Translations under genes and position numbers: made by a program
Source of the DNA: a virus
Taxonomy: Duplodnaviria > Caudoviricetes
Reading direction: 5' to 3' (one strand)
Length of the DNA stretch: 64,000 nt
IMG/VR virus record: IMGVR_UViG_3300005714_000005
Coordinates: 1-64,000 of that record
In this document: one piece after another, positions 1-64,000 of the stretch
Layout of the letters: each line of letters begins with the position of its first letter
Numbering within the stretch: position 1 is the stretch's first letter
Notes under the pieces: model-generated
Databases searched by the model: none
What the model was told of the DNA's origin: nothing
The model's input: the letters and a program-made list of their open reading frames with translations, nothing else

Positions 1-22
1 AAATAGAAAAGAGGTATAAGAT

Positions 23-352
23 ATGGAACAAATAACCAAAAAATGCACACGTTGCGGCGCTTCTCATACAGGCGATTTTTATGAGTTGAGAAAATATTTC
101 ACGACTAGCAAAAGGGCGAAACATGGACTTGATCCACGTTGTAAAGAGTGCAAGAGGGAAATGGCTAAAAACTATAAAGCGAATTGCACAACAGAGAAAT
201 ATAAAGAAACACACAATAGACGTAATTTATACAATAAGTATATCAATGTACAGGTTGAAAACATGGTAACAGAGGACATTGACAAAGCCATTGAGGTAGT
301 AGAAAACAGACTCAAAGAGTTAAAGAGGGAGAAAGCAAAGCGATTGGGTTGA
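23..352 (+). CDS. Cys-rich (CxxC...CxxC) zinc-finger protein
   Basis: CTRCG and CKEC motifs; RBS agagg. Confidence 0.6.
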   Translation: MEQITKKCTRCGASHTGDFYELRKYFTTSKRAKHGLDPRCKECKREMAKNYKANCTTEKYKETHNRRNLYNKYINVQVENMVTEDIDKAIEVVENRLKELKREKAKRLG

Positions 353-487
353 TTGTAAAAAGTTTAAAATATCAAAAAAAAGTTAAAATAATACTTGATA
401 TTTGTCAAATACAATGATATAATAATAAATGTAAGGTAGTTAAGTGATCTTACAAAAATACATGTAAAATTATTGGAGGTTATTAAA

Positions 488-757
488 ATGAAAAAAGAAT
501 TATTAAAAGTTGTATTCAGAAAGTTTGAAGATGGAGAAATTATCGCCTTATTTCCCGATATAAAGTTCAGTTATCCTAATTACACAATCATGTCATATAT
601 GCACATTGGGCAGCATGAAGAGGTAGACCATCATATAATAACACAACAAACAAAACTAGCGACTGAAGAAGATTATCAATCATTGTTGAATGAAATTTCA
701 AATATTTATCATGAATATGATATAAAAGTCATGAAAAAATTAAATGTTAGATTTTAA
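488..757 (+). CDS. Hypothetical phage protein
   Basis: RBS ggagg before ATG 488; own promoter and terminator. Confidence 0.8.
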   Translation: MKKELLKVVFRKFEDGEIIALFPDIKFSYPNYTIMSYMHIGQHEEVDHHIITQQTKLATEEDYQSLLNEISNIYHEYDIKVMKKLNVRF

Positions 758-782
758 AGAGTGTATAACACTCTTTTTTATT
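756..782 (+). terminator. Intrinsic terminator
   Basis: aagagtgt-ata-acactctt followed by T tract; near-copy at 2285-2310. Confidence 0.8.
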
Positions 783-932
783 TTGCCTCAAAGTGGATAA
801 CATGGGAAACCGATATAATTAAAGTTTATAAATTTAAACTTTTTTGTTTTTGCCTATTGTAATTTATAAAATAGTATGGTACAATAGGTTTATCAGTTAG
901 TTAATAAATAAATTATTGGGGGTTATCAAGTT

Positions 933-1097
933 ATGAGAAAATTATTTTATAGTGTGTTAGTAGTTGCCTTTGTTTGGTTATTTGTTTATTGCATTAAATC
1001 AGTACATGAGACAGAGCAGGCATACGGTGGATCAGTTGAGTCATGTATCGAATTAGGCTATGAAAAGGCTATGTGCAAACGTGTGTTTGAATGGTAA
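933..1097 (+). CDS. Small membrane-anchored protein (54 aa, not in ORF track)
   Basis: MRKLFYSVLVVAFVWLFVYCIK..., RBS ggggg, promoter at 857. Confidence 0.65.
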   Translation: MRKLFYSVLVVAFVWLFVYCIKSVHETEQAYGGSVESCIELGYEKAMCKRVFEW

Positions 1098-1230
1098 AAA
1101 GTTGATAAAAGTTGATAAAACTGGTTGACTTTTATATAAATATATGGTATTATATATATGTAGAGGTTGATATATCAACCCGTATTCGAACAGACAATTG
1201 AATAAAATTAAAATTGCAGGAGGTCGCAAG

Positions 1231-1401
1231 ATGAAGAAAGAAGATATTACTTTAATAATGGTATTAGATTTAGCAAAAGCCAAAGGCTACAAATTTGAAT
1301 TTGTGTTAGGTGGAAAAGTAAAATGGTTGAAATTATCAAAAGAGGATGATTACTTTATTGTATCATCTTTATATGAGTGTTATTGTTGGTTAGAGGGTTA
1401 A
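1231..1401 (+). CDS. Hypothetical protein
   Basis: RBS aggagg before ATG 1231. Confidence 0.7.
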   Translation: MKKEDITLIMVLDLAKAKGYKFEFVLGGKVKWLKLSKEDDYFIVSSLYECYCWLEG

Positions 1402-1449
1402 ACCCCTTTAATCAGTAGTGATCTAAATTAAATCTAGGAGGTCTTATAA

Positions 1450-1647
1450 GTGAAATATTATTCAAGTAAAGAATTAATGCAAATGAGTCTATCAGAGTTG
1501 AAAGAATTGTCGTTTGAACAGCTAATCGAGGGGATTTGCACGTTAGAGATCACGATTTATACATTAGAATCAAACGGTTATGATTACTCTAAGGAATCAA
1601 CAAAACAGGATCAGTTAAAAGAATTATTAAAAAGTTTAAAAAAGTAG
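1450..1647 (+). CDS. Hypothetical protein
   Basis: RBS aggagg, GTG start. Confidence 0.7.
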   Translation: MKYYSSKELMQMSLSELKELSFEQLIEGICTLEITIYTLESNGYDYSKESTKQDQLKELLKSLKK

Positions 1648-1733
1648 TTGACATTTAACAAGTTGTATGATATAATTATATTATAAGGTTGAGATAGAGC
1701 CTTACAAAAATACATAGGAAAGTTGGTAATAAT

Positions 1734-1913
1734 ATGTGGGCAATAGCAAAAGTAAATTATGTGAATAAGGTATCAGGAGCTAGAATGTTTACAGAGGGTA
1801 AGCAATATGAAATCATCAAAAAGAATAACAAAACGAATCAATGTACAGTAAAAAGAAACGACAACGGTAAAAGATGCATGGTATCACAAGATTTATTTGA
1901 GATGATAGATTAA
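1734..1913 (+). CDS. Small hypothetical protein (59 aa, not in ORF track)
   Basis: MWAIAKVNYVNKVSGARMFTEGKQYEII...; follows the consensus promoter at 1648. Confidence 0.6.
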   Translation: MWAIAKVNYVNKVSGARMFTEGKQYEIIKKNNKTNQCTVKRNDNGKRCMVSQDLFEMID

Positions 1914-1978
1914 TCAAGTGGGGTTAAATCCCCACTATCTTAATAAATAGATTTATAAATATATGGAGGTTATGAGAG

Positions 1979-2284
1979 ATGAAAAAATTTTTTATTGTTG
2001 CTTTATTTAGTGCTTTAATTTTAGGGTTTACAGGTTGCTCAAAGAGTGATGATAGCTTTAGTCACTATCGCAATATTTACGGTGACGATTGTGAGGTGTA
2101 CACGTTATCACCTAGTTATTTTTTGATTAGTTGGGAACAGGATGTCGATAGTGCAGACATTATATTTAGTAATGATAAAGCTATTGAGGTTATAGATCAC
2201 AAAGGGAAATTGGATAAAATCAATTATGGCGATAGTGGTATACAGTTATATTTTACTGATGACACAGGATATTGGTTTGAATAG
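1979..2284 (+). CDS. Lipoprotein
   Basis: Signal peptide with lipobox FTGC. Confidence 0.75.
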   Translation: MKKFFIVALFSALILGFTGCSKSDDSFSHYRNIYGDDCEVYTLSPSYFLISWEQDVDSADIIFSNDKAIEVIDHKGKLDKINYGDSGIQLYFTDDTGYWFE

Positions 2285-2396
2285 AGAGTGCTAGACACTC
2301 TTTTTATTTTGCCTAAAAGTAGATCATAAAGAGTAATTAAATAGTTGATATTTATATAAATATGTGCTATAATAAATTATAAGTTAAAGGAAAGGA

Positions 2397-2579
2397 ATGA
2401 TAAAAATGATTAGAAAAGATTTTGAGCGTGAGGGGTTTAAGTTTGTGTTTGATAGCGATAACTATTGCACCGTAACAAATTCTGATGGTAAAATCGTTTA
2501 TCATGGTAAGGTATCGGATTGGTTGAGTGAACTTGATATATTTAATGATCTTAAATATTTCGGATATTTGAGAGAATGA
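2397..2579 (+). CDS. Hypothetical protein
   Basis: ORF after promoter 2345, with RBS. Confidence 0.65.
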   Translation: MIKMIRKDFEREGFKFVFDSDNYCTVTNSDGKIVYHGKVSDWLSELDIFNDLKYFGYLRE

Positions 2580-2703
2580 AAAATGTTTATAAATTTAAAC
2601 TTTTTAATTAAAAACTGATTGACATATTTATGATATGATGGTATAATAATAAATGTAAGGGATACTTACAGAAAAACTATTAAATTATTGGAGGTTGTTA
2701 TTT

Positions 2704-3156
2704 ATGAAATGGAAAATTGAAGATGTAGAAGATATTGTTAAAGAATGCGATATGATCTTAAATCATAAATCAAATTTAAATATAGGGCATAATAAAAAAC
2801 TGAAAAGCACACTCGCTAGATATTTATATCTAAACAAAGACAAGACACCTATAGCTATCGAGGTTGGTACAGACATTTTAAACGTGCCAGACAGAAAAGC
2901 TTTATCAGACGTGATTAAACATGAGTATGCACATTATTATACTATTAGCGTTTTAAACTCTAGCAACGGCCACGACAAAGAGTTTAGGGGAATATGTAAG
3001 TTGCTAGGTACAGACAATTATAAAGCAAAATGTAATGAGTTTGTCAAAAGTCAGTTGGTAGAGGCACGAAAACCAACAGAACAACAGGAGTTGGCTTTTT
3101 ATAATATGTTAAAAAGAATGATGGAACAACAACAGAGAACAAAAGTCATGAATTAA
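2704..3156 (+). CDS. SprT-like zinc metallopeptidase
   Basis: HEYAH followed by GHDKEF...C, the SprT pattern. Confidence 0.75.
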   Translation: MKWKIEDVEDIVKECDMILNHKSNLNIGHNKKLKSTLARYLYLNKDKTPIAIEVGTDILNVPDRKALSDVIKHEYAHYYTISVLNSSNGHDKEFRGICKLLGTDNYKAKCNEFVKSQLVEARKPTEQQELAFYNMLKRMMEQQQRTKVMN

Positions 3157-3504
3157 TAGACTATCATTGATAGTCTTTTATTTTGCTTATTTTGATGTAA
3201 CTATGTAGATCATAAAGTGTGGAAAGCAGGATAAATCATGGCAGAATTAAATGGAATTCAAGTTGATAAAATTAAACTTTTTTTGTTTTTGCCTATTGTA
3301 ATATATAATTATGTATGGTATAATAAATTCATAAGTTAAAGGAAATGTATTCAGACGAACAATTTAATAGTATTCAGACAGACAACTAAATAAAAAAACT
3401 TTAAAAAAGTTTATAAAAGTACTTGATATTATTCAAGTAGTGTGATATAATAAATACATAAGGTCGAGAGTTCAACAAATAAAATTTGAAAAGGTGGAAT
3501 TAAA

Positions 3505-3939
3505 ATGACTCAAAAAGTTTTCTCATTCACAGTTAAAGGACAAAAATATACATTCAACACAGTAGCGGAAATGGTAAAGGCTAAACGTGAAATGATCGAG
3601 CAGGGTATCAATGTTGATTTACACTCTATCAAAAAAGAAGAAAAGAAAATTAAAGCTAGCGCCAAAATTGAATTTGATTCATATACTAGCAAGGACAACG
3701 GACGTACTTTAACAGCTTATGTTACGGTTAAATCAGAACAAGCCGAACAAGTATTTGACAAGTTGGCAGGTATTATGCAATCTCGATTAGGTGAAATGTT
3801 CATGTGTTGCCCAATCGAGGAGAACGGAACGTATACAGACGGAATTACTGTAGAGTATAGTCATGGGTCAATGACAACAGTTAAAGAAGATATAAAATAT
3901 ATCTTCAAACAAGCCAAAAAGGAATTGTGTATTCGTTAG
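3505..3939 (+). CDS. Hypothetical protein
   Basis: ORF with own promoter (3423) and RBS. Confidence 0.75.
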   Translation: MTQKVFSFTVKGQKYTFNTVAEMVKAKREMIEQGINVDLHSIKKEEKKIKASAKIEFDSYTSKDNGRTLTAYVTVKSEQAEQVFDKLAGIMQSRLGEMFMCCPIEENGTYTDGITVEYSHGSMTTVKEDIKYIFKQAKKELCIR

Positions 3940-4083
3940 GATACATGATTCTGACATGGTGAATCATTTAGTCAGTTGGATAATTGGGCTTAAAAAAGTT
4001 TATAATTTTAAAGTTTATCTATTGCAATTTATAAAATTATATGTTATAATTAATTATAAGTTAAAGGAAGGAATGATGTTAAT

Positions 4084-4473
4084 ATGAAAAGAATTTTAAA
4101 GAAAGATTATGTGGAATTTATGACAAAATGTGAAAAGTTAATCATTGATAATTTAGATGTTGTTAGCGTTGAGGATTGGGAAATGTCAAAACGTTTCATT
4201 TGCCAATCCGATACAGTTGGTAATTATTATATTTCACTTGACAAGTATGATAGTAAATATAATAATAAGGTATACTATATTGTAGCACGTTTCGAGGATT
4301 TAGAAAAGACAAGGGAAACATTTGGAGATGGATATTTTAATGCCAATATTGGTTATACAGGTAAAATGACATTTTCATCATTTGGAAATGAGGACGAAAA
4401 GGAAATGATGTACAATCGCTTTTATGATTTAGTATGTGCTTTACTAGATGAAAATACCGAGATTAAAGAATAG
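4084..4473 (+). CDS. Hypothetical protein
   Basis: ORF with own promoter (4022) and terminator. Confidence 0.75.
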   Translation: MKRILKKDYVEFMTKCEKLIIDNLDVVSVEDWEMSKRFICQSDTVGNYYISLDKYDSKYNNKVYYIVARFEDLEKTRETFGDGYFNANIGYTGKMTFSSFGNEDEKEMMYNRFYDLVCALLDENTEIKE

Positions 4474-4499
4474 GATTGTCAGTTATGACAATCTTTTTT

Positions 4500-5300
4500 A
4501 TATTGTTCTGATATTGGCATATGATTGTATTGTTAGTGGATCATGAATAGGTAATTTGTTGGTTATGGTAGATAGGTGATTGAGTGGTTAGTGATATGAT
4601 AGGTGTGATTGATATGATAATAGTATGATAGTGGTGATGAAATAGGTGTGATATAGTGGGAAATGGATAGGCGAATAAGAGGAATATAACTATTATATAG
4701 ATAGTAAAATAGTAAAATAAGTGAGTGAATACAGAACAACACACAACTCACAAAAACTCAAAAAATGGCAAAAAATAGCCCCTTTTCTGAGTCCCCCATT
4801 GGTTGCGACAATATGTATTATAGAAACCAATGGGGGGTATATTTCCATATTTTAGGGGGTTTTATCCTTGAAAAATTGTCGTAACACTCCCATTTTCACA
4901 CCAACTCAATTTTCAATCAATCCCACTCAATCCCATCTATCCATTTCATTAAACTCCCACAATACTAACGTTCTACCAACATTTCAACTCAACTTCATAG
5001 AACTCAACCTAACTAAATCCAACCTAATTTACCAACTATCCATAACTCAATACCAACTAACCTCCATGAAACTATCCACTCAACCTATCAACCTATCTAA
5101 TTTAACCCTTGTTCAGTTCTGAACTTTCGCTTAACTACCCATTTATTTCATTTCAAATATCCTACATTTCAACCTTAAAATCTACCCAATCGCTATTGTT
5201 GCAACTTTCCTATATCCCTTTTCACTTTGATTTACGATAAAACCTTAAATCAATGAATACATGCCTTTCTTGACTTCATATTTTACCCACAAGGGGTAGG
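4500..5300. other. Non-coding strand-skewed region; possible genome end, packaging or terminus region
   Basis: G/T-rich, C-poor 4500-4730 switches to C/A-rich, G-poor 4880-5230; repeated (A/C)ACTCAA; GGGGGTAT motifs. Confidence 0.55.
4801..4828. other. dif-like tyrosine-recombinase site
   Basis: GGTTGCGACAA-TATGTA-TTATAGAAACC (11-6-11) within a 12-bp perfect inverted repeat 4793-4804/4825-4836. Confidence 0.6.
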
Positions 5301-5489
5301 GGGTATGTTTTCGATAAATTGTACCCCCTTAATTTAAAACACCTAGAATCGCCTAAAAATAGCGTACAGGCATATATTAAGGTTTATATTAAAAAGTTGA
5401 TAAATTTAAACTTTATGCATTGACTTTTATATCTGCTTGCTATACAATAGGAAATGTAAATAAGCCACCCTTTGAGGTGAGATAGGAGA

Positions 5490-6008
5490 ATGTATATGCA
5501 AAATTATATTAACGACAAATTAAGAATGTTATTTATCTGTAAAGATGACTTGACAATGAAGATGATGGCTACAAGCATTATGCTTGAATTAACCAATCTA
5601 TCGCCCGAAGATGAAACTCCAACCACTATCATAACAACTTATAAAGAGTTAATGTCAAATGCAGGTCGTTTATCTCAAGTAACGAACACAGAGAGATTGG
5701 ATGAAGTTGCAGAAATTACAATTGTAACTTGGTTTGGAATCTACAGATTCTATTCTTATGAGAATGGTTTGAGTGCATTGTTAGGTAGACGAGTAAATGT
5801 TCTAGTCCTAGATGATGAATTGGAATTGCAAGAAGAAGAAATTAAAGACATTATTGAACCAATTACTTCTGAGTATGGAGACATGATTTTATTATCTAAA
5901 TTTACTCAATGTGAAAGTGAAACGAAATATACACGACAATTACATCGCTATTATAAGCAAATTCACCTAGATTTGGTTTGTGATAAATTTGTGGGGAAAG
6001 GAGAATAG
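5490..6008 (+). CDS. Protein resembling the Walker-B part of a terminase ATPase domain
   Basis: LLGRRVNVLVLDDE...IIEPITS versus TerL AKGLRRNGLVFEEA...NTEPLTS; no Walker A. Confidence 0.5.
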   Translation: MYMQNYINDKLRMLFICKDDLTMKMMATSIMLELTNLSPEDETPTTIITTYKELMSNAGRLSQVTNTERLDEVAEITIVTWFGIYRFYSYENGLSALLGRRVNVLVLDDELELQEEEIKDIIEPITSEYGDMILLSKFTQCESETKYTRQLHRYYKQIHLDLVCDKFVGKGE

Positions 6009-6010
6009 GC

Positions 6011-6250
6011 ATGAGCAAGTACCTACTAATGGGTAAGGATAAGTGGATAAGGGTATCACATAAGGATATTAGAAAAATCGAGAAAGTAGATTACCCAGGA
6101 GCGCATAAGAGTTGTCGCTATCGCATTATTATTACTGACAATGATAATCTTCGAGAAGAATTTCCTTATGAATTTAAAGAAAATCGAGATGAAAAATTTG
6201 ATAAAATATTATCTATGCTTGGGATAGAAAAGGAGAATGGAAATGAATAG
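6011..6250 (+). CDS. Hypothetical protein
   Basis: Coupled ORF in operon. Confidence 0.7.
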   Translation: MSKYLLMGKDKWIRVSHKDIRKIEKVDYPGAHKSCRYRIIITDNDNLREEFPYEFKENRDEKFDKILSMLGIEKENGNE

Positions 6251-6446
6251 TCGAGATACACAAACAATTTACTACAAAATTTATTATACTGCAAATGGGA
6301 AACAACAATTTAATTGGACTGAGGATAGGCTAATGATTCGCCCTATGGTTGAAACAATTAAGGGATATGGTTACACAGTTGATTATATTGCACAAGTGGT
6401 CACCAAGACAAGTGTTAGAGAACATAAATTGGAAGTTATGATGTAG
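6237..6446 (+). CDS. Hypothetical protein
   Basis: Overlapping ORF with RBS aggag. Confidence 0.7.
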   Translation: MEMNSRDTQTIYYKIYYTANGKQQFNWTEDRLMIRPMVETIKGYGYTVDYIAQVVTKTSVREHKLEVMM

Positions 6447-6461
6447 ATAGGAGAGATTGAG

Positions 6462-6770
6462 ATGGTATTGGATAAAATCAAGGAATACATAAGTACCGTT
6501 TTCAAGCATGACGAGTTTACCGAACATGAATTAACCTATGCAAGTAGATTGGTTAAGGAAATCATTCTTGAAGCAAGAACCAATAGCCTTAAAGTTGGCG
6601 ATAGATTGATTGGAATTGCAGGAGATGAATATATTGTAATAAAAATACAAAACAATGAATACAAAGTGTTAAATTTGGAAACAGGCAAAACCCTAGCTTT
6701 TACATTTGAAAACCTAAGTGAATTAACATTGGCTTGTAAGACTTGGGGAATTATTAAAGACAGAGATTAA
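6462..6770 (+). CDS. Hypothetical protein
   Basis: RBS ggag; terminator at 6790-6816. Confidence 0.7.
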   Translation: MVLDKIKEYISTVFKHDEFTEHELTYASRLVKEIILEARTNSLKVGDRLIGIAGDEYIVIKIQNNEYKVLNLETGKTLAFTFENLSELTLACKTWGIIKDRD

Positions 6771-6907
6771 TATCGGTATTAATTTAACGAGAACTAGAGA
6801 AATCTAGTTCTTTTTTGTTCCTTTTTGTTGACTTTTGTAAACTAATGTTATATAATACTATTGTAAACCAACCTTATGGTTGAATAAAATAAAAGGAGAG
6901 GAAAAGT

Positions 6908-7771
6908 ATGAGTGAATTAATTAAAGTAACTACGAATGAGCAAGGTCAAAAATTGGTGAGTGCAAGAGAGTTGCATGAACTACTAATCATTAACGAGGGC
7001 AAGAAAGAACGCTTCTCTCAATGGTTCAACCGACACTTGCAATATGGTTTTGAGGAAAATGTTGATTTTACAAGTGTAAAAATTTTTACGGTTGTAAATA
7101 ATGGTGCAAAACGTGAATTAGAAGATTATGCTATGACGCTAGATATGGCTAAGGAAATGGCAATGTTGCAAAAATCAGACAAAGGGCGAGAAGTTCGTAA
7201 ATATTTTATTGAATGCGAAAAACGAGCAAACTCTCAAGCACCTCAATTAACTCGTGAGCAATTTAATGTATTGACATTATATGAAATGGGTGGACAAAAG
7301 GCAGTTGATATTGCTTTAGAGATTAAGCAAGTTGGGATTGAAATGGGTGTATCTTTGGGCAAAGAGCAAGGTATGAAACATTTATGCAATGATGGTGTTA
7401 TCACAATTCCTGAGATTATGAATTATATCAAGAAAGAGTATGCTAACGAATTTGCTTATTCTTGTGATATTCCTTCAACAGAATGGACTAGATACTTACG
7501 ACATATGGAATATTTAGAAACTAAACAATTTGTACGAAAAGATGGCAAAGGTATTGAGAGCAAATGGTCTTATCAACCTACTCAATTATTTGAGGATGTC
7601 TTTGTCGCACAGGGTATGGCGATTGTAAGTGAGATTGATGAGAGAAAGAAAAAGAAGATTACATACACGATTGAAATTGAGAAATTCTTGTTATCAGATT
7701 TATTCAAACAGAGTTTCTTTGCATACTTAGATAATTTCTATCCTAAACTGGATTTAGATATGAGTGCTTAA
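6908..7771 (+). CDS. AntA/AntB-type antirepressor domain protein
   Basis: VSARELHE...FSQW...GFEENVDF...DYAMTLDMAKEMAM...GREVRKYFIECEK. Confidence 0.85.
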   Translation: MSELIKVTTNEQGQKLVSARELHELLIINEGKKERFSQWFNRHLQYGFEENVDFTSVKIFTVVNNGAKRELEDYAMTLDMAKEMAMLQKSDKGREVRKYFIECEKRANSQAPQLTREQFNVLTLYEMGGQKAVDIALEIKQVGIEMGVSLGKEQGMKHLCNDGVITIPEIMNYIKKEYANEFAYSCDIPSTEWTRYLRHMEYLETKQFVRKDGKGIESKWSYQPTQLFEDVFVAQGMAIVSEIDERKKKKITYTIEIEKFLLSDLFKQSFFAYLDNFYPKLDLDMSA

Positions 7772-7901
7772 GAGTAGAAAATTCTACTCTTTTTATTTTC
7801 CTTAAATTTCATTATTTTCAATTATTTAACATTTTTGTAATAAATATGTTGACATTTATCAATTTGTATGCTATATTAATATTAACAAAAGAGTTAAGGA
7901 G

Positions 7902-9203
7902 ATGAGGGAAATGAATCCATTTACATTTTTAATTGATAAGCAAGTTGATAAGAAAGTTGAAGAAATCCAAACTAAAATAATCAAAGGTAATGAAAAAGTA
8001 ATTGAAGAAGCTAGAGAGAATTATAAAGAATTAGAGAAACAACGTGAATTAACTGCTAAATTACAGGAAGAAATTATGTCATTGAAATCAATCATTGATA
8101 GCAAGGAGAAAATAATTGATTTTAAACAAAAGGAAATTGAGGAAAAACAACTTGAAGTTGATAAAATAAATAATAGTCTTTATGCTGAAGATTGTGGAAT
8201 GTATACAGATATTCAACAAATTGCTTTTAAGTTTTCAAACTCTGAGCAATATCAAAATGCTATCCAATCTAATCTTAAAGCACAAGAAGAAATGGTAGCA
8301 ATGGGGACTGCTTGTGAATGTGCTATCAATTGGACAGTAGGGAATAGCGTGAAGAAAGGTGCTAAGATGACGAAAGATGGAATTGCTATGGCACTGCGTT
8401 GTTTCAATGCAGAGTGTGGAGCAATTATTGGGAATATCAGTTCTCGTAGCACTTATAATTCTATTGAAACAAAAATTGAGAAATCATTCAAAGCTATCAA
8501 TCGTTTGAATAAAGTATCGCAAATTGTAATTACTGAAAAATACTTAGAGTTAAAAATTGAGTTAGCCCACTTAGTATATGAACAAGCTATCATAGTAGCC
8601 GAGGAGAAGGAGGAAGCTAGACGACAACGTGCAATTTTGCGTGAAGAAGAAAAGTTGGCTCGTGAGATTGAGAAAGAAATGGAAAAGTTAAATAATGAGC
8701 GTATTAAATATGAGCAGGAATTACAACGTTTAATCGAGCAACAATTAGATAACCAACGTGTTGAAGATTTACAAAATAAAATTCAAGAGTTAGACGAGCA
8801 AGAAATCAACCTTGAAGAACGATTAAAAAATAAAGCAGGATATGTTTATGTGATAAGCTCGCCTGTTATGGAGGGTATGGTCAAAATCGGAGTAAGTAGG
8901 AGACTTAATCCTTATGAGCGAATCGCAGAATTATCTAATGCTAGTTCACCTTTCAAGATGATTACTCATGGGGTCGTATTTTCTGAGGACGCTTTTGAAT
9001 TGGAAAATAAATTGCATAAACACTTTGATGATAGAAGGGTAAACAAACTAAATCGTAGACGTGAATGGTTTATCTGCACACCTCAAGAAGTTGGAGAATT
9101 TATTAATGCCAATATTGATAAAACTGTTGAGTTTAGTTACAATGTTAAGGACTATGAATATGAGGAAAGCAAGAAAATTGCTTCCTCGATGAAAGGAGAA
9201 TAA
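7902..9203 (+). CDS. DUF4041 plus T5orf172/GIY-YIG-like domain protein
   Basis: Coiled coil, LRCFNAEC; C-terminal GYVYVIS...KIGVSRRLNPYER...LENKLHKHF...EWF. Confidence 0.8.
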   Translation: MREMNPFTFLIDKQVDKKVEEIQTKIIKGNEKVIEEARENYKELEKQRELTAKLQEEIMSLKSIIDSKEKIIDFKQKEIEEKQLEVDKINNSLYAEDCGMYTDIQQIAFKFSNSEQYQNAIQSNLKAQEEMVAMGTACECAINWTVGNSVKKGAKMTKDGIAMALRCFNAECGAIIGNISSRSTYNSIETKIEKSFKAINRLNKVSQIVITEKYLELKIELAHLVYEQAIIVAEEKEEARRQRAILREEEKLAREIEKEMEKLNNERIKYEQELQRLIEQQLDNQRVEDLQNKIQELDEQEINLEERLKNKAGYVYVISSPVMEGMVKIGVSRRLNPYERIAELSNASSPFKMITHGVVFSEDAFELENKLHKHFDDRRVNKLNRRREWFICTPQEVGEFINANIDKTVEFSYNVKDYEYEESKKIASSMKGE

Positions 9204-9205
9204 TT

Positions 9206-10216
9206 ATGAAGGGAATCAAAAGAGAAAGAATTGGACAGACTTTCAAAAGTAATCAAGGTTATATTTTTAAAATAGTTGACTATATTAATTCTAAAGAAGT
9301 AATTATAGAATTTCAAGATGAACATAAATATTCTTATACGGTAACATATAGACAGTGTCAACAAGGAAAAGTAAACAATCCCTTCCACAGAACAGTTCGT
9401 GGTGTTGGTTATATTGGGGTTGGCAAATATAAACCTGGTATTGGGAATGGAAAAGTTAGTAGAGAGTATAAAGTGTGGGAAAGAATGTTTGACAGATGCT
9501 ACAACGAGAATACGAGAGAACTTAATAGCACCTATAAAGATTGCAAGGTCTGTAAGCGTTGGCATTGTTACCAAAACTTTGCAGAAGATATAGTTAAAAT
9601 AGAGGGATATGAGTTATGGTTAAATAATCCAAACAAAGGCATAGCCCTCGATAAAGATATAAAGGGTAAAGGCTCAAAACTATATAGTCTTGAAAATTGT
9701 TGCTTCGTTACTATTGCTGAAAATAGCTTAGAAAGAATAACAAGAGTGCCTATGTCTACCCTATCTGTAGTTGGATTTCATATTTACTCAAATGAACAAG
9801 TTAAATACAAGTCACTTCAAGATTTACCCGAGTGTTTCCCAAAAAGCCAAATTAGCTCAGGAATAAAATCAAAGGGTTGGTGTTTCTCAAGTGACTATAT
9901 CTTTATGAAAGAAGATGAAGTTGATATGAGATTAATCAATGAGTTACGCTACACATATGATAAAAGAGTTGTTGTTTTAAAAGCAAGTATAAAAGATATA
10001 ACCATATTTGAGAATCCACAAGAAGTGGTTAAGGCAAAATTAATATCAAGAACTGCAATTGACAGGACTTTGAAAAGAAGGAATTTAAAAATTATTAATG
10101 ATTGCCAGTTCGTTTATCTAAAAGAAATTCCATACATTCATGCTGAGATTGACTCAACAGTTGATTTCCTCAAAATTTACAATGAGGAATATGAAATGAG
10201 TAAAAAGTTAAAATAA
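9206..10216 (+). CDS. Free-standing HNH-type homing endonuclease
   Basis: YKVWERMFDRCY...CKRWHCYQNF...LDKDI...YSLENCCFV. Confidence 0.7.
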   Translation: MKGIKRERIGQTFKSNQGYIFKIVDYINSKEVIIEFQDEHKYSYTVTYRQCQQGKVNNPFHRTVRGVGYIGVGKYKPGIGNGKVSREYKVWERMFDRCYNENTRELNSTYKDCKVCKRWHCYQNFAEDIVKIEGYELWLNNPNKGIALDKDIKGKGSKLYSLENCCFVTIAENSLERITRVPMSTLSVVGFHIYSNEQVKYKSLQDLPECFPKSQISSGIKSKGWCFSSDYIFMKEDEVDMRLINELRYTYDKRVVVLKASIKDITIFENPQEVVKAKLISRTAIDRTLKRRNLKIINDCQFVYLKEIPYIHAEIDSTVDFLKIYNEEYEMSKKLK

Positions 10217-10479
10217 TAGTTGACTTTTATCAACTAAATAGTATATAATAGTGAATGTAAAGAGTAGTTAAAAATATCGTACTTTTCAAAATGGTACAAA
10301 AATGTATAATTTAACTACTCTGTACCAATATTCTATAGGTGTACATTTATGTATTTCTTTGGGCGCTTAAAGAATAGAGCAGAAAGATATATAAACTATA
10401 GCAGAAAGAATTGAAGGAGGTTGCAAAGCAACCCCCTTGTCTAACGACCTAATATTATTGAAAGGAGAGAAATGGGATA

Positions 10480-11313
10480 GTGAGTAAAAAATCAAACTTT
10501 ATCAAAATTAGTGATTCTCTCTTAGAGAATATTAACTATGAAGATGGCTATGAATTAATTTGGATTTTAAATATTCTGAAAGTTGGTAAAGCCTATTATA
10601 CAACTTGGGGAGATACTAAATTCCTAACGACACCTGCCACATTAGTCAATACTATTAAAAACGTTGAAGTTCCTACAAGGAAAATACAACAATCTTTGTT
10701 GACTGCTCTTGAACAACTCAATGAGAAAGAATTGATTTCTATTGAGCAAGATAAATTGACTTGGCAATCTACTATCGAGATTGACTTTAGTAAATTAATT
10801 AAGGTTTCTCATTTGGCAAAGAATGGGGAGTGGTTTGCTATCTTTATGGATGAATTGAATATTTTGTTTAGTCAACCATTTAAAGAAATTGATGATTTAG
10901 CTAAAGCGTATTTCTATATAGTATCAAGACTTAATATGCCAAATGTAGAATCTCTAGTCGAGCATGAAGGTGAATTTACTTTATATGACTTTGAGCAAAA
11001 TGACAACTTTAACTTCACCTTTGTAAGTGATACGATTGATTACATGAGATGCAGAAAGAATTACCGTATAGAATGTGAAAACAATTGGGTAGGCAGAAAG
11101 CAACTATCAGATACTCTCAAGACACTATCAGATATTGGAATGATAAAGTGTGTAACTCGGTCAATTGCTAATGGGTGCAATAAAGGATTGATTACCAAAA
11201 GGAATTTCTACTATCTCCCTTGCATTGAGGATTGGAAAATGGACAAGGTGATTGATAGATATGTTTCACGCAGGAATTGGACTGAAACAAATAAACATAC
11301 CCCTCAGAGCTAA
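10480..11313 (+). CDS. Putative wHTH DNA-binding or replication initiator protein
   Basis: NFIKIS N-terminus; HTH-like GRKQLSDTLKTLSDIGMI; repeat-rich upstream region. Confidence 0.45.
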   Translation: MSKKSNFIKISDSLLENINYEDGYELIWILNILKVGKAYYTTWGDTKFLTTPATLVNTIKNVEVPTRKIQQSLLTALEQLNEKELISIEQDKLTWQSTIEIDFSKLIKVSHLAKNGEWFAIFMDELNILFSQPFKEIDDLAKAYFYIVSRLNMPNVESLVEHEGEFTLYDFEQNDNFNFTFVSDTIDYMRCRKNYRIECENNWVGRKQLSDTLKTLSDIGMIKCVTRSIANGCNKGLITKRNFYYLPCIEDWKMDKVIDRYVSRRNWTETNKHTPQS

Positions 11314-11539
11314 TCTTTTGCCATCTGTGGGGTTTTAATAGTTGAGTCGATAAAATACTAGGGTAGAGAGTAAAGGCTCTCAGATGAGCTAAAAACGAGG
11401 TCTATGACAATGCAACAAGTAGTGAGATTAAAAAAGTTGATAAATTTTAATTATTTGGTTTACTTTTTTAAACCTTATGTATATAATTTAAATGTAGACA
11501 ACAAGAGTTGTCAAATATAAACGAGAGAGGATTGAAAAT

Positions 11540-12457
11540 ATGACTAACACAATGAACATCATTCAAATTGAAAACAAAGGAACACAAGAATTTATGGGGA
11601 AAGAAATCCCTGTTGTTTACGGTGGTTTCGGAAAGGAGCAAAAAGTAATCTTAGCAAAAACCGTGGCAGAGATTCATGATATGAAAGTTGGAAATATTAA
11701 TCAACGAATTAATGAAAATCGCAATCGCTTTAAAGATGGAATTGATATTATTGATTTAAAAATCAGCTATACGCCTGACGTATCGCTAAATTTAGGTTAT
11801 AATCAATCGCAGATTAACGCAAGTAAAAACATCTACCTACTATCAGAACGTGGATATGCTAAATTAATCAAAATCATGGATACTGATTTAGCATGGGAAG
11901 TTCATGATAATCTAATGGACGAATATTTCACAATGCGAGAGATTATTAATTCAAGTGAGCAACTGAAAGCTAGTTTACTTTTATCAATCTACAATGGTGG
12001 ACAAGAAGGAGTTTTGGCTTCTAAGCAATTAACTGAGATTGAAGTTGGCGAAGCTACCAAACCACTACTAGAAACAATCGAGCAACAAAAGCCATGTGTA
12101 GATTATGTTGATGCAGTCATGGCTCAAAAAGATAGCATCTTAGTTCGCCAAGTTTGCAAGATTGCCTATACTGAAAAGCAAATTGAAATTGGGGAAAGAA
12201 AATTATATAACGTATTAAGACATTGGGGATTGGTTTGTGCTAACTCAACTGAACCAACTCAAAAAGCATTAGATAGTGGATATTTAGAAGTTGACTGCAA
12301 AGTAATTAATACTGCCTATGGGGAACGTGAAGTCTATACTACACTTGTTAAGCCTAGAGGTCAAGTTTATATTGTTCAAAAACTAGCTAAATTAACACCA
12401 ACTGAAATTAATGATATTAATAAATCTTTCAATGAGAAAAAGAAGAAAAATAAATAA
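11540..12457 (+). CDS. Antirepressor (ORF6N plus KilA-C/ANT domains)
   Basis: VAEIH...INQRINEN...YLLSERGYAKL; C-terminal IGERKLY...PTQKAL...GQVYI. Confidence 0.85.
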   Translation: MTNTMNIIQIENKGTQEFMGKEIPVVYGGFGKEQKVILAKTVAEIHDMKVGNINQRINENRNRFKDGIDIIDLKISYTPDVSLNLGYNQSQINASKNIYLLSERGYAKLIKIMDTDLAWEVHDNLMDEYFTMREIINSSEQLKASLLLSIYNGGQEGVLASKQLTEIEVGEATKPLLETIEQQKPCVDYVDAVMAQKDSILVRQVCKIAYTEKQIEIGERKLYNVLRHWGLVCANSTEPTQKALDSGYLEVDCKVINTAYGEREVYTTLVKPRGQVYIVQKLAKLTPTEINDINKSFNEKKKKNK

Positions 12458-12561
12458 AAAAATAATAAAGTTTGGTTTACTTTTATAAACCTTGTAAGTA
12501 TAATCTTATTGTAAGGCAACGAGAGAGTTGCTAAATAAAAAAGTGAGAGGAAGATATACAT

Positions 12562-12819
12562 ATGAAAAAAACAACTAACGATAACATTTTAGAAATCATC
12601 GCAGAGGAAATCAACTACAATTTTGAAGATTCAGTTATGGCTCGTGACAAAGGTGAATATTTATATTTAACATTATTAGAAAAACGAGTGCAAGACTGCT
12701 ATGAATTAGAAGAAGCAATGGAAGATGTATTCGATTTTGTAAATGAAGAATTTGATGCAGATATTAATGTTGTAGATTATAATAAACAAACTCTAGCAGT
12801 TGAAGTTTATACATACTAG
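12562..12819 (+). CDS. Acidic hypothetical protein
   Basis: ORF directly upstream of the RNA polymerase, with RBS. Confidence 0.7.
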   Translation: MKKTTNDNILEIIAEEINYNFEDSVMARDKGEYLYLTLLEKRVQDCYELEEAMEDVFDFVNEEFDADINVVDYNKQTLAVEVYTY

Positions 12820-12845
12820 GAGTTGTAACAAGAGGAGGAGAGGAA

Positions 12846-15800
12846 ATGGCAAACCTATACAGCATTAGAAAAATAGTGAAAATTCCTAGCTCAATGCTAA
12901 GCGAATCAAATCCCAAGTGGGAATTGCGAGTAAGTTTGCAAGATTTGAAGTCAAACAACCAAATTATTGGTTTGGCTTCATCTTACATTATTAGAACTCT
13001 TGATGTGATTGCAAATAGTAATTACTCAGAGAATTATGTTGTGGAACTAAAACAAAATATTAAGGCATTGTCAAAGGAAAAGACAAATGTAAAAAGTAGA
13101 CAAGAAATGAAAAAGCTAAACGATGAATTGTTTAGACAACTATACATTCCTCATTTATGTTGTATTCACATTGACAAAGGTAGCCATTATGATAGATTGA
13201 ATAAAGGTTTTAGCATTTGTGTTTATGATGAGGAAACTGGGGAAATTCTAAGTGAGGTTAATTTCAAACGTTTCTTATCAACTTCTGCTTCTATTAAGAA
13301 AAATGAAGTATTCTATATAAATGAAGATTACAAAGAAACCTTAATGAAATATGTAGACTGTGAACGTGATGAAACCATTAAATTTGTTCCTGCTAAATTA
13401 AGTGCCTATCAAGCTCTTACGATGAGTAGTAGTAATCCAGTTACGACTCCATATAACGTTTGCGTTGTTAATGATGTTGAAAGAGAGATTATCACACCCG
13501 TCTTAGAACTAGATGACTCTAAACAAGAAGAGCCTATTGTAACTCAAATAGATGACTATAAAATGAACTTAAATTGTAGTGATGGTTTTGGTTTTATTGA
13601 TGAAGAAATGGCTAGTCAATGGGCAGAGGATTTACACCTGGATTATGTTCCTAGCTCATTCATTACTCGTCATGCTTTCTGCAAAGGTGTATTAGCACGT
13701 TTCCCATATAAAGAATTTGCAAAAGAACATAATATAAAAACTATCACTGACATTTGGGGTAAAGTTTGGGATATTGAAGAAGTTGATATAATCTTGACAA
13801 CCTCAATGTTAAAACTAGCTAACTGTTATTCAAGTTGGGATGATTATTATACAAAAACCCAAAAATATTTATACACTTTTAGCGTAACAAAATATACAGC
13901 TAAGACTTTGGATATGGAAAGAACAACCAACTATCAGTTTATTCAGTCTATGGAATGGACAGATGAAGATATTAAAGGTTTCTTAAAACCAAGCCTAGAT
14001 GAAATCAAGGCTATCAAAGGAGCAGATTGGCAACGTTCTCTCGTCTACCTACGAGGTATGAGCCTAAATGAAGATAGCAAGGTGTTGAGAGATGACTACA
14101 CAAGTGCCTTGATGATTGAACCACGAATTATAGAAGATTCATATGTGAGAACTTCAATTAATAATATGATTAAGAAACGTTTAGACGATTGTAAAAAAGG
14201 AACGATTAAAGTCAGAGGAAATTATCAAACGGTTATCATTGACCCAATTCTCCTTGCCCAAAGTATGTTAGGTTTACCATTGAACCCATTGCTAGGTAAA
14301 GGAGAATACTATAGCAACTTTTGGAATCGACTAGGTGTTGATTATGTTGTATCAATGAGAGCGCCACAAGTTTCATACTCAAATATTGCACGAATGAAAC
14401 TAAAGAATACGGAAGAAATGCAAAAATGGTATCGTTATTTGGGCGAAATGTTTATTCTAAATGGTTGTGACGCAACTTGTGCTAGAATGTCAGGATGCGA
14501 CTGCGATAAATAATGTCACATTGTCGCAGTATAAAACGAGGTGAACCTTACCAGGGGTGTGTAACTTGAAGTTATGCTAACGATGGAAGCCCTAACGTGA
14601 AGTCGAGGGTAATATCGTGCCAAGTCCTAGAGATAGGGAAGGTGTAGAGACTATGGGTGATGAATGTAGCCCAGTACAATCACTATTGGTACGTGGTTGG
14701 AAGTGCCTCGCTATCGTAAGATAGAAGAGATAGTCCATTCCCTATGGAAACATAGGGTAGTAAAGGGTGACACAGTATTTAGCACCGATGATAAATATAT
14801 CATTAAAGGAGCTATGCGAGAAGTATTACCTGTTGTTTGTTTACAGAAATCCGCTTCTAAACAAATTTGTGACGAAAATTCATTTATTGAATCCGATAAA
14901 ATCTTAATCAAAGGTACGGTTGAAGATGTTGGTACGGTTACAAATCGTGCAACAAATATTGAATCATTTAAAGCCAACTTCCCAAGAGATAGTAAAGAAT
15001 GGAAAGAACTTGACTATCGTGTTCAAGCGTGTATTGCAATATCACAGAATTCGATTAACTTTTAGTCGAAGTAAAACTCGGTGAACTCACAAATGCGAGG
15101 TGTATAGCCAACGTATAGGATATGTAGGAAATGGCATATAATGGCTATGCTAACAGGGGAACTCCTAACGTAAAGGCGAGGACAATCCTGTGCTAAGTCC
15201 TAGCAATAGGAAAAGTGCAACGACTATCGAAAAGGTATCTTAGGAGAAAAACCTGAGAGAGCAACTGAGTAGAGTACACTCAAGGTGAAATTCCTTGTTT
15301 GGAAGTGCCGAGGTCTTGCATGTTGGTAACAGAAGTGCAAGATATGATATAGTCTACTCTCTATGGAAACATAGAGTGTCAAGGAGATTGTGCAAAGGGA
15401 ATTAAAATCGAATATGGTTTTCCTAAGTCATGGATATTGCAAAAACCAAACATAATTAGCGATAGAGATACAGAAGAAGAAAAACAACGTAAACAATTTT
15501 ATCAAACTCTTGTTTGTGATAAGAAACCGTATTTCTTCATCTATGTGTATGAACATCTGAAGAAAGAATATAACAAATTAAAACGAGATGAAGATAAACG
15601 TTGCTTAAAGGCTTTTGGCAAAACATTGCAAGAAGTATTAGACAATCCTGAAACTCAAGAAGAAAAAGATGCAGTATTCTACTACAATCGTAAAAAGATT
15701 ATTGATGAGTCACCTAGCGTCATGAATAAGATTGCTTGGTTCGTGGAAGAAGAATTTAAAAAATTCTCATTGCCAAAACCCAAAAAGGACGAATACATAG

Positions 15801-16213
15801 AATTACTAAAATCAGACAAGGCTTATAGCAAAACTACATATAGTAAAATCTTACCTCTTTATGAGGAGTATGTAAAGACAGTTAGAAATTTAAACAATAA
15901 ATTCTTACTTAATAAAACAAGTAGTTCTGAAAAGACATTAATTAGAGAAACTACGTTTAATGAGTTAAAAATTAAAATGTTATCTATTTGTTCAAATGAA
16001 GAAGAATTGTGCAATATCTTAATTGATATTTGCTATAAAAATTCTAAAAATTCAAAACACTTTGCTTGGACAATGTGTGGAGAACAAATTATCAAAAATC
16101 TATTAAGCAAGAATGAAAATAAAGTAAGCTATCCTATCTTGACAGAAAATGAAGAATTTGATTTTGAATACAAAGGCTATAAATTTAGAATGTTTACTAA
16201 GGAGTGTGAATAA
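12846..16213 (+). CDS. yonO: YonO-like single-subunit RNA polymerase; spliced join(12846..14507,14766..15055,15385..16213), ~926 aa
   Basis: Motifs SDGFG, FCKG, SMLK, NYQF, RAP; splicing restores catalytic SGCDCDGD and QNSIDCAKG; frames join exactly. Confidence 0.85.
14508..14765 (+). ncRNA. Group I intron (ORF-less) inside the RNAP catalytic motif
   Basis: P1 actgcgaU/Gtcgcagt; P10 tgtcac/gtgaca; P7 gactat/atagtc; terminal G. Confidence 0.9.
15056..15384 (+). ncRNA. Group I intron (ORF-less), second in RNAP
   Basis: P1 ttcgaU/Gtcgaa; P7 gactat/atagtc; P9 ctctatg-gaaa-catagag; terminal G; restores the frame. Confidence 0.88.
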
Positions 16214-16214
16214 G

Positions 16215-16988
16215 ATGGACATTATAGCTAATGAAGTAAGATATGTTGAAAAGCTATTAACAAACAAAACACTGACAACACGCAAGGCGAGCAAAGAGAT
16301 TAGATTGGTGGCTCAATACCACCTCTCTAATGGCTTATCGGTGGAAGAAGCAACCGAAGAGACCGTAGGTTTTATTAGTCAAGTAAACGGAAACAATAGT
16401 GGTGAAAAGTGGCGAAAAACCATAAATGGCATGATTAAAGACATATTGAAAAAGAATGATTTGAAAATGCGACAAGTAGATACAATTAATTTTACAAAAA
16501 ATGAAATAAAAACAATAGAATCGTTACAAAAGGAATCTCAAAGAAGATATGCATGGGGATTATTGGTTCTATGTAAAGTTGTGAACAATGGTAAGAAAAA
16601 CAAATGGTTGACTATAGAGCATACCAACAAGTTTTGTAAAAAGATAGGGGTTCGAATGTCAACAGTAAAAAATAGGGAGTTGGTATTTCACGAATTAAAA
16701 AATGAACATTTGCTAAAAATATCTAGGCAAACAGGAAATACTAGCATGGAAGTTTTGTATGTGGAAGATGAGGGGGAAATTTTCGCTTCATGCCCAACTT
16801 ATAATCACTTAACTTCCGAAGAAAATTATTTCGAGAATGCAATGAAGCTATATGAGATGATATTTAATGGGGCGAGAGTTTACAAATGTGAAGTTTGCAA
16901 AGCTTATGCTCTAGCCAAAACAAGAACAAAAAAATATTGCGATACTTGTGCTGAAGAGGTGAAAAGAGGGCGAGTTAAGAATGGCTAA
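16215..16988 (+). CDS. Hypothetical protein with C-terminal zinc ribbon, next to RNAP
   Basis: CEVC...YCDTC; coupled to the RNAP stop. Confidence 0.7.
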   Translation: MDIIANEVRYVEKLLTNKTLTTRKASKEIRLVAQYHLSNGLSVEEATEETVGFISQVNGNNSGEKWRKTINGMIKDILKKNDLKMRQVDTINFTKNEIKTIESLQKESQRRYAWGLLVLCKVVNNGKKNKWLTIEHTNKFCKKIGVRMSTVKNRELVFHELKNEHLLKISRQTGNTSMEVLYVEDEGEIFASCPTYNHLTSEENYFENAMKLYEMIFNGARVYKCEVCKAYALAKTRTKKYCDTCAEEVKRGRVKNG

Positions 16989-18018
16989 TGTCTATACTTC
17001 TGAAGAATTAAATAATCTAAGAAATATAAAGATGATTATCTATATAATAACTAATCTCCTCAATCAAAAGAAATACGTGGGGCAAACTTCACGAACTTTT
17101 AATGAAAGATATAAAGGCTCGGGAGTTGGTGTTTTCAGAGTAAAGGGGTGTGAATCCAACTCACACCTTGCCTCTGCCATTCAAAAATACGGTGCAGATA
17201 ATTTTAAGGTTGAAATTATAGAGGTCTGTGGAACTAAAGAAGAATTGAACGAAAGAGAAAAATATTATATTGAGTTATATGACACAACAAATCCCCAAAA
17301 GGGATATAACTACTGCGAAGGTGGCGGTAGTGGCGTTCGCAATATCACAAGAGATTCAAAAAGAAAAAAGATATTGAAACAACACCAAGAGTTGAAACCA
17401 CAGACTTTTGCAAATTATTTGAAGAAATTAAAAATTAATGGACTATCAGAAGAAACTGTTCTTTCTGAAATTTTAGAAACTCCTCTATTTATAGAAAATG
17501 TAAAAGGCGAAGTAAAATATTTTTCTTCTCTTTCCAAGTTTCAAAAATCATTAGGAAAGAAAGAACAAAACATTGTGAAATTGCATTACTTCTATAAAGT
17601 TTCAAGAAATGAAATAAATAAAGAGCTTTACAAAACAAAATTTTATCCCTACACCTTTTATAGAGAAGATGAAGTCAACCTTCCTCAACATATAGTAAAA
17701 ATAAAAACTCAATTAGAACAAAAGAGAAAAGAAAAGCAGGAGAAAGATAAGATAGCCAACGATTTGTTAAACACAATTACTTATCTATTAGAAAAACATG
17801 GGGAGTGGGAAGTGTGGGAGGAAGAAACGATAGAGCGTGTAGTCATAACAAAACGTGGTTGGGTAGTTCAAGAAGATAAATACGAACAATACTTACAAGA
17901 CTTGATAAAAGTAGTAGAAGAAAGTCACCCTTATTATTGGGATTTAATATTTAAAGAGGGTGATGATTGGAAAATCAACTTCTTTCTAATTGACTTTTAT
18001 AATAAAATTTACAAATAA
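16981..18018 (+). CDS. GIY-YIG homing endonuclease (free-standing)
   Basis: IIYIITN...KYVGQT...LNEREKYYI...GYN. Confidence 0.85.
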   Translation: MANVYTSEELNNLRNIKMIIYIITNLLNQKKYVGQTSRTFNERYKGSGVGVFRVKGCESNSHLASAIQKYGADNFKVEIIEVCGTKEELNEREKYYIELYDTTNPQKGYNYCEGGGSGVRNITRDSKRKKILKQHQELKPQTFANYLKKLKINGLSEETVLSEILETPLFIENVKGEVKYFSSLSKFQKSLGKKEQNIVKLHYFYKVSRNEINKELYKTKFYPYTFYREDEVNLPQHIVKIKTQLEQKRKEKQEKDKIANDLLNTITYLLEKHGEWEVWEEETIERVVITKRGWVVQEDKYEQYLQDLIKVVEESHPYYWDLIFKEGDDWKINFFLIDFYNKIYK

Positions 18019-18121
18019 CAACTAAAAAAGTAAAAGTGTAAAATTTCACAACCCCTTATAAACGTTGGTATTACCATGTTTTTAAGGGGTTTTATTTTAA
18101 AAAGTGCAACTCTATTTACAT

Positions 18122-18302
18122 GAGTACATATATAGTAGCAATTGCACATTATGTACTCCATCTCTCATTACTTAACAACACTCCTATTTATTTTTACTGT
18201 TTTTCATACACTCTCAATCCTTTCACAACCACTAGACCTTTATCTAGTGGTCTCCTAAAATAACCAACTAAGTTCCTCTCTCCTCTTGGTTGGTTATTTT
18301 AG
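18122..18302 (+). ncRNA. Candidate sRNA cluster with anti-RBS segments
   Basis: Three hairpins plus C/U-rich linkers complementary to RBS+ATG sequences. Confidence 0.5.
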
Positions 18303-18323
18303 AAGTTATAAAGGAGGAATACT

Positions 18324-18872
18324 ATGGCAAAGACAGATAACCCTTGTCCACAGATTGAATTTATCCGATTACTAGCTTCTAAGTTAAATGTAACCATAGA
18401 GGTTGCAGAATTTATTTACAAAACCTATGGAGTAGTAGGGTTGGAATTAATGCAACAATACAATTCATTAAAGATAACACCTTACATATTCCTAGAGCGT
18501 AAGAACTCCCCTAGTCGTGATTATTTCAATATTCACACAGGAGAATATGAGCAAACAGAATCCAAAGATAGGCTATATGCTAGAGTGTCACATACCAATC
18601 GTGATGTTGACCAAGCTATGAGGCACATAGATATATACGAGGAAATGTTGGCTAGACAAGAAATGTATGAAGCTCAGAAAGAGCAAGAACGTCTACTCAA
18701 AGAGAAAGAGGCTAAACGTGAAAAACGTAATCGTCAAGCTCGTACAAGAAGACGTAAGAAAAATCAACGTGCTAAGAAGAAAGCGATAGAGCGATTAATC
18801 CACTATGAGGTAATTTACCACCAAGAGGAGCAACGTAAATATCGCAAGGAATTAGACCAACGTAGAAAATAA
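18324..18872 (+). CDS. HU/IHF-like DNA-binding protein with basic tail
   Basis: EFIRLLASKL...RDYFNIHTGE arm-like motif; Arg/Lys-rich C-terminus. Confidence 0.6.
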   Translation: MAKTDNPCPQIEFIRLLASKLNVTIEVAEFIYKTYGVVGLELMQQYNSLKITPYIFLERKNSPSRDYFNIHTGEYEQTESKDRLYARVSHTNRDVDQAMRHIDIYEEMLARQEMYEAQKEQERLLKEKEAKREKRNRQARTRRRKKNQRAKKKAIERLIHYEVIYHQEEQRKYRKELDQRRK

Positions 18873-18900
18873 AATTTGAAGCAAAGGGAGAAATTTGAAT

Positions 18901-19137
18901 ATGGCAAAGAAAACTGTAAATATCAAACAAACTTCAACAGACAAAGTAGAAGTAGTAGCAACAGGAAAATTAATTTTGTCAGAAGAAAATGCTTTAACAT
19001 TAGACACACCTGACTACGGTGTTGTTGATATTAATAAAATTGCAACAGAATTAAATTTATTTGGTCAAATTATCGAAGTGAAATTAACACTCAAAGATGA
19101 GGAAATTTCAGAAATCGATTTGCTCGAAATTTGCTAA
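18901..19137 (+). CDS. YonK-like small protein
   Basis: MAKK...GKL... acidic C-terminus; SPbeta-like position. Confidence 0.5.
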   Translation: MAKKTVNIKQTSTDKVEVVATGKLILSEENALTLDTPDYGVVDINKIATELNLFGQIIEVKLTLKDEEISEIDLLEIC

Positions 19138-19191
19138 TAAAATAAACAGAACTTAGCCACACCTCTTTTTGGTGTGGTTTTTATATTACAA

Positions 19192-19330
19192 TCTTCAACT
19201 CTCTTAGATTGGGAGTTGGTATAGGTATTCAAGTCATTCCCAACTCAAAATGCCCTCTAAAAGCATGACTTGAATATCTATACCAACTTCTTTTTGCTTT
19301 TAGAGGGCAAGAAATCTAAAGAGTTGGAGA
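19192..19330 (+). promoter_or_regulatory. Structured leader with alternative long helices
   Basis: 27-bp, 15-bp and ~18-bp complementary segments upstream of the RBS. Confidence 0.7.
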
Positions 19331-19347
19331 AAGAGGTTTTACATTTT

Positions 19348-20274
19348 ATGCAATACAAAGGTATGAAAAATTTAGAAATTAAGGTTCGAGATAGAAACAC
19401 AGGAGAAATATATGATACCTATCAAACGTGTTCGCCTTTAGCAAATATACACGTTAGTGAACCAACTTCGGCAGAAAGAATGAAGTATTATCAAAATCTA
19501 AATGACCACAGAGCTATGGCAAAATCATTGGGAGGTTTTATTATGGTGTTATACTACAATAATTGCATTCTTTATGAACAAGATTTAATGTCTAAAGCAA
19601 GTGTGACAAGATTGCTTATGTTGGCAACTTATATGGATTTTGAAAATCGCTTAGTGCTAGAAGTACCAACTACTAGAAAACAAGCCGAAGAAGTTGAATA
19701 TATGAATCGTTCAGATATTCAAAAAGTGCTAAATTTAAAGAATACTGCGTTTAAGGCTTTTATGAAAGAAGTGACAGATAGTGAAATTCTTATCAAAGAA
19801 GGCAAAACGTATAGACTATCTACTGAGTTCTTTCACAAAGGTGAAATAGCTAGAGATATGTGTTTCAGTAAACTTTATGTAGGCACTATGAGAGAATTAT
19901 ATAATAGCACACCTGCCAAGAAACATTCAACTCTAAGCTATATATTTCAACTAATGCCTTTAGTTCATTGGAAAACAAATTATATCGTGACAAACCGAAT
20001 GAGCGGTTTAGAAGATATGGAAACTTTAGACATAACAGGAATTTGTGCTTTCTTAGGTTTAGAAACAAATAGAAAATCAACTAGCTTCATGAAGAAAGAA
20101 TTACTTTCTTTCAGAATCGAGCGTAATGGAGAATATTATTATTTATTCAATATGATGACACAAACAAGTAAGAATGGTCAACGCTCTTGGTTTATAATTA
20201 ATCCTCTAATTTACAATTCTATGAATGATTATTCTGACTTCAAAGAGGCAGTAAAAGCCACATGGGTAAATTAA
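19348..20274 (+). CDS. Putative Rep-like (wHTH) replication protein
   Basis: DRNTGEI motif, HTH-like NRSDIQKVLNL, C-terminal IINP; start moved to the ATG after RBS aaagagg. Confidence 0.5.
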   Translation: MQYKGMKNLEIKVRDRNTGEIYDTYQTCSPLANIHVSEPTSAERMKYYQNLNDHRAMAKSLGGFIMVLYYNNCILYEQDLMSKASVTRLLMLATYMDFENRLVLEVPTTRKQAEEVEYMNRSDIQKVLNLKNTAFKAFMKEVTDSEILIKEGKTYRLSTEFFHKGEIARDMCFSKLYVGTMRELYNSTPAKKHSTLSYIFQLMPLVHWKTNYIVTNRMSGLEDMETLDITGICAFLGLETNRKSTSFMKKELLSFRIERNGEYYYLFNMMTQTSKNGQRSWFIINPLIYNSMNDYSDFKEAVKATWVN

Positions 20275-20337
20275 TTTTACTATAACATTAATAAGAAATT
20301 TAGCAAGAATGTGGTAATATCAACGTTTATCAAGGTT

Positions 20338-20392
20338 AAAAAGGTCGCAAAAACTAGACAAACACCTCGAAAAAGGTCGCAAAAACTAGACA
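20338..20392 (+). repeat. Two 23-bp direct repeats (iteron-like)
   Basis: AAAAAGGTCGCAAAAACTAGACA at 20338 and 20370. Confidence 0.85.
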
Positions 20393-20487
20393 TTTATAAA
20401 AACTCAACTTTTTATAAATAAGTGTTGACCTTTGTAAACCTATGGTATATAATATGAATGTAAGCACAAGAGAGAAAGGTTGATAAT

Positions 20488-20751
20488 ATGAAAAAAGACA
20501 TTGTAGTAACCTATGAAATTCTTAGTGAAAGCAACCTAGCATTTAACATCATTGATTTAACACTAAAGGAACAAATCGTTGTAGTTGGCGATTTAGAAAC
20601 AATTCAATCTGCATTGATTGAGGAATATATTCCTAGTGAGATTAAAGTTTACATTGGTAAAACCGATTTAGGTCGATTAATTGCCGAAAGTTTACAAACA
20701 TTAGGAATTGAAGTTGAATATTTATCTGTACATTTTGAAGTTGAACAATAG
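20488..20751 (+). CDS. Hypothetical protein
   Basis: Promoter TTGACC-N17-TATAAT at 20425; RBS. Confidence 0.7.
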   Translation: MKKDIVVTYEILSESNLAFNIIDLTLKEQIVVVGDLETIQSALIEEYIPSEIKVYIGKTDLGRLIAESLQTLGIEVEYLSVHFEVEQ

Positions 20752-20754
20752 TAA

Positions 20755-20829
20755 CTAGATACATAAAATTCCCCTCCTACTCATTGCTAGTTGGGTAGGA
20801 TTATTGAAAAACTTAGGTGAGGTATCTAG
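20755..20829 (+). ncRNA. Candidate anti-RBS hairpin sRNA
   Basis: Stem ctagatac/gtatctag enclosing cataaaattcccctcct. Confidence 0.45.
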
Positions 20830-20868
20830 CAGTACCAATATGCCAATCGACTTGAAAGTTAAGGGGTT

Positions 20869-21504
20869 ATAATTGTCGCTTTTATTCATCGGAGTTTTGG
20901 GAGGTGCTTAAACTGTACCCAAGAGCGAAGTAGGCGTTTAAGCTGAAAAGTTCCTCCGCAACCTACAGGGAAGTGTAAGTCTTAGCTAATTCGGTAGCCC
21001 CGTCTAGTTAAGCAGTCCTTGTTATCAAGTCTTTTTGCAGAGTTAGACGTTTGAAAGAAACTACTGTATAGGATTAATGTGCGTACAGAAAAGTCCGAGG
21101 AAGTGGCAATCCTTATAAACCACTAGATGATTCTTGTCTTAGCCGATACAGACAAGCTAAAAATAAAGAAAGGTCGGCTATCAAATGTAATTGTCATAGA
21201 GCGTGACAACGGTAAAATAAATAAAGCTCAATGGATGAAGCGGATGTGGTGTCTGTCTCATGACGTTGATGTAGTTTTCCTTGTTTGAGGGTGGCTATGG
21301 AGTTCTTTAGGGTGTGTGGTCGCCTGTTTCAAACTAGGAACTGAAGTTCAAAAATATCACATATGTAATAGCAATGCGATAGAAGCTACTATGTAGTCAA
21401 GGAATCGACAGACATTTATATCTTTGGTCAGAAACTAAGGATATTGACCGATAGTCTCGTGAAGTCATAAAACTATAAGCCCATGCGTGGTCGAGACAAA
21501 TTAT
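20869..21504 (+). ncRNA. Large structured ncRNA, ROOL-like
   Basis: ~640 nt with no ORF, GC above background, paired ends (ataattgtc/gacaaattat), many hairpins; GAGCGAAGTA and TGTAAGTCTTAGCT recall ROOL from memory only. Confidence 0.6.
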
Positions 21505-21618
21505 GTTGTATCTAGTGACTAGCATTGGTGCAATTCCAATGGACAACTTAAACCAATCTATAGCTTACTTGGTGGCTAGTAAAATAACGACCAAGACAGA
21601 GAGAAAGGAAATGATATT

Positions 21619-21987
21619 ATGAAACATGAGGAAAAGTCCTATGAATTAAAAGGGGCAACTATTTATTTGACAAAACAAGCTAGTAAGGTATTGGGATTTA
21701 ATGCTATCTATGTAGAGGATAATATTCCTTATTTTGACCATACTCGTGAATTATATGTGGTTGATGCACGAACTAGCAAAAGTATTGATGGTAAACTTTC
21801 TACTTTTGATTTAAGTAAAGAGTCTATTTTGCTTATTGAGTATCATCATAAGTTAAATGAAATGGAAAGTAAGGTTCGATATAGTGAAGAGACAATGATA
21901 AGCACAGTATCTTCACCATTTAATAGCTCACAAGTTGAGTTAATAGCAGATGAAATAAAAATGCAAGTAAAACGCAATAGTTTATAA
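21619..21987 (+). CDS. Hypothetical protein
   Basis: ORF with RBS. Confidence 0.7.
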   Translation: MKHEEKSYELKGATIYLTKQASKVLGFNAIYVEDNIPYFDHTRELYVVDARTSKSIDGKLSTFDLSKESILLIEYHHKLNEMESKVRYSEETMISTVSSPFNSSQVELIADEIKMQVKRNSL

Positions 21988-22041
21988 TATACACATATTG
22001 AAAGAATCAAGAGAGAAGGTTTGAACAGGAGGAAATTTAGA

Positions 22042-25019
22042 GTGAAAGAGTATATTAAGTTAAATAACGAGGTCATGCAAAAGGTAGACGGTTTCTACCA
22101 ATTAGATAAAGACAAGGAAGCAGTTAAAGCTTTCGAGAAAGAAGTTAAAGAACGATTAATGGATTTCGATTCATTAGAACAACGATATAAATGGTTAATT
22201 GACAATGATTACTATGTAGATTTCTTAGAAACATACGATATGGATTTCATTGAGAAATTAACAAAATATATTTATGATTTTAACTTCGAGTTCCAATCAT
22301 ACATGGCTATCTCTAAATTTTATCAAAGTTATGCCTTAAAGACAAATGATAAAAAATATTATTTAGAAACATATGAGGAACGTATCATAGCGTGTGCATT
22401 ATATTTAGCACAAGGAGATGAAGAATTTGCTTGGGAATTAGCAGAAGCTATGATTAAGCAACAATATCAACCAGCCACACCAACATTTCAAAATGCTGGT
22501 AAGAAACGTGGAGGAGAAATGATTTCATGTTTCTTATTGGAAATGGACGATACATTAAACTCTATCAACTATAACCTATCTACAATGGGGCAATTATCTA
22601 AAATAGGTGGAGGAGTATCTTGCAATTTATCTAAACTCCGTGGTCGTGGCGAGTCAATCAAAGGAGTTGAAGGTGCTGCTAGTGGAGTAGTACCAGTCAT
22701 GAAGCTTATGGAGGACACATTCTCATATGTAAATCAGTTGGGTTAAAAATACTTTGGCTCGGTATACTGGTGACAGTGTACAAAAACTATGGGGTAAATT
22801 GCTGGAACACCCTAAAGCTCTCATGCCTATGCAATAGGAGTCGAAAGACAGAAACAAGTTGAGAGATGACCTATGTTGAAATAAAAGCCGAAAGGTACTA
22901 AGGGTTATTATAATGGGCAATCAGCAGCCACATAAATCAACTCTCTTTAAAAACAAGGGAGAGGATAATCTTGGAAGAAATTTGGAAACCATGTAAAGAC
23001 TACGAAGGACTATATGAAGTTTCTAACTTGGGAAGAGTTAGAAGTTGCGATAAAATGGTTTGGAATGGTCGAACTTACTATTTTAAGAAAGGTGAGTTAA
23101 AAGCACCTAAACATAGAAAAGATGGTTATTTAACAGTATCGCTATATAAGAATAATGTGGGAAAACAGGTAAGAATACATAGACTTGTAGCTTTCGCTTT
23201 TATCGAAAACGAAAATCCTGACTTATATAAAGACGTTAATCACATAGACTGTAATCGCTCAAATAATGAAGCAACAAATTTAGAATGGTGCAATGCTTTA
23301 ACAAACCACGAACATAGCCATAAATTGGGGAGAAAAACAGAACCTCCAACTCATTATGGTGAAGATAATAAATTCTCTACACCTGTTTATGTTACATTGT
23401 TAAAAACAGGTGAGATATTGGAATTTGTTAGCATAAGTGATGGTTTGAAGTATTTAGGAGTTGCTAATCCCTATTCTAAAGTTGCAAATGTATTTGCTTC
23501 AATTAAGAGAAACGGAACAGCCTATGGTTGCAAATGGAAACTAAAAGAGAGTTGATTTATAGGTTCAGAGACTAAAATCCCACATCTCACTGAGATGAAG
23601 ATATAGTCCATCCCCTCGTGAAAGCGAGGGACTAAGATGCAAAGACCTGGAGCAGGTGTAGCCTACTTAAATATCTTTCATTGGGATATTGAAGAATTTT
23701 TAGAAACTAAGAAAATCAATGCTAGTGAGAAAGCACGATTACAAACATTAAGTATTGGTGTTGTAATTCCTGATAAATTTATCGAATTAGCAAGAGAGAA
23801 TAAAGACGTATACGTATTTGCACCTTATACAGTTTATAAAGAATATGGGCAACATTTAGATGACATAGATATTGATAAAGTTTACGAAGATTTGGTTGCG
23901 AATCCAAATGTAAAGAAACGTAAATTAAATCCTCGTACATTATTGACAAATATTGCACGAAGTCAATTTGAGTCAGGTTATCCATATATCATGTATAAAT
24001 CTAATGCAAATAAAGTCCATGCCTTAAAGAATATTGGTGATATTAAAATCTCTAACCTCTGCACCGAAATTTTTCAATTACAAGAAACTTCAATTATCAA
24101 CGACTATGGGATTGAAGATGAAATCAAACGTGATATTAACTGCAACTTAGGTTCGCTTAATATTGTCAACGTTATGGAAAATAAAAGTATTGACAAAGCA
24201 GTAGCAATGGGTATGAGAGCATTAACTTCTGTATCTAATATGAGTAATGTTGCCAATGCACCAGGAGTTAAAAAAGCTAATGAAGAACTTCATGCAGTTG
24301 GTTTAGGTGCTATGAATTTACATGGCTACTTAGCTAAAAATAAAATTGCTTATGAAAGTGAAGAAGCAAAAGATTTCGTTCGCACATTCTTCATGATTGT
24401 CAATTATTATTCTATCTTAGAAAGTTCACTTATTGCAATGGAAAGAAATGAAACATTTAAAGATTTTGATAAATCGGAATATGCAAATGGTAACTATTTT
24501 AAGAAATATATTAAGAATGACTATTCACCAAAAACAGAAAAAGTTAAAAAATTGTTTGAGGGGATTTACATTCCTAATCTATTAAATTGGCAAGGATTAT
24601 CTGAAATTGTTGCAGAACATGGTATGTATCATGCCTATCGTTTGGCTATTGCACCTACTCAATCTATTGGTTATGTGCAAAACGCAACACCAAGTATTGC
24701 ACCTATCGTTAGCGTAGTAGAAACACGCACATATGCAGACTCAACCACATATTATCCAATGCCATTCTTAGACAAGAAAAATTTCTTCTTCTACAAATCG
24801 GCATATCAAATGGATATGATGAAAGTTATTGACTTGGTGGCAGAGGCACAAGAGCATATAGATCAAGGTATCTCAACGGTATTATATGTAGATAGCAATA
24901 CACCAACAAGCCAACTTGTGAGATACTATATGTATGCACATTTCAAGGGATTAAAAAGTTTATATTATACACGCACAAAATTATTAACAGCAACAGAATG
25001 TGAAAGTTGCTCAGTTTAG
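22042..25019 (+). CDS. nrdE: Class Ib ribonucleotide reductase alpha; join(22042..22743,23640..25019), ~693 aa
   Basis: PATPTF, SCFLL, NQLG|QRPGAG, SNLCTEI, CNLGS, IAPT, C-terminal CESCSV. Confidence 0.95.
22744..23639 (+). mobile_element. Group I intron in nrdE encoding an HNH endonuclease
   Basis: Exon ends in U; P10 ctttg/caaag; aatcagcag, gagacta and gatatagtcc core elements; terminal G. Confidence 0.9.
22971..23555 (+). CDS. Intron-encoded NUMOD4-HNH endonuclease
   Basis: EIWKPCKDYEGLYEVSNLGRVRS; HRLVA...VNHIDCNRSNN...NLEW. Confidence 0.92.
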   Translation: MEEIWKPCKDYEGLYEVSNLGRVRSCDKMVWNGRTYYFKKGELKAPKHRKDGYLTVSLYKNNVGKQVRIHRLVAFAFIENENPDLYKDVNHIDCNRSNNEATNLEWCNALTNHEHSHKLGRKTEPPTHYGEDNKFSTPVYVTLLKTGEILEFVSISDGLKYLGVANPYSKVANVFASIKRNGTAYGCKWKLKES

Positions 25020-25046
25020 TTTAAGTTTCAAAGGAGAGAAAAATAT

Positions 25047-25292
25047 ATGAAGATTATTAAATTTGCTACATCATCATGTGGAGCTTGTCAAATGTTAGAT
25101 AAATCATTAGAACAAGCAACTAATTTACCTGAGATTGAAAAAGTTGATTGTGAAGAAATGCCTGAATTAGCAGGGGAATTTGGTGTATTCCAAGTTCCCA
25201 CTATGGTTCTATTAGATGACAATAATGAAGAAATTAAACGTCATGCAGGATTCATGGCTAAAGCTCAACTAGAAAGTTGGGTGAATGTCTAA
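25047..25292 (+). CDS. Thioredoxin-like redoxin
   Basis: CGAC motif, VPT cis-Pro. Confidence 0.85.
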   Translation: MKIIKFATSSCGACQMLDKSLEQATNLPEIEKVDCEEMPELAGEFGVFQVPTMVLLDDNNEEIKRHAGFMAKAQLESWVNV

Positions 25293-26245
25293 TGGAGAAA
25301 TTTAAAGCAGTCAATTGGAATGACCCATCGTGTGCATTCTACAATGAGATTTATAAAAAGCAAACTCAACAATTTTGGCTAAGTGAAGAAATTCCAGTAA
25401 GCGAAGATAAAGATTGTTGGAATGAACTAGACGACAAAACTAAAGTAGCCTACGAGCGTATTTTAGCAGGCTTAACTTTATTAGATACTAATCAAACAAC
25501 AGGTATTAATAAGATTGCAGAGAAATCTGACAATATGTTCATTCAAGCATTATTGGCTTTATTTGGTGGATTTGAGTCAATTCATGCTCGTTCATATTCA
25601 ACTATTTTCCAAACGTTATGCACTACTGAGCGAATTGATGAATTATTCGATTGGGTTCATAATGTAAAGGAATTGCAAACTAAAGTCAAGGAAATTATGC
25701 GTGAGTATAAATCAGATGATAACTTATATATGTCATATGTAGCTTCATTATGCCTCGAAGGAATTTGTTTCTATAGTGGATTTTTCTTACCTCTATGGTT
25801 AGCAGGTCAAGGGAAAATGGTGCATAGTGGTGAAGTTATTAACTTAATCATGCGTGATGAGAAATTGCACACATTAGCTTGTGGTCAATTTGCACAAGAT
25901 TTATACAATGAGATGGATACTTCTGCTCAAATTCACTATCGTGAGTTAGCAGAGGAATTAATCACGAAAGTATATGAATTGGAATTAGAATATTCACACT
26001 TGATTTATGACGACTTAGGTTTATTTGATGAAGTTAAGACATATGTTGAGTTCAATGTAAACTATGCTTTATCATGTTTAGGATTTGAGCCAATGTTTGA
26101 TGTAAGTGAGATTGATGTAAATTCTGTGGTTATGAACGGATATTCAATCGACACGAAGAATCATGATTTCTTTTCAACGAAAGGAAATGGATATGTTGTT
26201 GCAACAAACGTTACAAAATTAACAGATGAGGATTTTATTTTCTAA
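25292..26245 (+). CDS. nrdF: Class Ib ribonucleotide reductase beta
   Basis: LTLLD, ESIHARSY, LEGICFYSGF, RDEKLH, HDFFS.KGNGY. Confidence 0.95.
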   Translation: MEKFKAVNWNDPSCAFYNEIYKKQTQQFWLSEEIPVSEDKDCWNELDDKTKVAYERILAGLTLLDTNQTTGINKIAEKSDNMFIQALLALFGGFESIHARSYSTIFQTLCTTERIDELFDWVHNVKELQTKVKEIMREYKSDDNLYMSYVASLCLEGICFYSGFFLPLWLAGQGKMVHSGEVINLIMRDEKLHTLACGQFAQDLYNEMDTSAQIHYRELAEELITKVYELELEYSHLIYDDLGLFDEVKTYVEFNVNYALSCLGFEPMFDVSEIDVNSVVMNGYSIDTKNHDFFSTKGNGYVVATNVTKLTDEDFIF

Positions 26246-26286
26246 TCCTTGTCTTGCTTAATAGATTCACTAAAATTTGAAAAAGG

Positions 26287-27390
26287 GTGATAAATTTGAA
26301 AAGATTATTAGGTATTTGTTTATTGGTATTTGTTGCACTCATTGGGTGTAGCCAAGAGAAAGTTGAAACAATTAAGGTTGGACTTGTTACTGATAGTGGT
26401 TCTATCTCAGACAAGAGTTTTAATCAAGGCTCTTGGGAAGGAGTTCTACAATTCCAAAAAGAAAATGAGAATGTAGAAGTTCAGTATGTACAACCACATG
26501 AAGAAAATTTACAAGACTATATGAATGCTATTGATAATTTAATCTTAGCAGGAAATGAAGTTATCGTTATGCCTGGTTTTAAATTTGAGGAAACAGCAGA
26601 CAAAGTTGCTAAACTCTATCCCGATGTTAAGTTTATTTTAATTGATGGACAACCATCAGAAGACGGAGAATATGTATCTCATGACAATGTTGTTTCTATC
26701 TACTTCAAGGAAAATGAATCAGGTTTCTTAGCAGGTGTAGCTAGTGCATTAGAAACCAAAACCAATGAATTAGCCTTCGTTGGCGGATTTGACATACATT
26801 CAGTTTACAAATTTGGAATTGGTTACTTATCAGGAGTAGCATATGCAAATCAACATTTAGGCACAGAAGCTCAAGTGACAGAATATATCTATGCAGGTTC
26901 ATTTACCGATGTGGATATGGGTAAAGCTGTTGGGGGAGCTATCTATGACAAAGGTGTTGACATCGTATTTCATGCTAGTGGCGGGGTAGGAGTTGGAATC
27001 TTCTCTGAAGCTAAAACTCGTGCAGAAAATGGTGAAAATGTTTATGTCGTAGGTGTAGACGTTGACCAATATTCTGAGGGAGTTATCTCTAATGGTGAAT
27101 CGGTTACTTTAACTTCTGCCATGAAACAATTAGGCGTAGCAGTTAATACTCATCTTCAATATTGGCTAAATGGTGAATTTAAAGGTGGACAAGTTATCAC
27201 TATGGATATTACCCAAAATGCAGTTGGTTTACCTAACAACAATCCTAACCTAAGTGCAAACACTTGCAATAAACTTGAAGAAGTTAAACAATTGTTAAAA
27301 CAAGGTGAAATTAAAGTACCATCAACAAAAGAAGAAACACGAGATTTCTTAGACAAATACAACTACGATTATTCAGATTTAAACTTTTAA
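26287..27390 (+). CDS. BMP-family (PnrA-like) nucleoside-binding lipoprotein
   Basis: Lipobox LIGC; DKSFNQ, E.GFLAG, GVDVDQ, TSAMK. Confidence 0.88.
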   Translation: MINLKRLLGICLLVFVALIGCSQEKVETIKVGLVTDSGSISDKSFNQGSWEGVLQFQKENENVEVQYVQPHEENLQDYMNAIDNLILAGNEVIVMPGFKFEETADKVAKLYPDVKFILIDGQPSEDGEYVSHDNVVSIYFKENESGFLAGVASALETKTNELAFVGGFDIHSVYKFGIGYLSGVAYANQHLGTEAQVTEYIYAGSFTDVDMGKAVGGAIYDKGVDIVFHASGGVGVGIFSEAKTRAENGENVYVVGVDVDQYSEGVISNGESVTLTSAMKQLGVAVNTHLQYWLNGEFKGGQVITMDITQNAVGLPNNNPNLSANTCNKLEEVKQLLKQGEIKVPSTKEETRDFLDKYNYDYSDLNF

Positions 27391-27414
27391 TAATTAAAGA
27401 GAGCCTTTAGGCTT

Positions 27415-27502
27415 TCTAATATCTACGTCATCAACCCTTCATTTTTCATAATTCTCCCCTCCTCATTAAATATGTGATTTACACGATGACGTGGATATTA
27501 GA
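27415..27502 (+). ncRNA. Candidate anti-RBS hairpin sRNA
   Basis: 18-bp stem; loop contains the complement of GAGGAGGGGAGAATT-ATG-AAAAATGAAGGG. Confidence 0.55.
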
Positions 27503-27613
27503 GATTCTAAAATCTCTAAAGTACAATGTTGAATTCTATCAAGTAGATTGCGATAAGTTATCCCAATATATATTGACTTATCACTAAGAATCAGAGGGTG
27601 CGTGCCCTCATAT

Positions 27614-27690
27614 GCTAGTGTAGCTCAGTTGGTAGAGCAATCGCATGGTAAGCGATAGGTCGTGGGTTCAAGCCCCATCATCTAGCACCA
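27614..27690 (+). tRNA. tRNA-Thr(GGU)
   Basis: Cloverleaf; anticodon arm ATCGC-ATGGTAA-GCGAT; TTCAAGC T loop; encoded CCA. Confidence 0.9.
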
Positions 27691-27756
27691 TATATAATAC
27701 CGAAAACTGGATTTGAAAGAGTTGCCAGTATAAAGATTGAGACTCGTAGAAAGGGA

Positions 27757-28752
27757 ATGATACCTATGAAAAAGATTTATTTAGAAAAGCAATTTATGAA
27801 AGCAACAAACTTGAACAATTACATCATTGGTGAGATTTTGAGCCACAACAAAGATGCAGGAGAGTATCAAATCGAAAAAGAAGATGGCACTATCTTGACA
27901 GTATTTTCACATTCTTTACTAGGGTGGGAAAACTATGATGAGCGACCTAATCGAGCTTTTGATAATGATAAATTAAATAAAATCACCAATAAGCCAACAC
28001 TACAACCAAAAGGCAAAGTTATCTATGCGGTAGATATTTGTCGCAGTAATCATGGAACAGACGTAGCAGGTTTTACCGTTTCGACTGTCATGCAAGATGG
28101 AACTATTGTAGTACATTTTACAGATAATTTAAGAGGAAGTTATAAAGGTATCGCAGAGACAATACTTAAATATATTGATAAAAACCATGATTTTGGTCGT
28201 GAGGCAGAATTGCGAGTTAATACCGTAGGGCTAGGTAAAGGAATTCTTGATTACTTAGAAGATTGCCCTATACCAGTCAAGATGTGTGGAATTGACGAAG
28301 TGAAACAAGCACATTCAACATTAAGAGAAAAAATTTATCAAGAGGAAATGATTATTAATGAAACTCTAAAAGAAACATTAGAAAATCTTGATAATAAAGT
28401 TTTTATTTCTAAAGACGGTTGTAAAGTTTTACTTGAACAACATGAATCAAATATTGAACAATATGCTTTATTTAGTAGCCTACTAATGACTTGTCATGAT
28501 GGTGGTAAATTCTTATACGAAAATGAATTTGAGCTTTGGATTGAAAAAACTTCGCTAAATCAATCAAGCTCTCTGATAGAAATTTATCACTTGATGTTAA
28601 GAGATAACAAAACGAGAGAAGAAGAGTGTGTCACTTCAAGTCAAAAGCGTTACGAAATAGAAAACACGATGAACTTTATGGTTAAAGCATTTGGTTTAGC
28701 AAACAAGAAAGCAAAAGTACATATCGGAATCAAAGAAGAGTCTACTAAGTAG
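27757..28752 (+). CDS. Protein with a TerL-like RNase H nuclease domain
   Basis: IYAVDICRS and VNTVGLGKGILDYL parallel TerL YISIDVARS and VDINGLGKGLMDYI. Confidence 0.6.
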   Translation: MIPMKKIYLEKQFMKATNLNNYIIGEILSHNKDAGEYQIEKEDGTILTVFSHSLLGWENYDERPNRAFDNDKLNKITNKPTLQPKGKVIYAVDICRSNHGTDVAGFTVSTVMQDGTIVVHFTDNLRGSYKGIAETILKYIDKNHDFGREAELRVNTVGLGKGILDYLEDCPIPVKMCGIDEVKQAHSTLREKIYQEEMIINETLKETLENLDNKVFISKDGCKVLLEQHESNIEQYALFSSLLMTCHDGGKFLYENEFELWIEKTSLNQSSSLIEIYHLMLRDNKTREEECVTSSQKRYEIENTMNFMVKAFGLANKKAKVHIGIKEESTK

Positions 28753-28798
28753 ACTCTTTTATTATATCATAAATCATTTGAACTAGGAGAGGGAATGA

Positions 28799-29989
28799 AT
28801 GAAATTTGAAAAACTAGAGAATGAGACAGAATTTGAATATGGTTTGCGAATTATCGAGGGCAAAGTAAATCGTGAGATTGATTTGGATTGGGACGAAATT
28901 TGCGATTTATTGAAATTGGACGTGCATAAAGATAGCTTACGCAAGGCAACCTCAGTTACACCTTATAGTGGGGTGGCAGTTGCTAAATATTACAAAGATA
29001 AAATTGCCAATATGGTAGTCGAAGCTCAACCCGAACAATCTCAAAATGAATTGCTATTGGAACTAGAGATGAAGAAACGTGAACTCTATAAAGAGCGTGT
29101 AAAACTTCAAGACCTAAACAATGCAATCAGACGTGAAGGCAGACCTGAAGCACGTTGGGAAAAGGCTATGGAAGAATTATATAAAAATATTTCTATGTTG
29201 CCACCAATCAATATTCAATTGGCTAAAGACAATAAAGGTTCTAACGAAGCTAGTATTTTAATTAGTGATGTTCATATTGGGAAAGGTGTAGACACACCTC
29301 ACAATAAATACAATTTAGATATTGCACAAGAACGCTTAGGTAAATTAGCTACACAAGTAATTGAGTATTGCAAAATGCACAAAGTCGGAACATTAAATAT
29401 CGACCTTTTGGGCGATCTTATTGAAAATAATTTACATATTGACTCTCGTGTAGAGCAAGTATGCGACACTATGGAACAAGTTGCATATGCAAGTGAATTT
29501 TTATCTCAATTCATTTCAACATTAGCACCTTACTTTAATAAAATTCGTTTGCATAGTGTAGCAGGAAATCATGACCGATTGGAAAAGCAATATAAAGATA
29601 GTCGTGATGTTGAGAACTTTGTCAAGTTAATCGATACAATTATCGAACTACGCACAGGAATGAAGTTTGAGCGTAGTCACGTAGATGACGAGATTGAAGT
29701 TTATAAAATGAGCAACGGAATGACTATTGCTTTACAACATGGACACAATGTGAAAAATGTTGACACTCTTGTGAAAGACGTGTCTTTTTATTTGGAAACA
29801 AATATTGACTTCTGTCATATTGGACATTTCCATTCATTCAAAAGTGTAAAAGGAACTATTGTAAACGGAAGTGCTTGTGGAAGCGATAAGTATGCTAATA
29901 AACTTCGTTATAATGATAAAGCAAGTCAAGTATTGGTAGTTTACTATGAAGATGGAAGTCAAGTAATACATAACATTATTTTAAACTAA
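28799..29989 (+). CDS. Calcineurin-like metallophosphoesterase (YonJ-like)
   Basis: SDVHIG, LGDLIE, AGNHD, HGH, GHFH. Confidence 0.88.
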   Translation: MKFEKLENETEFEYGLRIIEGKVNREIDLDWDEICDLLKLDVHKDSLRKATSVTPYSGVAVAKYYKDKIANMVVEAQPEQSQNELLLELEMKKRELYKERVKLQDLNNAIRREGRPEARWEKAMEELYKNISMLPPINIQLAKDNKGSNEASILISDVHIGKGVDTPHNKYNLDIAQERLGKLATQVIEYCKMHKVGTLNIDLLGDLIENNLHIDSRVEQVCDTMEQVAYASEFLSQFISTLAPYFNKIRLHSVAGNHDRLEKQYKDSRDVENFVKLIDTIIELRTGMKFERSHVDDEIEVYKMSNGMTIALQHGHNVKNVDTLVKDVSFYLETNIDFCHIGHFHSFKSVKGTIVNGSACGSDKYANKLRYNDKASQVLVVYYEDGSQVIHNIILN

Positions 29990-30017
29990 ACCTAGCAAAT
30001 ATAAAAGAGGTGTGTGA

Positions 30018-31070
30018 ATGGCTAAAGTAAATATTGAAACTCCCTCTAGCAAACCTCTTTTCATGGTTTGCCCTAGATGTGGAAATAAATTAAATGGCAA
30101 TCAATTTTATTCTTGGAAAGGTAGACCAGGTGACGTATTGCCAATGTGTAAGGAATGTTTATATTCCTATTGTATTAATGCAAACGGACTCTCACGAGAT
30201 GGGATTATCAATGCAAGTCGATACATGGATTTACCTTATGTAGAAAATCATTATCAATCAATAGCTAATGGCAAGACTTCTGACAAGTGGAAATTGGCAC
30301 AATATTTCAATCGCCTAAGAGGTGACTTAAATATGCGAGATTGTCACTTTAAGGATTCTGTCTTTGACTACATTGAAGATTATAATAAAGTTGAAGAAGA
30401 AGTTGTTGATTTAAGACAAGAGTTTACTCCTACTGAAGATAATGAAGAAGAACGATTAACAACTGAACGTGTAAGCAAAACTGAACGATTTAAGGAATTA
30501 CAAGCCAAATGGGGTAACTATCAAAGTTTAGATTTCCTAGAACGTTGTGAAGCACTCTATAAGGAAATTGTAGAGGGTGGTTACATTATTCGTTCTGCCA
30601 TGCACGATATTTCTATACGAAACTATTGTACACTACAAGTCAAGTTTAATGTTGCCCAAGAGAAAGATGACTTCGTTGCAATGGATAAATTGAAACAAGC
30701 ATTGAAAGATGCTCGTGGAGATGCAAAACTCAATCCATCGCAATTAAAAGCGGAAGATTTCTCAACTGGTGGGGCAAATAGCTTTAGTGAAATTGCTCGA
30801 CTTGTGGCACAGAAGAATGGGTTTATTCCTTTGCCAATGAAATACTATAAACAACCTAATGACTACCTAGATTTCTTAGCTTGGGAATTGGTTAATTATA
30901 TGAGACATTGCATTGGTTTACCCGAAGTGGACTACGAAGAAGTGTACGAGTTTCAAATTAAAAAGATTAACGAATTTAATGAAAGATTTGATGCAGATAT
31001 TGAGAATGGTGACTTGGGTGACTTAGAGCCTGAAACCAAGGGGAAGAAAAGAGAATGGACTATAATTTAG
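30018..31070 (+). CDS. Probable terminase small subunit (YonG-like)
   Basis: CPRC/CKEC zinc motif; immediately upstream of terL. Confidence 0.6.
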   Translation: MAKVNIETPSSKPLFMVCPRCGNKLNGNQFYSWKGRPGDVLPMCKECLYSYCINANGLSRDGIINASRYMDLPYVENHYQSIANGKTSDKWKLAQYFNRLRGDLNMRDCHFKDSVFDYIEDYNKVEEEVVDLRQEFTPTEDNEEERLTTERVSKTERFKELQAKWGNYQSLDFLERCEALYKEIVEGGYIIRSAMHDISIRNYCTLQVKFNVAQEKDDFVAMDKLKQALKDARGDAKLNPSQLKAEDFSTGGANSFSEIARLVAQKNGFIPLPMKYYKQPNDYLDFLAWELVNYMRHCIGLPEVDYEEVYEFQIKKINEFNERFDADIENGDLGDLEPETKGKKREWTII

Positions 31071-31120
31071 TTGACTTTTATTAACTTCTCTACTATAAGG
31101 AAAAGGGGTGGTTTAAGGAT

Positions 31121-33674
31121 ATGCCAACAGAAAAAATAGGTTATAAAAGTGAATACACCCAGGAACAACAAGTTGAAAGATGGTCAGAGTTAATAGCCTA
31201 CTTTCGTTGGTATCCCGACATCATGCTAGATTGGCTAAGACCAACCGAAATAGACAAAGAAACTGGTAAGGTGAGAAAGTTAGGGATAGAATTAGGAGCG
31301 GATCAACGCCTACTACTTAGGAATATGTGTCGTTTTCCTTATAACTTCGAGGTTTTGAGCCGAGGATATGGTAAAACAACTTTCGAGCTATTGGCTTTGT
31401 ATCTAATGGCTATTCTATATCCTGATACAACTTGGTCAATGTCTGCTCAGACACTACAAACAAGTGCAGGGTTCTTTAGTGATAAACACGCAGATATTAT
31501 GAGATTTTATCCTATGTTGTTAAATGAAATTGACGGCAAGGTAAGAATTAGCGATAATGCAGTTGAGATTTGTTTTAAGAATGGCTCGGTTATAACAAAT
31601 GTAACCAATAGTGGTACGGCAAAAGGTCTCAGAAGGAACGGACTCGTATTCGAAGAAGCGGCATTAATGAACTTTAACAACTATCGTGACAATACCGAAC
31701 CTTTAACTTCAGAGGAGATTAAATCGCCACGTTATCAATCGGTTTATGACCCATATTGTAGCAACAAACAAAACTTTGTAACAACTGCTTACTATAAAAA
31801 TGAAGCATTTGAATTTTGTCGCAATATGGTGCTAGACATGGCTAATTGTAAAGGTGCTTTTGTTTACGGTGCTAGTTATAAATTGCCTGCGAAATTTGGA
31901 CGAGGGAGAAGTGTAGAACAAGTAGAGGCTCTGATTGATAAAGTAGGGCAATTAATGTTCAATTTCAACTACGGTTCTCGTTGGGCAGTCAACAATGGCT
32001 CTTGTATCGTTGATATGGATGAACTTAAAGCCTTACAAACTTTAAGTCAAGCAGAATTAAAAGGTCAAAAGAATGGCGAATACTACATCTCAATAGACGT
32101 TGCCCGAAGTGCAAAGACTTCTAACAATGCTAGTGCAATTGCTATCTTGCGGGTCAGACGAGATGCACGAGGTAAAGTTCGTGAGATACAAGCGGTCAAT
32201 CTAGTAAAATTACCAAACGGACTAAACTTTAAACAACAAACTGTAATTTTAAAACGCCTATGTAATCTATTTGAGCCTGAAGCATTGATAGTAGATATTA
32301 ATGGGTTAAATCTAGCCCCTTTGTATAGCAATATACACCGAAAAACTCTTTTAATTCATGGGAACTCTCAATCTTTAATTGAGACAATCATGAGCGAAGC
32401 TAAAATTCAATGTTATATTTTCAATGGAAAGAAGTGACTATATGAAAGAAGTATGGAAACCGATAAAGAACTACGAAGGTTATTACGAAGTTTCAAATAA
32501 GGGTAAAGTAAGAACAGTTACAAGATTTGTTCCGAATAGTGGCAAACATGGAATGTGGTATGAATCACGTATTCTCAAATTCAATATAGATAAAGACGGA
32601 TACTGCACAGTTGCTTTACAGAGAGAAGGAAAAGTAAAGCGATGTAAAGTGCATAGATTGGTGCTATCTACTTTTGACAATTATGAGAGTGATTTACAAG
32701 TAAACCACATTGACGGAAATAAACTCAATAACTGTTTAAGCAACCTTGAATGGGTAACTAGTAGTGAAAATATCAAACACGCATATAGTATTGGACTTAA
32801 AACCCAATCAGGTTCAAAGAATAACGGTTCTAAACTAACTGAGGAGCAAGTTATTCAAATGTGTGATTTCTTCAAATACACAACTTTTACTAATAAACAA
32901 ATCGCCGATATGTTTGACATAAAAAGCGATGAAACGATTAGAAAAATTAGAAAAAGAAAAGCGTGGACACACGTGACACAAAACATTGAATTTTAGAACG
33001 TGCAACGACTATCCCGAAAGGGAGTACACTCAAGCGAGTGGAAATGGAGAGTACCCAACTTGGGTAAAGATATAGTCTGGACTATGTGGTGACATATAGA
33101 AGTTCATAAGAGAACTGGCAAGGTGGTAGCGTACCTTGTTGAACACATTGTAGGTAAGGGACTTATGGATTATATTTTAGACGAAATTACATTAGAAGAT
33201 GGTACGGTATTGGAGGCTTACGACATGATTAATACTGACTACCGAAGTGAATATCGAAATGCTAAACGCTGTGTTTATGGTATTGAAGCACAATCTAACA
33301 ATACAGAAATGATTGTGCAATTTCAAAACATTGTAGGAACAAAAATCCTACGACTATTAGAACCTTTTGATGTTAATAAAGCTATCGACATTCCCGATGA
33401 AGATTATCTAGTGAGTGATATTTTACCGTTTTTACGAACTGAGAATTTTATCGGTGAAGTGCAAAACTTAACTGTTGAGGAAATTCAAGGTAGTGGTAAA
33501 TTAAAAGTCGGTCAACTCGTTAGAGCAGATAAGGATATTTTCTCGGCAGTTCAGATGGGTTCGTGGTATATCATGAAACATAAGAATGTTGGCTATGAGG
33601 AAGAGCAAGATATTGATTATCATGCAGTATTCAAATCTCTTATGAGAAAGCCTGATATTTATAAACATAGATAG
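31121..33674 (+). CDS. terL: Terminase large subunit; join(31121..32306,33151..33674), ~569 aa
   Basis: Walker A SRGYGKT, Walker B LVFEEA, nuclease IDVAR; splicing restores DINGLGKG. Confidence 0.9.
32307..33150 (+). mobile_element. Group I intron in terL encoding an HNH endonuclease
   Basis: P1 gggU/Gccc; gcaacgactatc and aagatatagtct core elements; terminal G. Confidence 0.88.
32442..32996 (+). CDS. Intron-encoded NUMOD4-HNH endonuclease
   Basis: EVWKPIKNYEGYYEVSNKGKV; HRLV...VNHIDGNKLNN..SNLEW. Confidence 0.92.
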   Translation: MKEVWKPIKNYEGYYEVSNKGKVRTVTRFVPNSGKHGMWYESRILKFNIDKDGYCTVALQREGKVKRCKVHRLVLSTFDNYESDLQVNHIDGNKLNNCLSNLEWVTSSENIKHAYSIGLKTQSGSKNNGSKLTEEQVIQMCDFFKYTTFTNKQIADMFDIKSDETIRKIRKRKAWTHVTQNIEF

Positions 33675-33683
33675 GAAAGGAGT

Positions 33684-35258
33684 GTGAGAAGAATGGAAAC
33701 TAATGAGATGCTAGAAGGTTTAAAAGTATTTGATGAGAATGTTGATAACTATACGGAAGCAGACAGATACGAAGATTTATTAACTTTCTCTAAACGATTA
33801 GAGGTACAAAATCGTAGACGTATGGACTCTTGGATTTCACGCCAAGCACAACAACGCTATGTGAAATACAATGATGAACAAGTTAAGCAATTCTTACAAG
33901 ACCCTCGTGCTCATGAAAAAGAGTTACGTCAATTAAGTCGTCAATTAGAAAATACAAGTCAAATTTATCAACGTATCGTAGGATATTTGCCAAGTTTAGC
34001 AATTATCAACCCTATCATTTTACCAACCTATCAAGCACAACGATTAAAAACAATTGATGTGCAATATGAGAAAGCAATGGAATATTTAACTTTATTAAAT
34101 TTACCAAAAGAATTGCTAAAAGTCTATCGTACCGTATTCCGAGAAGATGTATTCTATGGATTGGAATATGAAAGCGAAGATATGTATAGTATTCGACAAC
34201 TAGACCCTGATTACTGTCGTATTAGTGGAGTTGAGCATGGTGCTTATACATATCAAATGGATATGACTTTCTTCTGCAAGACAAAGAATTACGATGTTGA
34301 TACAACATTACTTGCAGAATATGACCAGTATATTGATGGTTTCTTTACCAAAGCATTTAACAACTATCGTAAAGATGGTAGCAAACAATGGGTTGACATT
34401 CCTGCTCAAAATTCAATTTGTATCAAGTTGAAAGAGGAATTGGATTATTGCTACCCACCTTATGCAAGTATTTATAAAGATATTCAATCAATTGAAGATT
34501 TTAAAGCATTAAATAAAATTGCAGAGGAACAAGCAAACTATAAAATTATTGGTTTCAAAATCCCAACTTTCTCAGGTAATAATGCGAAGAATAATCAACA
34601 AGACGCATTCTCTATCAAAGTTGAAACTGCAACAATGTTCTACGAATTAGCTCGTACTGCTATTGCAGATTCTATTGGTATCTTCTACTCGCCAATGGAT
34701 TGGGATAGTGTCAACTTCAATGACGGTACTACCAATACACGAAATCGAGTAAAAGAATCAACAGACCAACTATATGATAGTTTGGGAATTAGTCGTTTAG
34801 TATTCAATAGTGATAATGCCACAACTTTACAATATTCAATCAAATGTGATGAGGCATTGTTATTTGCACTAAACCGACAAATTGAAACTTGGATTACTCG
34901 TAAGTTTATTTATAAGCACAAAGGAAATTTCGTTTGTGAGATTTTAGACTTGACAATCTTCAATCGTAAAGATATGGCAGATACATTCCTAAAAGGCGCT
35001 CAAAGTGGAGTTCCAACAGTTGTCAAAACTTGGATTGCTATGGGTGGTCGTCAAGAAAACTTAATGGCTTATAATTTCTTACAAAATAATATTCTAAAAG
35101 TTCAAGATAACTTCATTCCACTTTCTACCTCATATACACAAAGTTCAAAGGATAGTGAGAGTGGTAGACCAACTGAGGAAAATCCAAATTCTGAGGTGAC
35201 AATTGAAAATCGCAATCGAGGTACTGATGCAGAAAAGACTGCGATGAATAATGCTTAA
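33684..35258 (+). CDS. Portal protein
   Basis: Size and position after terL; C-terminal PLSTSYTQS...GRP. Confidence 0.8.
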   Translation: MRRMETNEMLEGLKVFDENVDNYTEADRYEDLLTFSKRLEVQNRRRMDSWISRQAQQRYVKYNDEQVKQFLQDPRAHEKELRQLSRQLENTSQIYQRIVGYLPSLAIINPIILPTYQAQRLKTIDVQYEKAMEYLTLLNLPKELLKVYRTVFREDVFYGLEYESEDMYSIRQLDPDYCRISGVEHGAYTYQMDMTFFCKTKNYDVDTTLLAEYDQYIDGFFTKAFNNYRKDGSKQWVDIPAQNSICIKLKEELDYCYPPYASIYKDIQSIEDFKALNKIAEEQANYKIIGFKIPTFSGNNAKNNQQDAFSIKVETATMFYELARTAIADSIGIFYSPMDWDSVNFNDGTTNTRNRVKESTDQLYDSLGISRLVFNSDNATTLQYSIKCDEALLFALNRQIETWITRKFIYKHKGNFVCEILDLTIFNRKDMADTFLKGAQSGVPTVVKTWIAMGGRQENLMAYNFLQNNILKVQDNFIPLSTSYTQSSKDSESGRPTEENPNSEVTIENRNRGTDAEKTAMNNA

Positions 35259-35277
35259 TTTGAAAGGAGGTGAGAGT

Positions 35278-36510
35278 ATGGAGGAAATGAAGTCAAGAGT
35301 AAATTTCTTAGGAACTGCCAATTTCTCTAATTTCAAAGCAACTTCTAATCCCTCTTTTCATAAAGCGACTCTACGTATTATGGCTATTGATAAAATTGCC
35401 AATAAATATAAATTTACTGAGAAATCAGTAGAGAATGCTCTGAGTAGTATCGACAATGTACCATTAGCTACTTTCTTTGATGAACGAGCAAATAACTTAG
35501 GCGACCATGATGACCGTATGCGAGAAGGTCAACGTACCTATGGTGTGGGGACTATTGCAGAAAGTTGTGAAAAGTGGATTGAAGAAGTTGAAGAAAATGG
35601 AGTTGTTGATAAGTACCTTTCTAGTGAGGTTATCTTATGGAAACGTCAAGAGAAAGAGTACGACTTTATCAGACGACATAAGGAATTAAGTGTAAGTATG
35701 GAAGTGCAACCAACTAAGGCATATCGAAACAAAGATGGGATTATTGTTGTAGAGGATTTCTACTTTACAGCAGTTACTATCTTGGGTATCGGTATTAACC
35801 CTGCATTTGGTGGTGCTTCAATTACATTTAGCCAACAAGATGAACAGTATCAACAAATGATGACTGAATTAAAAGAATTTGAAAATGGAGGGTTTTCTAT
35901 GGAAGAAAATCAAATTGTGAACGAACCTATCACAACTCCTGAACCAATTGAGCCAATCGTTGAACCTAATGAACCAACTGAACCTATTACTGAAGAACCA
36001 AAGGTGCAGGAAGATACAAAAACTGAACCTATTGCAGAGCCAGTAGCAGAACCAAAGGTTGAGCCTGATAAGGTAGATTATAAAGCTCAAATGGAACAAA
36101 TGGAAGTTGAATATTCTAAAACAATTCGTGACTTAACACAAGAGAAAGATACATTATCTCAACAAATTCAAACTTTAGCAAGTGAGAAAACTGCACTAGA
36201 GGAAGAATTAAATTCTCTTCGTGAATACAAAAACACGATTGAAAAAGAACAACGTACTAATGCTCAAAATGAAGTATTAGAACGCTATGCAGACTTAAAA
36301 GATTATGAGGGATATGAGGACTTAATGGGTCGATTAGATACATTAAGTGCAGAAGAATTAGAAAATAATCTTCTTATCTTATTAGGTCGTGCAGAACGTG
36401 CAAAACGTGAAAAACAACGAGGTAACAAACCTACACAAGCTAAGATTAACATTACTACTGCAAATAGTCAACAGGTGACACAAGTACACCCTCGATATGG
36501 AATTATCTAG
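35278..36510 (+). CDS. Prohead protease-scaffold (YonD-like)
   Basis: SVSMEV...TAVTILG...PAF protease-like motifs; PE-rich linker; coiled coil. Confidence 0.8.
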   Translation: MEEMKSRVNFLGTANFSNFKATSNPSFHKATLRIMAIDKIANKYKFTEKSVENALSSIDNVPLATFFDERANNLGDHDDRMREGQRTYGVGTIAESCEKWIEEVEENGVVDKYLSSEVILWKRQEKEYDFIRRHKELSVSMEVQPTKAYRNKDGIIVVEDFYFTAVTILGIGINPAFGGASITFSQQDEQYQQMMTELKEFENGGFSMEENQIVNEPITTPEPIEPIVEPNEPTEPITEEPKVQEDTKTEPIAEPVAEPKVEPDKVDYKAQMEQMEVEYSKTIRDLTQEKDTLSQQIQTLASEKTALEEELNSLREYKNTIEKEQRTNAQNEVLERYADLKDYEGYEDLMGRLDTLSAEELENNLLILLGRAERAKREKQRGNKPTQAKINITTANSQQVTQVHPRYGII

Positions 36511-36572
36511 TAAGCAGTATTCAATGTATATAAAAACAATCTCAAAAGAGAACTGAAGGAGGAATTTGCAAT

Positions 36573-37145
36573 ATGGCAAACATTTTATATTTCAACTTAA
36601 CAAATGTTAAAGAAGCAAAAGGTGGTCGCCCACAAACAGTTATGTTCACAGGGGCAGAATTAAAACCTAATGGGTCAATCGTAACTTTAGGTGATACTAA
36701 AGAAAACAAAGGAGCTGCTCGTGAATTAGACCATGTTCATGACGTAACTTTCGGAGCTTTAGACAAAGTAATTGGTGCATGGGTAATTGCGGCACCTGAA
36801 ATCGTAGCACAACAATATCGTTTAATTGATGACAAAGCATGGCAATTTGCTTTAGAACCAAATGAAACTTATGCAGCTTACCAATTGCAAGCTTTAGACC
36901 GTTTAGAGTATTCAGAAGGATACTTCAAAACTGCTGTTTCAACTTTAAAAGTTGGAGATTATGTAAAAATCGATGCTCAAGGAAAATTCGAAAAAGGAAC
37001 TAATGCACAAGATTCTGCTTTTCGTATTGTAAGCATTTTAGACGTTACTAAACCAGTAGTTTTAGCGGCCAACGCTACAAAAGACCAACCTGCTGCTTTC
37101 ATTCCACAATTAGGAAAAATGGTTAAATTAGAGGTAGTACGATAG
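36573..37145 (+). CDS. Head decoration protein (probable)
   Basis: Position between scaffold and capsid genes. Confidence 0.6.
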   Translation: MANILYFNLTNVKEAKGGRPQTVMFTGAELKPNGSIVTLGDTKENKGAARELDHVHDVTFGALDKVIGAWVIAAPEIVAQQYRLIDDKAWQFALEPNETYAAYQLQALDRLEYSEGYFKTAVSTLKVGDYVKIDAQGKFEKGTNAQDSAFRIVSILDVTKPVVLAANATKDQPAAFIPQLGKMVKLEVVR

Positions 37146-37183
37146 TCTTAGGACATCGTTACTTGAAGGAGGAATAAATACAT

Positions 37184-38227
37184 ATGATGACTACAACACA
37201 AATCGCAAACTTAATGATTGACAATTACAAAGGTGTAGCACCTGCTCACTTTTCAAATGGATTAACTGCCGAACAACAAATTTCAGAAGCTATGTTCTCT
37301 GCAATGGGAATTGCACCAACTACTGACACTACTGAAATCATCAAAGCATTCCGTAAAGAATCTGTTCGTAACGCAGTATTCTCAATCGTAGAAGAAGTTG
37401 TTCAAGATGGAATTATCCACGAAGCATGGCAAAACCCATTCTTCCAATTATTCGTTGAATCTCGTTCTCAAAAACGTGGAGACAAAACTACATTCTATGT
37501 AAAATCTAAAAAAGAAGTTGTTGTATCTCGTGTTGCTAAAGATGCTCAAGTTTCTGTTGACCGTCAACGCCCAACTGATGGAGCAGAATTAGACGTTAAA
37601 GTTGAAACTTACGCTATCTCTGTATACGAATACATCGCTCGTATCTTAACTGGTCGTGCAGAATGGAGCGATTTAGTAATGGCATTATACGAAGCAGTAG
37701 AACGTTTTATTGCTGAAAAATGTTATGCTACTTTCTTAGCAGTATGCGAGAACTTACCAACTCAATTCATTCACAACGGAACTTATGACCGTAAGAAAAT
37801 CAAAAAAGCTATTCGTGACGTTAAAATGGCTTCAGGAGCAACTTCAGTTACTTTATTAGGTACTGGTTTAGCTTTAGACTATTTAGCAGACGAAAGTGGA
37901 ATTGACTACATGAAATCAGAAAAAGCTCGTGTAGAAATGATGGAATATGGTCGTGTTGGTCGTTGGTACGGAGAAACTGTTGTTGAATTACCAAACGCAT
38001 TCAAACAAGGTACAGGTTTAAAAGAAACTGTAATGAAAGATGACGTTATCTTCATCGTTCCTAACACAGTTGAAAAACCAGTTAAATTAATTACAGAAAA
38101 CGTCTTAATCGACTTCGATAACTCAGGTTTACGTGTAGACGAAACTTTAGAATTATCTATGAAGTTCTCATTTGGTGTGTCTGTAATCACAGGTAATGTG
38201 CTTGGGTTAATCTCAGGAATTAAGTAA
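37184..38227 (+). CDS. Major capsid protein
   Basis: Position, size, strong codon bias, terminator at 38246-38275. Confidence 0.8.
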   Translation: MMTTTQIANLMIDNYKGVAPAHFSNGLTAEQQISEAMFSAMGIAPTTDTTEIIKAFRKESVRNAVFSIVEEVVQDGIIHEAWQNPFFQLFVESRSQKRGDKTTFYVKSKKEVVVSRVAKDAQVSVDRQRPTDGAELDVKVETYAISVYEYIARILTGRAEWSDLVMALYEAVERFIAEKCYATFLAVCENLPTQFIHNGTYDRKKIKKAIRDVKMASGATSVTLLGTGLALDYLADESGIDYMKSEKARVEMMEYGRVGRWYGETVVELPNAFKQGTGLKETVMKDDVIFIVPNTVEKPVKLITENVLIDFDNSGLRVDETLELSMKFSFGVSVITGNVLGLISGIK

Positions 38228-38347
38228 TCAACGATTATCAATTGATAGAGGAGTATAACTTTATACTCCTTTTTTGAATTGATAATTGACTTTTGTGAAC
38301 TAATTGTTTATAATATGATTATACAACAATTAAAGGAGAGATGAATA

Positions 38348-38518
38348 GTGGAAAAACAAGGTAAATTAATCATTAGCCCAATCGTAGCAAAGAAATTATT
38401 AGATATGGACAATACAATCATTGATTTAAAACCAAATAAACGCAATCCAAGAGAAACAGTATTTGTGTTTGAGGTTACAAATAAACTAAGCTCAGATTTA
38501 AAATTATTGAGTAAGTAA
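38348..38518 (+). CDS. DUF5659-like small protein (56 aa, not in ORF track)
   Basis: LIISPIVAKKLL...IIDLKPNK...TVFVFE; promoter TTGACT-N17-TATAAT at 38286. Confidence 0.7.
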   Translation: MEKQGKLIISPIVAKKLLDMDNTIIDLKPNKRNPRETVFVFEVTNKLSSDLKLLSK

Positions 38519-38542
38519 AGCATTTTGAAAAGGAGAGAAAAT

Positions 38543-38797
38543 ATGAAAGAATTGGTAATTAAGACTTTATTCTATATTTGGTTTCTTTTCACTTTTAGTG
38601 TAATCTTATTCATTCCTTTCTATACATTAGGTACATTTGTAGCGATAGTGGGGTTAATGGTGGGTAAGAATTACACAGTATTGGCAATTGCTAAAGTGTG
38701 TTTCTTCATCTCTAGTGTTATATCACTATTTGTAATGTGTACAGGTGGAGATGCAATCGAGAAGTGTTATGAAGAAACTCGGAATAAAAAGAAATAA
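38543..38797 (+). CDS. Small membrane protein
   Basis: Two hydrophobic segments; RBS aggag. Confidence 0.7.
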   Translation: MKELVIKTLFYIWFLFTFSVILFIPFYTLGTFVAIVGLMVGKNYTVLAIAKVCFFISSVISLFVMCTGGDAIEKCYEETRNKKK

Positions 38798-38843
38798 TAC
38801 ATAAAAGAGACCTCTTAGTAGGTCTTTTTGATTTGTCTGAAAG

Positions 38844-39038
38844 GTGGTGAGAACTATGAAGCCACACATTGTAGTTATCTATAATATTTACCAAGCTAAT
38901 GCTTTTGTTAAAAATGGAGCAAAGGTGCTTGGATTTAAGAAAAAAGAAGAAACGAAACATATTGGCATCTTGTTTGAAAATGATGAATTATTCCAAACAC
39001 TAATGGAAAAATGGCGTAATTATGAATTGCCTAAATAA
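38844..39038 (+). CDS. DUF5659-like small protein
   Basis: IYNIYQANAFVKNG...ILFE...MEKW. Confidence 0.55.
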   Translation: MVRTMKPHIVVIYNIYQANAFVKNGAKVLGFKKKEETKHIGILFENDELFQTLMEKWRNYELPK

Positions 39039-39057
39039 TATGAAAGGATTTGATACT

Positions 39058-39801
39058 ATGTCTGAAAAAGTAGAAACAACAGAGGTAAAGAAACCTCGTA
39101 AAAAAGCTACAACAACAAAATCTACTACTGCTAAAGCTAAAGAAGAAGTTGTTGAACAAGTAGCACCTCAACCTCAAATGACACCTGACATGATGGCTAT
39201 GTTTGCACAATTTGCACAATTCATGCAAATGCAACAACAAGCACAAGTTGCTCAACCTGTTGTTGAGGTAGAGAAGAAACCAACACGAGTAAAGAAAATT
39301 AAATCTACATCTACAAAAGGTATGACTAAACAAGCAGTTAGACGCAAGTGGAAAGGTACAGAGGTTTACTTAACAAGTGTAGTCCCTGGTACGGTATCTT
39401 ACAAAGGTAAACTTGATACTTATGGGTGGGATTATTTAGGAGATAGCCAACCTGTATCAATTGAAGATGTAATCTCTATGCCTGACTCTTTCTTAAAGAA
39501 ACCTTTATTAGAAATTAGTGAAGGTGACAATGAGGAAGAATTATTAGATGATTTAATCACTTGTTTAGGATTAGAGTCAATGTATGAGCATTTGTTCATT
39601 TTAGATACTTTAGAAAATGATATTGAGAATATTAACATGGAGAAATTAAAAGAAGTCCTAGCTACCTCAAAAGAGGAAGGTCATGATTTAGAAGTTGAAG
39701 TAACTGCTATTGTTCAATCAAAAATCAACAATAAAGAGTTATTAAACTATCATGCTATTTCAGAATTTGAGAAATTGTTAGGTCGTTCATTCAATAAGTA
39801 A
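39058..39801 (+). CDS. Hypothetical protein after the capsid gene
   Basis: Low-complexity K/T/Q N-terminus; conserved position. Confidence 0.7.
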   Translation: MSEKVETTEVKKPRKKATTTKSTTAKAKEEVVEQVAPQPQMTPDMMAMFAQFAQFMQMQQQAQVAQPVVEVEKKPTRVKKIKSTSTKGMTKQAVRRKWKGTEVYLTSVVPGTVSYKGKLDTYGWDYLGDSQPVSIEDVISMPDSFLKKPLLEISEGDNEEELLDDLITCLGLESMYEHLFILDTLENDIENINMEKLKEVLATSKEEGHDLEVEVTAIVQSKINNKELLNYHAISEFEKLLGRSFNK

Positions 39802-39823
39802 TTCTCCATTCACTTGAAAGGAG

Positions 39824-40258
39824 TTGATATTATTGGAAAAGATTTATTCCATGTTCTTACGGTTAATGACCGACTATAAAGATTTACTATTTACAGAAGA
39901 AGAAGCTAAAGAGGAATTTGCAGAAATCTTAGAAAATGCTTTAATTGAAGTACAAATCAAGGGTGCATTAGAAGATTTAACTTTCATTGGTGGTCAATTC
40001 AATCGTGACTTGACTGCCAATGAGCAATATATCTTAGCTCACTCATGCGTATTAATTTGGGTGCAACCAATGGTTAATAGTGCAGAATTATTAGCCGCAC
40101 AGTTGACTTCAACAGATTATTCACAATTCTCAAACTCAAATCGACTATCGGCTGCTATTCGATTAAACAACAATATCTCTACAAAATTATATACTCTATT
40201 ATCAGAATATGATTGTCGAGTTAGCTTTAAGGCACTCAAAAAGAAATTGGGTGATTAA
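39824..40258 (+). CDS. Probable head-tail adaptor
   Basis: Position; FNRDLT..E..ILA motif. Confidence 0.55.
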   Translation: MILLEKIYSMFLRLMTDYKDLLFTEEEAKEEFAEILENALIEVQIKGALEDLTFIGGQFNRDLTANEQYILAHSCVLIWVQPMVNSAELLAAQLTSTDYSQFSNSNRLSAAIRLNNNISTKLYTLLSEYDCRVSFKALKKKLGD

Positions 40259-40260
40259 TC

Positions 40261-41235
40261 ATGGCAACAAGTCGAGAAAGATATATGAAACGACTCATGG
40301 GAACTCCTGATGCAGTTCGTACTCATAGACGTTCACAAAATGATTTCAATAATAATTTCTCATTCCGAATGGCAGATGGTTTTAGAGAGGCTAAGATTTT
40401 AAGTCGTAAACACTATGACGCTAATTCAGAACAATGGGAAGATTTTGAAATTTTATTAAAGCATAGCAAGAAAAAAGAAGAAAAGAAAGTTATCACTCGC
40501 ACAGGTGTTGAATTACCAACAGGTAGCTACATTCAGTACGGTGATAATATCGTCATCATCTCAGGTCAATTCATGGAAGAAGATGACGTAATGCCAACTT
40601 ATCATGCTTACAAATGTCTACAAAAGTTATATATTAAGGGTTGCCCTTATGTATTCCCAATGTCTACTTCAAACAGTTCATATTCAACTAAAGGGGTAAG
40701 AGATACAGGGACAGTTGAGTTGATTGATGCACGAAATAAGGCGTATATTCAACGCAATAAATTTACTGTTCGATTCTTTCAAAACCACAAGAACTATCGA
40801 ATTGCTATTGGTGACGAAGAAGTGACAACCTATTATATTGTAACCGAGTGTGATGATTCTTCAACGCCAGGTATGTTTACATTAACCTTAAAGGCAGATG
40901 AAAAACATCCTAATGATAAGGGGTTATATGCTTACAATGAAAATCCTATTGACTTCTCTGATTTAATCCCAACACAAGGGAATGGACAAGAAGTTGAGGG
41001 TATTGTTTCACCTGAGTTATCATGTGAGACATATCAAAAATTAAATATCCAATTTGAGTTAATTTGCAATAAGAAAATTAAATCTTATCAATTACCTCAA
41101 GGTATAGATTTTATCAGTCTAAGCAAAGACCAACACACATTAATTGTAAACCCTACTGAAAAAGGTGTCAAGACTATTAGTGTAACAGATAATGACAATA
41201 AAACCGTTAGCAAGAAAATTGTTGTAAAGGGGTGA
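40261..41235 (+). CDS. Probable head closure or neck protein
   Basis: Position in the morphogenesis operon. Confidence 0.5.
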   Translation: MATSRERYMKRLMGTPDAVRTHRRSQNDFNNNFSFRMADGFREAKILSRKHYDANSEQWEDFEILLKHSKKKEEKKVITRTGVELPTGSYIQYGDNIVIISGQFMEEDDVMPTYHAYKCLQKLYIKGCPYVFPMSTSNSSYSTKGVRDTGTVELIDARNKAYIQRNKFTVRFFQNHKNYRIAIGDEEVTTYYIVTECDDSSTPGMFTLTLKADEKHPNDKGLYAYNENPIDFSDLIPTQGNGQEVEGIVSPELSCETYQKLNIQFELICNKKIKSYQLPQGIDFISLSKDQHTLIVNPTEKGVKTISVTDNDNKTVSKKIVVKG

Positions 41236-41239
41236 GTGA

Positions 41240-41857
41240 ATGCGACAATTTGAGTTTACCAAAAGTAACAAGATTAGACGTATTCAACCTCTTACACGAT
41301 TTATTTGTGAAACATTAGATTGTCAAGAGGTTAGACGTTTATGCAGATATTACACGCTAGACCCACTAGAAGATTTTGCTTTGGATTATTTAGATAATGA
41401 GGTTGAACAACCCGACCTACAAGATAGCTTAATGGAAGAAGTCATTCGTGATAAACATGTTAGTCAAGGTGCAGATAAGGAAATTATCATTCCTTATATG
41501 TTTACCAAAGACGTATTAACAAATAAACGAATGGCTATTTTTGTATACTGTGACAAAGTTGATTTAAGTCAATATGACGAAGATGCAGATTTAGTATTCA
41601 TGGTAGATATTGCTTATTCAATCGACATTGATAAATTAACAGATTATCAACAACGTTGTTGGGCTATTGCCGAAATCGTTAGTGAGAAATTTGATAAATA
41701 TGTCATGAAAGATGAAAAATATTTACCTATCGTTGGAGCAGTAGAGTTTAATCTATCTAGTCGAATTATCCATAGTAAACTAGCAAGTAATACAACAATG
41801 GGAATTATCTCAATTCCTATTATAGTCCATACGAAAGCTATGCGTAGTAGACGCTAG
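41240..41857 (+). CDS. Probable tail completion protein
   Basis: Position. Confidence 0.45.
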   Translation: MRQFEFTKSNKIRRIQPLTRFICETLDCQEVRRLCRYYTLDPLEDFALDYLDNEVEQPDLQDSLMEEVIRDKHVSQGADKEIIIPYMFTKDVLTNKRMAIFVYCDKVDLSQYDEDADLVFMVDIAYSIDIDKLTDYQQRCWAIAEIVSEKFDKYVMKDEKYLPIVGAVEFNLSSRIIHSKLASNTTMGIISIPIIVHTKAMRSRR

Positions 41858-41865
41858 GTGATAAA

Positions 41866-42624
41866 ATGGGAAAAGAAAACTATTTGAAATATTATTTGAA
41901 TCAACCAATAGAAACTTCTGTTGGTAAACCTCTCTATTGTATACTACTCAAAGATTGGGAAAATTATATAAAAATAGCAAGTAAATACTTGACAATTTGC
42001 GATTTGTTTCTAAGGAGACGTTTAGAATTGTCAGAGGAAATCAAGCTATTTGATTATATCATATTGGTTGCTATCAATGAGAATGATATTGGAAATTTAG
42101 AACAAATGTTTAGTCTAGCTTTCCGAGAACCTGTCAGATGTTTTGCTATGTTTAAACAAGGTAAAATTGACATTGAGCGAACATTCTTTGCAGTAGGAGA
42201 TTTTGACGAAAAGAAATATGTCATCAATCGTGATAACTACGAAGAAATTAGAGAAATCATGATGGAGCAATCTCTACTACATGACCCTCTAGTTGGTAAG
42301 AATGAATTGTCTCAAAAGTTGATTGACAAGGCAATAGAGAAAAAAGCAAGAAGTATGAGTAATGGTAAAAAATCAAGTACGGAAGCTATGTTGGTATTAA
42401 ACTCAACTGCATTCCCCATTGATTTAGAAACCTATACATTCTATCAACTTCAAGCTCAATATGAAATATTAAATCGCAAGGAAAATGCACTTGCGGTACA
42501 TATTTATCGTTCACAAGGAGCTAAGATAGACCCTATCATGCTCAATGAGGATTTATCTATACATGACAATCCTTATTCATTTGAAAAATTATTCAGAGTG
42601 GACAATAAACAACTTGGTGGATAA
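41866..42624 (+). CDS. Hypothetical tail-region protein
   Basis: Position; YTFYQ motif. Confidence 0.5.
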   Translation: MGKENYLKYYLNQPIETSVGKPLYCILLKDWENYIKIASKYLTICDLFLRRRLELSEEIKLFDYIILVAINENDIGNLEQMFSLAFREPVRCFAMFKQGKIDIERTFFAVGDFDEKKYVINRDNYEEIREIMMEQSLLHDPLVGKNELSQKLIDKAIEKKARSMSNGKKSSTEAMLVLNSTAFPIDLETYTFYQLQAQYEILNRKENALAVHIYRSQGAKIDPIMLNEDLSIHDNPYSFEKLFRVDNKQLGG

Positions 42625-42690
42625 AGTCAAGATGACTTTATATATAGTGTCTATGACACAAATTTAAAAACAAGAAAGGATGATGTTTTA

Positions 42691-43437
42691 ATGGGTGCTT
42701 ATTCAGAGTATTTATTAGATGTTGCTAACATCTCAATCATTGACAATGCTACACAAATGCAATTAGCAACTGCTACATTAAAAACACACAATATTTCTCA
42801 ATCAGTTGATACTTCTGACATTCGTGGGGGTCAAGGAAATGAGTTATTAACTCGTATCAAATCAAACAAAACTGTAACTATCACTATCGAAGATGTTTGT
42901 CACAATCGTGATTTCTTAGCTTTAGCTATGGGTTCTACTGTTGAGAAAGCTAAAACAAACTTCGTAGGACATACAGTAGCTAAAGAATACACTATCGAAA
43001 CAGCAAATGAAATCACTTTAAGCCCTGCACCAAAAGCATCAACTGCTACTATCAAGTGTTGGGATTCTAAAGGAAAAGCTGTTGACGGAAATTGGGCAAC
43101 TAACAAATTAACAGTTACAGGCGCTCAAAAAGGCGAAGTATATACTGTCGGTTCTTATGAGTATGAAGTAAAAACTGGAGACTTTGTTGCAATTTCTTCT
43201 AACAAATTCTCAGGAACTTATACATTAGTAATGGAAGAGCCTGTAGTTGACTTAGACTTAAATGTAATTGCTTACAAAAAATCAGTATTTCCTCGTGTAC
43301 AAGCAGATGATTCATTTGAATTATCAGGAAGCTCTGAGCGTTCAGAGAAAACTATCTCTTACACATTTACTGCATTAAAAACTAAAGGTTCTAATGAATT
43401 AGGATACTTCTACTATGAACCAGTACCAGGTATCTAG
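42691..43437 (+). CDS. Major tail tube protein
   Basis: DIRGGQGN motif; codon bias; terminator after the gene. Confidence 0.75.
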   Translation: MGAYSEYLLDVANISIIDNATQMQLATATLKTHNISQSVDTSDIRGGQGNELLTRIKSNKTVTITIEDVCHNRDFLALAMGSTVEKAKTNFVGHTVAKEYTIETANEITLSPAPKASTATIKCWDSKGKAVDGNWATNKLTVTGAQKGEVYTVGSYEYEVKTGDFVAISSNKFSGTYTLVMEEPVVDLDLNVIAYKKSVFPRVQADDSFELSGSSERSEKTISYTFTALKTKGSNELGYFYYEPVPGI

Positions 43438-43516
43438 TTAGTTTGTAGTACCCATCTTTTTTGGTGGGTATTATCAAGCTAATTATTATTTTCTGAAAAA
43501 TGAAAGGATGATATGA

Positions 43517-44071
43517 ATGAAATTAGCAAAATTAGGATTTAAGAAATTACGTTGTGTAGTTTATACACAAGATGGACAAGTAATGGTTTCACATAAAGAA
43601 GAACATATGCAACGCATTATTGATACATACGGAGCAGATTGTGTTGAGATTTATAATCCAACAGAAAATGTACGCTCTCAAATTTTAGAATTATTAGAAG
43701 GTGGGCGTAAAGGATTTGAAAAAGTTGAATTAGGTAATATGGCTTTGTTAAAATCAATTGCTTTATTAACAAATATCGACTTTGGAGATTTAACAGATGA
43801 AGAAGCACAAGCTATTGTTAATAACCCAGGTGACATTCTTGAAGCAGTAAGTAATGAAGTATCTGCAATTCATATCGCATTATTACGTGGGCAATTCACA
43901 ATTGCACAGTCATTAGCGACAATGCCTGAAGCTATCAAGAAACCGATGGTCGAAGAATTAGTAAAAAGCACAATGACTGAGGAAGAAATTCAAAAGCAAC
44001 AAGAAATTAAAGAATTAGAAAAACAAATGAAACTATTAGAAGAAAAGAAGAAAGCCTTAAAAGGTGAATAG
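43517..44071 (+). CDS. Probable tail assembly chaperone
   Basis: Between tail tube and tape measure genes. Confidence 0.5.
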   Translation: MKLAKLGFKKLRCVVYTQDGQVMVSHKEEHMQRIIDTYGADCVEIYNPTENVRSQILELLEGGRKGFEKVELGNMALLKSIALLTNIDFGDLTDEEAQAIVNNPGDILEAVSNEVSAIHIALLRGQFTIAQSLATMPEAIKKPMVEELVKSTMTEEEIQKQQEIKELEKQMKLLEEKKKALKGE

Positions 44072-44073
44072 TT

Positions 44074-44550
44074 ATGAATAATGACCTTAAAGCCTTTAAT
44101 AAACAAATTGTAAATCAATTCTACAAAGACTTGTATGCAGTATTGAATAGTAATGAATGTAAAAGATATTTCATTGAATTAATGACTCAATCAATTGAGG
44201 AAGAAGTTTATGACCGTTATTCACCTAAACAGTATGAGCGTAGACGTGAAGATGGCGGTTTGATTGATGAGAAGAATTATACCTACAGTGTGAAATTTGA
44301 TAAAGATGGCATTACCGTCTACATGAAGAATATCACACGAGGCGTAGGTCGTGCTTTCATGATTGATGAAGGAATTGTCGAAGGAATAGGCTTTTATGAT
44401 TGGGAAAAGAGTAACATTTATAAACTTCAACAAAATGGGGGATTCCCTCGTGACTTCTATACATACATGGAAATTTTAGTAGAAGATGATATTAAGTTTA
44501 AAAATATAATTCATAAGCAAATGGGCAAAAAAGGTTGGAAATTAATCTGA
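44074..44550 (+). CDS. Hypothetical tail-region protein
   Basis: VYDRYSPKQYERR...PRDF motif. Confidence 0.6.
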   Translation: MNNDLKAFNKQIVNQFYKDLYAVLNSNECKRYFIELMTQSIEEEVYDRYSPKQYERRREDGGLIDEKNYTYSVKFDKDGITVYMKNITRGVGRAFMIDEGIVEGIGFYDWEKSNIYKLQQNGGFPRDFYTYMEILVEDDIKFKNIIHKQMGKKGWKLI

Positions 44551-44641
44551 AGGGGAGAGACACGAAATTAGGACACATTAGGTCTAATTACCATGTGTTT
44601 CTCCCCTTTTCTTTTTCGCTCAAGAAAGGAAGTGAGGACAC

Positions 44642-47600
44642 ATGGCTATTGGATTTAGCTATACGCTATCACCTGATGAGTCCAAATCAATGGCTGAGTT
44701 ACAGAAGTTTATTGATAAAGTTTCAAACAAGAAAATAGATATAAAATTAAATTTAGGTGATTTAATAGGCAAGGGTGCGGGCATTCAAGTTGGTGATGAA
44801 GTAGGTAAGAGCATTGGAGACGGAATTGCCAAAGGTGTTGAACAAAGCACAGAAAAAGTTCGCCAAGCAACTGATAGACAAATCAAGCTAGTACAAGACA
44901 GATTAAACAATAGTTTAAATAATTTAACACTTCGAGCTGACAGTAAAGGATTGCAAGGATTATTGCCCGTTGATGATATTATAGCTCAGATTGATAAGCT
45001 AGGTCAATCAGGAGAAAGTCTTAGACAAATAAATTTAACTGCGGCAGAAATTCGTGCAGAGTTGCAAATGTGGGGACAAGCCTTAAATAATGATAGCAAA
45101 GAATTAGAAGAAGTTGTAGGACTTGCAGGTGAATTAGCCGATAAAGTTGCCAAACAAAAGGAAACTGCTTTAAACAATCAAGCATTACAACAACAGATAA
45201 AACTCAAACAAGCAGATATTGAGAAAGAAGTAGAGCGAATTAGATTAACTAAGGAATATTTGCAATTATCTGAAAAAGAGAAATTGGCTTTCGATAAAAA
45301 AGCAGAAGCTATGCAAATAGAAGCCTATGCAATGGAAGGTGTATCTCAACAATTTGAGGAATATACACACCAATTAAAAGAGGAAGAGCAGTTAATGACT
45401 GCCAAACGAATTGATGACGTAGCAGATGCTTATGACAAATTGAGTGGCACAATCCAAAACTTAGTTGTACGTTATGCTTCATTACAATTGGTACTTCACA
45501 AAATGAAAGAATATTTTCAAGAAGCAGTCCAATATGTATATGATATTGATGACGCTTATACTGACGTTGCAGTATCAATGGATATTACACGAGAAGAATT
45601 TGCTAAGTGGACAGAAGATGCGAAAGAAATAGCCTATGCAAATGGGGTAGCAACAACTTCTATCATGGACATGGTTAAAATCTACGCTTCTGCGGGTGAG
45701 GAAATTGGTGATATTTCAGATAAACTTGCAGGTACTGCCATGATTCAGAATATCACTCAATTTGATACTGAAACTACTACCAACATTGTAAACTCAATTA
45801 TCGCACAGTTCAAGCTATTAGACAAGGAAATTAATGGTACAACAGGAAATGTTGCAAATGCAATTGAGTACATGGGTGATAGATTAATTGCAATTTCCAA
45901 TGAATTATCTATTGACAACATTAAAGGTATTCAAGAGATGGCAAATGCCATTGATGACGCAGGTTCGGTAATCAATGCTAGCGGTGGTACTATGGAATGG
46001 TACATGGGTGTTACGAGTGCATTAGCCGAAGCGACTAACTCAACGGGAAGCGAGATCGGGGCAACGATGCGAATGGTAACTGCTCGTACTCTTCGTCAGG
46101 GTGAAGCTGTATCAGAACTTGAAGCATCAGGTGAAGATTTAGAATTTGCCATGTCTAAAGCCGAGGATGCTTTAAAAGGTATTGGTGTAACAATTCGTGG
46201 TGAAACTGCCGACTCATTAAGAGGTATCGAAGAAATTATTGATGACGTAGCAGATGCTTGGGATACTTTATCGGATTCACAACGTCAAGCAGTATCAGAA
46301 GCAATGGCAGGTACTCAACGTTCTTCTATGTTTTTCGCATTAATTGAGAACTATGAGAAAGTAAAAGAACTACGCGAGATTGGTCTAAATGCAGAAGATG
46401 AATTAGCTAAAGCTAACCAAGTTCGTGTTGAATCGTTAGCAGGTTTGCAAGGTCAGTTAGAAGTAACAAAACAAGCACTTTATGCAACTCTCCTAAGCCA
46501 AGATGATATGATGGGCATCTTAAAAGGTAGCGACTTCTTATTACAAGGATTAACAAAAGTTGTTGCATTTATCAAAGATCATGCAGTAGTCATTATTGGC
46601 ACACTTGTAACTAGCTTTACTGCCTTAGAATTAAAAATGTATTCATTGGGCAAAGGTGGGGCAATTTTAGCTGCACAAAATAAAATAGCTTCATTCGTAA
46701 AAGCTATTGGAACTTTAATGCAACAGTTAGGATTGGCAACAACAGTTCTCGGTGGTTTTTGGGGAGCTATGGCTATCACAGGTGGCATAGCAGTAGGAAT
46801 AAGTGCATTTACTGCATTGAATAATAAAATAAAAGAAACAAAAGAAACCATTGAGGGAGTAACGGAAGTTACTGAAAACCTAAATGATACATTAGAAAAA
46901 GTCGAAATGACAGGTAAGTTGGTAGACCAATATAAAAAAGCTAATGAAGAATTAGAAACTATGTTGGTTGGTACAGACGAATATGCCGAGAAGCAAGAAG
47001 AAATCATTAGCTTAAAACAACAGTTAATGAAATATTCTCCTGAGTATAAGTCATTATTGGAAAACGAAACTTTAGAGTTAGAAAAACAATACAACATCAT
47101 GAAAGGTATGTTGGACTTAGAGTCTAGGGAAGCTATTCAAGAAGCAATCGACAATTTACCTAAAGCAAGTACAGGAATCGAAACCAAACGTGCAAGAGGT
47201 ATTGTAGGTAATCTTGATGACGTTGAACAACTACTGCAAAATTTTGTAAAAGCAAAAGAAGATTATGAGGCATTGGTAGCAAATCAAGCTAATGTTCCAA
47301 TTGAGCAAATGAGAGAATATCAAAATCAAATGGAAATAGCAAGAAAGAATATGGAGCAATCTGAAAAAGATTTCCGAGATTCAATGTCGCCATTATCAGA
47401 TTCTTTATCTTGGGTAGAAAATTATAATGAAGCCATTAAAAAAGGTATAGAAACATTTGCAGATATTGGTGGTCGTAATCCTATTGAGTTACCTGACGGA
47501 ACAGTAGAAAAATATCAAGATATTGCAAGTTTATATTATGACATCAAGGGAATGGCAGAAGAAACTACAGAAAATGCTAAGGAACAAGCCTCAGTATTAG

Positions 47601-50600
47601 AAAGTATTAAAAATATGGAAGTGGGTAAAACTTTCAAACTTGACAACCTAAATTCAGAAGGCTTAAATCAGTTAATTGGCGAACTTGGCAGAGTTAAAAA
47701 TAGTGGAGAAGAAGCTGAATTAATTCTCAAGAAAATGAAAAGTGCATTTAGCGATATACCTGAAGATATAGAAACCTTAGCAGATGCTATTGATTATCTA
47801 AATGATAAAATCAAAGATACTACTGAAGCGTCAAAATTAAAAGAATTGAATGACGATTATATCAAATTGGGAGAGAATATGCAAGAAGCCCAAAAGCTAC
47901 TAAACTCTCTATTAGACACTCCTTCTATTGATACATTAAGAAGAGCATTTGATTCAGATTTACTGAATGACTTCAATGGTTCATTTACTGATACTGTTGC
48001 GATAGCAGACCATCTTACAAATAAAATTAGAGAGATGGAAGATGCAATGTACTCTGCTACTGCAAACATGGCATTGGCAAATAATCAAGCGTGGGATGAC
48101 ATGACATCTAAAATGGCAGAATCGCTAGGTACAAGTGTAAATGACTTTCAAGATTTTGTCAACAAAGTTAATGGTTTAAGACAAGTTGATTTGAAAAATT
48201 GTGAAAATGCAACACAGGCTCAGAATTTAATGGAAGCTCAATTGGCTACGAATGGTATGAAATACTATGTAGAGATGATTAACTCTAAGGCTAGTAATCG
48301 TCAAACAGATATGCAAAATGTTATTGAGTTCTTAAATACACAAGGAGCAAAAGAAGCTCAAACTGTACAACAACTAGCAGATATGTGGGCAGCATTTTAC
48401 AAAGCAAAAGCAGACGCCATCAATGCAGAAATTCAAGAGTTCAACAAGAAAGTTGGAGAGATGAACAAGATGGGGCATAGCCTTGATTCTTGGGAAGGCT
48501 TCGAAGACATGATTATGGGTAAAAATGGTGTCTCTAAAACAGCTAAACATCAGTATTCAAAACTCCAAGAACAGTTGACTTCTTTAAATAACTTAAACTC
48601 AAGTTTCACAAACTATTTCGCAGGAATTAAAGATACATTCAAAGGAATAACTGGTGGATTATCACAATCTTTAGCAAGTACCGAAAAATTAACAAACTTT
48701 ATCAAAAACTACGGTAAAGATTCGAAGAAGAAGAAAGATAGTTCCAAAGATAAAAATAAAGATAAAGATAAAAAAGAAATAGCGGATTTAGATTTAAAAA
48801 TTGATAAATTTAGAGAGTATGAAGAGGCGGTCAACAGAGCTTCTGAGGCTCTACAAAGAAATCAAGAAGCCCAACGTATGGTAAGTTCTAAATCTGAACT
48901 GAAGAAACTCTTAACAGATGAAATCGACCTGATGAAGAAGAAAAAAGAGTCATTAGGTAAATTACAAGAAGAATACAAAAAAGAGCAAGAGTTCTTAAAA
49001 AGTCGTCTTGAAATATCAGGACTTATCTTCAAGGGTGATGAAATAGCAGGAGATAAGATTACTGGTGGTTCGGTGGCAGACCGTTTAAAAGATGCAGAAA
49101 AATGGTCTAATGCTGCTTCAGGTAAAGAAAAAGAGTGGCGTATAAATGATACTGTAAACTTCCAAAAGAACATTGATGCTTACTACGAATTAATGAACCA
49201 ATTGGGGAAAGTCACTTCTGAATACAATGACATGGTTTTTGAAATTGAGCAAACGAAGAAAGCTCATGAAGAACTTCTAAAACAGATTGAGAATTTGGTT
49301 GATAGATACTATGAACTAGAAGATGCGATTAGTGATACAGGTCGTGCATTAGATAGATTCAGACGTAAAAAAGATGACTTGACTACAGTTGAGGAAGCCA
49401 TTGCATATCATAAGGAAGAAAACAAACTAATCCAAGATAAAATCAATGCCTACGAAAAACTTTTAGCAGAGCAAAATAAAGCTAAGGAAGAAAGTAGAAA
49501 AGAGTTAGCTTCAAAAGGATTCAAGTTTGATGAATTTGGCAATGTTATCAATTATAAAGACAGAATTAAAGAACTACAAGACTATGCAAATACATTAGCA
49601 GGCAATGCTCAAAAAGCTCAGATTGAACACATTGAGTCATTGAATGAGATGATTAACAAGTATACTGACTTAACCAATAGTGCAATTCCTAAAACTGAAG
49701 ATGCTATTCTTGACTTAAAAGATGAAATTAAAGATGCTAATAAAGAATTTGAGGAAATGATTAAAACAGTTGAGAAACTTGGTGAGAAATACTATGGCTT
49801 AACTGTATTGCTAAATAAAATTGACTCTGCTTTAGCATTGAATAAAACTTTACAAGAGAGTGCAACTGGTGAAAGACGAGTTGAGCTATTGAATGAAGAA
49901 ATCAAGTTAATCAGAGAGAAACAAAGTTTACTAATGCAACAAAAAGAAGCATACGAACAAACTGCTAGTTCTCTCAAAGGTCAATTAGTGGAATATGGTG
50001 TTGCTTTCAAAGAAGATAGAACTATTAGCAACTACGAGTGGTTGGCAGAAATGTATGAGAAACGTGCTAATGCCTTAGTTGGTGAAGCAAGAGATAAAGT
50101 ATTGAAAGAATACGAAAAACTTGTTGAATTGATGAAAGAGTATGACGAAGTGACTTTAGATAGCTTACCTCATCTTACTCAAGAATGGGAGAAATATTCA
50201 AACACTATCAAAGACATTGAAAAAAGTAAACTTGAGTCAATCACCAATGTTGAGAAAAAGATAACAAGTGCTTTAGAAAGTGAATTGACTAAACGATACA
50301 ATCGTATCAAAGAGTCTATTCAAAAACAAAAAGACTTGTACAATAAACAGTATCAACAAGAAGATTGGGATAAGAAGTTATCTGCTGAACAACGTAAGCT
50401 AGACGAAATCAAGCAACAAATGGTGGAGTTATCAAGAGATACATCTGCCTCAGGTCAAGCCAAACTTGAGCAACTGAAACAAGAATATCAACAACAGTTA
50501 GATGCTATCAATGACATGATTAGAGAAAATGAGAAAGAGTTAGGTAATCAACGTTTTGATGAAGAAATCAATAAGATTGAAGAAGAACTCAAAGACGCTA

Positions 50601-51019
50601 TTTCTCCTGAGAATCTTGCCAACATGGTAAATCAAGCATTAGTATCAGGATTTGCAACTGTTGGAGACGAGGTTGTAGAATTAAATGCTCTCATGACTGA
50701 TTGGTTAAACAAAACAGGTGATGGTTTATATTCTATTGGTGACTACTTGAAAAATGAATTGATTGCTAGTTTACAAGAGGCTAAGATTTTAATGCAAGAT
50801 GTAGGAATAACTGGCGATATTGCAAGTCGTTCAATGAGAACTATCGTAGACGCAGACGTTAATCCTAGAGGTAGAAATACAGGAGTAGTCTTTAATGCAC
50901 CTTTCCTAGAAATTCAAGGAAATATTACAGAAGAAGTATTCCCACGAGTTCAATCTATGATTCAAACTGCTAAAAATGAAATCATTACCGATATTGAAAG
51001 AGTTATTAATCAAAATTAA
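44642..51019 (+). CDS. Tail tape measure protein
   Basis: 2125 aa, helical and coiled-coil, TP901-like core (GSEIGATMR...LRGIEEII..VADAWDTLS..Q). Confidence 0.9.
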   Translation: MAIGFSYTLSPDESKSMAELQKFIDKVSNKKIDIKLNLGDLIGKGAGIQVGDEVGKSIGDGIAKGVEQSTEKVRQATDRQIKLVQDRLNNSLNNLTLRADSKGLQGLLPVDDIIAQIDKLGQSGESLRQINLTAAEIRAELQMWGQALNNDSKELEEVVGLAGELADKVAKQKETALNNQALQQQIKLKQADIEKEVERIRLTKEYLQLSEKEKLAFDKKAEAMQIEAYAMEGVSQQFEEYTHQLKEEEQLMTAKRIDDVADAYDKLSGTIQNLVVRYASLQLVLHKMKEYFQEAVQYVYDIDDAYTDVAVSMDITREEFAKWTEDAKEIAYANGVATTSIMDMVKIYASAGEEIGDISDKLAGTAMIQNITQFDTETTTNIVNSIIAQFKLLDKEINGTTGNVANAIEYMGDRLIAISNELSIDNIKGIQEMANAIDDAGSVINASGGTMEWYMGVTSALAEATNSTGSEIGATMRMVTARTLRQGEAVSELEASGEDLEFAMSKAEDALKGIGVTIRGETADSLRGIEEIIDDVADAWDTLSDSQRQAVSEAMAGTQRSSMFFALIENYEKVKELREIGLNAEDELAKANQVRVESLAGLQGQLEVTKQALYATLLSQDDMMGILKGSDFLLQGLTKVVAFIKDHAVVIIGTLVTSFTALELKMYSLGKGGAILAAQNKIASFVKAIGTLMQQLGLATTVLGGFWGAMAITGGIAVGISAFTALNNKIKETKETIEGVTEVTENLNDTLEKVEMTGKLVDQYKKANEELETMLVGTDEYAEKQEEIISLKQQLMKYSPEYKSLLENETLELEKQYNIMKGMLDLESREAIQEAIDNLPKASTGIETKRARGIVGNLDDVEQLLQNFVKAKEDYEALVANQANVPIEQMREYQNQMEIARKNMEQSEKDFRDSMSPLSDSLSWVENYNEAIKKGIETFADIGGRNPIELPDGTVEKYQDIASLYYDIKGMAEETTENAKEQASVLESIKNMEVGKTFKLDNLNSEGLNQLIGELGRVKNSGEEAELILKKMKSAFSDIPEDIETLADAIDYLNDKIKDTTEASKLKELNDDYIKLGENMQEAQKLLNSLLDTPSIDTLRRAFDSDLLNDFNGSFTDTVAIADHLTNKIREMEDAMYSATANMALANNQAWDDMTSKMAESLGTSVNDFQDFVNKVNGLRQVDLKNCENATQAQNLMEAQLATNGMKYYVEMINSKASNRQTDMQNVIEFLNTQGAKEAQTVQQLADMWAAFYKAKADAINAEIQEFNKKVGEMNKMGHSLDSWEGFEDMIMGKNGVSKTAKHQYSKLQEQLTSLNNLNSSFTNYFAGIKDTFKGITGGLSQSLASTEKLTNFIKNYGKDSKKKKDSSKDKNKDKDKKEIADLDLKIDKFREYEEAVNRASEALQRNQEAQRMVSSKSELKKLLTDEIDLMKKKKESLGKLQEEYKKEQEFLKSRLEISGLIFKGDEIAGDKITGGSVADRLKDAEKWSNAASGKEKEWRINDTVNFQKNIDAYYELMNQLGKVTSEYNDMVFEIEQTKKAHEELLKQIENLVDRYYELEDAISDTGRALDRFRRKKDDLTTVEEAIAYHKEENKLIQDKINAYEKLLAEQNKAKEESRKELASKGFKFDEFGNVINYKDRIKELQDYANTLAGNAQKAQIEHIESLNEMINKYTDLTNSAIPKTEDAILDLKDEIKDANKEFEEMIKTVEKLGEKYYGLTVLLNKIDSALALNKTLQESATGERRVELLNEEIKLIREKQSLLMQQKEAYEQTASSLKGQLVEYGVAFKEDRTISNYEWLAEMYEKRANALVGEARDKVLKEYEKLVELMKEYDEVTLDSLPHLTQEWEKYSNTIKDIEKSKLESITNVEKKITSALESELTKRYNRIKESIQKQKDLYNKQYQQEDWDKKLSAEQRKLDEIKQQMVELSRDTSASGQAKLEQLKQEYQQQLDAINDMIRENEKELGNQRFDEEINKIEEELKDAISPENLANMVNQALVSGFATVGDEVVELNALMTDWLNKTGDGLYSIGDYLKNELIASLQEAKILMQDVGITGDIASRSMRTIVDADVNPRGRNTGVVFNAPFLEIQGNITEEVFPRVQSMIQTAKNEIITDIERVINQN

Positions 51020-51067
51020 GAGAGGGTAACACCTCTCTTTTTATTATTACAAGAAAGGGGGTAGGAA

Positions 51068-54000
51068 TTGAAAATGTTTAGACCTATTTATTTTAAAGAA
51101 AATGATTGTAAACTAATCCTAATGAAGAATAGACATGAGGAGCTAATTGAGATTAATCTTGATGTCAATGAGGTTGAAAAAGTTACCTTTAACGTAGAAG
51201 AACCTGCTACAATGATTATCAACGTGCCAATGTATATTAATCGTTTCATGGGTTCAACAGACCAAAAAATTAAAAACCCTGTGTTTGATTTAATCAAAGG
51301 GAAAATGCAACTTGTATTAGAAATCAATAATGACAAGTATAAATTTTTTGTTGACTCAATCAAAGAAAATGAGAAAAAGGAAGGTTCAGTAAAAACCATA
51401 ACTTGTCGTGAGTGGCAACAAACTCTAAGCAAGATTAATTGCAACATGAAAGAGGGAGTTATTACAAGACAACTTTATAGAGGAACTAATCAACTTGAAG
51501 TTGGGGAAGGTATGTTGGATTTATTTGTTAATAGTTGCAAAGGTTGGAGTGTTGGTCATGTAGACCAAAAAGCTCAACAAGAATTAACAATGACTGCATC
51601 TTCAGAAAAGGTAATTCTTTATGAAAATTTAACTATTGACGAAGTTAAGGTCAATACAACAGACGAACCAAATAATTGGTTATTCAATCGTGACATATCT
51701 ATCAACATTGGTGATAAACCTTTAAATATGACAATCAGTTGGGATACTACTGTTTATGATACAAACGGAAAAGTTTACATCAATGCAACAAATGAACACA
51801 ATTTCTCTAACCTACCTTATGCAGTTAAAAATATTAAAGCAGAGTATATTGTTACACCTCGCTATCCTTACGGTATTAAGTATACTATAACCTATATCAA
51901 CGATACAACAGAAGAATTTAGTTTTGCATTTATCAACTGTAAAGGGTTGAAACTTGTAGCCAAGACAGTTAATGTTGTATATGAATTAGGAGATTTTGTT
52001 GAGAATTGGGTAACTAAATATCGTAGCTTTCAAGCTCAAACAACTTCATGGCTAACAATGTTATCTCAAATTGAAGAAATGTTTGATTGTATTATCACAT
52101 TCGATTCTTATAATCAAATTATCAATGCTTATGACAAATCAACCTTTGGGAAAGAAACAGGTTTATATTTATCATATGATAATGCCTTAAAGGAAATTAC
52201 AAAGGAAAAGAAAATAGAAGATATTGTTACACGCTTGGTTGTAGAAAGCAATAATACTTCTATTGCAAGCGTCAACCCTTTGGGTACAGACTATATTGAG
52301 TCATTCAAATATTTCCAAAATGCAGGTATTATGTCTAATGAATTAACTTATGCTATGGAGCAATATGATAAGCTATTAGCATTAAAAGACAAAGAATTTG
52401 ATACTATTAAGATAGACTTATATGCTAAAAATCAACAGATTACATTGGTAACAGGTCGATTAACTTCTTTAGAAAATAAGCTCACAGCAGAAAATGCTAT
52501 TTTGAGTTCATATATCAAATTCAAAAATGATGCACCTGAGAATGAGAAAGACGCTTGGGCTAAGAAACAAGCTGAACAACAAGCAATCGTTGCTGATTTG
52601 GAACTTCAAATCGCACTAGCTAAAAAAGAGTTAGAGAAATTAAATAAAGAAGCAGATGCTTTACAAAAATCATTAACTCAAATTGGGATTGATATTAAAA
52701 AGGAAAATGCGGTATTCAATGGAGAGAAGTTATTCTCTGAAGCATTATTGCTAGAATTATCAGACTATATCATAGAGTCAACTATATCTGATGAGGTGTA
52801 TTTAACTTCAACCGCTTTATATAATCATGCGAAAAAGACATTAGATGATATGCAATCGGTAGTAGTCGATTTCTCAATAGCAGATGCAAATGTGGATTTC
52901 CTAAATAGATTACGCACCCCAAATGGATTTGGTGATTTCATCTTCTTGGGAGCAAAAGTTGATATTGAGGATAGAAGTGGAGAATTGGTTGGTACAGATG
53001 GTAGAGTTATTCTTTATGGATTTGACTATAATCCTAAACTCAATAGAATTACCAACTTGCAATTCACCAACAACAAAGAAAAACCAGTATCGGCATTAAA
53101 GGCAATTGGAAATATTCGACAAGCAGTAAATGCTACCAAATCATTAACAGATTTCTATAAATCTACTTGGGAGCAAACAAGAGATCAAGTCATAGACGTT
53201 GGGAATATTATCAACAATGGTTTAGACTTGGCAGCTCAAAAGATACGCTCGCAGACTTCTAAAAATATTATTGACATGACAGAAGCAGGTATCTTCCTAA
53301 TTGATGCTAAAGACACTAAAAATCAATTGGGTATGATTAATGATTTAATTTGCATGACCGATGACAAATGGAAAACAAGTCGTATCGCTATTTCACCTGA
53401 AGGAATTATAGCAGACCAATTAATTGGTAGAGTTATCTTAGGTCAAGAATTGTATATCTCTAATGGAGATTTTGGATTTCTTGTAAGAGAAAATGGATTA
53501 ACAATTAGAGATAAAGCAGGCTCAGACAAAATCTTCTTAGGTTTAAACAATGGTGAGCCAACCTTTAAATTAGGAATGAATAAGCAACAAGACCACCTAA
53601 TGTGGGAAAATGGTGAGTTATCTATTCGTGCTAAGAAAATATCTATCGGTGCAGATGATGTAGTCACTAGCACTACGCTCAGTATCGAAGTAGGGAAAAT
53701 TCAGACTCAAATTAAGGATACTGAAAATTCATTGCAAAGTAGTATTACTCAAACTGCGAGTGATATTAGAACTGAAATTAAAGATACGAAAGATGGCTTA
53801 GAGTCAAGTATTAATCAGACTGCAAGTTCAATTCGTACAGAACTCAAAGATACGAAAAATGACCTAGAGAGTTCAATCACTCAAACTGCTAAGGATATTA
53901 GATTGGAAGTGTCTGACGTTAAATCAGGATTGGAAAGTAGCATTAGTCAAACCGCTAGTGATATTCGATTGGAAGTTAGCACAACTGATAGTAACTTACG

Positions 54001-55189
54001 TTCATTAATCAGTCAAACCAAATCAGATATTGAATTATCAGTATCTAACGAAGTTAAAGATTTACGTGCTTCAATCAAAGTCAATGCAGATAACATTACA
54101 TCTACGGTTGAAAACACCAAAAGAAGTGGTATCGAATTATTACCGCAAGGATTTAGGAGAAATTCTTCTAGTGGATACTTTAGTTCATACAATACACACC
54201 ATGTTAATGAGTGGGGATTGTACACTACTGGTAGGGAGTGGGTAGGTACTGATTTTATAGCAATAGACCCGTTGTTGCCACTTTCATATTATTTTTATGT
54301 TCAAAATACTGGTGGGAGAAATCCATTAACCTATGTTGGAATCGAGCAACACGACTGGAAAAAACAACCGATAGGTGCAAATGCGAGTACAATTTATTTC
54401 ATTCATGAAAAATTCACAGGTTATAAAACTGTGTCGGGTGTACTAGAAGCAGGAGCGTTAGATAGTAACACTAAATTCATCAAATTTAGATTTTTAACTA
54501 ACTGGGATGATAGCGGAATTGCTGAAAGTTATATTCACGAAATGTCGTTAAAGCAACTGGCAAACATAAACTCATCAACACAGATTGCACAAATGGATGA
54601 TAGAATTACTTCTACTGTCACTTCTATTAGTACGGTGGACGGGAAAGTTAATTCTGCTCAATCACAAATTGACCAACAAGCTACACAAATAGCATCGAAA
54701 GTGGATGTTAATGGTGTTAAGTCAATTATCCAACAAAATCCTGAGTCGGTACGAATTGGATTCAATGGCATATCTAACTATTTTGATTTAAATGCCCAAA
54801 GATTACGAGTTGGTCATGTCGATGGTTCATACACAGAAATTGGGCAACATGGTATCATGTACTTTGCACATGGGAGTGGGAATAGATACCACAATCTAAT
54901 GAAGCAAGGTTGGTTAGGACAAATTCAAGGAACTCAATGGAGCAGAACAATTTCCCTACCCCCTGAATTTAGAGGTAAAGCATTTTCAGTTATCGTAAGT
55001 GTTACCGAGGTAAATGCTATCAATACACATGATGTTATCAAACATTTTAAAGTTACTGTGCCTCATGATACTGTTGACTATGCCAATGGTACATTTATTA
55101 TCAATATGTCGGCAGTTGCCTATTGGGTGCCAGGTCAACAACTTGCTACTGCAATTCAAAGTGACATATCTTGGATAGCAATAGCTTAA
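51068..55189 (+). CDS. Tail tip / baseplate hub protein with 22-aa repeats
   Basis: IVTRL, VNPLGTDYIE.F.YF, AISPEGIIAD; SSITQTASDIR repeats. Confidence 0.75.
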   Translation: MKMFRPIYFKENDCKLILMKNRHEELIEINLDVNEVEKVTFNVEEPATMIINVPMYINRFMGSTDQKIKNPVFDLIKGKMQLVLEINNDKYKFFVDSIKENEKKEGSVKTITCREWQQTLSKINCNMKEGVITRQLYRGTNQLEVGEGMLDLFVNSCKGWSVGHVDQKAQQELTMTASSEKVILYENLTIDEVKVNTTDEPNNWLFNRDISINIGDKPLNMTISWDTTVYDTNGKVYINATNEHNFSNLPYAVKNIKAEYIVTPRYPYGIKYTITYINDTTEEFSFAFINCKGLKLVAKTVNVVYELGDFVENWVTKYRSFQAQTTSWLTMLSQIEEMFDCIITFDSYNQIINAYDKSTFGKETGLYLSYDNALKEITKEKKIEDIVTRLVVESNNTSIASVNPLGTDYIESFKYFQNAGIMSNELTYAMEQYDKLLALKDKEFDTIKIDLYAKNQQITLVTGRLTSLENKLTAENAILSSYIKFKNDAPENEKDAWAKKQAEQQAIVADLELQIALAKKELEKLNKEADALQKSLTQIGIDIKKENAVFNGEKLFSEALLLELSDYIIESTISDEVYLTSTALYNHAKKTLDDMQSVVVDFSIADANVDFLNRLRTPNGFGDFIFLGAKVDIEDRSGELVGTDGRVILYGFDYNPKLNRITNLQFTNNKEKPVSALKAIGNIRQAVNATKSLTDFYKSTWEQTRDQVIDVGNIINNGLDLAAQKIRSQTSKNIIDMTEAGIFLIDAKDTKNQLGMINDLICMTDDKWKTSRIAISPEGIIADQLIGRVILGQELYISNGDFGFLVRENGLTIRDKAGSDKIFLGLNNGEPTFKLGMNKQQDHLMWENGELSIRAKKISIGADDVVTSTTLSIEVGKIQTQIKDTENSLQSSITQTASDIRTEIKDTKDGLESSINQTASSIRTELKDTKNDLESSITQTAKDIRLEVSDVKSGLESSISQTASDIRLEVSTTDSNLRSLISQTKSDIELSVSNEVKDLRASIKVNADNITSTVENTKRSGIELLPQGFRRNSSSGYFSSYNTHHVNEWGLYTTGREWVGTDFIAIDPLLPLSYYFYVQNTGGRNPLTYVGIEQHDWKKQPIGANASTIYFIHEKFTGYKTVSGVLEAGALDSNTKFIKFRFLTNWDDSGIAESYIHEMSLKQLANINSSTQIAQMDDRITSTVTSISTVDGKVNSAQSQIDQQATQIASKVDVNGVKSIIQQNPESVRIGFNGISNYFDLNAQRLRVGHVDGSYTEIGQHGIMYFAHGSGNRYHNLMKQGWLGQIQGTQWSRTISLPPEFRGKAFSVIVSVTEVNAINTHDVIKHFKVTVPHDTVDYANGTFIINMSAVAYWVPGQQLATAIQSDISWIAIA

Positions 55190-55204
55190 TAAAGGAGAAG
55201 AGAA

Positions 55205-55459
55205 ATGAAAGTTTTATACGATACAATGACGATTTACTATCGACTAGAAACAGGTACTATCAAAGAAATTCATAGTGGTTCTTGTGATATGTCTGTTTTT
55301 GGTGAAGAAAAGTCTGATTACGAGAAAATTTGGGGTTGTGTTGTAGTTGATTATGACGAATATGTACGACTTAACCCAAGTCAATTTTTAATTGATTTAA
55401 ACAAGAAAGATATTGTCTATACACAATCAACTTCAATAAACAAATATAGAAGTTTATAA
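55205..55459 (+). CDS. Small tail-associated protein
   Basis: IYYRLETG motif; position. Confidence 0.6.
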   Translation: MKVLYDTMTIYYRLETGTIKEIHSGSCDMSVFGEEKSDYEKIWGCVVVDYDEYVRLNPSQFLIDLNKKDIVYTQSTSINKYRSL

Positions 55460-55481
55460 AATTTGAAAAGAGGAATAAAAT

Positions 55482-55637
55482 ATGAACCATACACAAGAGG
55501 AATTGATTCAAGCAATCAAAACATTAGCACAACAAAATGCTAATTTAAGTATCGAAAATGCTTTACTGCAAGCAAAATTAGAAAGCGCTTATAGAAATAT
55601 TGATGAATTATCACAAAATCAAGAAGAAACTAAATAA
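55482..55637 (+). CDS. Small coiled-coil protein (51 aa, not in ORF track)
   Basis: MNHTQEELIQAIKTLAQQNANLSIENALLQAKLE; RBS agagg. Confidence 0.7.
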   Translation: MNHTQEELIQAIKTLAQQNANLSIENALLQAKLESAYRNIDELSQNQEETK

Positions 55638-55651
55638 GGTGGTTAAATAAC

Positions 55652-56446
55652 ATGGCACAATTTAGACACACGAAGTTTTCTTTTGATGGGATAAGTTGTG
55701 ACGAGTTTGGTTTAGTAATGGTGAGTGTTGATAACGATGAGCCAACGAAACAAATTGGTGTTAAACGCTCACCCTCACTAACCGAGGCTAGTTATGGTAG
55801 ATTCTCGTTTGATGGAATTGCTACTGAAACGCCTACCTTTACTTTTACTTTGTTAAAATGTTCAGATAACTATGACCCACAACCATTCACACAAGATGAA
55901 CTTTTTAAAATCAATAGTTGGTTATTCAAGACCAAAGAATTTAGACCTTTTATTTCACAAGAAAATCCTGGTATCGTTTACTACGGAATGTTCGTAGGTG
56001 GTAACCTATGGCAAAATGAAGCTAATGAGGGATATTTAGAAGTGGAATTTCAATTAAATACCTCTCATGCCTATGGTGTCATTCAAAAAATTATTAAGTA
56101 TGTAGATGGCACAAATGAATTTTCAATTAATTGTAAAGATAACGTAAATGGCTACTCTTTGCCTGATTTTGAATTTCATTTGCAAGATACCGAAACAGAG
56201 TTCAAAGTTCAGAATTTAACAACTGGGCAAGAGATGAAATATTTTGACTTAGATGAAAAAAGCCGAGAGGGGTATCTTTATAATGACGGTTGCCAACATA
56301 CGGTTAGCTTAATTGACTCAACTGTAAATATGCGACCAAAATGTAATAAGAATTATCTAAGATTAGAATATGGAAATAACGATATAAAAATTATAGGTAA
56401 AGGTACTTTCATTATTTACGTACAACCTAAAGTAGCTTTACAATAA
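55652..56446 (+). CDS. Distal tail protein (Dit)
   Basis: FSFDGISCDEFGL N-terminus; LEYGNNDIKI C-terminus. Confidence 0.75.
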   Translation: MAQFRHTKFSFDGISCDEFGLVMVSVDNDEPTKQIGVKRSPSLTEASYGRFSFDGIATETPTFTFTLLKCSDNYDPQPFTQDELFKINSWLFKTKEFRPFISQENPGIVYYGMFVGGNLWQNEANEGYLEVEFQLNTSHAYGVIQKIIKYVDGTNEFSINCKDNVNGYSLPDFEFHLQDTETEFKVQNLTTGQEMKYFDLDEKSREGYLYNDGCQHTVSLIDSTVNMRPKCNKNYLRLEYGNNDIKIIGKGTFIIYVQPKVALQ

Positions 56447-56478
56447 TTACAAAATATTTAAAAAGAAAGGGTGATAAA

Positions 56479-58224
56479 ATGAGCTATCTTGATGAGGAAA
56501 GTATTCTTTTTAAATTAAATACAGATAGAGATGGAAACCCAACATCGACAATCACTACCGAACAACAACAAGTAGATACGTTAAAGAACTTAATCCAACT
56601 TGTCCAACTTCCTGACCATCTTCAAAATATTGAAGTAACAGATTCAAAAGGGCAACGAATGATACAAGTTAGAAATACTGATGCAGTATTAAAAGATAAT
56701 GAAATTCGTGTTAGTTTCAATCAAGGTTTAATTTTCTTCTCACCTAATCGCAAGGGAGAAACATTTACTATCAAGTATTATGCACGAGGAATAGAGTTAA
56801 TTTCAACCAATCGTTTATTCTCTCCTGAGCAACCAGGGATTCCTTTTGGAGATGTTATTCAACAAGTGCATCAATCTTTAGATACTCTAAAAGGTGTCAT
56901 TGATGATGCTAGAGATGAATTAAACATTATTGAAGAAACTCATGGTGGTCTTATTCCTGCATATAATCACCTAAAAGAAGCAACTGCTGAGGGTGAGAGA
57001 GTAAATGCAACTGTGAAAGCCACAAATGAAACTGCAAAGCAAACAAATACAACTCTTATTGGCAATATTAGCACAGGTAGGCAAGTAAGTCAAGACCTTG
57101 CAAGCAAGAGCAATGTAGGCGGTCAAATAATTAAAAATTTACAAGACTCTACTGCAACCGCTAATCAAACAAATTCTACCTTAAATGCAACAATTCAAAC
57201 TGGAAATGGAGTACATACAACTTTAACCAATGATATTAAGACTGCTAGAGAAGTTGATACAAAATTAGTAGCCGATACAAATGAGGCTAAGGCAGTTAAT
57301 AAAAAGTTAGAAAGCAATACAGACGAAATTGTTCGTTGGAAAGATTATAGCAACGATACAATCAATGTCAACTATCCTCGCTTAGACATTGAGGTGCAAT
57401 CACTTAATGCTAAGGTTAAAGTATTAGAAGATGACTCTATTGAAAGCACACCTTACAATAATCAAATGGTTGATGCAATCTTTCCAAATTTACATTTAAA
57501 TGTAGACAAGTTAGATAAGAAAGTAAATGATACAAAACAAGCAGTTGACATGAATGTGATTGAAGTTAATAAATTAAAACAATCTGTTGATACGCTTAAC
57601 AAGCACAATCATAATAGCACATATCTAGGTATAAATGCAACTGCACAAAATAGCTTAAAATTGGGTGGGGCTTCTGCTTCTGTCGCACCAACTCCTAATA
57701 CAATTGTTAAACGTGATGCACAAGGTCGTATTAATGTTGCTGTAGCTTCTGCTAATGTTTCTTTCTTAGACGAAACAGGTGAAATTGAAAGCGAGAATAT
57801 TTCAGATGCTATCAAAGAGATTTGGGGTAAGACAAAGCAAGGCGTTGAAACTCGACAAAGAACAAATGAAAAATTATCAGAGTGTGGAAATTGGACTCCT
57901 ACAAGTTGTGACAACTCTGCAATTTCTATTTTAAATAGCAAAGGTAATTATACAAGAATCCAAAATCAAATCAATCTAGTTGGTGAGATTACTTTTTCTA
58001 TTGAAGAAGAGATTGACACTTTTGAAATTGAAGGATTGCCTTTTGCTTTAGGTGAGTCAGATTGTGATTATGTTGGAACTTGTGTAGATATTGATAATTC
58101 AATTATATCACCTATTTACATTTTATCAAAAGATAATGAGAAAATCACTATCGACCTAAAACATGACGACATTCAGAAATCAGAATTGATTACTCTACGC
58201 TTCACATTAACTTATTCTATTTAA
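56479..58224 (+). CDS. Tail fibre / baseplate protein
   Basis: Coiled coil; NTIVKRDAQG; GNWTP...GNYTRI fibre-tip motif. Confidence 0.65.
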   Translation: MSYLDEESILFKLNTDRDGNPTSTITTEQQQVDTLKNLIQLVQLPDHLQNIEVTDSKGQRMIQVRNTDAVLKDNEIRVSFNQGLIFFSPNRKGETFTIKYYARGIELISTNRLFSPEQPGIPFGDVIQQVHQSLDTLKGVIDDARDELNIIEETHGGLIPAYNHLKEATAEGERVNATVKATNETAKQTNTTLIGNISTGRQVSQDLASKSNVGGQIIKNLQDSTATANQTNSTLNATIQTGNGVHTTLTNDIKTAREVDTKLVADTNEAKAVNKKLESNTDEIVRWKDYSNDTINVNYPRLDIEVQSLNAKVKVLEDDSIESTPYNNQMVDAIFPNLHLNVDKLDKKVNDTKQAVDMNVIEVNKLKQSVDTLNKHNHNSTYLGINATAQNSLKLGGASASVAPTPNTIVKRDAQGRINVAVASANVSFLDETGEIESENISDAIKEIWGKTKQGVETRQRTNEKLSECGNWTPTSCDNSAISILNSKGNYTRIQNQINLVGEITFSIEEEIDTFEIEGLPFALGESDCDYVGTCVDIDNSIISPIYILSKDNEKITIDLKHDDIQKSELITLRFTLTYSI

Positions 58225-58239
58225 TAAGGAGGAATACAT

Positions 58240-58542
58240 ATGGTAAATACAAAAACAATTCAATTATCAATTGTTCAAGAAACAGTTCAATTGCTTGAAA
58301 CTACTGAAAGTGGTATTTTACAAGTGCATGAGATTACACGCAATATTGACCAATCAACAGGAACGGTATATGGTGAATCTCATTGGCGTACAACTTTAGC
58401 ACCTACTGATACTGAGGAAGGTTTAGCTCAAGCACAAGAAATTTTAACAGAGAAAAATTTTGAGATTGCTTTATTACTATGGGACGAAGAAGTTGTAACT
58501 TCCTATCGTACTTTACAAGAAAAAGAAGAATTATCACGTTAA
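58240..58542 (+). CDS. Probable fibre chaperone
   Basis: Small acidic protein after the fibre gene. Confidence 0.5.
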   Translation: MVNTKTIQLSIVQETVQLLETTESGILQVHEITRNIDQSTGTVYGESHWRTTLAPTDTEEGLAQAQEILTEKNFEIALLLWDEEVVTSYRTLQEKEELSR

Positions 58543-58597
58543 TTAAAAGTCTTGGCTATATGTCAAGACTCATTTTATTAAGAAAGGAGTTGTTTAG

Positions 58598-61189
58598 ATG
58601 GCACAATATCAAGGAAGAATTGCTAAGTTGGCAGATAAGGATAATAATACGGTTGTTCCTATCACCAATGCAAGAGCAGTTGAGGTAAGTAAAAATCGCA
58701 ACCTTGAGGCAATTGTTGATAAAGTTGACGATATGGAAAATGTTGCTCAACGAGTTTTCAATAATTCAATTACGCCAATAATCACGCCAATTCAAACTTC
58801 TGTACAACGACTAGACGGTATTGAAGCTAAAGCTAATGCCAATACTACAAAAGTCAACCAACTTGAACAAAAGCAAACTTCTGATAAAAATGAACTTGCC
58901 AACACGTTAAATGGTGTAAAGCAAAATGTCCAAACTATTGAGGGTAATGTTACCAATACTACTAATACCGTAACTCAACATACTCAACAGATTGCAGATT
59001 TAGAATATAGCGTTGGTGAAGTTTTGCCTAAAGCAGAGGAAGCGGTTGCTAAAGTTGATGGAATTTTAGGTGAGAAATATATTGATTGTATTGCACAAGG
59101 GAAGATGACACAAGTTGGTAAGCAATCAGATGGCAAAGTAGTTGCTATTGATAATTCATTTGCAAAGAGCGCCATGTTGAAAGGTCAGACTTTGGTGAAT
59201 TTAATAACTTCACAAACACCAATTAGAACAGGTTCGAACTATAAAGATTACTCAATCGGGTATATAAAAGCTAATCAAAAATATTTAGCAATTTTTAATG
59301 CGGAATCATCTTCTAGTTTGTTAAGATGTGGGATTTTGAAAACAACAGGAGAATGGAATAGCGAAAACCTAATTGTAACAACAGGATTAAATAAGGTTGT
59401 ATTAACAGCTACAACAGATGTGCAAGTAGGTTTTAGGGTTAGATATGGCGATTCAGAAGTATCCCACACGTTAAATGTTTCGAATGTTAGACTTATCGAA
59501 TATCAAGACGGAATGGAAAATTGGGATATTCCTTATTTTGAGGGAATGGCTAGTGTTAAAAATCTTGTTGTGACAAGTACAGGAAAGAACTTAATATCGT
59601 ACTTACCGCCAACCGTAGCTAGTGGAATGACTTTAACACAAACCGATGTTAAGTCAGAATTAGCTATTAGTGGCACTTGCACCGCTAGTAATTATGATTA
59701 TTATTTTGCACGTTCTACTCCTGGCGCTGTGATTGATACTGAAGTTACAAGACTATTAGTTAATGCACCTGTTGGGACAAAATTTGTCTTGTCAAACAAT
59801 TTGGGGAAAGAATGTTATTTTGGAGTAAGTAGAAATGGTTCATCTACAATAACATGGATAGCAGGTAAAGTTGGCTATGAAGTAAAAGCTGGGGATATTA
59901 ATGTTCAAGCATTTGTTCGTTTTAAGCAAGGTGACACCTACAGTGGAGAAAGATTAAAAATCCAATTGGAGATAAGTCCATCTGTTACAACTTACGAACC
60001 ATACAAATCACACATCACATCTTCAACAGAGGAAATTATCCTACGTTCGTTACCAAATGGTGTATGTGATACATTAAACTTGGTTACAGGTGAATATGTG
60101 CAACGTATTGGTGAGGTTGTGTTAAGTGGTGGTGAAAATTGGACTCCTTCAAGTAGCGTATCTAATACAGAGCTTCTTCGATTTGATTTAAACATGGGGA
60201 TTTTGAAGGGCTATGGGAAAGTTTTGTTGTGCGATAAGTTTCCGTATCTCTATATACATAATCTTGTCGGAGGAAGCTCGACCGTCAATCAAGAATGTGT
60301 GTCAAACCACAGTACAAACGAAAGTCTAAACCTCGTTATTAGAAAAGATAGACTAGCACCACAAAATATCGATGGTTTTAGGACATGGCTAAAAGCCAAC
60401 CCAGTAACAATCCAATACGAACTAGCAACACCTGTCACTAAAAAAGTTAAATTATCAAATTCGCCATTTATGTTCAAAGATGGGCATATTATTTTATCTA
60501 GTGCTAATGATTTATTACCTACTTTTACTTATACTGCAACTGTTGGTATCAAAGGTCAAGTAGAAACATTAAGCAATGTAGTAAGCAATATCAAGATAGA
60601 AGATGGTGTCGTAGCTCCAAGTCCTAATACCCTCGCTAGACGCAACAACGAGGGAAACATCTATGCAAAAGATAAATTTATTTTTGAAGATGGGAAAGCC
60701 ATAAAAGTAAATGGCGAACGTATTCAATGGGGAAATACAGCAGATTGGCACAATATTCACGATAGCCAATCGCTACCTGTTGAAAAAGGCGTTTGGACAC
60801 CTAGATTTGAGGGTGTGCTAGGTGGAGTGTGTAATACTTATGACATTCAAGAGGGAATTTATTGTCGCATAGACAAGTTGGTGCATATTCAACTGAAGTT
60901 AAGTGTTAATGATTATAAAGTATGTCAAGGTGTCTTTTGTGTTAGAGGATTGCCATTTACACCAGGTAATGCACACACCGCACTTTCGATTGGAGTAATT
61001 AACAATTTAAAAACAACACTAGACAATGCTTCTGTAAATGCCTATATAGACGCCTCTACCGATAAGATAATACTTGGATTTAATGAAATAAGAGATGGGT
61101 CAATGCACTATCAATTTGAAAATCCACAAGTTGCCAATCCCGCAAAACCTATACTTTTAATAATTGCAGGAACATATATGATTGACTAA
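58598..61189 (+). CDS. Tail fibre / receptor-binding protein
   Basis: LKGQTLVN, TGKNL, LRSLPNGVCDT, YELATP, GVWTP...GIYCRI motifs. Confidence 0.7.
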   Translation: MAQYQGRIAKLADKDNNTVVPITNARAVEVSKNRNLEAIVDKVDDMENVAQRVFNNSITPIITPIQTSVQRLDGIEAKANANTTKVNQLEQKQTSDKNELANTLNGVKQNVQTIEGNVTNTTNTVTQHTQQIADLEYSVGEVLPKAEEAVAKVDGILGEKYIDCIAQGKMTQVGKQSDGKVVAIDNSFAKSAMLKGQTLVNLITSQTPIRTGSNYKDYSIGYIKANQKYLAIFNAESSSSLLRCGILKTTGEWNSENLIVTTGLNKVVLTATTDVQVGFRVRYGDSEVSHTLNVSNVRLIEYQDGMENWDIPYFEGMASVKNLVVTSTGKNLISYLPPTVASGMTLTQTDVKSELAISGTCTASNYDYYFARSTPGAVIDTEVTRLLVNAPVGTKFVLSNNLGKECYFGVSRNGSSTITWIAGKVGYEVKAGDINVQAFVRFKQGDTYSGERLKIQLEISPSVTTYEPYKSHITSSTEEIILRSLPNGVCDTLNLVTGEYVQRIGEVVLSGGENWTPSSSVSNTELLRFDLNMGILKGYGKVLLCDKFPYLYIHNLVGGSSTVNQECVSNHSTNESLNLVIRKDRLAPQNIDGFRTWLKANPVTIQYELATPVTKKVKLSNSPFMFKDGHIILSSANDLLPTFTYTATVGIKGQVETLSNVVSNIKIEDGVVAPSPNTLARRNNEGNIYAKDKFIFEDGKAIKVNGERIQWGNTADWHNIHDSQSLPVEKGVWTPRFEGVLGGVCNTYDIQEGIYCRIDKLVHIQLKLSVNDYKVCQGVFCVRGLPFTPGNAHTALSIGVINNLKTTLDNASVNAYIDASTDKIILGFNEIRDGSMHYQFENPQVANPAKPILLIIAGTYMID

Positions 61190-61217
61190 TTATTCTCTCG
61201 AAAAGAGGAGGTAGAAA

Positions 61218-61439
61218 ATGCAAGGACAAATTGTAGTACATAAAAACAAGAAAACGCAACAAGTTGAATTTCCTGTAACGGTTGAACAAGCTATTGTTTC
61301 AAGCAAAGGAGTAAACCTAGCCGATACATTAGATGAACTCAGAGGAGAGATAAATACTTTAACGGTGCAACTTCGACATTTGGAAGTGGCATTACGAAGT
61401 ATTTCAGAGAATGAAGAGGAATACAAAAAGACCACCTAA
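61218..61439 (+). CDS. Small tail-associated protein
   Basis: FPVT motif; RBS. Confidence 0.6.
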   Translation: MQGQIVVHKNKKTQQVEFPVTVEQAIVSSKGVNLADTLDELRGEINTLTVQLRHLEVALRSISENEEEYKKTT

Positions 61440-61659
61440 ATAGTGGTCTTCCCTAATAAAAAGCGTTAAAAAGTAATAAAAGTAGATTGAGTAAGTAGTG
61501 TGAATTATATAATACAAAGGAGAAAAATATTATATGTAAGCAAGATAGATGGAAAGTCAACTTGCTTACAATATTATTATATCACACTACTCTATAATTA
61601 TGCAACATAAATTAAATAAAATTAATAAATTAATAAATTTTTAAAATAGAGGTGATTTC

Positions 61660-61833
61660 ATGATTAAGAAAATCGGGGCAAATCCATACGGTGTAGTTGA
61701 ATTCACTGCTTCAACAGTGGCGGAAATTGACGACTTACCAAAGAATGTTGGTCAAGGAAGTTACTGCCTAGTATTGGAAAATTCAGAGGTATATATGTTT
61801 GATGAGGCAACCTCAACTTGGGGAAAATTATAG
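61660..61833 (+). CDS. Small hypothetical protein (57 aa, not in ORF track)
   Basis: EIDDLP...GQGSYCLV...VYMF...W; RBS gaggtg. Confidence 0.7.
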   Translation: MIKKIGANPYGVVEFTASTVAEIDDLPKNVGQGSYCLVLENSEVYMFDEATSTWGKL

Positions 61834-61850
61834 GAAAAGAGGTGAAGTAA

Positions 61851-62459
61851 ATGGATATTGTAACTTACGCCTTATGTAAGAAAATGGCAAGTGGTAAAGG
61901 TGAAAAAGGGGATAAGGGAGATAAAGGAGATAGAGGTGAACAAGGTCTGCCTGGTAGAGATGGTGCTGATGGTGTCACTCCCAATTTACAAGTTGGTACT
62001 GTTACAACTCTACCTAGTGGTCAAAATGCTACGGTAACACAAAGTGGTACAAAGGAAGACCCAATTTTCAATTTCTCTATTCCTCGTGGAGATAAGGGAA
62101 TTTATGTTGGTGCTAAAGATACTGCACCCCCAACAGTTGATATTGTAATTGACCATTCTGACATGGGGCTATATTCTGATGAATTAGTAAATACACCTAT
62201 TGTGGGCAATACCTTAACTTTAACTACTCGTAAAAATCAAACAACCACTATGCAAAATAACACAACCATTGTATTGCCTAATGTAAATTCATTCACAGAG
62301 ATTCATCTATTCTTTAGCACAACAAGTGAATTAACATTACAATTACCTGTCGATGTTAAATGGCAAACTCAACCGACTATCGAAGCTAATAAAGTGTATG
62401 AATTTATTTTCACATATGCAACCACTTGGCTTGGAGGGGCGGTATGCTACAATGACTAA
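61851..62459 (+). CDS. Collagen-like repeat protein
   Basis: Gly-X-Y repeats. Confidence 0.8.
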   Translation: MDIVTYALCKKMASGKGEKGDKGDKGDRGEQGLPGRDGADGVTPNLQVGTVTTLPSGQNATVTQSGTKEDPIFNFSIPRGDKGIYVGAKDTAPPTVDIVIDHSDMGLYSDELVNTPIVGNTLTLTTRKNQTTTMQNNTTIVLPNVNSFTEIHLFFSTTSELTLQLPVDVKWQTQPTIEANKVYEFIFTYATTWLGGAVCYND

Positions 62460-63111
62460 GAAATTATTAATGAATAATTATTCTGAAAATGGATTAATGC
62501 CTGTCATGGATGGTTTGATTTGTTGGTTAGATGGTAGAGATGGTGAATTTGGTGATACCGTATGGGTAGATAGAAGTGGAAATGGGAATGACGCAACAGT
62601 GACAAACTGTGTGTGGACTGGGAAAGCTCTGAAAACAACTTCAGATTTAAGTGAATTTTTAGTTAGTAAAGAGATGATTAGTGGCGACAACAATCCCTAT
62701 ACATTGGAGATATATTTTTCTCGTTATGCAACAGATAGACCAAACGTAGCAGAGAATGTCATAATGGCTAATTCAGTAAAAGAATGGGGTTACTCAACCT
62801 CTCTTTATATTCGAGGGAATAAGTTGTTTTATGACGTAGGAAAACAAACTTTGGTTGATAACTCCGAGTTTAACAAGCCTTATCAAGTAGCTATTAGCAA
62901 AGTCCACCTCACAAGCAGGAAATCATTTGTTAATGGCAACTTTATTCAAGAGCGAGATGGATTCGTTGTAAAAGGGATTTCATTTTTGGGAAATTGGGAC
63001 TCAACAAAAGCAAAATGCGATTATTACTCAATTAGATTATACAATCGTGCCTTGACAGAAGAAGAAATCCAACAAAATTACCTATACGAACAATCAATTG
63101 AAAGAGGGTGA
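62452..63111 (+). CDS. LamG/concanavalin-like domain protein
   Basis: W.DRSGNGNDA...IRLYNRALTEEEI. Confidence 0.8.
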   Translation: MTKKLLMNNYSENGLMPVMDGLICWLDGRDGEFGDTVWVDRSGNGNDATVTNCVWTGKALKTTSDLSEFLVSKEMISGDNNPYTLEIYFSRYATDRPNVAENVIMANSVKEWGYSTSLYIRGNKLFYDVGKQTLVDNSEFNKPYQVAISKVHLTSRKSFVNGNFIQERDGFVVKGISFLGNWDSTKAKCDYYSIRLYNRALTEEEIQQNYLYEQSIERG

Positions 63112-63117
63112 TAACAA

Positions 63118-63666
63118 ATGTACGCTAAATTAGAAAATAACAAATTAACTTATGCACCAAAAAATTATAAAACTCCTACTCATTTAATCCTAAACTTTAA
63201 TAGTAATATTACACTTATGGAGGAACATGGATTTAAGGAAGTAGTGGATATTAAACCTGAATATGATAACTCTACCCACTATTTGTCGGTAGATAGCTAT
63301 ACAGAAGATGAAAATTCTATCACAATCAACTACACAATTAAAGATATTGAGCCTATTATTCAAGAGCCAACTTTAGAGGATAGAGTCTCACAATTAGAAA
63401 CCAAAACCAAAGAGCAAGAAGTTGAAATTGAAATGAATCAAGATGCAATTAATTTCCTACTATTCCAAGCATTAGGAGTTGAGGGTAAACAAACGAAAGG
63501 GGCGAATACAATGGCAGCCTATTTAGCAAATCAAATTCTTAAAGGTAAATTATCATATGAATTAGTAGTTAAACGATACCCTGAGTTTAAAGAGGATATT
63601 GATACAATCTTAATCCTTGAAGGGCGAGAAGATTTAATTAAAGAGGAAAATTTAATGAAGCGATAA
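63118..63666 (+). CDS. Hypothetical tail-associated protein
   Basis: EPTLEDRV; C-terminal AAYLANQI...PEFKEDID.IL. Confidence 0.65.
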   Translation: MYAKLENNKLTYAPKNYKTPTHLILNFNSNITLMEEHGFKEVVDIKPEYDNSTHYLSVDSYTEDENSITINYTIKDIEPIIQEPTLEDRVSQLETKTKEQEVEIEMNQDAINFLLFQALGVEGKQTKGANTMAAYLANQILKGKLSYELVVKRYPEFKEDIDTILILEGREDLIKEENLMKR

Positions 63667-63708
63667 TTCAATAGACATACCTTAAAGCAAGAAAGGAGGA
63701 ATTTCTAT

Positions 63709-64000
63709 ATGTCTATTTATGTAAGAGATGAACATGGCGTGTTACAAGCTCTGAAAATCCCTGCATACAAGGGTGAAAAAGGGGAGGCAGGGGTAACACC
63801 TAATCTTACGATTGGGAATGTTACAACCCTACCTTATGACCAACAAGCCACTGTTGTAATCAGAGGGGATAAGGAAAATCCTATCATTGACTTTGGTATT
63901 CCTAAAGGTCAAGATGGAACTGGAGTTGGGGGAAATAATGTCTTTGATACAGACATTCAGTTCGTTCCTGACCCAATTAAGCAAATTGCAGAAACACCTA
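63709..64000 (+). CDS. Collagen-like protein (truncated by window end)
   Basis: RBS aggagg; KGEKGEAG..PNLTIG, paralogous to 61851. Confidence 0.7.
   Translation, partial: MSIYVRDEHGVLQALKIPAYKGEKGEAGVTPNLTIGNVTTLPYDQQATVVIRGDKENPIIDFGIPKGQDGTGVGGNNVFDTDIQFVPDPIKQIAETP

Follow-up and report, generated by a model that had tools for sequence, protein, structure and literature searches.

The window analysed here covers the first 64 kb of an IMG/VR virus contig of 105,750 bp, with a G+C content of 33.5% and an estimated completeness of 68%, which belongs to a large, uncultured gut phage. An open reading frame (ORF) of 172 codons is present at 5490–6008 on the plus strand, as an earlier note on this DNA had stated, with its start more likely at 5496. 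All homologues start at the second ATG of the ORF, which is its third codon. The conserved ribosome-binding site (RBS) GGTGAGATAGGAGA fits the start at 5496, and the start codon of a related phage aligns there, with the same RBS before it. On these grounds the true start is probably 5496, which gives a product of 170 amino acids (Table 1).

The ORF is the first gene of a compact four-gene operon, in which three small ORFs follow it. The unit 5391–6773 was carried whole on metagenomic contigs. None of the three operon neighbours had a significant match in PHROG, Pfam, NCBIfam, or PADLOC. An alternative in which the ORF forms one exon of a split gene was considered and rejected: it has a stop codon, the next ORF is coupled to it, and the homologues all end at the same place. 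The ORF had been described as standing under a sigma-A promoter with an operator. The promoter was found, a sigma-70/sigma-A-like element both of whose hexamers are kept in the related phage G002 despite different downstream genes; the operator was not borne out, with only weak overlapping palindromes (77% complementarity) at the -35 hexamer.

Table 1. Features of the operon with the TerL-like gene and of the first terL exon.
Feature	Position	Strand	Basis or remark
Promoter, sigma-A-type, TTGACT-17 nt-TACAAT	5420..5448	+	Consensus scan, 10/12 matches
Leader and RBS CTTTGAGGTGAGATAGGAGA	5470..5489	+	Nearly identical in G002; AGGAGA ends 6 nt before the ATG at 5496
CDS, predicted 170-aa TerL-ATPase-like protein	5496..6008	+	ORF list; alternative ATG upstream at 5490 (172 codons)
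First strand and loop LFICKDD at the expected P-loop place	5520..5549	+	No Walker A
TerL-matching block, residues 93–127: G97-x-R99, Walker-B-like VLVLDD (102–107), D118, E121-P122	5772..5876	+	
Three small ORFs, co-transcribed	6011–6250, 6237–6446, 6462–6770	+	ORF list; no known family
Intrinsic-terminator-like hairpin, operon end	6789..6812	+	Scan: 10-bp stem, then T-run
terL exon 1: Walker A SRGYGKT, Walker B LVFEE; reference block 31613–31717	31121..32437	+	Translation; phrog_2, E 1.2e-8

About 1 kb at 4474–5489, between a terminator (4472–4495) and the early promoter, contains no credible ORF. Clustered direct repeats (GTGATATGATAGGTGTGAT-like, 4587–4652) and a 21-nt inverted repeat (4793–4836) occur in this stretch, and its segment 4797–4915 is 75–78% conserved in the related phages G001 and G002. 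Rfam gave no match on 4300–5600. The stretch could have a regulatory or origin-like role, or it could encode an RNA. A perfect 8-bp G/C-rich hairpin (5298–5329; AGGGGGTA, 16 nt, TACCCCCT) lies ~100 nt upstream of the promoter and is conserved in G002 together with its flanks (...AAATCGCCTAAAA...). Downstream of the operon, an Ant-like anti-repressor gene (6908–7771, plus strand) has its own strong promoter (6828–6856, 11/12 matches). The gene after it (within 6908–9203, plus strand) encodes a 433-aa coiled-coil protein of phrog_1847 and shows ~72% DNA identity in G002.

The gene was absent from five related phage records, two of them with 71–78% identical TerL. G002 has kept the promoter, leader, and RBS (81% over 235 columns), but a 212-aa gene and a 109-aa gene stand in place of the ORF before synteny resumes at the 433-aa protein. 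One gut-metagenome contig matches the window as far as the start codon (5498), after which it carries another coding sequence (ATG GCT AAG AAA CAA...). Mosaic alleles of the ORF were detected on other metagenome contigs. The conserved leader seems to be a recombination anchor for exchange of the first gene. Gene cargo that is exchanged between related phages is typical of accessory, host-interaction genes. Since the relatives keep the promoter and leader and carry other genes behind them, we regard the gene as accessory cargo of a swappable early slot.

All homologues of the ORF were metagenomic, some of them on contigs of 82–131 kb. A collection of 5.8 billion proteins contained nine protein clusters at 59–92% identity, and an exhaustive HMMER search added four further, more distant clusters at 27–42% identity (~13 in total). 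The homologues were 166–175 aa long, except one 116-aa and one 57-aa form; fused or longer forms were not found, in a search that we rate as weak evidence. DNA near-identical to the ORF region was present in animal gut metagenomes from four studies. No matches to the ORF, its region, or the distant homologue P0103 were obtained in 50,697 phage records (tblastn and megablast), and no related locus was found in the viral contigs scanned with profile A1 and homologue P0098 or in the genome contigs scanned with family profile A3. The sole match from the scan of metagenome contigs (L002) was discarded as a chance match in eukaryote-like microsatellite DNA. Relatives of the phage's large terminase (TerL) occur in MAGs from faeces, assigned to Bacilli and other taxa (64–70% identity), and in Bacillus and Paenibacillus genomes (36–39% identity).

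Among the differences listed in gut-metagenome contigs, natural variants within the ORF comprised 9 synonymous vs. 4 non-synonymous ones, and two indel pairs restored the frame within a few codons. Judged from its sequences, the ORF is a real gene under purifying selection. The small size, the lost Walker A motif (see below), and the location far from the packaging genes would suit a decaying, functionless fragment of a terminase duplication; however, the gene has its own conserved promoter and RBS, its frame is intact in all homologues down to 27% identity, and the synonymous excess and compensated indels speak for function. This explanation is effectively refuted by the conservation, and we consider it extremely improbable.

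The distance from the terL gene of the phage, given earlier as 25 kb, was 25.6 kb. The terL gene is broken after ...VDINGL by an insertion with a NUMOD4/HNH homing endonuclease gene (32424–32996) and resumes at ...GKGLMDYILDE within 33123–33674 (plus strand). Uninterrupted TerL homologues of ~560 aa exist, one of which is named as a large terminase. Frame breaks were also present in the terL matches of the relatives L003 and L004.

The resemblance between the ORF and this TerL had been noticed by eye, and it proved to be real by BLASTP, profile comparisons, shuffles, and ranking within the contig. BLASTP aligned GRRVNVLVLDDELELQEEEIKDIIEPITSE of the ORF with GLRRNGLVFEEAALMNFNNYRDNTEPLTSE of TerL (11/30 identical residues; E 0.006, single comparison), i.e., ORF residues 99–128 in the 172-aa numbering with TerL residues 169–198. 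Shallow family profiles found the same TerL block with a probability of 6.8% (hhalign). The broader family profile reached E 1.2e-4 and a probability of 55.6% against the TerL family profile, and E 1.9e-5 and 77.6% against the TerL ATPase domain alone; the profile–profile score increased with the added sequence diversity. None of 200 column shuffles reached the observed score (39.0 vs. a shuffle maximum of 25.7). TerL ranked first against the family profile among the contig's 129 ORFs of at least 80 aa, with a score of 29.0 over a background in which the next ORF scored 19.8 and the mean was 12.9 (sd 2.9).

Residues G97, R99, D106, D107, D118, E121, and P122 of the ORF correspond to the TerL invariants G169, R171, E178, E179, D190, E193, and P194, and the spacing of these seven residues is identical in the ORF family and TerL. 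The confident part of the sequence match comprises only ~35 residues. A relaxed hhalign alignment, of low confidence outside the core block, was collinear over the whole stretch between the helix that follows the P-loop position and the strand behind Walker B, with the beta-hairpin included. Curated terminase models (Pfam, PHROG, NCBIfam) did not match the ORF at E <= 10 or 0.1, and searches of Pfam, PHROGs, NCBIfam, and PADLOC revealed no significant family of any kind. The PDB sequence search with profiles A1 and A3 returned chance matches only (E > 1). Family profile A3 produced no meaningful alignment with T4 gp17 or T4 vs.8, so any true kinship would be with the TerL lineage of the phage itself.

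Walker A (GxxxxGK[ST]) was absent from all 12 family members examined by regular expression (0/12), in line with the earlier claim for this ORF. The loop at the P-loop position reads CKDD, TKDN, CKGE, or DDTN across the family members, and the helix after the LFICKDD loop aligns opposite the helix after SRGYGKT of TerL (extended hhalign alignment, low confidence). A Walker-B-like pattern, V[LVT]V[LI]D[DN] (hhhhD[DN]), was found in all members with D106 invariant, aligned to LVFEE of TerL (E178, E179). Before it, G97 and R99 are invariant and aligned with G169 and R171 of TerL, and a hairpin is formed by residues 71–87 in the structural model. In work on the arginine finger of P74-26 TerL, G-x-R-type residues before the acidic pair reportedly act at the subunit interface; by analogy, R99 may be an arginine finger. 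The C-terminal RNase-H-like nuclease domain of terminases is absent, and the protein ends at 170 aa. Because the P-loop is lost, canonical ATP binding would be missing and ATP hydrolysis is not expected.

The AlphaFold model built with four distant homologues included had a pLDDT of 87.4 and a pTM of 0.86; a model from only 10 close homologues (pLDDT 42.6) was not used. The elements in the model follow in the order strand, helix, strand, helix, hairpin, strand (VLVL-DD), helix, strand, helices. Comparison of the predicted fold with TerL had been proposed together with the note, and the fold turned out to be P-loop-NTPase-like, with TerL as its top match at middling scores. In the PDB, Foldseek placed the ATPase of P74-26 TerL first (E 4e-3, probability 0.97–0.98), followed by Rab/Ran GTPases. 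In the BFVD viral models, the matches were mostly large terminases (probability 0.98–1.0) along with small uncharacterised phage proteins. The P-loop of TerL structures lies before the start of the aligned chain range, and the strand order of the model may therefore not be that of ASCE ATPases (5-1-4-3-2). The predicted fold alone would not decide the kinship with TerL. In the language-model search, the nearest named clusters for the whole protein were Terminase_6N (0.91–0.92); residues 1–72, from which the matching block is excluded, led to packaging-ATPase clusters only, namely TerL_ATPase, Terminase_6N, GpA_ATPase, and Gp16 (0.86–0.88). These scores are leads only and not proof. Complex prediction of the ORF product with the TerL ATPase domain (residues 1–300) gave a score of 0.00, which is evidence neither way.

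Some of the small uncharacterised BFVD proteins (101–177 aa) match the model as well as terminases do, with a target TM of 0.45–0.59. Most of them come from phages of Gordonia, Mycobacterium, Arthrobacter, and Bacillus; one carries the annotation AAA-ATPase. Small P-loop-like domains that stand alone may be common among phages.

The resemblance to TerL could also be convergent or generic. The ORF product would then be a three-layer alpha/beta protein without relation to TerL, of Toprim-, flavodoxin-, or GTPase-like type, and have an early, host-directed role. A Toprim signature was not found in the family: no Glu follows strand 1, where C, K, or T stands, and DxD is replaced by DD with a variable third residue. 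PF01751 (Toprim) was not found in the contig. Against the family profile, the Toprim sequence of E. coli TopB reached a score of 11.5, which is lower than the mean of random ORFs; the scores of TerL were 29–39. Of the small-GTPase (TRAFAC) motifs G1 GxxxxGK[ST], G3 DxxG, and G4 NKxD, none was present in the family. Further against a generic fold, seven conserved residues fall on TerL invariants at identical spacing, and Foldseek and two language-model queries independently favour terminases. We consider a generic alpha/beta protein rather unlikely; if it were only that, the protein would be of minor interest.

Sequence motifs, predicted fold, and language-model features thus all agree with the earlier description of a free-standing, TerL-ATPase-like protein devoid of Walker A, and the product is probably a pseudo-ATPase derived from the TerL ATPase. 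It could still be an enzyme that does without a P-loop, in which the acidic pair, R99, S134, and K144/Y145 would serve a metal-dependent reaction, e.g., with a nucleotide or a nucleic acid as substrate. Even in homologues with 27% identity, the polar residues R99, D106, D118, S134, K144, and Y145 persist as an invariant cluster, a pattern seen more often in active sites than in surfaces that only bind. On the other hand, no enzyme family was matched, and these residues are equally explained as inherited core and interface positions of TerL. We hold an enzymatic role to be unlikely. With the ATP-binding loop lost, the protein probably acts by mimicry.

The earlier note had paired the ORF with a nuclease-like fragment at 27757, and the likeness of this second ORF to the TerL nuclease was upheld in weak form. 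It occupies 27757–28752 (plus strand, 331 aa), and its residues ~68–173 are similar to the beginning of the nuclease domain of TerL by BLASTP (E 8e-4) and by hhalign (E 8e-4, probability 24.6%); the similar part includes the strand with the first catalytic Asp and the GLGKG(I/L)LDYL segment. The homologue in G002 is 223 aa long and matches the ends only (residues 1–68 and 256–329), so that one phage has the TerL-like part and the other lacks it.

Our preferred, tentative reading is that the ORF encodes a degenerate free-standing relative of the TerL ATPase, a non-catalytic mimic that occupies a TerL-binding partner, with a sensor as the first choice. ORF 5496–6008 would be a relative of the TerL ATPase core with the order of elements, G-x-R, the acidic pair, and D..EP kept; its gene is the first of a short operon behind a strong, conserved sigma-A-type promoter in a region of swapped cargo. 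Mimicking the structure of the TerL ATPase domain, it would bind a protein that normally binds TerL. The first candidate for this partner would be a host terminase-sensing immune receptor, at which the mimic might compete without forming the ATP-dependent interface, or of which it might itself be the target. Two features suggest this reading: core and interface residues are retained, and the gene is accessory and located behind an early-type promoter. The protein could also be another TerL-like protein with a primary role elsewhere.

A TerL-derived protein might instead act on DNA packaging, as an ATPase-dead subunit that caps or joins the TerL ring or sequesters the small terminase or the portal. 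By this means the phage's own packaging would be delayed early, or the terminase of a competing phage or satellite poisoned. The same evidence of TerL likeness (BLASTP, hhalign, shuffles, contig ranking, structure match) speaks for this role, the G-x-R eight residues before the acidic pair is reportedly a subunit-interface feature of TerL motors, and a function in timing would agree with a gene that has an early-type promoter and lies far from the late genes. However, the gene is dispensable in the relatives with 71–78% identical TerL, which is unexpected for a core packaging regulator, and it has no linkage to the packaging module, 25.6 kb apart. A packaging role is improbable in our estimation, though it is the main alternative among the TerL-based readings.

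Terminase sensing is established for the bacterial STAND receptors Avs1-3 and for Upx, which sense the TerL ATPase domain of tailed phages (PMC13601566, PMC11564622). This domain is one of the main molecular patterns that betray tailed phages to these sensors. In EcAvs2, the interface is sealed by a bridging ATP in contact with the ATP bound to the terminase (PMC13601566, PMC11564622). The stand-alone proteins T4 vs.8 and Ksap2 fit the terminase pocket of Avs2 and activate the sensor (PMC13601566, PMC11564622), and T4 vs.8 is toxic with EcAvs2 (PMC13601566). For small TerL-like proteins, activation of Avs2 has been shown and inhibition by none (PMC13601566, PMC11564622), and these precedents weigh on either side of a decoy role. 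Given the published sensing, the bridging ATP, and TerL-like proteins that fit the pocket, a nucleotide-free mimic could be a non-activating competitor. An early, excess TerL copy that lacks the P-loop would then be the first non-activating competitive decoy in an Avs1-3- or Upx-like pocket; with no ATP bound, the activating nucleotide-dependent interface of the sensor could not be completed. This specific decoy role is a long shot. The earlier note had suggested a decoy or packaging regulator; its interpretation is supported in part, namely for the likeness to TerL, while the suggested function would be a candidate only. If it were true, the 27757 ORF and a tape-measure mini-gene in the genome would join the protein as a set of "core-protein mimics". 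The ORF did not match any of the defence and anti-defence families searched.

The closest structural matches of the model by Foldseek and VIA were TerL ATPase domains (P74-26, 4ZNI/4ZNK/4ZNL; D6E, 5OE8). The ORF shares with the TerL ATPase the order of elements, the beta-hairpin before Walker B, G-x-R, the acidic pair, and D..EP at identical spacing. Unlike TerL, it has no P-loop, lid, or nuclease domain, is only 170 aa long, is accessory, and stands behind what appears to be an early-type promoter. With type IA topoisomerases (Top3B, 5GVC; E. coli Topo III, 1I7D), the ORF shares neither sequence similarity to their Toprim domain nor its conserved Glu and DxD. Like T4 vs.8, the ORF product is small, free-standing, related to the TerL ATPase, and limited to one phage lineage. 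In contrast to the ORF family, T4 vs.8 retains Walker A and Walker B; the two have no detectable sequence relation (hhalign E 0.04, out of register) and differ in host group, a gut Bacilli-type phage for the ORF vs. a coliphage for T4 vs.8. Ksap1 (74 aa) and Ksap2 are small non-terminase activators of KpAvs2 with no reported sequence homology to TerL (PMC11564622, PMC13601566); unlike them, the ORF family has a sequence-level match to its own TerL.

Since stand-alone TerL-ATPase-like phage proteins are already known, the ORF family is not a new kind of protein. The family itself is undescribed on the evidence of its sequences: no family model and no named homologue matched. What appears to be new is the missing Walker A combined with a residual sequence kinship to the phage's own TerL. 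To the known stand-alone proteins the family adds this kinship, the specific loss of the nucleotide-binding loop, and a swappable early accessory slot, and it provides an example beyond enterobacterial phages. These three properties make it a clean candidate for testing mimics as anti-defence decoys, unavoidable triggers, or packaging modulators.

Follow-up and report, generated by a model that had tools for sequence, protein, structure and literature searches.

Group I introns of phages are selfish DNA whose homing targets strongly conserved codons in essential genes, and orf142 of the Staphylococcus phage Twort carries three of them. Two group I introns interrupt nrdE of the same phage (Landthaler et al. 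2002, PMC113830, as cited in PMC12908238). RNA polymerase genes of phages are also entered by such elements: a vRNAP subunit gene of PhiPA3 has an intron with a homing endonuclease (reviewed in PMC12908238), and a mobile intron lies in the RNA polymerase subunit gene of 201phi2-1, gp273/274 (PMC2919709). The locus described here resembles both cases. As in Twort, several small related introns sit at conserved codons of one essential Firmicute-phage gene, and introns of the same genome resemble each other; the interrupted Twort genes, however, encode a ribonucleotide reductase or a structural protein rather than an RNA polymerase, and splicing that was demonstrated there is predicted here. As in PhiPA3 and 201phi2-1, a group I or mobile intron interrupts the gene of a phage two-barrel RNA polymerase, and relatives of our locus have endonuclease-bearing versions at the same sites. 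In contrast to the multisubunit enzymes of those phages, the polymerase here is of the single-chain YonO type, both of its introns are without an endonuclease gene, and one lies inside the catalytic Asp triad.

YonO-like proteins were reportedly treated by Iyer et al. in 2003. They were treated again by Ruprich-Robert and Thuriaux (2010, PMC2919709), and work on YonO of phage SPbeta has established that catalysis depends on its Asp triad and that SPbeta late genes are transcribed by this enzyme (Forrest et al. 2017, PMC5467207). Our gene shares with yonO a predicted single-chain two-barrel RNA polymerase product, the DxDGD triad and detectable sequence similarity; the fold modelled for a close relative resembles those of RDR2 and QDE-1, and the gene neighbourhood is phage-like. 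The two differ in that the proteins are no more than 23-26% identical, no intron interrupts SPbeta yonO, the ~90 residues at the C-terminal end of YonO seem, from a weak match, to be separately encoded downstream in this clade, and the host here is probably a gut clostridial bacterium, not Bacillus.

Further split counterparts are found in the records of Clostridium phage c-st and of CB473P3 and other Enterocloster phages, with weak to moderate RF00028 matches. Phage c-st has an insertion at the first of the two sites, at DxD|GD as in our intron 1, and CB473P3 is occupied at both, although its second intron lies 4 nt further downstream, after the Asp codon. Unlike the gene as assembled here, the pieces in these records are annotated as separate 'conserved phage-related' or hypothetical proteins. 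A literature search found no relevant paper on introns in yonO-like genes or in Enterocloster phages.

A polymerase gene in three exons

The window, by which we mean the whole 64,000-nucleotide stretch of DNA analysed, belongs to a 105.7-kb record of an uncultured virus, estimated to be 68% complete, whose relatives are mostly prophages and phages of Lachnospiraceae and other gut Clostridia. From 12846 to 16213, the plus strand has three open stretches whose frames differ and, between them, two spacers, neither of which can accommodate an ORF of homing-endonuclease size (Table 1).

Table 1. Features of the interrupted polymerase gene and its surroundings, in window positions
Feature	Position	Strand	Remarks
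HNH gene	9206-10216		
Exon 1, YonO-like RNA polymerase	12846-14507	+	554 codons, ending ...SGCDCD, phase 0; from ORF list and sequence
Intron 1, group I, no ORF	14508-14765	+	258 nt; RF00028 45.5 bits, own P4-P6 model, fold z, frame restored
Intron 1 P1	14500-14507/14523-14530		8 bp, closed by U14507.G14523; sequence and MFE fold
Intron 1 P4-P6	14580-14643		
Intron 1 P7	14649-14653/14731-14735		GACUA/UAGUC, read from sequence
Intron 1 P8	14711-14724		
Intron 1 P9	14740-14757		GAAA loop
Exon 2	14766-15055	+	290 nt; opens with GD... and closes on bases 1 and 2 of an Ile codon
Intron 2, group I, no ORF	15056-15384	+	329 nt; RF00028 65.9 bits, fold z, related intron in L014
Intron 2 P1	15050-15055/15065-15070		6 bp, closed by U15055.G15065; sequence and MFE fold
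Intron 2 P4-P6	15153-15216		
Intron 2 P7	15222-15226/15350-15354		extra helices between P7 and P3'
Intron 2 P8	15314-15342		
Intron 2 P9	15359-15376		GAAA loop
Exon 3	15385-16213	+	starts with base 3 of the Ile codon, then DCAKG...; stop TAA 16211-16213
Downstream conserved gene, PHROG 30716	16215-16988	+	257 aa
Free-standing GIY-YIG (SegE-like) homing endonuclease gene	16981-18018	+	Pfam GIY-YIG E 2.7e-9; SegE_GIY-YIG E 5e-6

Joining the three exons yields 2781 nt, or 926 codons followed by TAA, with 0 internal stops. Junction 1 falls between codons (...SGCDCD|GDTVF) and rebuilds the catalytic Asp triad, DCD|GD, which exists only once intron 1 has been taken out and which lines up with the DNDGD of YonO. 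Junction 2 splits an Ile codon as AT|A (...QNS-I|DCAKG) and rebuilds an I-D-x-x-K-G motif 97 codons downstream of the first. Read without splicing, intron 1 contributes one Lys codon and then a TAA at 14511-14513, two codons in, and intron 2 is closed by a TAG at 15063-15065, four codons in. The first-pass annotation had given these coordinates, the junction sequences (GACTGCGAT-GGTGAC and TCGAT-AGATTGT) and the stop two codons into intron 1, all of them correctly, and had stated that junctions failing to restore the frame would count against its reading; the computed join is a single open frame. The joined protein is colinear across both junctions with the uninterrupted polymerases of PMBT24 (an Enterocloster phage), BUCT082 (a Bacillus phage) and SPbeta, which have DFDGD or DNDGD at the position of junction 1 and [IL]Dx[AL]K at that of junction 2. 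None of the D-x-D-x-D and I-D-x-x-K-G residues varies among 54 uninterrupted homologues.

Three adjacent reading frames could also represent a naturally split enzyme, its pieces translated separately and then assembled like the split beta/beta' of jumbo phages, which do have split RNA polymerase genes (PMC7598289); the c-st annotators, moreover, listed separate N-terminal and C-terminal YonO fragments. In our locus, however, the break lies inside a five-residue metal-binding loop, exon 2 begins without a start codon, the spacers are recognisable as group I introns and the uninterrupted homologues are single chains, and we give a split enzyme next to no weight.

The identity of the gene emerges from several searches. 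By tblastn against phage genomes, exon 1 matched yonO-annotated genes of the SPbeta group (E 1e-13 to 2e-14, 23-28% identity) and, more strongly, unnamed homologues carried by c-st and by phages of Enterocloster, Thomasclavelia and Bacillus. It also matched PHROG 25339 from end to end (558 positions, E 6e-114) as well as PHROG 8308, and exons 2 and 3 matched positions 1-66 and 78-344, respectively, of PHROG 35857. Megablast of the region against phage genomes returned no match, and Pfam gave no significant match to any of the exons. A profile of exon 1 searched against PDB sequences found RDR2 marginally (E 0.011). The fold was assigned by proxy, from an AlphaFold model (pLDDT 89, pTM 0.84) not of the window's own spliced protein but of its closest uninterrupted relative, L094, which is 54-56% identical. 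This model matched maize and Arabidopsis RDR2 and QDE-1 (E 1e-18 to 1e-13, TM about 0.47) and, more weakly, the single-chain two-barrel RNA polymerases of phage P32 (gp64) and crAss phi14:2. Together, the tblastn matches to yonO, the DxDGD triad and the fold search with the L094 model uphold the initial identification of a YonO-like RNA polymerase, which, to judge from the modelled relative, is a single-chain two-barrel enzyme. By analogy with SPbeta YonO, it may likewise transcribe late genes.

The gene immediately downstream belongs to PHROG 30716, and a homologue also follows the polymerase gene in c-st, PMBT24, CB473P3 and BUCT082, as found by BLASTP among neighbours; the c-st record labels its copy 'YonO C-ter only'. 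BLASTP of the window's product against YonO gave no match, and a profile of five homologues matched YonO residues 739-829 weakly (19.6 bits). From this sequence similarity, the downstream gene may be the counterpart of the C-terminal domain in SPbeta YonO.

Group I signatures and kinship of the two spacers

We searched both spacers with the group I covariance model of Rfam, a check that the first-pass annotation had itself suggested. Against the full RF00028 model, intron 2 scored 65.9 bits (E 1.8e-14), above the gathering score of 50, and intron 1 scored 45.5 bits, below it (E 1.7e-10 on 501 nt; 2.2e-8 over the whole window). With intron 1 under the Rfam gathering score, its group I membership rests on the remaining features. 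These are present in both spacers: a P1 helix closed by a U.G pair at the splice site, a P7 pairing of GACUA with UAGUC, a short P8, a P9 with a GAAA cap, and a terminal G (G14765 in intron 1, G15384 in intron 2). The U-G pairs, P7 elements and terminal G had been pointed out beforehand, and can be read directly from the sequence. Both introns also fold more stably than their dinucleotide shuffles (z -3.4 for intron 1, -4.8 for intron 2). Assignment of P2 and P3 by hand, from the conserved blocks UGCUAAC, GGUGAAC and GAAGUGCC, was ambiguous for both. Taking the RF00028 scores, the P1, P7, P8 and P9 helices, the terminal G residues and the restored frame together, the sequence identifies both spacers as group I introns with predicted splicing, and the proposal of two ORF-less introns, one of them within DxDGD, holds.

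The two introns are related to each other, as blocks shared between them had suggested. From P3 to P7 they align gap-free and agree in 62 of 83 columns (75%), and intron 2 is the nearest sampled intron to intron 1. Where their helices differ, the differences are mostly compensatory, as in P4, which reads GAU/AUC in intron 1 and AGG/CCU in intron 2; such compensation implies selection on structure. RNAalifold returned 0 pairs on MAFFT alignments, whether these spanned whole introns or the P3-P7 segments of distant relatives. Such alignments were too poor, and we therefore built a covariance model of P4-P5-P6 from the window's two introns and used it to search the window, the related loci and the remainder of the genome. 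Intron 1 scored 108.7 bits with this model. Among 25 matches, 93% of cells were in standard pairs, compared with 28-46% when the partners were slid, figures that lean towards the model since the alignment was fitted to it, although the margin is still large. Compensatory change on both sides was seen in 18 of 20 P4-P6 pairs across the 25 relatives. The best match beyond the training pair, at 55.8 bits, was a core adjoining the DNA polymerase gene of the same phage, which suggests that the intron has spread within this genome.

These features bear on whether one or both introns have decayed to the point of no longer splicing, leaving the polymerase a pseudogene or weakly expressed. The absent endonuclease genes, the small size of intron 1 (258 nt) with its score under the Rfam threshold, and the source of the record, an uncultured viral contig that is 68% complete, could all be taken that way. 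Against decay, the three exons are intact and retain the invariant catalytic residues, the helix differences between the introns are mostly compensatory, and the splice-site U.G pairs and terminal G residues are preserved, making loss of splicing very improbable.

Occupancy of the two sites among related loci

To place the introns among their relatives, we surveyed yonO homologues for insertions, as had been proposed at the outset. The exon-1 profile supplied the sample, 80 viral and 72 genome contigs, against which the spliced protein was run by tblastn. Insertions were found in 17 of 80 viral and 9 of 72 genome loci, 26 of 152 overall (about 17%), all at the same two hot spots, and neither site was occupied in the other 126. 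The Asp-triad site was filled in 11/80 viral and 3/72 genome loci, and the I-D-x-x-K-G site in 8/80 viral loci (in addition to L024, where the boundary was not resolved) and 7/72 genome loci; both were filled in the viral loci L014, L015 and L071 and in the genome locus L118. No introns interrupt the gene in L011, L094 or L095, the three loci whose polymerases are nearest to ours (50-56% identity).

Resolved to the base, the hot spots contain two insertion points each: DxD|GD and D|xDGD at the first, and after base 2 of the Ile codon or after the Asp codon at the second. The points are thus staggered by 4-6 nt from lineage to lineage, as expected of independent invasions. The insertions also differ in content. 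Those of ~300-590 bases are without an ORF, and those of ~900-1170 bases encode HNH_3+NUMOD4 or GIY-YIG/NUMOD3 homing endonucleases, with the genes located in P6. The closest relative of intron 2 is of the latter kind: it occupies the identical site in L014, is colinear with intron 2 and has an HNH gene in P6. Searches with Rfam at E 0.01 on whole relative loci missed the introns, and narrow stretches gave weak matches.

Other genes of the same phage are similarly interrupted, and introns and endonuclease genes abound in it. An HNH gene divides the terminase large-subunit gene, with two partial RF00028 matches flanking it; in a family-C-like DNA polymerase gene, the interruptions contain HNH and GIY-YIG genes, and our own core model has matches there. 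Rfam at E 0.01 found no intron in the rest of the genome; our core model and the protein evidence nonetheless indicate several further introns elsewhere in it. A free-standing SegE-like gene lies two genes downstream of the RNA polymerase.

The first-pass annotation had gone further and proposed that two splicing events gate late transcription and could act as a checkpoint. Its first half stands in part: from the anatomy of the gene, active enzyme requires both events. That introns are kept here since guanosine- or folding-dependent splicing times the polymerase, and hence late transcription, is a different matter. Such a role would agree with the dependence of active enzyme on both events and with the intactness of both cores despite their missing endonuclease genes, and mutualistic or regulatory roles of introns are under discussion in the literature (Edgell et al. 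2011, PMC3073962, as cited in PMC5746245). The distribution argues otherwise, however: 126 of 152 related loci, the three closest relatives included, are without an insertion at either site; the same sites are occupied elsewhere by endonuclease-bearing mobile introns; insertion points are staggered between lineages; in this phage, the genes for terminase and DNA polymerase have been invaded alike; and we saw no sensor or switch element. The checkpoint is therefore unsupported, and we consider it quite unlikely, though less so than a pseudogene or split subunits, both of which we set aside given the intact exons, the compensatory helices and the break in the metal-binding loop.

Probable passenger introns in an essential phage gene

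The reading we prefer, with a probability of roughly 0.9, is that one polymerase gene was invaded by two mobile group I introns, selfish passengers whose endonuclease genes have probably been lost. Occupancy of 26 of 152 loci, endonuclease genes at the same sites, intron-free closest relatives and the split terminase and DNA polymerase genes all mark both introns as endonuclease-less relics of mobile elements, in keeping with the usual view of group I introns in phages. Their position in these motifs is readily accounted for, because homing endonucleases target conserved DNA and because imprecise deletion there would be lethal to the gene. The related ORF-bearing introns suggest that the endonuclease genes were lost rather than never present.

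Under this passenger reading, two introns of one phage intron family would have entered the polymerase gene, and each would probably have shed its endonuclease gene. After transcription, each intron would adopt the group I core fold, bind guanosine and cut itself out, and ligation of the three exons would give the 926-codon mRNA that serves as the sole source of active enzyme. Passengers of this sort would be tolerated as they splice, with the endonuclease gene often lost later. We think it unlikely that the introns are instead kept because they destroy the recognition sites of homing endonucleases that related phages carry at these two hot spots, with the nearby free-standing GIY-YIG enzyme attacking intron-less rivals and splicing possibly also coupling the polymerase to guanosine nucleotide levels; if this were true, intron occupancy would amount to immunity of the polymerase gene in co-infections.

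Colonisation of essential phage genes by selfish introns is an ordinary case and reveals no new mechanism; the main value of the locus lies in annotation and in the natural history of these elements. Automatic annotation had been expected to break such a gene into fragments, and it does so in the c-st and Enterocloster phage records: c-st lists a 'YonO-homolog (N-ter only)', CB473P3 lists hypothetical proteins, and PHROG 25339 (exon 1) and PHROG 35857 (exons 2 and 3) are exon-fragment families. Because the introns are unannotated, records and PHROGs alike treat exon fragments as separate proteins, and about 17% of the sampled YonO-type loci are broken in this way. YonO-type polymerases bear on ideas about the origin of cellular RNA polymerases. 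In addition, the two recurring hot spots, with endonuclease-bearing as well as empty introns, provide a clean natural series for the homing cycle.

Insertion points at the two polymerase hot spots

Comparison of intron insertion points in the related loci L014, L015, L036, L038, L041, L042, L071 and L002 revealed two per hot spot, 4-6 bases apart. Introns at the Asp-triad site lie at DxD|GD or at D|xDGD, and those at the I-D-x-x-K-G site either split the Ile codon (AT|N) or follow the Asp codon. Within one gene of L015, both introns have nearly identical 3′ ends. Together, these paired insertion points and shared 3′ ends point to hot spots invaded repeatedly, with exchange between introns. Free-standing HNH and GIY-YIG (SegE-like) endonuclease genes occur near the intron-bearing polymerase gene (table); the latter starts 8 bases before the gene ahead of it stops, and its product could mobilise the neighbourhood in trans.

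In the SPbeta-like phages Goe11 and Goe14, annotation divides yonO into yonO_1 and yonO_2, with an ORF of 300 aa between them; the gene is broken at another position, more C-terminal than both hot spots. For Goe11, an RF00028 search at E 0.01 gave no match.

Other split or possibly interrupted genes, and RNA elements

The terminase large-subunit gene (terL) is in pieces; between them, an HNH ORF (PHROG 59, E 2e-50) has a partial RF00028 match on each side, and this region is probably a single group I intron with an endonuclease gene. Of the 975 positions in PHROG 84, just 352-795 are covered by the ORF for the ribonucleotide reductase large subunit, with short ORFs upstream; this nrd gene may be interrupted as well. 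Elsewhere in the phage genome, in stretches L091 and L092, a family-C-like DNA polymerase (PHROG 405/12219) is broken into three or more pieces, with HNH and GIY-YIG genes between them and an additional GIY-YIG gene before recJ. A P4-P6 covariance model built from the two polymerase introns matched three sites there, none of which Rfam detected at E 0.01. The window also encodes a tRNA and, within an ORF-free region, a 6A RNA (Rfam RF02925) match over the gathering score.

Coordinates of features in the window and in other stretches
Feature	Stretch	Position	Strand	Bits
HNH gene, free-standing	window	9206-10216	+	
PHROG 30716 gene	window	16215-16988	+	
GIY-YIG gene, free-standing	window	16981-18018	+	
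6A RNA	window	21186-21236	+	45.2
Short ORFs, reductase region	window	22021-22746, 22971-23555	+	
Reductase ORF	window	23637-25019	+	
tRNA	window	27614-27687	+	58
Terminase/HNH ORFs	window	31121-32437, 32424-32996, 33123-33674	+	
RF00028/HNH region	window	32297-33099	+	37.6, 36.8
DNA polymerase pieces	L092	4100-13600 (genome 88100-97600)	-	
HNH gene, separating pieces	L092	5781-6632		
P4-P6 match	L092	6593-6677		55.8
GIY-YIG gene, separating pieces	L092	8132-8905		
GIY-YIG gene before recJ	L092	11305-12138		
P4-P6 match	L092	12159-12230		
P4-P6 match	L091	15679-15761	-	
Split yonO region, Bacillus phage Goe11	L003	4710-6016		

A conserved gene downstream of the polymerase

The conserved PHROG 30716 gene follows the polymerase gene every time in c-st, PMBT24, CB473P3 and BUCT082, and its product ends in a CxxC...CxxC motif. 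A profile of five homologues, run against SPbeta YonO in a four-sequence target set, gave a weak match (19.6 bits) over the last ~90 residues. The YonO C-terminal domain may exist as a separate subunit in the clade of the window polymerase.

Follow-up and report, generated by a model that had tools for sequence, protein, structure and literature searches.

Leaders and attenuators that sequester an SD are known from both Gram-positive bacteria and phages. The leader of the lambda N gene is opened by RNase III, and the operator of T4 gene 32 has a structured element on its 5′ side, from which an unstructured tract leads into the ribosome-binding site. The phage leader analyzed here resembles such SD-sequestering leaders in its fixed place 5′ of one gene, in having a pyrimidine strand complementary to the SD, and in the arrangement of kept hairpins and then an unstructured tract reaching the SD, to which relatives of the phage add a terminator-like hairpin. 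It has, however, no sequence or Rfam relation to them, its spacer is G-free and C/U-rich instead of A/U-rich, it possesses several redundant anti-SD strands, and, unlike the examples of the T4 gene 32 type, it serves an HU-like gene and not the gene of a single-strand-binding protein. Most likely, the leader exemplifies an as yet undescribed cis-regulatory RNA motif that belongs to one clade of the SPbeta-like phages of gut Bacillota.

Other described systems share individual elements of this design. In RsaE/RoxS and RNAIII of the Bacillota, unpaired C-rich or pyrimidine motifs complementary to GGAG-type SDs are likewise displayed in loops and between hairpins, whereas the phage element has no transcription unit or terminator of its own in the DNA analyzed, has no Rfam match, is always fused to the SD of one gene, and carries CUCC/CCUCC motifs with U-rich flanks, similar to the 16S rRNA tail, in place of the UCCC/CCCC boxes of those RNAs. 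Rut sites, e.g., that of lambda tR1, are also C-rich, G-poor, unstructured over 40-85 nt, hairpin-flanked and intergenic, but the blocks of the phage spacer are conserved across clades, and Rho dependence is for the phage a candidate property only. The UCCCC motif of the icaR 3′ UTR of Staphylococcus aureus is, as the strands considered here would be, a pyrimidine anti-SD that masks the SD of its own mRNA; in the phage the candidate anti-SD instead precedes the SD by a few to 100 nt, within the 5′ leader.

Genomic Setting of the Leader

The window, i.e., the whole 64,000-nt stretch of DNA that was analyzed, covers the first 64 kb of an IMG/VR viral contig of 105.7 kb with an estimated completeness of 68%. 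The phage is distantly related to SPbeta, to Clostridium phage c-st and to Enterocloster phages. A preliminary description of the window had taken the genome to be otherwise plus-strand, which did not hold for the contig as a whole, as its genes are coded on the plus strand up to ~72 kb and on the minus strand for the remainder (72000-105750), a region where the plus strand has a G content of 0.13 and a C content of 0.20. The features with which this account is concerned are as follows, with z scores and energies being those of predicted plus-strand folds.

12846-16213: YonO-type RNA polymerase gene, interrupted by group I introns
16981-18018: GIY-YIG homing endonuclease gene, 5′ neighbor of the gap that contains the leader
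18054-18099, plus strand: intrinsic terminator of the endonuclease gene, a long hairpin with the tip AAACGUUGGUAUUACCAUGUUU and then a U-run
18115-18122, plus strand: motif UUUACAU-G at the 5′ base of hairpin 1
18122-18158, plus strand: hairpin 1, 9-bp stem GAGUACAUA/UAUGUACUC, 19-nt loop, z = -3.2
18159-18227, plus strand: spacer, a single G in 69 nt, C ~28%, C/U-rich, single-stranded
18162-18185, plus strand: spacer block A, CUCUCAUU..ACUCCU
18210-18224, plus strand: spacer block B, ACUCUCAAUCCUUUC, resembling the 3′ tail of 16S rRNA
18228-18251, plus strand: hairpin 2, 9 bp, z = -5.4
18252-18256, plus strand: linker CUCCU, complementary to SD bases AGGAG (18312-18316)
18255-18302, plus strand: hairpin 3, 18 pairs including one U-G, -22.6 kcal/mol, z = -8.4
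18273-18284, plus strand: loop of hairpin 3, UUCCUCUCUCCU, 12 nt, pyrimidine
18312-18317, plus strand: SD AGGAGG, with the start codon ATG at 18324-18326
18324-18872, plus strand: HU-like gene, 182 aa, N-terminal domain weakly HU/IHF-like, tail charged

The HU domain of the 182-aa protein is a weak one, with a match to PF00216 (E = 0.01) that was below the Pfam cut-off, and homologs of the protein gave similarly weak matches. The place of the gene corresponds to that of yonN of SPbeta, and the order of RNA polymerase gene and then HU-like gene is common to SPbeta, PMBT24 and c-st, where the equivalent position is occupied by yonN or by a gene annotated as histone-like. When SPbeta, Enterocloster phage PMBT24 and Clostridium phage c-st were examined for a homolog of the leader, all three were found to lack it, although they share the gene order. 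Searches of the phage collection with the leader region and the downstream gene, at the nucleotide-near and the protein level, produced no match, nor did scans of viral contigs with single proteins.

The window phage also carries ribonucleotide reductase genes, and YonJ/YonG-like genes are present in its relatives. Because introns split the polymerase gene, PF05183 had no match in the window's own genome. A 32-nt block of the kind found at the 3′ end of group I introns occurs in three copies (14727-14758, 15346-15377 and 23600-23631) and, together with the single Rfam group I intron match (15046-15376), suggests that the YonO-like polymerase gene has two introns and that a third separates the two parts of the gene for the large subunit of ribonucleotide reductase (22971-23555 and 23637-25019).

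The leader (18112-18323) sits in a 305-nt gap (18019-18323) which it shares with the terminator of the endonuclease gene. All of the relatives have a terminator at the equivalent position, and the tip AAACGUUGGUAUUACCAUGUUU (18063-18084 region in the window) recurs in four of them, namely L006, L008 (twice), L010 and L012. This tip is kept and the outer stem covaries (window 18063-18084; L008 3496-3760; L012 1416-1470), with the L008 region representing a tandem duplicate of a module comprised of the terminator, UUACAUGG and a hairpin. In both the window and L012 the module with the terminator tip is directly 3′ of the GIY-YIG homing endonuclease gene, and the final codons of the endonuclease ORF of the window are intergenic sequence in L006.

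Anatomy of the Leader

The preliminary description had placed hairpins at 18122-18158 and 18228-18251, followed by an 18-bp stem at 18255-18302 with a displayed loop, and all three structures were present, the first two with 9-bp stems. The two segments that it had read as "anti-RBS" are blocks A and B of the spacer. The apical part of hairpin 1 in the window carries UAGUAGCAAUUGCAC, and the CUCCU linker is able, in a limited-span fold, to lengthen hairpin 3 over an 11-nt bulge. In the window, hairpin 2 is followed by CUCCUAAAAU, with only 2 U in the 8 nt on its 3′ side, and does not have the look of a terminator; a scan for intrinsic terminators in the window flagged neither hairpin 2 (then CUCCUAAA) nor hairpin 3 (then GAAGUUAU), and no terminator was found between hairpin 1 and the HU-like gene. 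From this anatomy, co-transcription of the leader with the HU-like gene would be expected; a look-up among public runs listed no RNA sample containing the sequence.

Where such a transcript would begin is suggested by the motif UUUACAU-G, which may mark a transcription start or a processing site. Of 13 distinct leaders, nine have it in the form (U/A)(U/A)ACAU-GR and four as U(U)-AGGG. As a recurring phage promoter, TTTACATGR was considered and discarded, as it occurs at chance frequency in the window and is unique to the leader site in each relative. No sigma-70-type promoter was evident at the leader, and the YonO paper gives no promoter sequence; that no promoter was recognized is a point against the region being the leader of the HU-like gene.

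Conservation among Relatives

Homologs of the 182-aa protein, from 90% down to 42% identity, were traced to their contigs and represent about nine clades. Directly 5′ of every HU-like homolog fetched was the same architecture, i.e., a terminator, the 5′ motif, hairpin 1, a G-poor spacer, hairpin 2, a pyrimidine linker, hairpin 3 and the SD, in that order. The gene 5′ of the leader varies, encoding a homing endonuclease in the window and L012/L013 only and a 246-266-aa protein elsewhere, and because this upstream neighbor differs, the leader can be said to belong with the downstream gene.

Hairpin 1 was found in 13 of 13 distinct leaders despite unrelated stem sequences, and its UAG.AGCAR-like apical motif is kept across them. 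A covariance model built from hairpins 2 and 3 identified exactly one site per genome, scoring 58-118 bits on the plus strand and no more than 35 bits on the minus strand. In the alignment of these two hairpins 98.2% of cells were paired and 15 of 28 pairs had double-sided changes, none of 500 shuffles was as good, and slid controls were 31-50% paired, although the alignment had been fitted to the model, which somewhat favors structure. The changes are distributed over both helices, affecting both sides of 5 of the 8 pairs of helix 1 (hairpin 2, 100% of cells paired) and of 10 of the 20 pairs of helix 2 (hairpin 3). Stems differ outright between clades, e.g., ACCAACYAAG, GGUGUCUAG, GUAUCUAAG, CCACUGAA and ACCCAC. 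The loop of hairpin 3, in contrast to its fully replaced stem, has remained pyrimidine-rich in the relatives; it is C/U-rich in all clades and contains CUCC in most.

Rfam 15 scans of the window and six relatives produced no family above noise for the leader, with the score for icaR_3p_UTR, for instance, being 9.8 bits against a threshold of 369. Taken with the absence of a terminator between leader and gene in the window, the constant place 5′ of each homolog whatever the upstream gene, the compensatory changes on the sense strand and the single copy per genome argue for 18112-18323 being a cis-acting structured 5′ leader/attenuator of the HU-like gene that masks its SD, an interpretation whose chances we would put at about even.

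The spacer ranges from 41 to 85 nt with 0-5 G in all relatives (in L011 it is 43 nt with 0 G and 44% C), and its blocks CCUCUCAUUCAAA and CCUCCCUUUCCUC, or variants of them, are kept across clades. Kept blocks of this kind, and the kept hairpin 1 apex, are also what a binding site for a factor would show, which detracts from the cis-leader interpretation. The spacer could accordingly be a loading site for a factor, either as a Rho utilization (rut) site or by virtue of the blocks and the hairpin 1 apex binding a protein in the manner of lambda boxA/boxB, and so control read-through into the HU-like and later genes. A rut site is expected to have at least 40-80 unstructured nt with high C and very low G, and the window spacer, with its 1 G and ~28% C in 69 nt, has such a composition, as do the spacers of the relatives (28-44% C), which are single-stranded between hairpins; a terminator-like hairpin 2 stands just 3′ in most clades, the kept sequences in single strand and at the apex suggest recognition by a factor, and there are other intergenic G-free C-rich tracts in the genome (4879-5197, 27412-27473 and 69803-69855). 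Rut sites are normally poorly conserved in sequence, however, no N-, Q- or LoaP-like gene was recognized nearby, and the order of a hairpin and then a single strand is unlike that of the lambda nut sites, so that we consider a factor-loading role to be unlikely.

The Working Strand

In its base content (G 0.11, C 0.20) the leader region resembles antisense coding sequence, and the minus strand reads AGGAG-N12-ATG and AGGA-N10-ATG, opening ORFs of 18 and 7 codons exactly as the preliminary description had listed them. One reading considered was that the minus strand is the functional one, whether via translated mini-ORFs or an antisense promoter or transcript, or that the element acts as DNA, e.g., as an operator or origin. 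The SD-like motifs with ATG on that strand, the coding-antisense composition, and the retention of ATGAGAG in 7 of 11 relatives could all be cited in its favor. Nevertheless, no conserved reading frame or peptide was found for the mini-ORFs among the relatives: the peptides range from 4 to 18 aa and are unrelated in length and sequence, the L006 type has none, and the SD and ATG pattern is near chance for the composition. The earlier judgment that the mini-ORFs are not genes was thereby upheld.

The hairpins themselves also indicate the plus strand. There are G-U pairs in 25 cells of hairpins 2 and 3 and in 22 of 219 pairs of hairpin 1, leaving the hairpins poor on the minus strand. Because these pairs would be C-A mismatches there, and because minus-strand folds are weaker, the functional form is the plus-strand RNA, including hairpin 1. 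The covariance model gave a score of 98 bits on the plus strand versus 30 on the minus strand, and the energy of hairpin 1 is far better on the plus strand in L011, L012, L020 and L034 (in L011, -19.1 versus -5.5 kcal/mol). A plus-strand RNA had been proposed from the outset, and a minus-strand or DNA-level function now appears highly improbable.

Predicted Masking of the SD

Five clades (L011, L012, L020, L034 and L037) have the SD within the helix that forms the base of hairpin 3, where the linker CUUUUUU pairs with AAAGGAG or AAAGAGG. In the window type, CUCC(U) replaces the U-run and is Watson-Crick complementary to the AGGAG of an SD that is shifted 11 nt downstream. Judged from these sequences, a pyrimidine strand opposite the SD appears to have been kept by two different solutions, CUUUUUU and CUCC. 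By partition-function folding of 11 leaders, the SD was predicted to be paired in 10 (probability of being unpaired, 0.00-0.13), and the predicted value for the window SD (0.01) is the sixth lowest of 108 genes in its genome. In the folding of the window, it is the spacer that pairs with the SD.

Such masking was not specific to the natural sequence. When the upstream part was shuffled with its composition kept, the SD was masked about as well, and for this reason the predicted masking is best viewed as following from the pyrimidine composition without G, no single precise helix being responsible. This finding weakens the case for a cis-acting leader, as does the observation that the segment 5′ of hairpin 2 shows no co-evolution with its own start: over ten clades, the mean pairing energy of spacer and start was -11.5 kcal/mol for cognate and -11.8 kcal/mol for non-cognate combinations.

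If the cis-acting leader is nevertheless the correct interpretation, its pyrimidine strands (the linker, spacer block B and perhaps the loop) would pair with the purine-rich SD, and the masked ribosome-binding site would cause translation of the HU-like gene to be held down or timed. Relatives may have an additional step, since hairpin 2 is followed by 6-7 U in L011, L012, L020, L034 and L037, and by 4-7 U in most relatives, and by its sequence looks like an intrinsic terminator or attenuator. In most relatives, then, hairpin 2 and its U-run could also serve as a partial intrinsic terminator (attenuator) and, after read-through, the same U-run would become the SD-pairing strand at the base of hairpin 3. 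In the lineage of the window the U-run would have been turned into CUCC, with a stronger anti-SD and no terminator as the outcome. Hairpin 1, and perhaps hairpin 3, might shield the mRNA from 5′ exonucleases or act as processing sites.

That last possibility can be extended to a reading of the whole leader as processing and stability signals with no anti-SD role, in which hairpin 1 is a 5′ stabilizer against RNase J-type decay, hairpin 3 an RNase III site, and the spacer a tract that avoids false SDs and starts. RNase III sites occur in the early transcripts of T7 and SP82, and the 17-21-bp uninterrupted stems of the leaders are typical RNase III substrates. ATG, GTG and TTG starts all need a G; the G-free tract contains no start codon or SD, and its anti-SD motifs occur at about the rate expected for its composition. 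What this reading fails to explain is that the SD is in or beside the base of hairpin 3 in every clade, with complementarity of the linker provided by either CUUUUUU or CUCC, and that the sequence blocks are conserved beyond composition, and we deem it quite unlikely.

Do the Anti-SD Strands Act as Guides?

The preliminary description had interpreted the spacer as carrying complements of two translation starts, the guides of a separate small RNA that would silence specific mRNAs. The motifs do exist, and two SD and ATG patterns are present on the minus strand, but shuffled spacers had a mean of 0.34-0.57 such patterns and P(>=2) was 0.06-0.12, which is not clearly beyond chance. CUCC and CAU motifs are common because the tract is made of A, C and U only. 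The strong signal is the G-free C-rich composition together with the hairpins, and the "antisense translation starts" within the G-free tract are largely a by-product of that composition.

Pairing energies were computed against 125 translation starts of the phage genome. The best partners had z scores of approximately -3, near the extreme to be expected from 125 draws. Two specific candidates were rejected: that segment 2 is antisense to the gene's own start, which had been suggested by the full-length fold (the start of the HU-like gene was only an average partner of the spacer segments, at rank 60-75 of 125, and no cognate advantage was seen in 10 clades), and that segment 1 pairs with the start of gene 1979, where a 10-nt match (AUGAGAGAUG) is at about chance level. 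The distance between the "guide" halves also varies from 5 to 12 nt among the relatives. Specific guides thus found no support, given the variable segment length and spacing, the lack of co-evolution with the starts tested, and complements that are generic SD motifs; nor did a separate small-RNA gene, as the window has no terminator and the element invariably adjoins the SD of one and the same gene 3′ of it. From the original interpretation there survive the plus-strand RNA, the dismissal of the mini-ORFs as genes, and the kept loop.

A more general trans action has some merit. Either the leader itself or a short RNA with its 3′ end at hairpin 2 or 3 could display mimics of the 16S tail (block B and the loop) and, as a trans-acting anti-SD RNA, repress phage or host mRNAs. 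In at least five clades the 6-7 U after hairpin 2 constitute a canonical intrinsic terminator, and the product released there would be built as Gram-positive sRNAs usually are, with a hairpin at the 5′ end, then a single strand rich in C and U, and a terminator. The loop of hairpin 3 stays pyrimidine-rich, mostly with CUCC, as its stem is replaced, and similar loops at 27415 and in L024 have no SD in cis to mask. The complement of the loop, AGGAGAGA/GAGAGGAA, is found at about 20 phage gene starts as a generic extended SD; AGGAGAGA is unusually common at the starts of this phage, e.g., at 6449, 10463, 25032, 38531, 72926 and 86746. On the other hand, a U-run follows neither hairpin 2 nor hairpin 3 in the lineage of the window, the element was found only next to the HU-like gene and in a single copy per genome, the variable spacing of the halves is unhelpful to guides, no Rfam sRNA family matches, and low-complexity matches of (CU)n with (GA)n are generic. 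Overall, trans repression by the leader seems rather unlikely.

One candidate target remains. The best partner of the loop region among the 125 starts was that of the polymerase gene at 12846 (-27.2 kcal/mol, versus -22.4 for the next), and the polymerase start was also the loop's best partner in L002 (-31.6 kcal/mol, 10-11 nt perfect) and L024. The polymerase gene is a few kb upstream, and its start and the hairpin 3 loop change together in the window, L002 and L024, but in L026 a different start is the better partner, and in L011 the polymerase start leads only marginally. As both sides are (CU)n/(GA)n-like, the pairing is retained as a hypothesis only, i.e., that the leader, or an RNA freed at hairpin 2, is a mimic of the 16S rRNA 3′ tail acting in trans on the purine-rich starts of the phage, that of the YonO-like polymerase in particular, a proposal we regard as a long shot. 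If true, it would mean feedback of a middle-gene leader on synthesis of the polymerase, and the loops at 27415 and in L024 would be of the same class.

Other G-Free Tracts

Sense-strand tracts that are G-free and C-rich are rare in the genome, being limited to 4879-5197, 18145-18234, 27412-27473 and 69803-69855. The preliminary description had reported that the design of the leader recurs at 20755 and 27415. Resemblance was all that could be substantiated, with a strong fold at 27405-27510 (z = -7.7) and a weak one at 20755-20832 (z = -2.0), and the covariance model of hairpins 2 and 3 had no match at 20755 or 27415. The 27405-27510 region forms a strong plus-strand stem with one U-G pair and a ~52-nt G-poor loop containing CCCCUCCU/UCUCCCCUCCUCAU, and is upstream of a tRNA-Thr gene (27614-27690). 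In L024, a hairpin whose loop, ACCUCCUCUUUCU, resembles the 16S tail stands at 14850-14990 together with a G-free tract, 3′ of a tRNA-like sequence. G-poor CCUCC loops such as those at 27412-27473 and in L024, near tRNAs and with no SD nearby to mask, are not what a purely cis-acting leader would predict, and because of them the pyrimidine tracts may have a more general role, either in trans or with a bound factor.

One such tract belongs to a pair, a C-free G/T/A tract of ~180 nt (4519-4700) followed by a G-free C-rich tract of ~320 nt (4879-5197, C 0.28-0.35), both inside a non-coding gap of 900 nt that extends from a terminator to the early promoter next in line. SPbeta (L028 3769-3923) has a similar-looking G-free tract, CACUUCCAUUUCCACACC, upstream of yonP-yonO. 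The paired tracts might represent a non-coding element that SPbeta-like phages conserve, with an origin, a site for packaging and a long RNA among the candidate functions. The region at 20752-21618 is an 867-nt non-coding and G-richer one, with a near-consensus sigma-70 promoter upstream (20425-20453) and an Rfam 6A RNA match at 21186-21236 (45 bits, threshold 41); it parallels the 1.7-kb non-coding gap between yonN and yonK of SPbeta, which has an unannotated ncRNA.

Implications for SPbeta-Like Phages

This analysis adds a well-supported and undescribed RNA motif to the large and little-studied group of SPbeta-like phages that have a YonO-type single-chain polymerase. Because the motif precedes a phage histone-like gene, it is probable that the leader sets the timing or the amount of synthesis of an abundant factor for DNA packaging or transcription. 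With its uncommon design of a G-free spacer, several strands that resemble the 16S tail, and a U-run common to a terminator and an SD-masking helix, it would make a good test case for how Gram-positive phages tune translation or read-through, and the motif could be used for the annotation of related metagenomic contigs.

Follow-up and report, generated by a model that had tools for sequence, protein, structure and literature searches.

A conserved candidate structured RNA with a C-rich loop upstream of the late operon in SPbeta-like phages

We describe a hairpin lying between the nucleotide-metabolism genes and the late operon of a large SPbeta-like phage, which comparative evidence indicates to be a conserved, single-copy structured RNA of the plus strand. 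Its long helix has been maintained through extensive replacement of the underlying sequence, and it closes a large loop that is poor in G, rich in C and predicted to be exposed. We posit, with a probability of roughly one half, that the element might be a small RNA processed from a phage transcript, whose loop would serve as a generic anti-ribosome-binding-site, much as in the small RNAs with C-rich regions known from Firmicutes.

The hairpin and its locus

The stretch of DNA analyzed here (hereinafter the window) comprises the first 64 kb of a 105,750-bp IMG/VR phage record (G000), which is estimated to be 68% complete. Apart from ORFs nested in a longer plus-strand one, every window ORF of at least 90 codons is on the plus strand. 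The element occupies a 223-nt gap between a gene for a Bmp/PnrA-like lipoprotein, which closes a nucleotide-metabolism block after the ribonucleotide reductase genes, and a tRNA-Thr(GGU) gene (Table 1). It begins 8 nt past the stop codon of the Bmp gene, while the tRNA is followed by a gene of 331 codons and then by homologs of YonJ and YonG of SPbeta.

Table 1. Coordinates of the element and of the features flanking it in the window
Feature	Position	Strand	Basis or remark
Bmp/PnrA-like lipoprotein gene	26287..27390	+	Pfam PF02608, E = 2.5e-64
Outer 5-nt segment AGAGA	27398..27402	+	Pairs with TCTCT 27513-27517 in the MFE fold (RNAfold)
Helix, 5′ strand	27406..27432	+	27406-27411 and 27413-27432 paired, C27412 unpaired; RNAalifold consensus
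Loop, 52 nt, G-poor, C/U-rich	27433..27484	+	Composition, predicted accessibility, motif alignment
Motif A, CCCTT	27435-27439	+	In the loop; aligns with the motif of the relatives
Motif B, CAT..CTCCCCTCCTC	27447-27464	+	Complement of SD plus ATG; aligns with the relatives
Helix, 3′ strand	27485..27511	+	27485-27504 and 27506-27511 paired, T27505 unpaired; RNAalifold consensus
Outer TCTCT segment	27513..27517	+	Partner of 27398-27402 in the RNAfold MFE structure
Variable cargo slot, element to late leader	about 27518..27702	+	Contents differ among strains and relatives
tRNA-Thr(GGU)	27614-27690	+	In the cargo slot
Conserved leader, ~65 nt	27703..27765	+	Directly 5′ of the first late gene (27757-28752); right border of the locus

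As described in the initial annotation, positions 27415-27432 and 27485-27502 pair as an 18-bp stem, with 17 Watson–Crick pairs and one T/G pair, around a spacer of 52 nt. Read on the minus strand, this spacer indeed contains a Shine–Dalgarno (SD) sequence and a start codon, GGAGG..N..ATG AAA AAT GAA GGG TTG ATG ACG TAG, the latter opening an ORF of eight codons. These 18 pairs are the uppermost of a helix of 27 bp, which, with the outer extension, reaches about 32 bp in the window. In a repeat search the arms lengthen to 33 nt with 82% complementarity, and we estimate from base composition that about 0.004 such repeats would be expected by chance per 64-kb window. The plus-strand fold of the intergenic gap has a z-score of −5.8, with none of 200 shuffles folding as well, and the corresponding minus-strand fold a z-score of −1.9.

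The small flanking hairpins that had been reported are likewise present, as alternative pairings of the helix ends, and so is the tRNA downstream. The outer AGAGA can form the 5′ half of a small local hairpin just 3′ of the Bmp stop codon, and the TCTCT the 3′ half of another at 27503-27517. In the related phages discussed below, the AGAGA segment is present where a protein gene precedes the element and absent where a tRNA does so (L038, L058); the right hairpin is not kept in L058/G001 and is therefore not essential. Thus, with the left hairpin absent after a tRNA and the right one lost in G001, it is the extended helix that emerges as the conserved feature. A plus-strand ORF of 37 codons (27474-27587), which starts with a GTG inside the loop and crosses the right arm, is absent in the relatives and is probably spurious.

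The slot between the element and the late leader carries variable cargo. In metagenome contigs from some near-identical strains, position 27516 is joined to 27705 via eight other letters and the tRNA is absent; the slots of the relatives hold other tRNAs, a degenerate tRNA, an sRNA-like unit or an HNH-type ORF, and almost nothing in L002. The degenerate tRNA (L004, 3863-3928) is called by Rfam at 45 bits and not by ARAGORN, and the sRNA-like unit, found in L006 (730-930) and L010 (3830-3960), has a perfect TTGACA-17-TATAAT sigma-A promoter and an end resembling an intrinsic terminator. The leader on the right border is near-identical in all the relatives, while the encoded protein is just 39–55% identical (95% in the closest relative, L005). 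It has a TATAAA..GAGAC stretch that bears a loose likeness to the sequence upstream of SPbeta yonK, and is a candidate for a YonO-type late promoter or leader.

Conservation among related phages

The contigs of relatives were reached via homologs of the 331-codon protein in metagenome assemblies and show the same gene order. The same helix is present at the same genomic site in seven further lineages of related SPbeta-like phages (orthologous copies in L002/L003, L004, L037, L006, L010-L012, L038/L041 and L058/G001), making eight lineages in all, several of them close to one another. G001, an IMG/VR record of 120,832 bp, came from a search with a degenerate pattern of the right arm, which yielded this one further copy. 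In all the relatives the element lies downstream of a Bmp-like gene, with a 102-codon ORF or a tRNA intervening in some lineages, and upstream of the near-invariant leader; the Bmp gene sits at the same position in L002, L004, L010 and G001. Most lineages have a protein gene rather than a tRNA before the element. In L038 it fills a gap (215-355) in a plus-strand tRNA array, between tRNAs at 139-211 and 355-428, and in G001 it begins right after a tRNA-Arg. Its length varies from 114 to 157 nt, and in all eight lineages the C-rich strand is the gene strand.

Other searches for relatives were unproductive: INPHARED phage records gave matches through the tRNA alone, single-protein scans of viral contigs returned no close relative, exact element patterns had no match in viral or metagenome contigs, and the 18-mer of the first small hairpin gave only chance matches in genome and metagenome contigs. 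Searches of bacterial species genomes and JGI metagenomes yielded no copy of the element.

We evaluated the helix in an alignment (A1) of ten copies from seven lineages. The RNAalifold consensus comprises 27 pairs, 12 of which have changed on both sides, and standard pairs make up 96.3% of the cells. Not one of 500 shuffles reached this degree of pairing and covariation, and controls with slid partners were about 41% paired. In L038 and L058, nearly all of the stem sequence has been replaced and the helix kept.

Composition of the loop

Across the lineages the loop measures 39–81 nt and is predicted to be unpaired. G makes up 2.5–12% of it and C 25–36%, compared to 19.5% G and 14% C for the plus strand overall; of the 50 nt in the trimmed loop of the window (alignment columns 38-120), 14 are C and 2 are G. 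Two loop motifs align among the lineages, a 5′ one of the CCCC(U)U type and a 3′ one of the CAUA(C/AU)UCUCC(U)CC type, corresponding to motifs A and B of the window. Their predicted probability of being unpaired is 0.76–0.89 in the window and 0.6–1.0 over all lineages. The core of motif B is almost unchanged in L004, L006 and L010 despite their differing stems.

The reading of the loop as an antisense copy of a translation start finds partial support. On the minus strand, an SD-N(4-9)-ATG arrangement is found in six of six loop types, in three non-homologous arrangements, with a chance of 6–18% by composition for each. Hence, we take the antisense start to be a recurrent design rather than an accident of one phage. 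The codons for MKNEG, which the initial annotation had made part of the signal, are not conserved: after the ATG the relatives read MIIRG, MKINKG, MNEL*, MFE* or M*, and near-identical strains in metagenome contigs carry 1-nt indels in the C runs of the loop. What the related phages retain is an exposed, pyrimidine-rich loop with the SD-spacer-ATG complement, in front of a codon part that varies.

L038 excepted, a perfect SD is bound equally well by the real loops and by shuffled ones of matching composition, and thus the anti-SD property is a matter of composition. Against the set of all phage gene starts, pairing is slightly stronger for the loop of the window (mean −16.6 kcal/mol) than for shuffled loops (−14.6 ± 0.8 kcal/mol). 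The exposed pyrimidine-rich loop looks like a generic anti-ribosome-binding-site. We also considered mimicry of the 16S 3′ tail, which was not above what composition gives, and pairing with the phage's own late leader, which was no better than that of shuffled loops.

A possible processed small RNA

The features on which a functional proposal can draw directly are the conservation, the covariation, the folded strand, the position, the copy number, and the composition and predicted accessibility of the loop. The combination of a duplex of the RNase III type, placement in a tRNA slot and accessible C-rich motifs leads us to read the element as a processed small RNA. In every lineage it sits at the boundary of the nucleotide-metabolism genes, at their Bmp-like end, with a cargo slot of tRNAs or small RNAs, which in turn precedes the conserved leader of a YonJ/YonG-type late operon in SPbeta-like gut phages. 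Scans of the window, L002, L004, L006, L010 and L038 found neither a promoter nor an intrinsic terminator of its own, which suggests that it is part of a longer plus-strand transcript, presumably made by read-through. Among RNA sequencing runs, none was found to contain the sequence. The element follows the Bmp stop codon closely or directly adjoins a tRNA, and no U-tract terminator comes after it. An intrinsic terminator as the identity of the hairpin itself was rejected, none being detected, with a loop of this size and a sequence 3′ of the helix that is not U-rich.

Release would most likely proceed via RNase III cutting of the long duplex. The 27-bp helix is long enough for an RNase III substrate, for which a duplex of at least about two helical turns is expected; a search for an RNase III encoded by the phage itself returned none. 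The tRNA-slot placement suggests that tRNA processing may also release the element, with RNase P and RNase Z freeing it where it is flanked by tRNAs. The freed hairpin would then show two C-rich motifs able to pair with purine-rich ribosome-binding regions, covering the SD and often the AUG, and might act on many starts rather than on one chosen gene. Small RNAs that act in trans are usually equipped with a promoter and a terminator of their own, and the element has neither. In Bacillus subtilis, long intramolecular duplexes are cut by RNase III, and their distal box is enriched in U–G wobbles (PMC11780869). C-rich regions are what RoxS, FsrA and CsfG use to engage their targets, and in one of the mapped cases RoxS pairs across a ribosome-binding site (RBS) (PMC8216469).

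An unlikely alternative is that the element is a processing and stability module only: an RNase III cut would divide the transcript into the upstream mRNA on one side and the tRNA with the late RNA on the other, leaving a protective 3′ hairpin, with the loop having no function in trans. Precedents for such a module are found in T7 and SP82, with their RNase III sites, and in T4, whose tRNA precursors are processed by RNase III. It is consistent with a 27-bp duplex placed between cistrons of one transcription direction, with the absence of an own promoter or terminator and of a specific target in our searches, and with the conserved wobble pairs, which fit the RNase III motif of PMC11780869. 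It leaves unexplained why the loops are always G-poor and C-rich, why motif B is near-unchanged where the stems have diverged, and why SD-spacer-ATG recurs. A pure processing site would have no need of a conserved C-rich loop.

More doubtful is the idea that the long stem is the scaffold of a generic anti-start RNA, combining anti-SD and anti-AUG, which is freed from the tRNA and early transcript and damps initiation on mRNAs with a strong SD, be they of the host or from the early genes of the phage. Such an RNA would be the counterpart of the early shut-off of the T4 RegB type.

Were the element made and processed as a small RNA in the way posited above, it would add a conserved, covariation-supported ncRNA family in the little-studied large SPbeta-like gut phages, and provide a phage-borne case of the C-rich-loop regulators that have until now been known chiefly in the host Firmicutes. 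Its fixed place at the early/late border, beside the cargo slot, offers an annotation landmark for these phages and hints at a role of RNA processing in keeping their expression modules apart. The recurrent anti-SD/anti-AUG layout provides a concrete hypothesis for translational control by phage RNA; the element is not a demonstrated new mechanism.

The folded strand

The single T/G pair of the 18-bp stem is a G.U in plus-strand RNA and an A.C in minus-strand RNA. Over the whole alignment, plus-strand RNA has G.U at nine pair columns, two of which (columns 15-143 and 18-140, in the lower part of the helix) are conserved in eight of ten rows, and A.C at three, two of them terminal. The wobble pairs being G.U on the plus strand, the plus-strand RNA is indicated as the folded molecule. 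Its fold is 3–7 kcal/mol more stable than that of the minus strand in every lineage but one. A weak sigma-A-like promoter on the minus strand, whose −10 (TAGAAT) directly precedes the stem, scores high enough to pass the scan threshold in two cases, the window and L002, and none was found in L004, L006, L010 or L038. Together, the wobbles, the fold stability, the tRNA-array setting and the sparse minus-strand promoters favor a plus-strand read-through RNA. The stem-loop of the initial annotation is no chance hairpin but a conserved structured RNA element, better supported as folded on the plus strand and lacking a promoter or terminator of its own.

These data also bear on the converse possibility, more doubtful still than the anti-start scaffold, of a functional minus-strand RNA. 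Its hairpin loop would present a real RBS and start for a mini-ORF of no fixed sequence, and would serve as a ribosome-loading 5′ stabilizer or as a G-rich sponge of host C-rich small RNAs. RosA has G-rich regions and a 7-codon ORF and sponges C-rich small RNAs (PMC8216469). A good SD at 4–9 nt from an ATG in every loop type would be explained just as simply by a true minus-strand start as by an antisense one; the weak promoter in the window and L002 fits with this, and the first small hairpin could serve as a two-way terminator. What argues against it, besides a wobble count of nine columns to three in favor of the plus strand, the weaker minus fold and the patchy promoter, is that the ORFs opened by these ATGs span 8, 1, 25, 25, 45, 4, 4, 3 and 3 codons in different frames, with no conserved peptide or frame among them. 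Moreover, the neighboring genes and tRNAs are all on the plus strand, and the elements of L038 and G001 sit in a plus-strand tRNA array.

Readings at the level of DNA

The element could in principle act as DNA, namely as a miniature transposable element, an invertible switch, or a cruciform or hairpin protein site (e.g., a YonO-type promoter or an origin), which we regard as very improbable. With 114–157 bp and terminal inverted repeats of 27 bp, it resembles MITEs such as the Correia elements of Neisseria, which have 105–155 bp, terminal inverted repeats of about 26 bp and a hairpin in mRNA. Correia element transcripts are cut by RNase III. Unlike these, the element is single-copy and syntenic, shows no target-site duplication in the sequence, and did not turn up in bacterial genomes; pattern scans testing for a MITE or Correia-like repeat in the genome, metagenome and viral collections returned only chance matches or one orthologous copy. 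Inversion is disfavored by the one orientation in all eight lineages and by the absence of strand-switch joints in the contigs of four metagenomes, where contigs can miss rare forms. G.T wobbles are tolerated in single-stranded DNA too, and the location at the head of the late region would suit a protein site, the YonO promoter being not known (PMC5467207). Against this stand the spacer, which goes down to 39 nt, the position of the SPbeta packaging site elsewhere (bioRxiv 10.1101/2021.11.22.469490), and the absence of a homolog upstream of SPbeta yonK by our covariance model. Inverton, MITE, terminator, attP or pac site and small-protein gene were all rejected as identities of the element.

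Searches for targets, further copies and RNA families

The initial annotation viewed the hairpin as the clearest member of a proposed system of guide loops and took its target to be probably a host gene or a site elsewhere in the phage. A covariance model of the element (R1) finds one copy in each of the two phage records that were searched whole for targets, G000 and G001 (68% and 78% complete), its E-values being rough, and has no match in SPbeta or Enterococcus phage EF1. With one copy per genome, a system of homologous guide loops is not supported.

The absence of a matching start in the window, noted at the outset, extends to the whole 105,750-bp record, in which no start resembles the loop complement even at 8 mismatches in 32. 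Likewise, G001 (121 kb) has no start with the loop 14-mer at one mismatch or fewer, and L051 has no complementary start. No specific target was found elsewhere in these records. In L050, from the L002 phage, 14 nt of the loop match the RBS of a folD-like gene exactly; the match amounts to AAGGAG-N-GTGA, a pattern shared by several gene starts of these phages, and this pattern is a textbook extended SD. A stem-protected antisense to the RBS of a single MKNEG gene, of host or phage, has in its favor this match and the exact complementarity of the loop to a plausible start region, and is the least probable of all the readings given the empty target searches in G000, G001 and L051, the generic nature of the L050 match, the codon part that is neither conserved nor free of indels between close strains, and the absence of the exact 20-mer of the loop from viral contigs.

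Rfam searches at E-values up to 5–10 placed no RsaE or related family over the element; its sole family matches there were spurious ones of miRNA precursors to the long hairpin. A relationship to Y RNA/YrlA was rejected, the single match scoring 18 bits against a gathering score of 69 and lying over the tRNA region instead of the element. TROVE (Ro) domains are absent from G000 and G001.

Likeness to known RNAs

A close parallel for the small-RNA reading is with the C-rich-region small RNAs of Firmicutes (RoxS/RsaE, FsrA and CsfG; PMC8216469, PMC6158497), with which the element has in common single-stranded CCCC/CUCC motifs able to pair with a G-rich SD, a structured scaffold and a low-GC Gram-positive setting. 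It differs from them in being phage-borne, in having no Rfam match and no promoter or terminator of its own, and, as against the RoxS/RsaE type, in placing both motifs within a single, very large loop that a 27-bp helix closes.

As a long, near-perfect intercistronic duplex of one direction, with wobbles and with conservation among related phages, the element is akin to the R sites of T7, the sites in SP82 early RNA and the RNase III substrates of B. subtilis described in PMC11780869. In contrast to the T7 sites, its loop is far larger and has conserved C-rich motifs that would be unneeded for the presumed cleavage. It is also reminiscent of T4 RNAs C and D (mentioned in PMC9697503), non-tRNA structured RNAs of about 120–140 nt in a same-strand phage tRNA array; the present element mostly follows a protein gene.

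In terms of position, a counterpart is the SPbeta ncRNA upstream of yonK (PMC5467207), likewise a C/U-rich structured RNA just before YonJ/YonG late genes. A C/U-rich, structured region of SPbetaL3 upstream of yonK (L043, 2207-2557), in which a closing stem of 16 bp encloses CUCC and CCCCUU stretches, probably corresponds to this unannotated ncRNA. The two differ in that R1 does not match the SPbeta RNA, the order of the motifs is not the same, and the SPbeta RNA lies inside the late leader, whereas the element lies upstream of the leader and the cargo slot.

Other features of these phages

Several further features were observed in the course of the analysis. In the window, two stretches, one GT-rich (~4510-4700) and the other CA-rich and poor in G (~4880-5250), resemble a pair of long, imperfect inverted repeats, between which lies a perfect 12-bp palindrome (4793-4804 / 4825-4836); the whole (~4510-5250) might serve as an origin or a packaging site, or else form a large structured RNA. 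The Rfam 6A RNA (RF02925) scores above its gathering threshold in the window (21186-21236) and in L002 (752-802), and just below it in L004 (746-796; 40.7 versus 41.2 bits). L002 additionally has a weak match to "drum RNA" at 858-963. In the L002 phage, PAPS-reductase-like and FolD-like (THF dehydrogenase/cyclohydrolase) genes follow the YonB-type structural genes (L050, 17722-20066) and are auxiliary metabolic genes inside the late region. Group I intron matches are seen in late genes of the relatives (L006, 5544-5762; L002, 8506-8663) and, in the window, in the polymerase region (15046-15376); the L002 match reaches 34.4 bits against a gathering score of 50. Homing endonuclease genes of the HNH, LAGLIDADG and GIY-YIG types are frequent in these phages.
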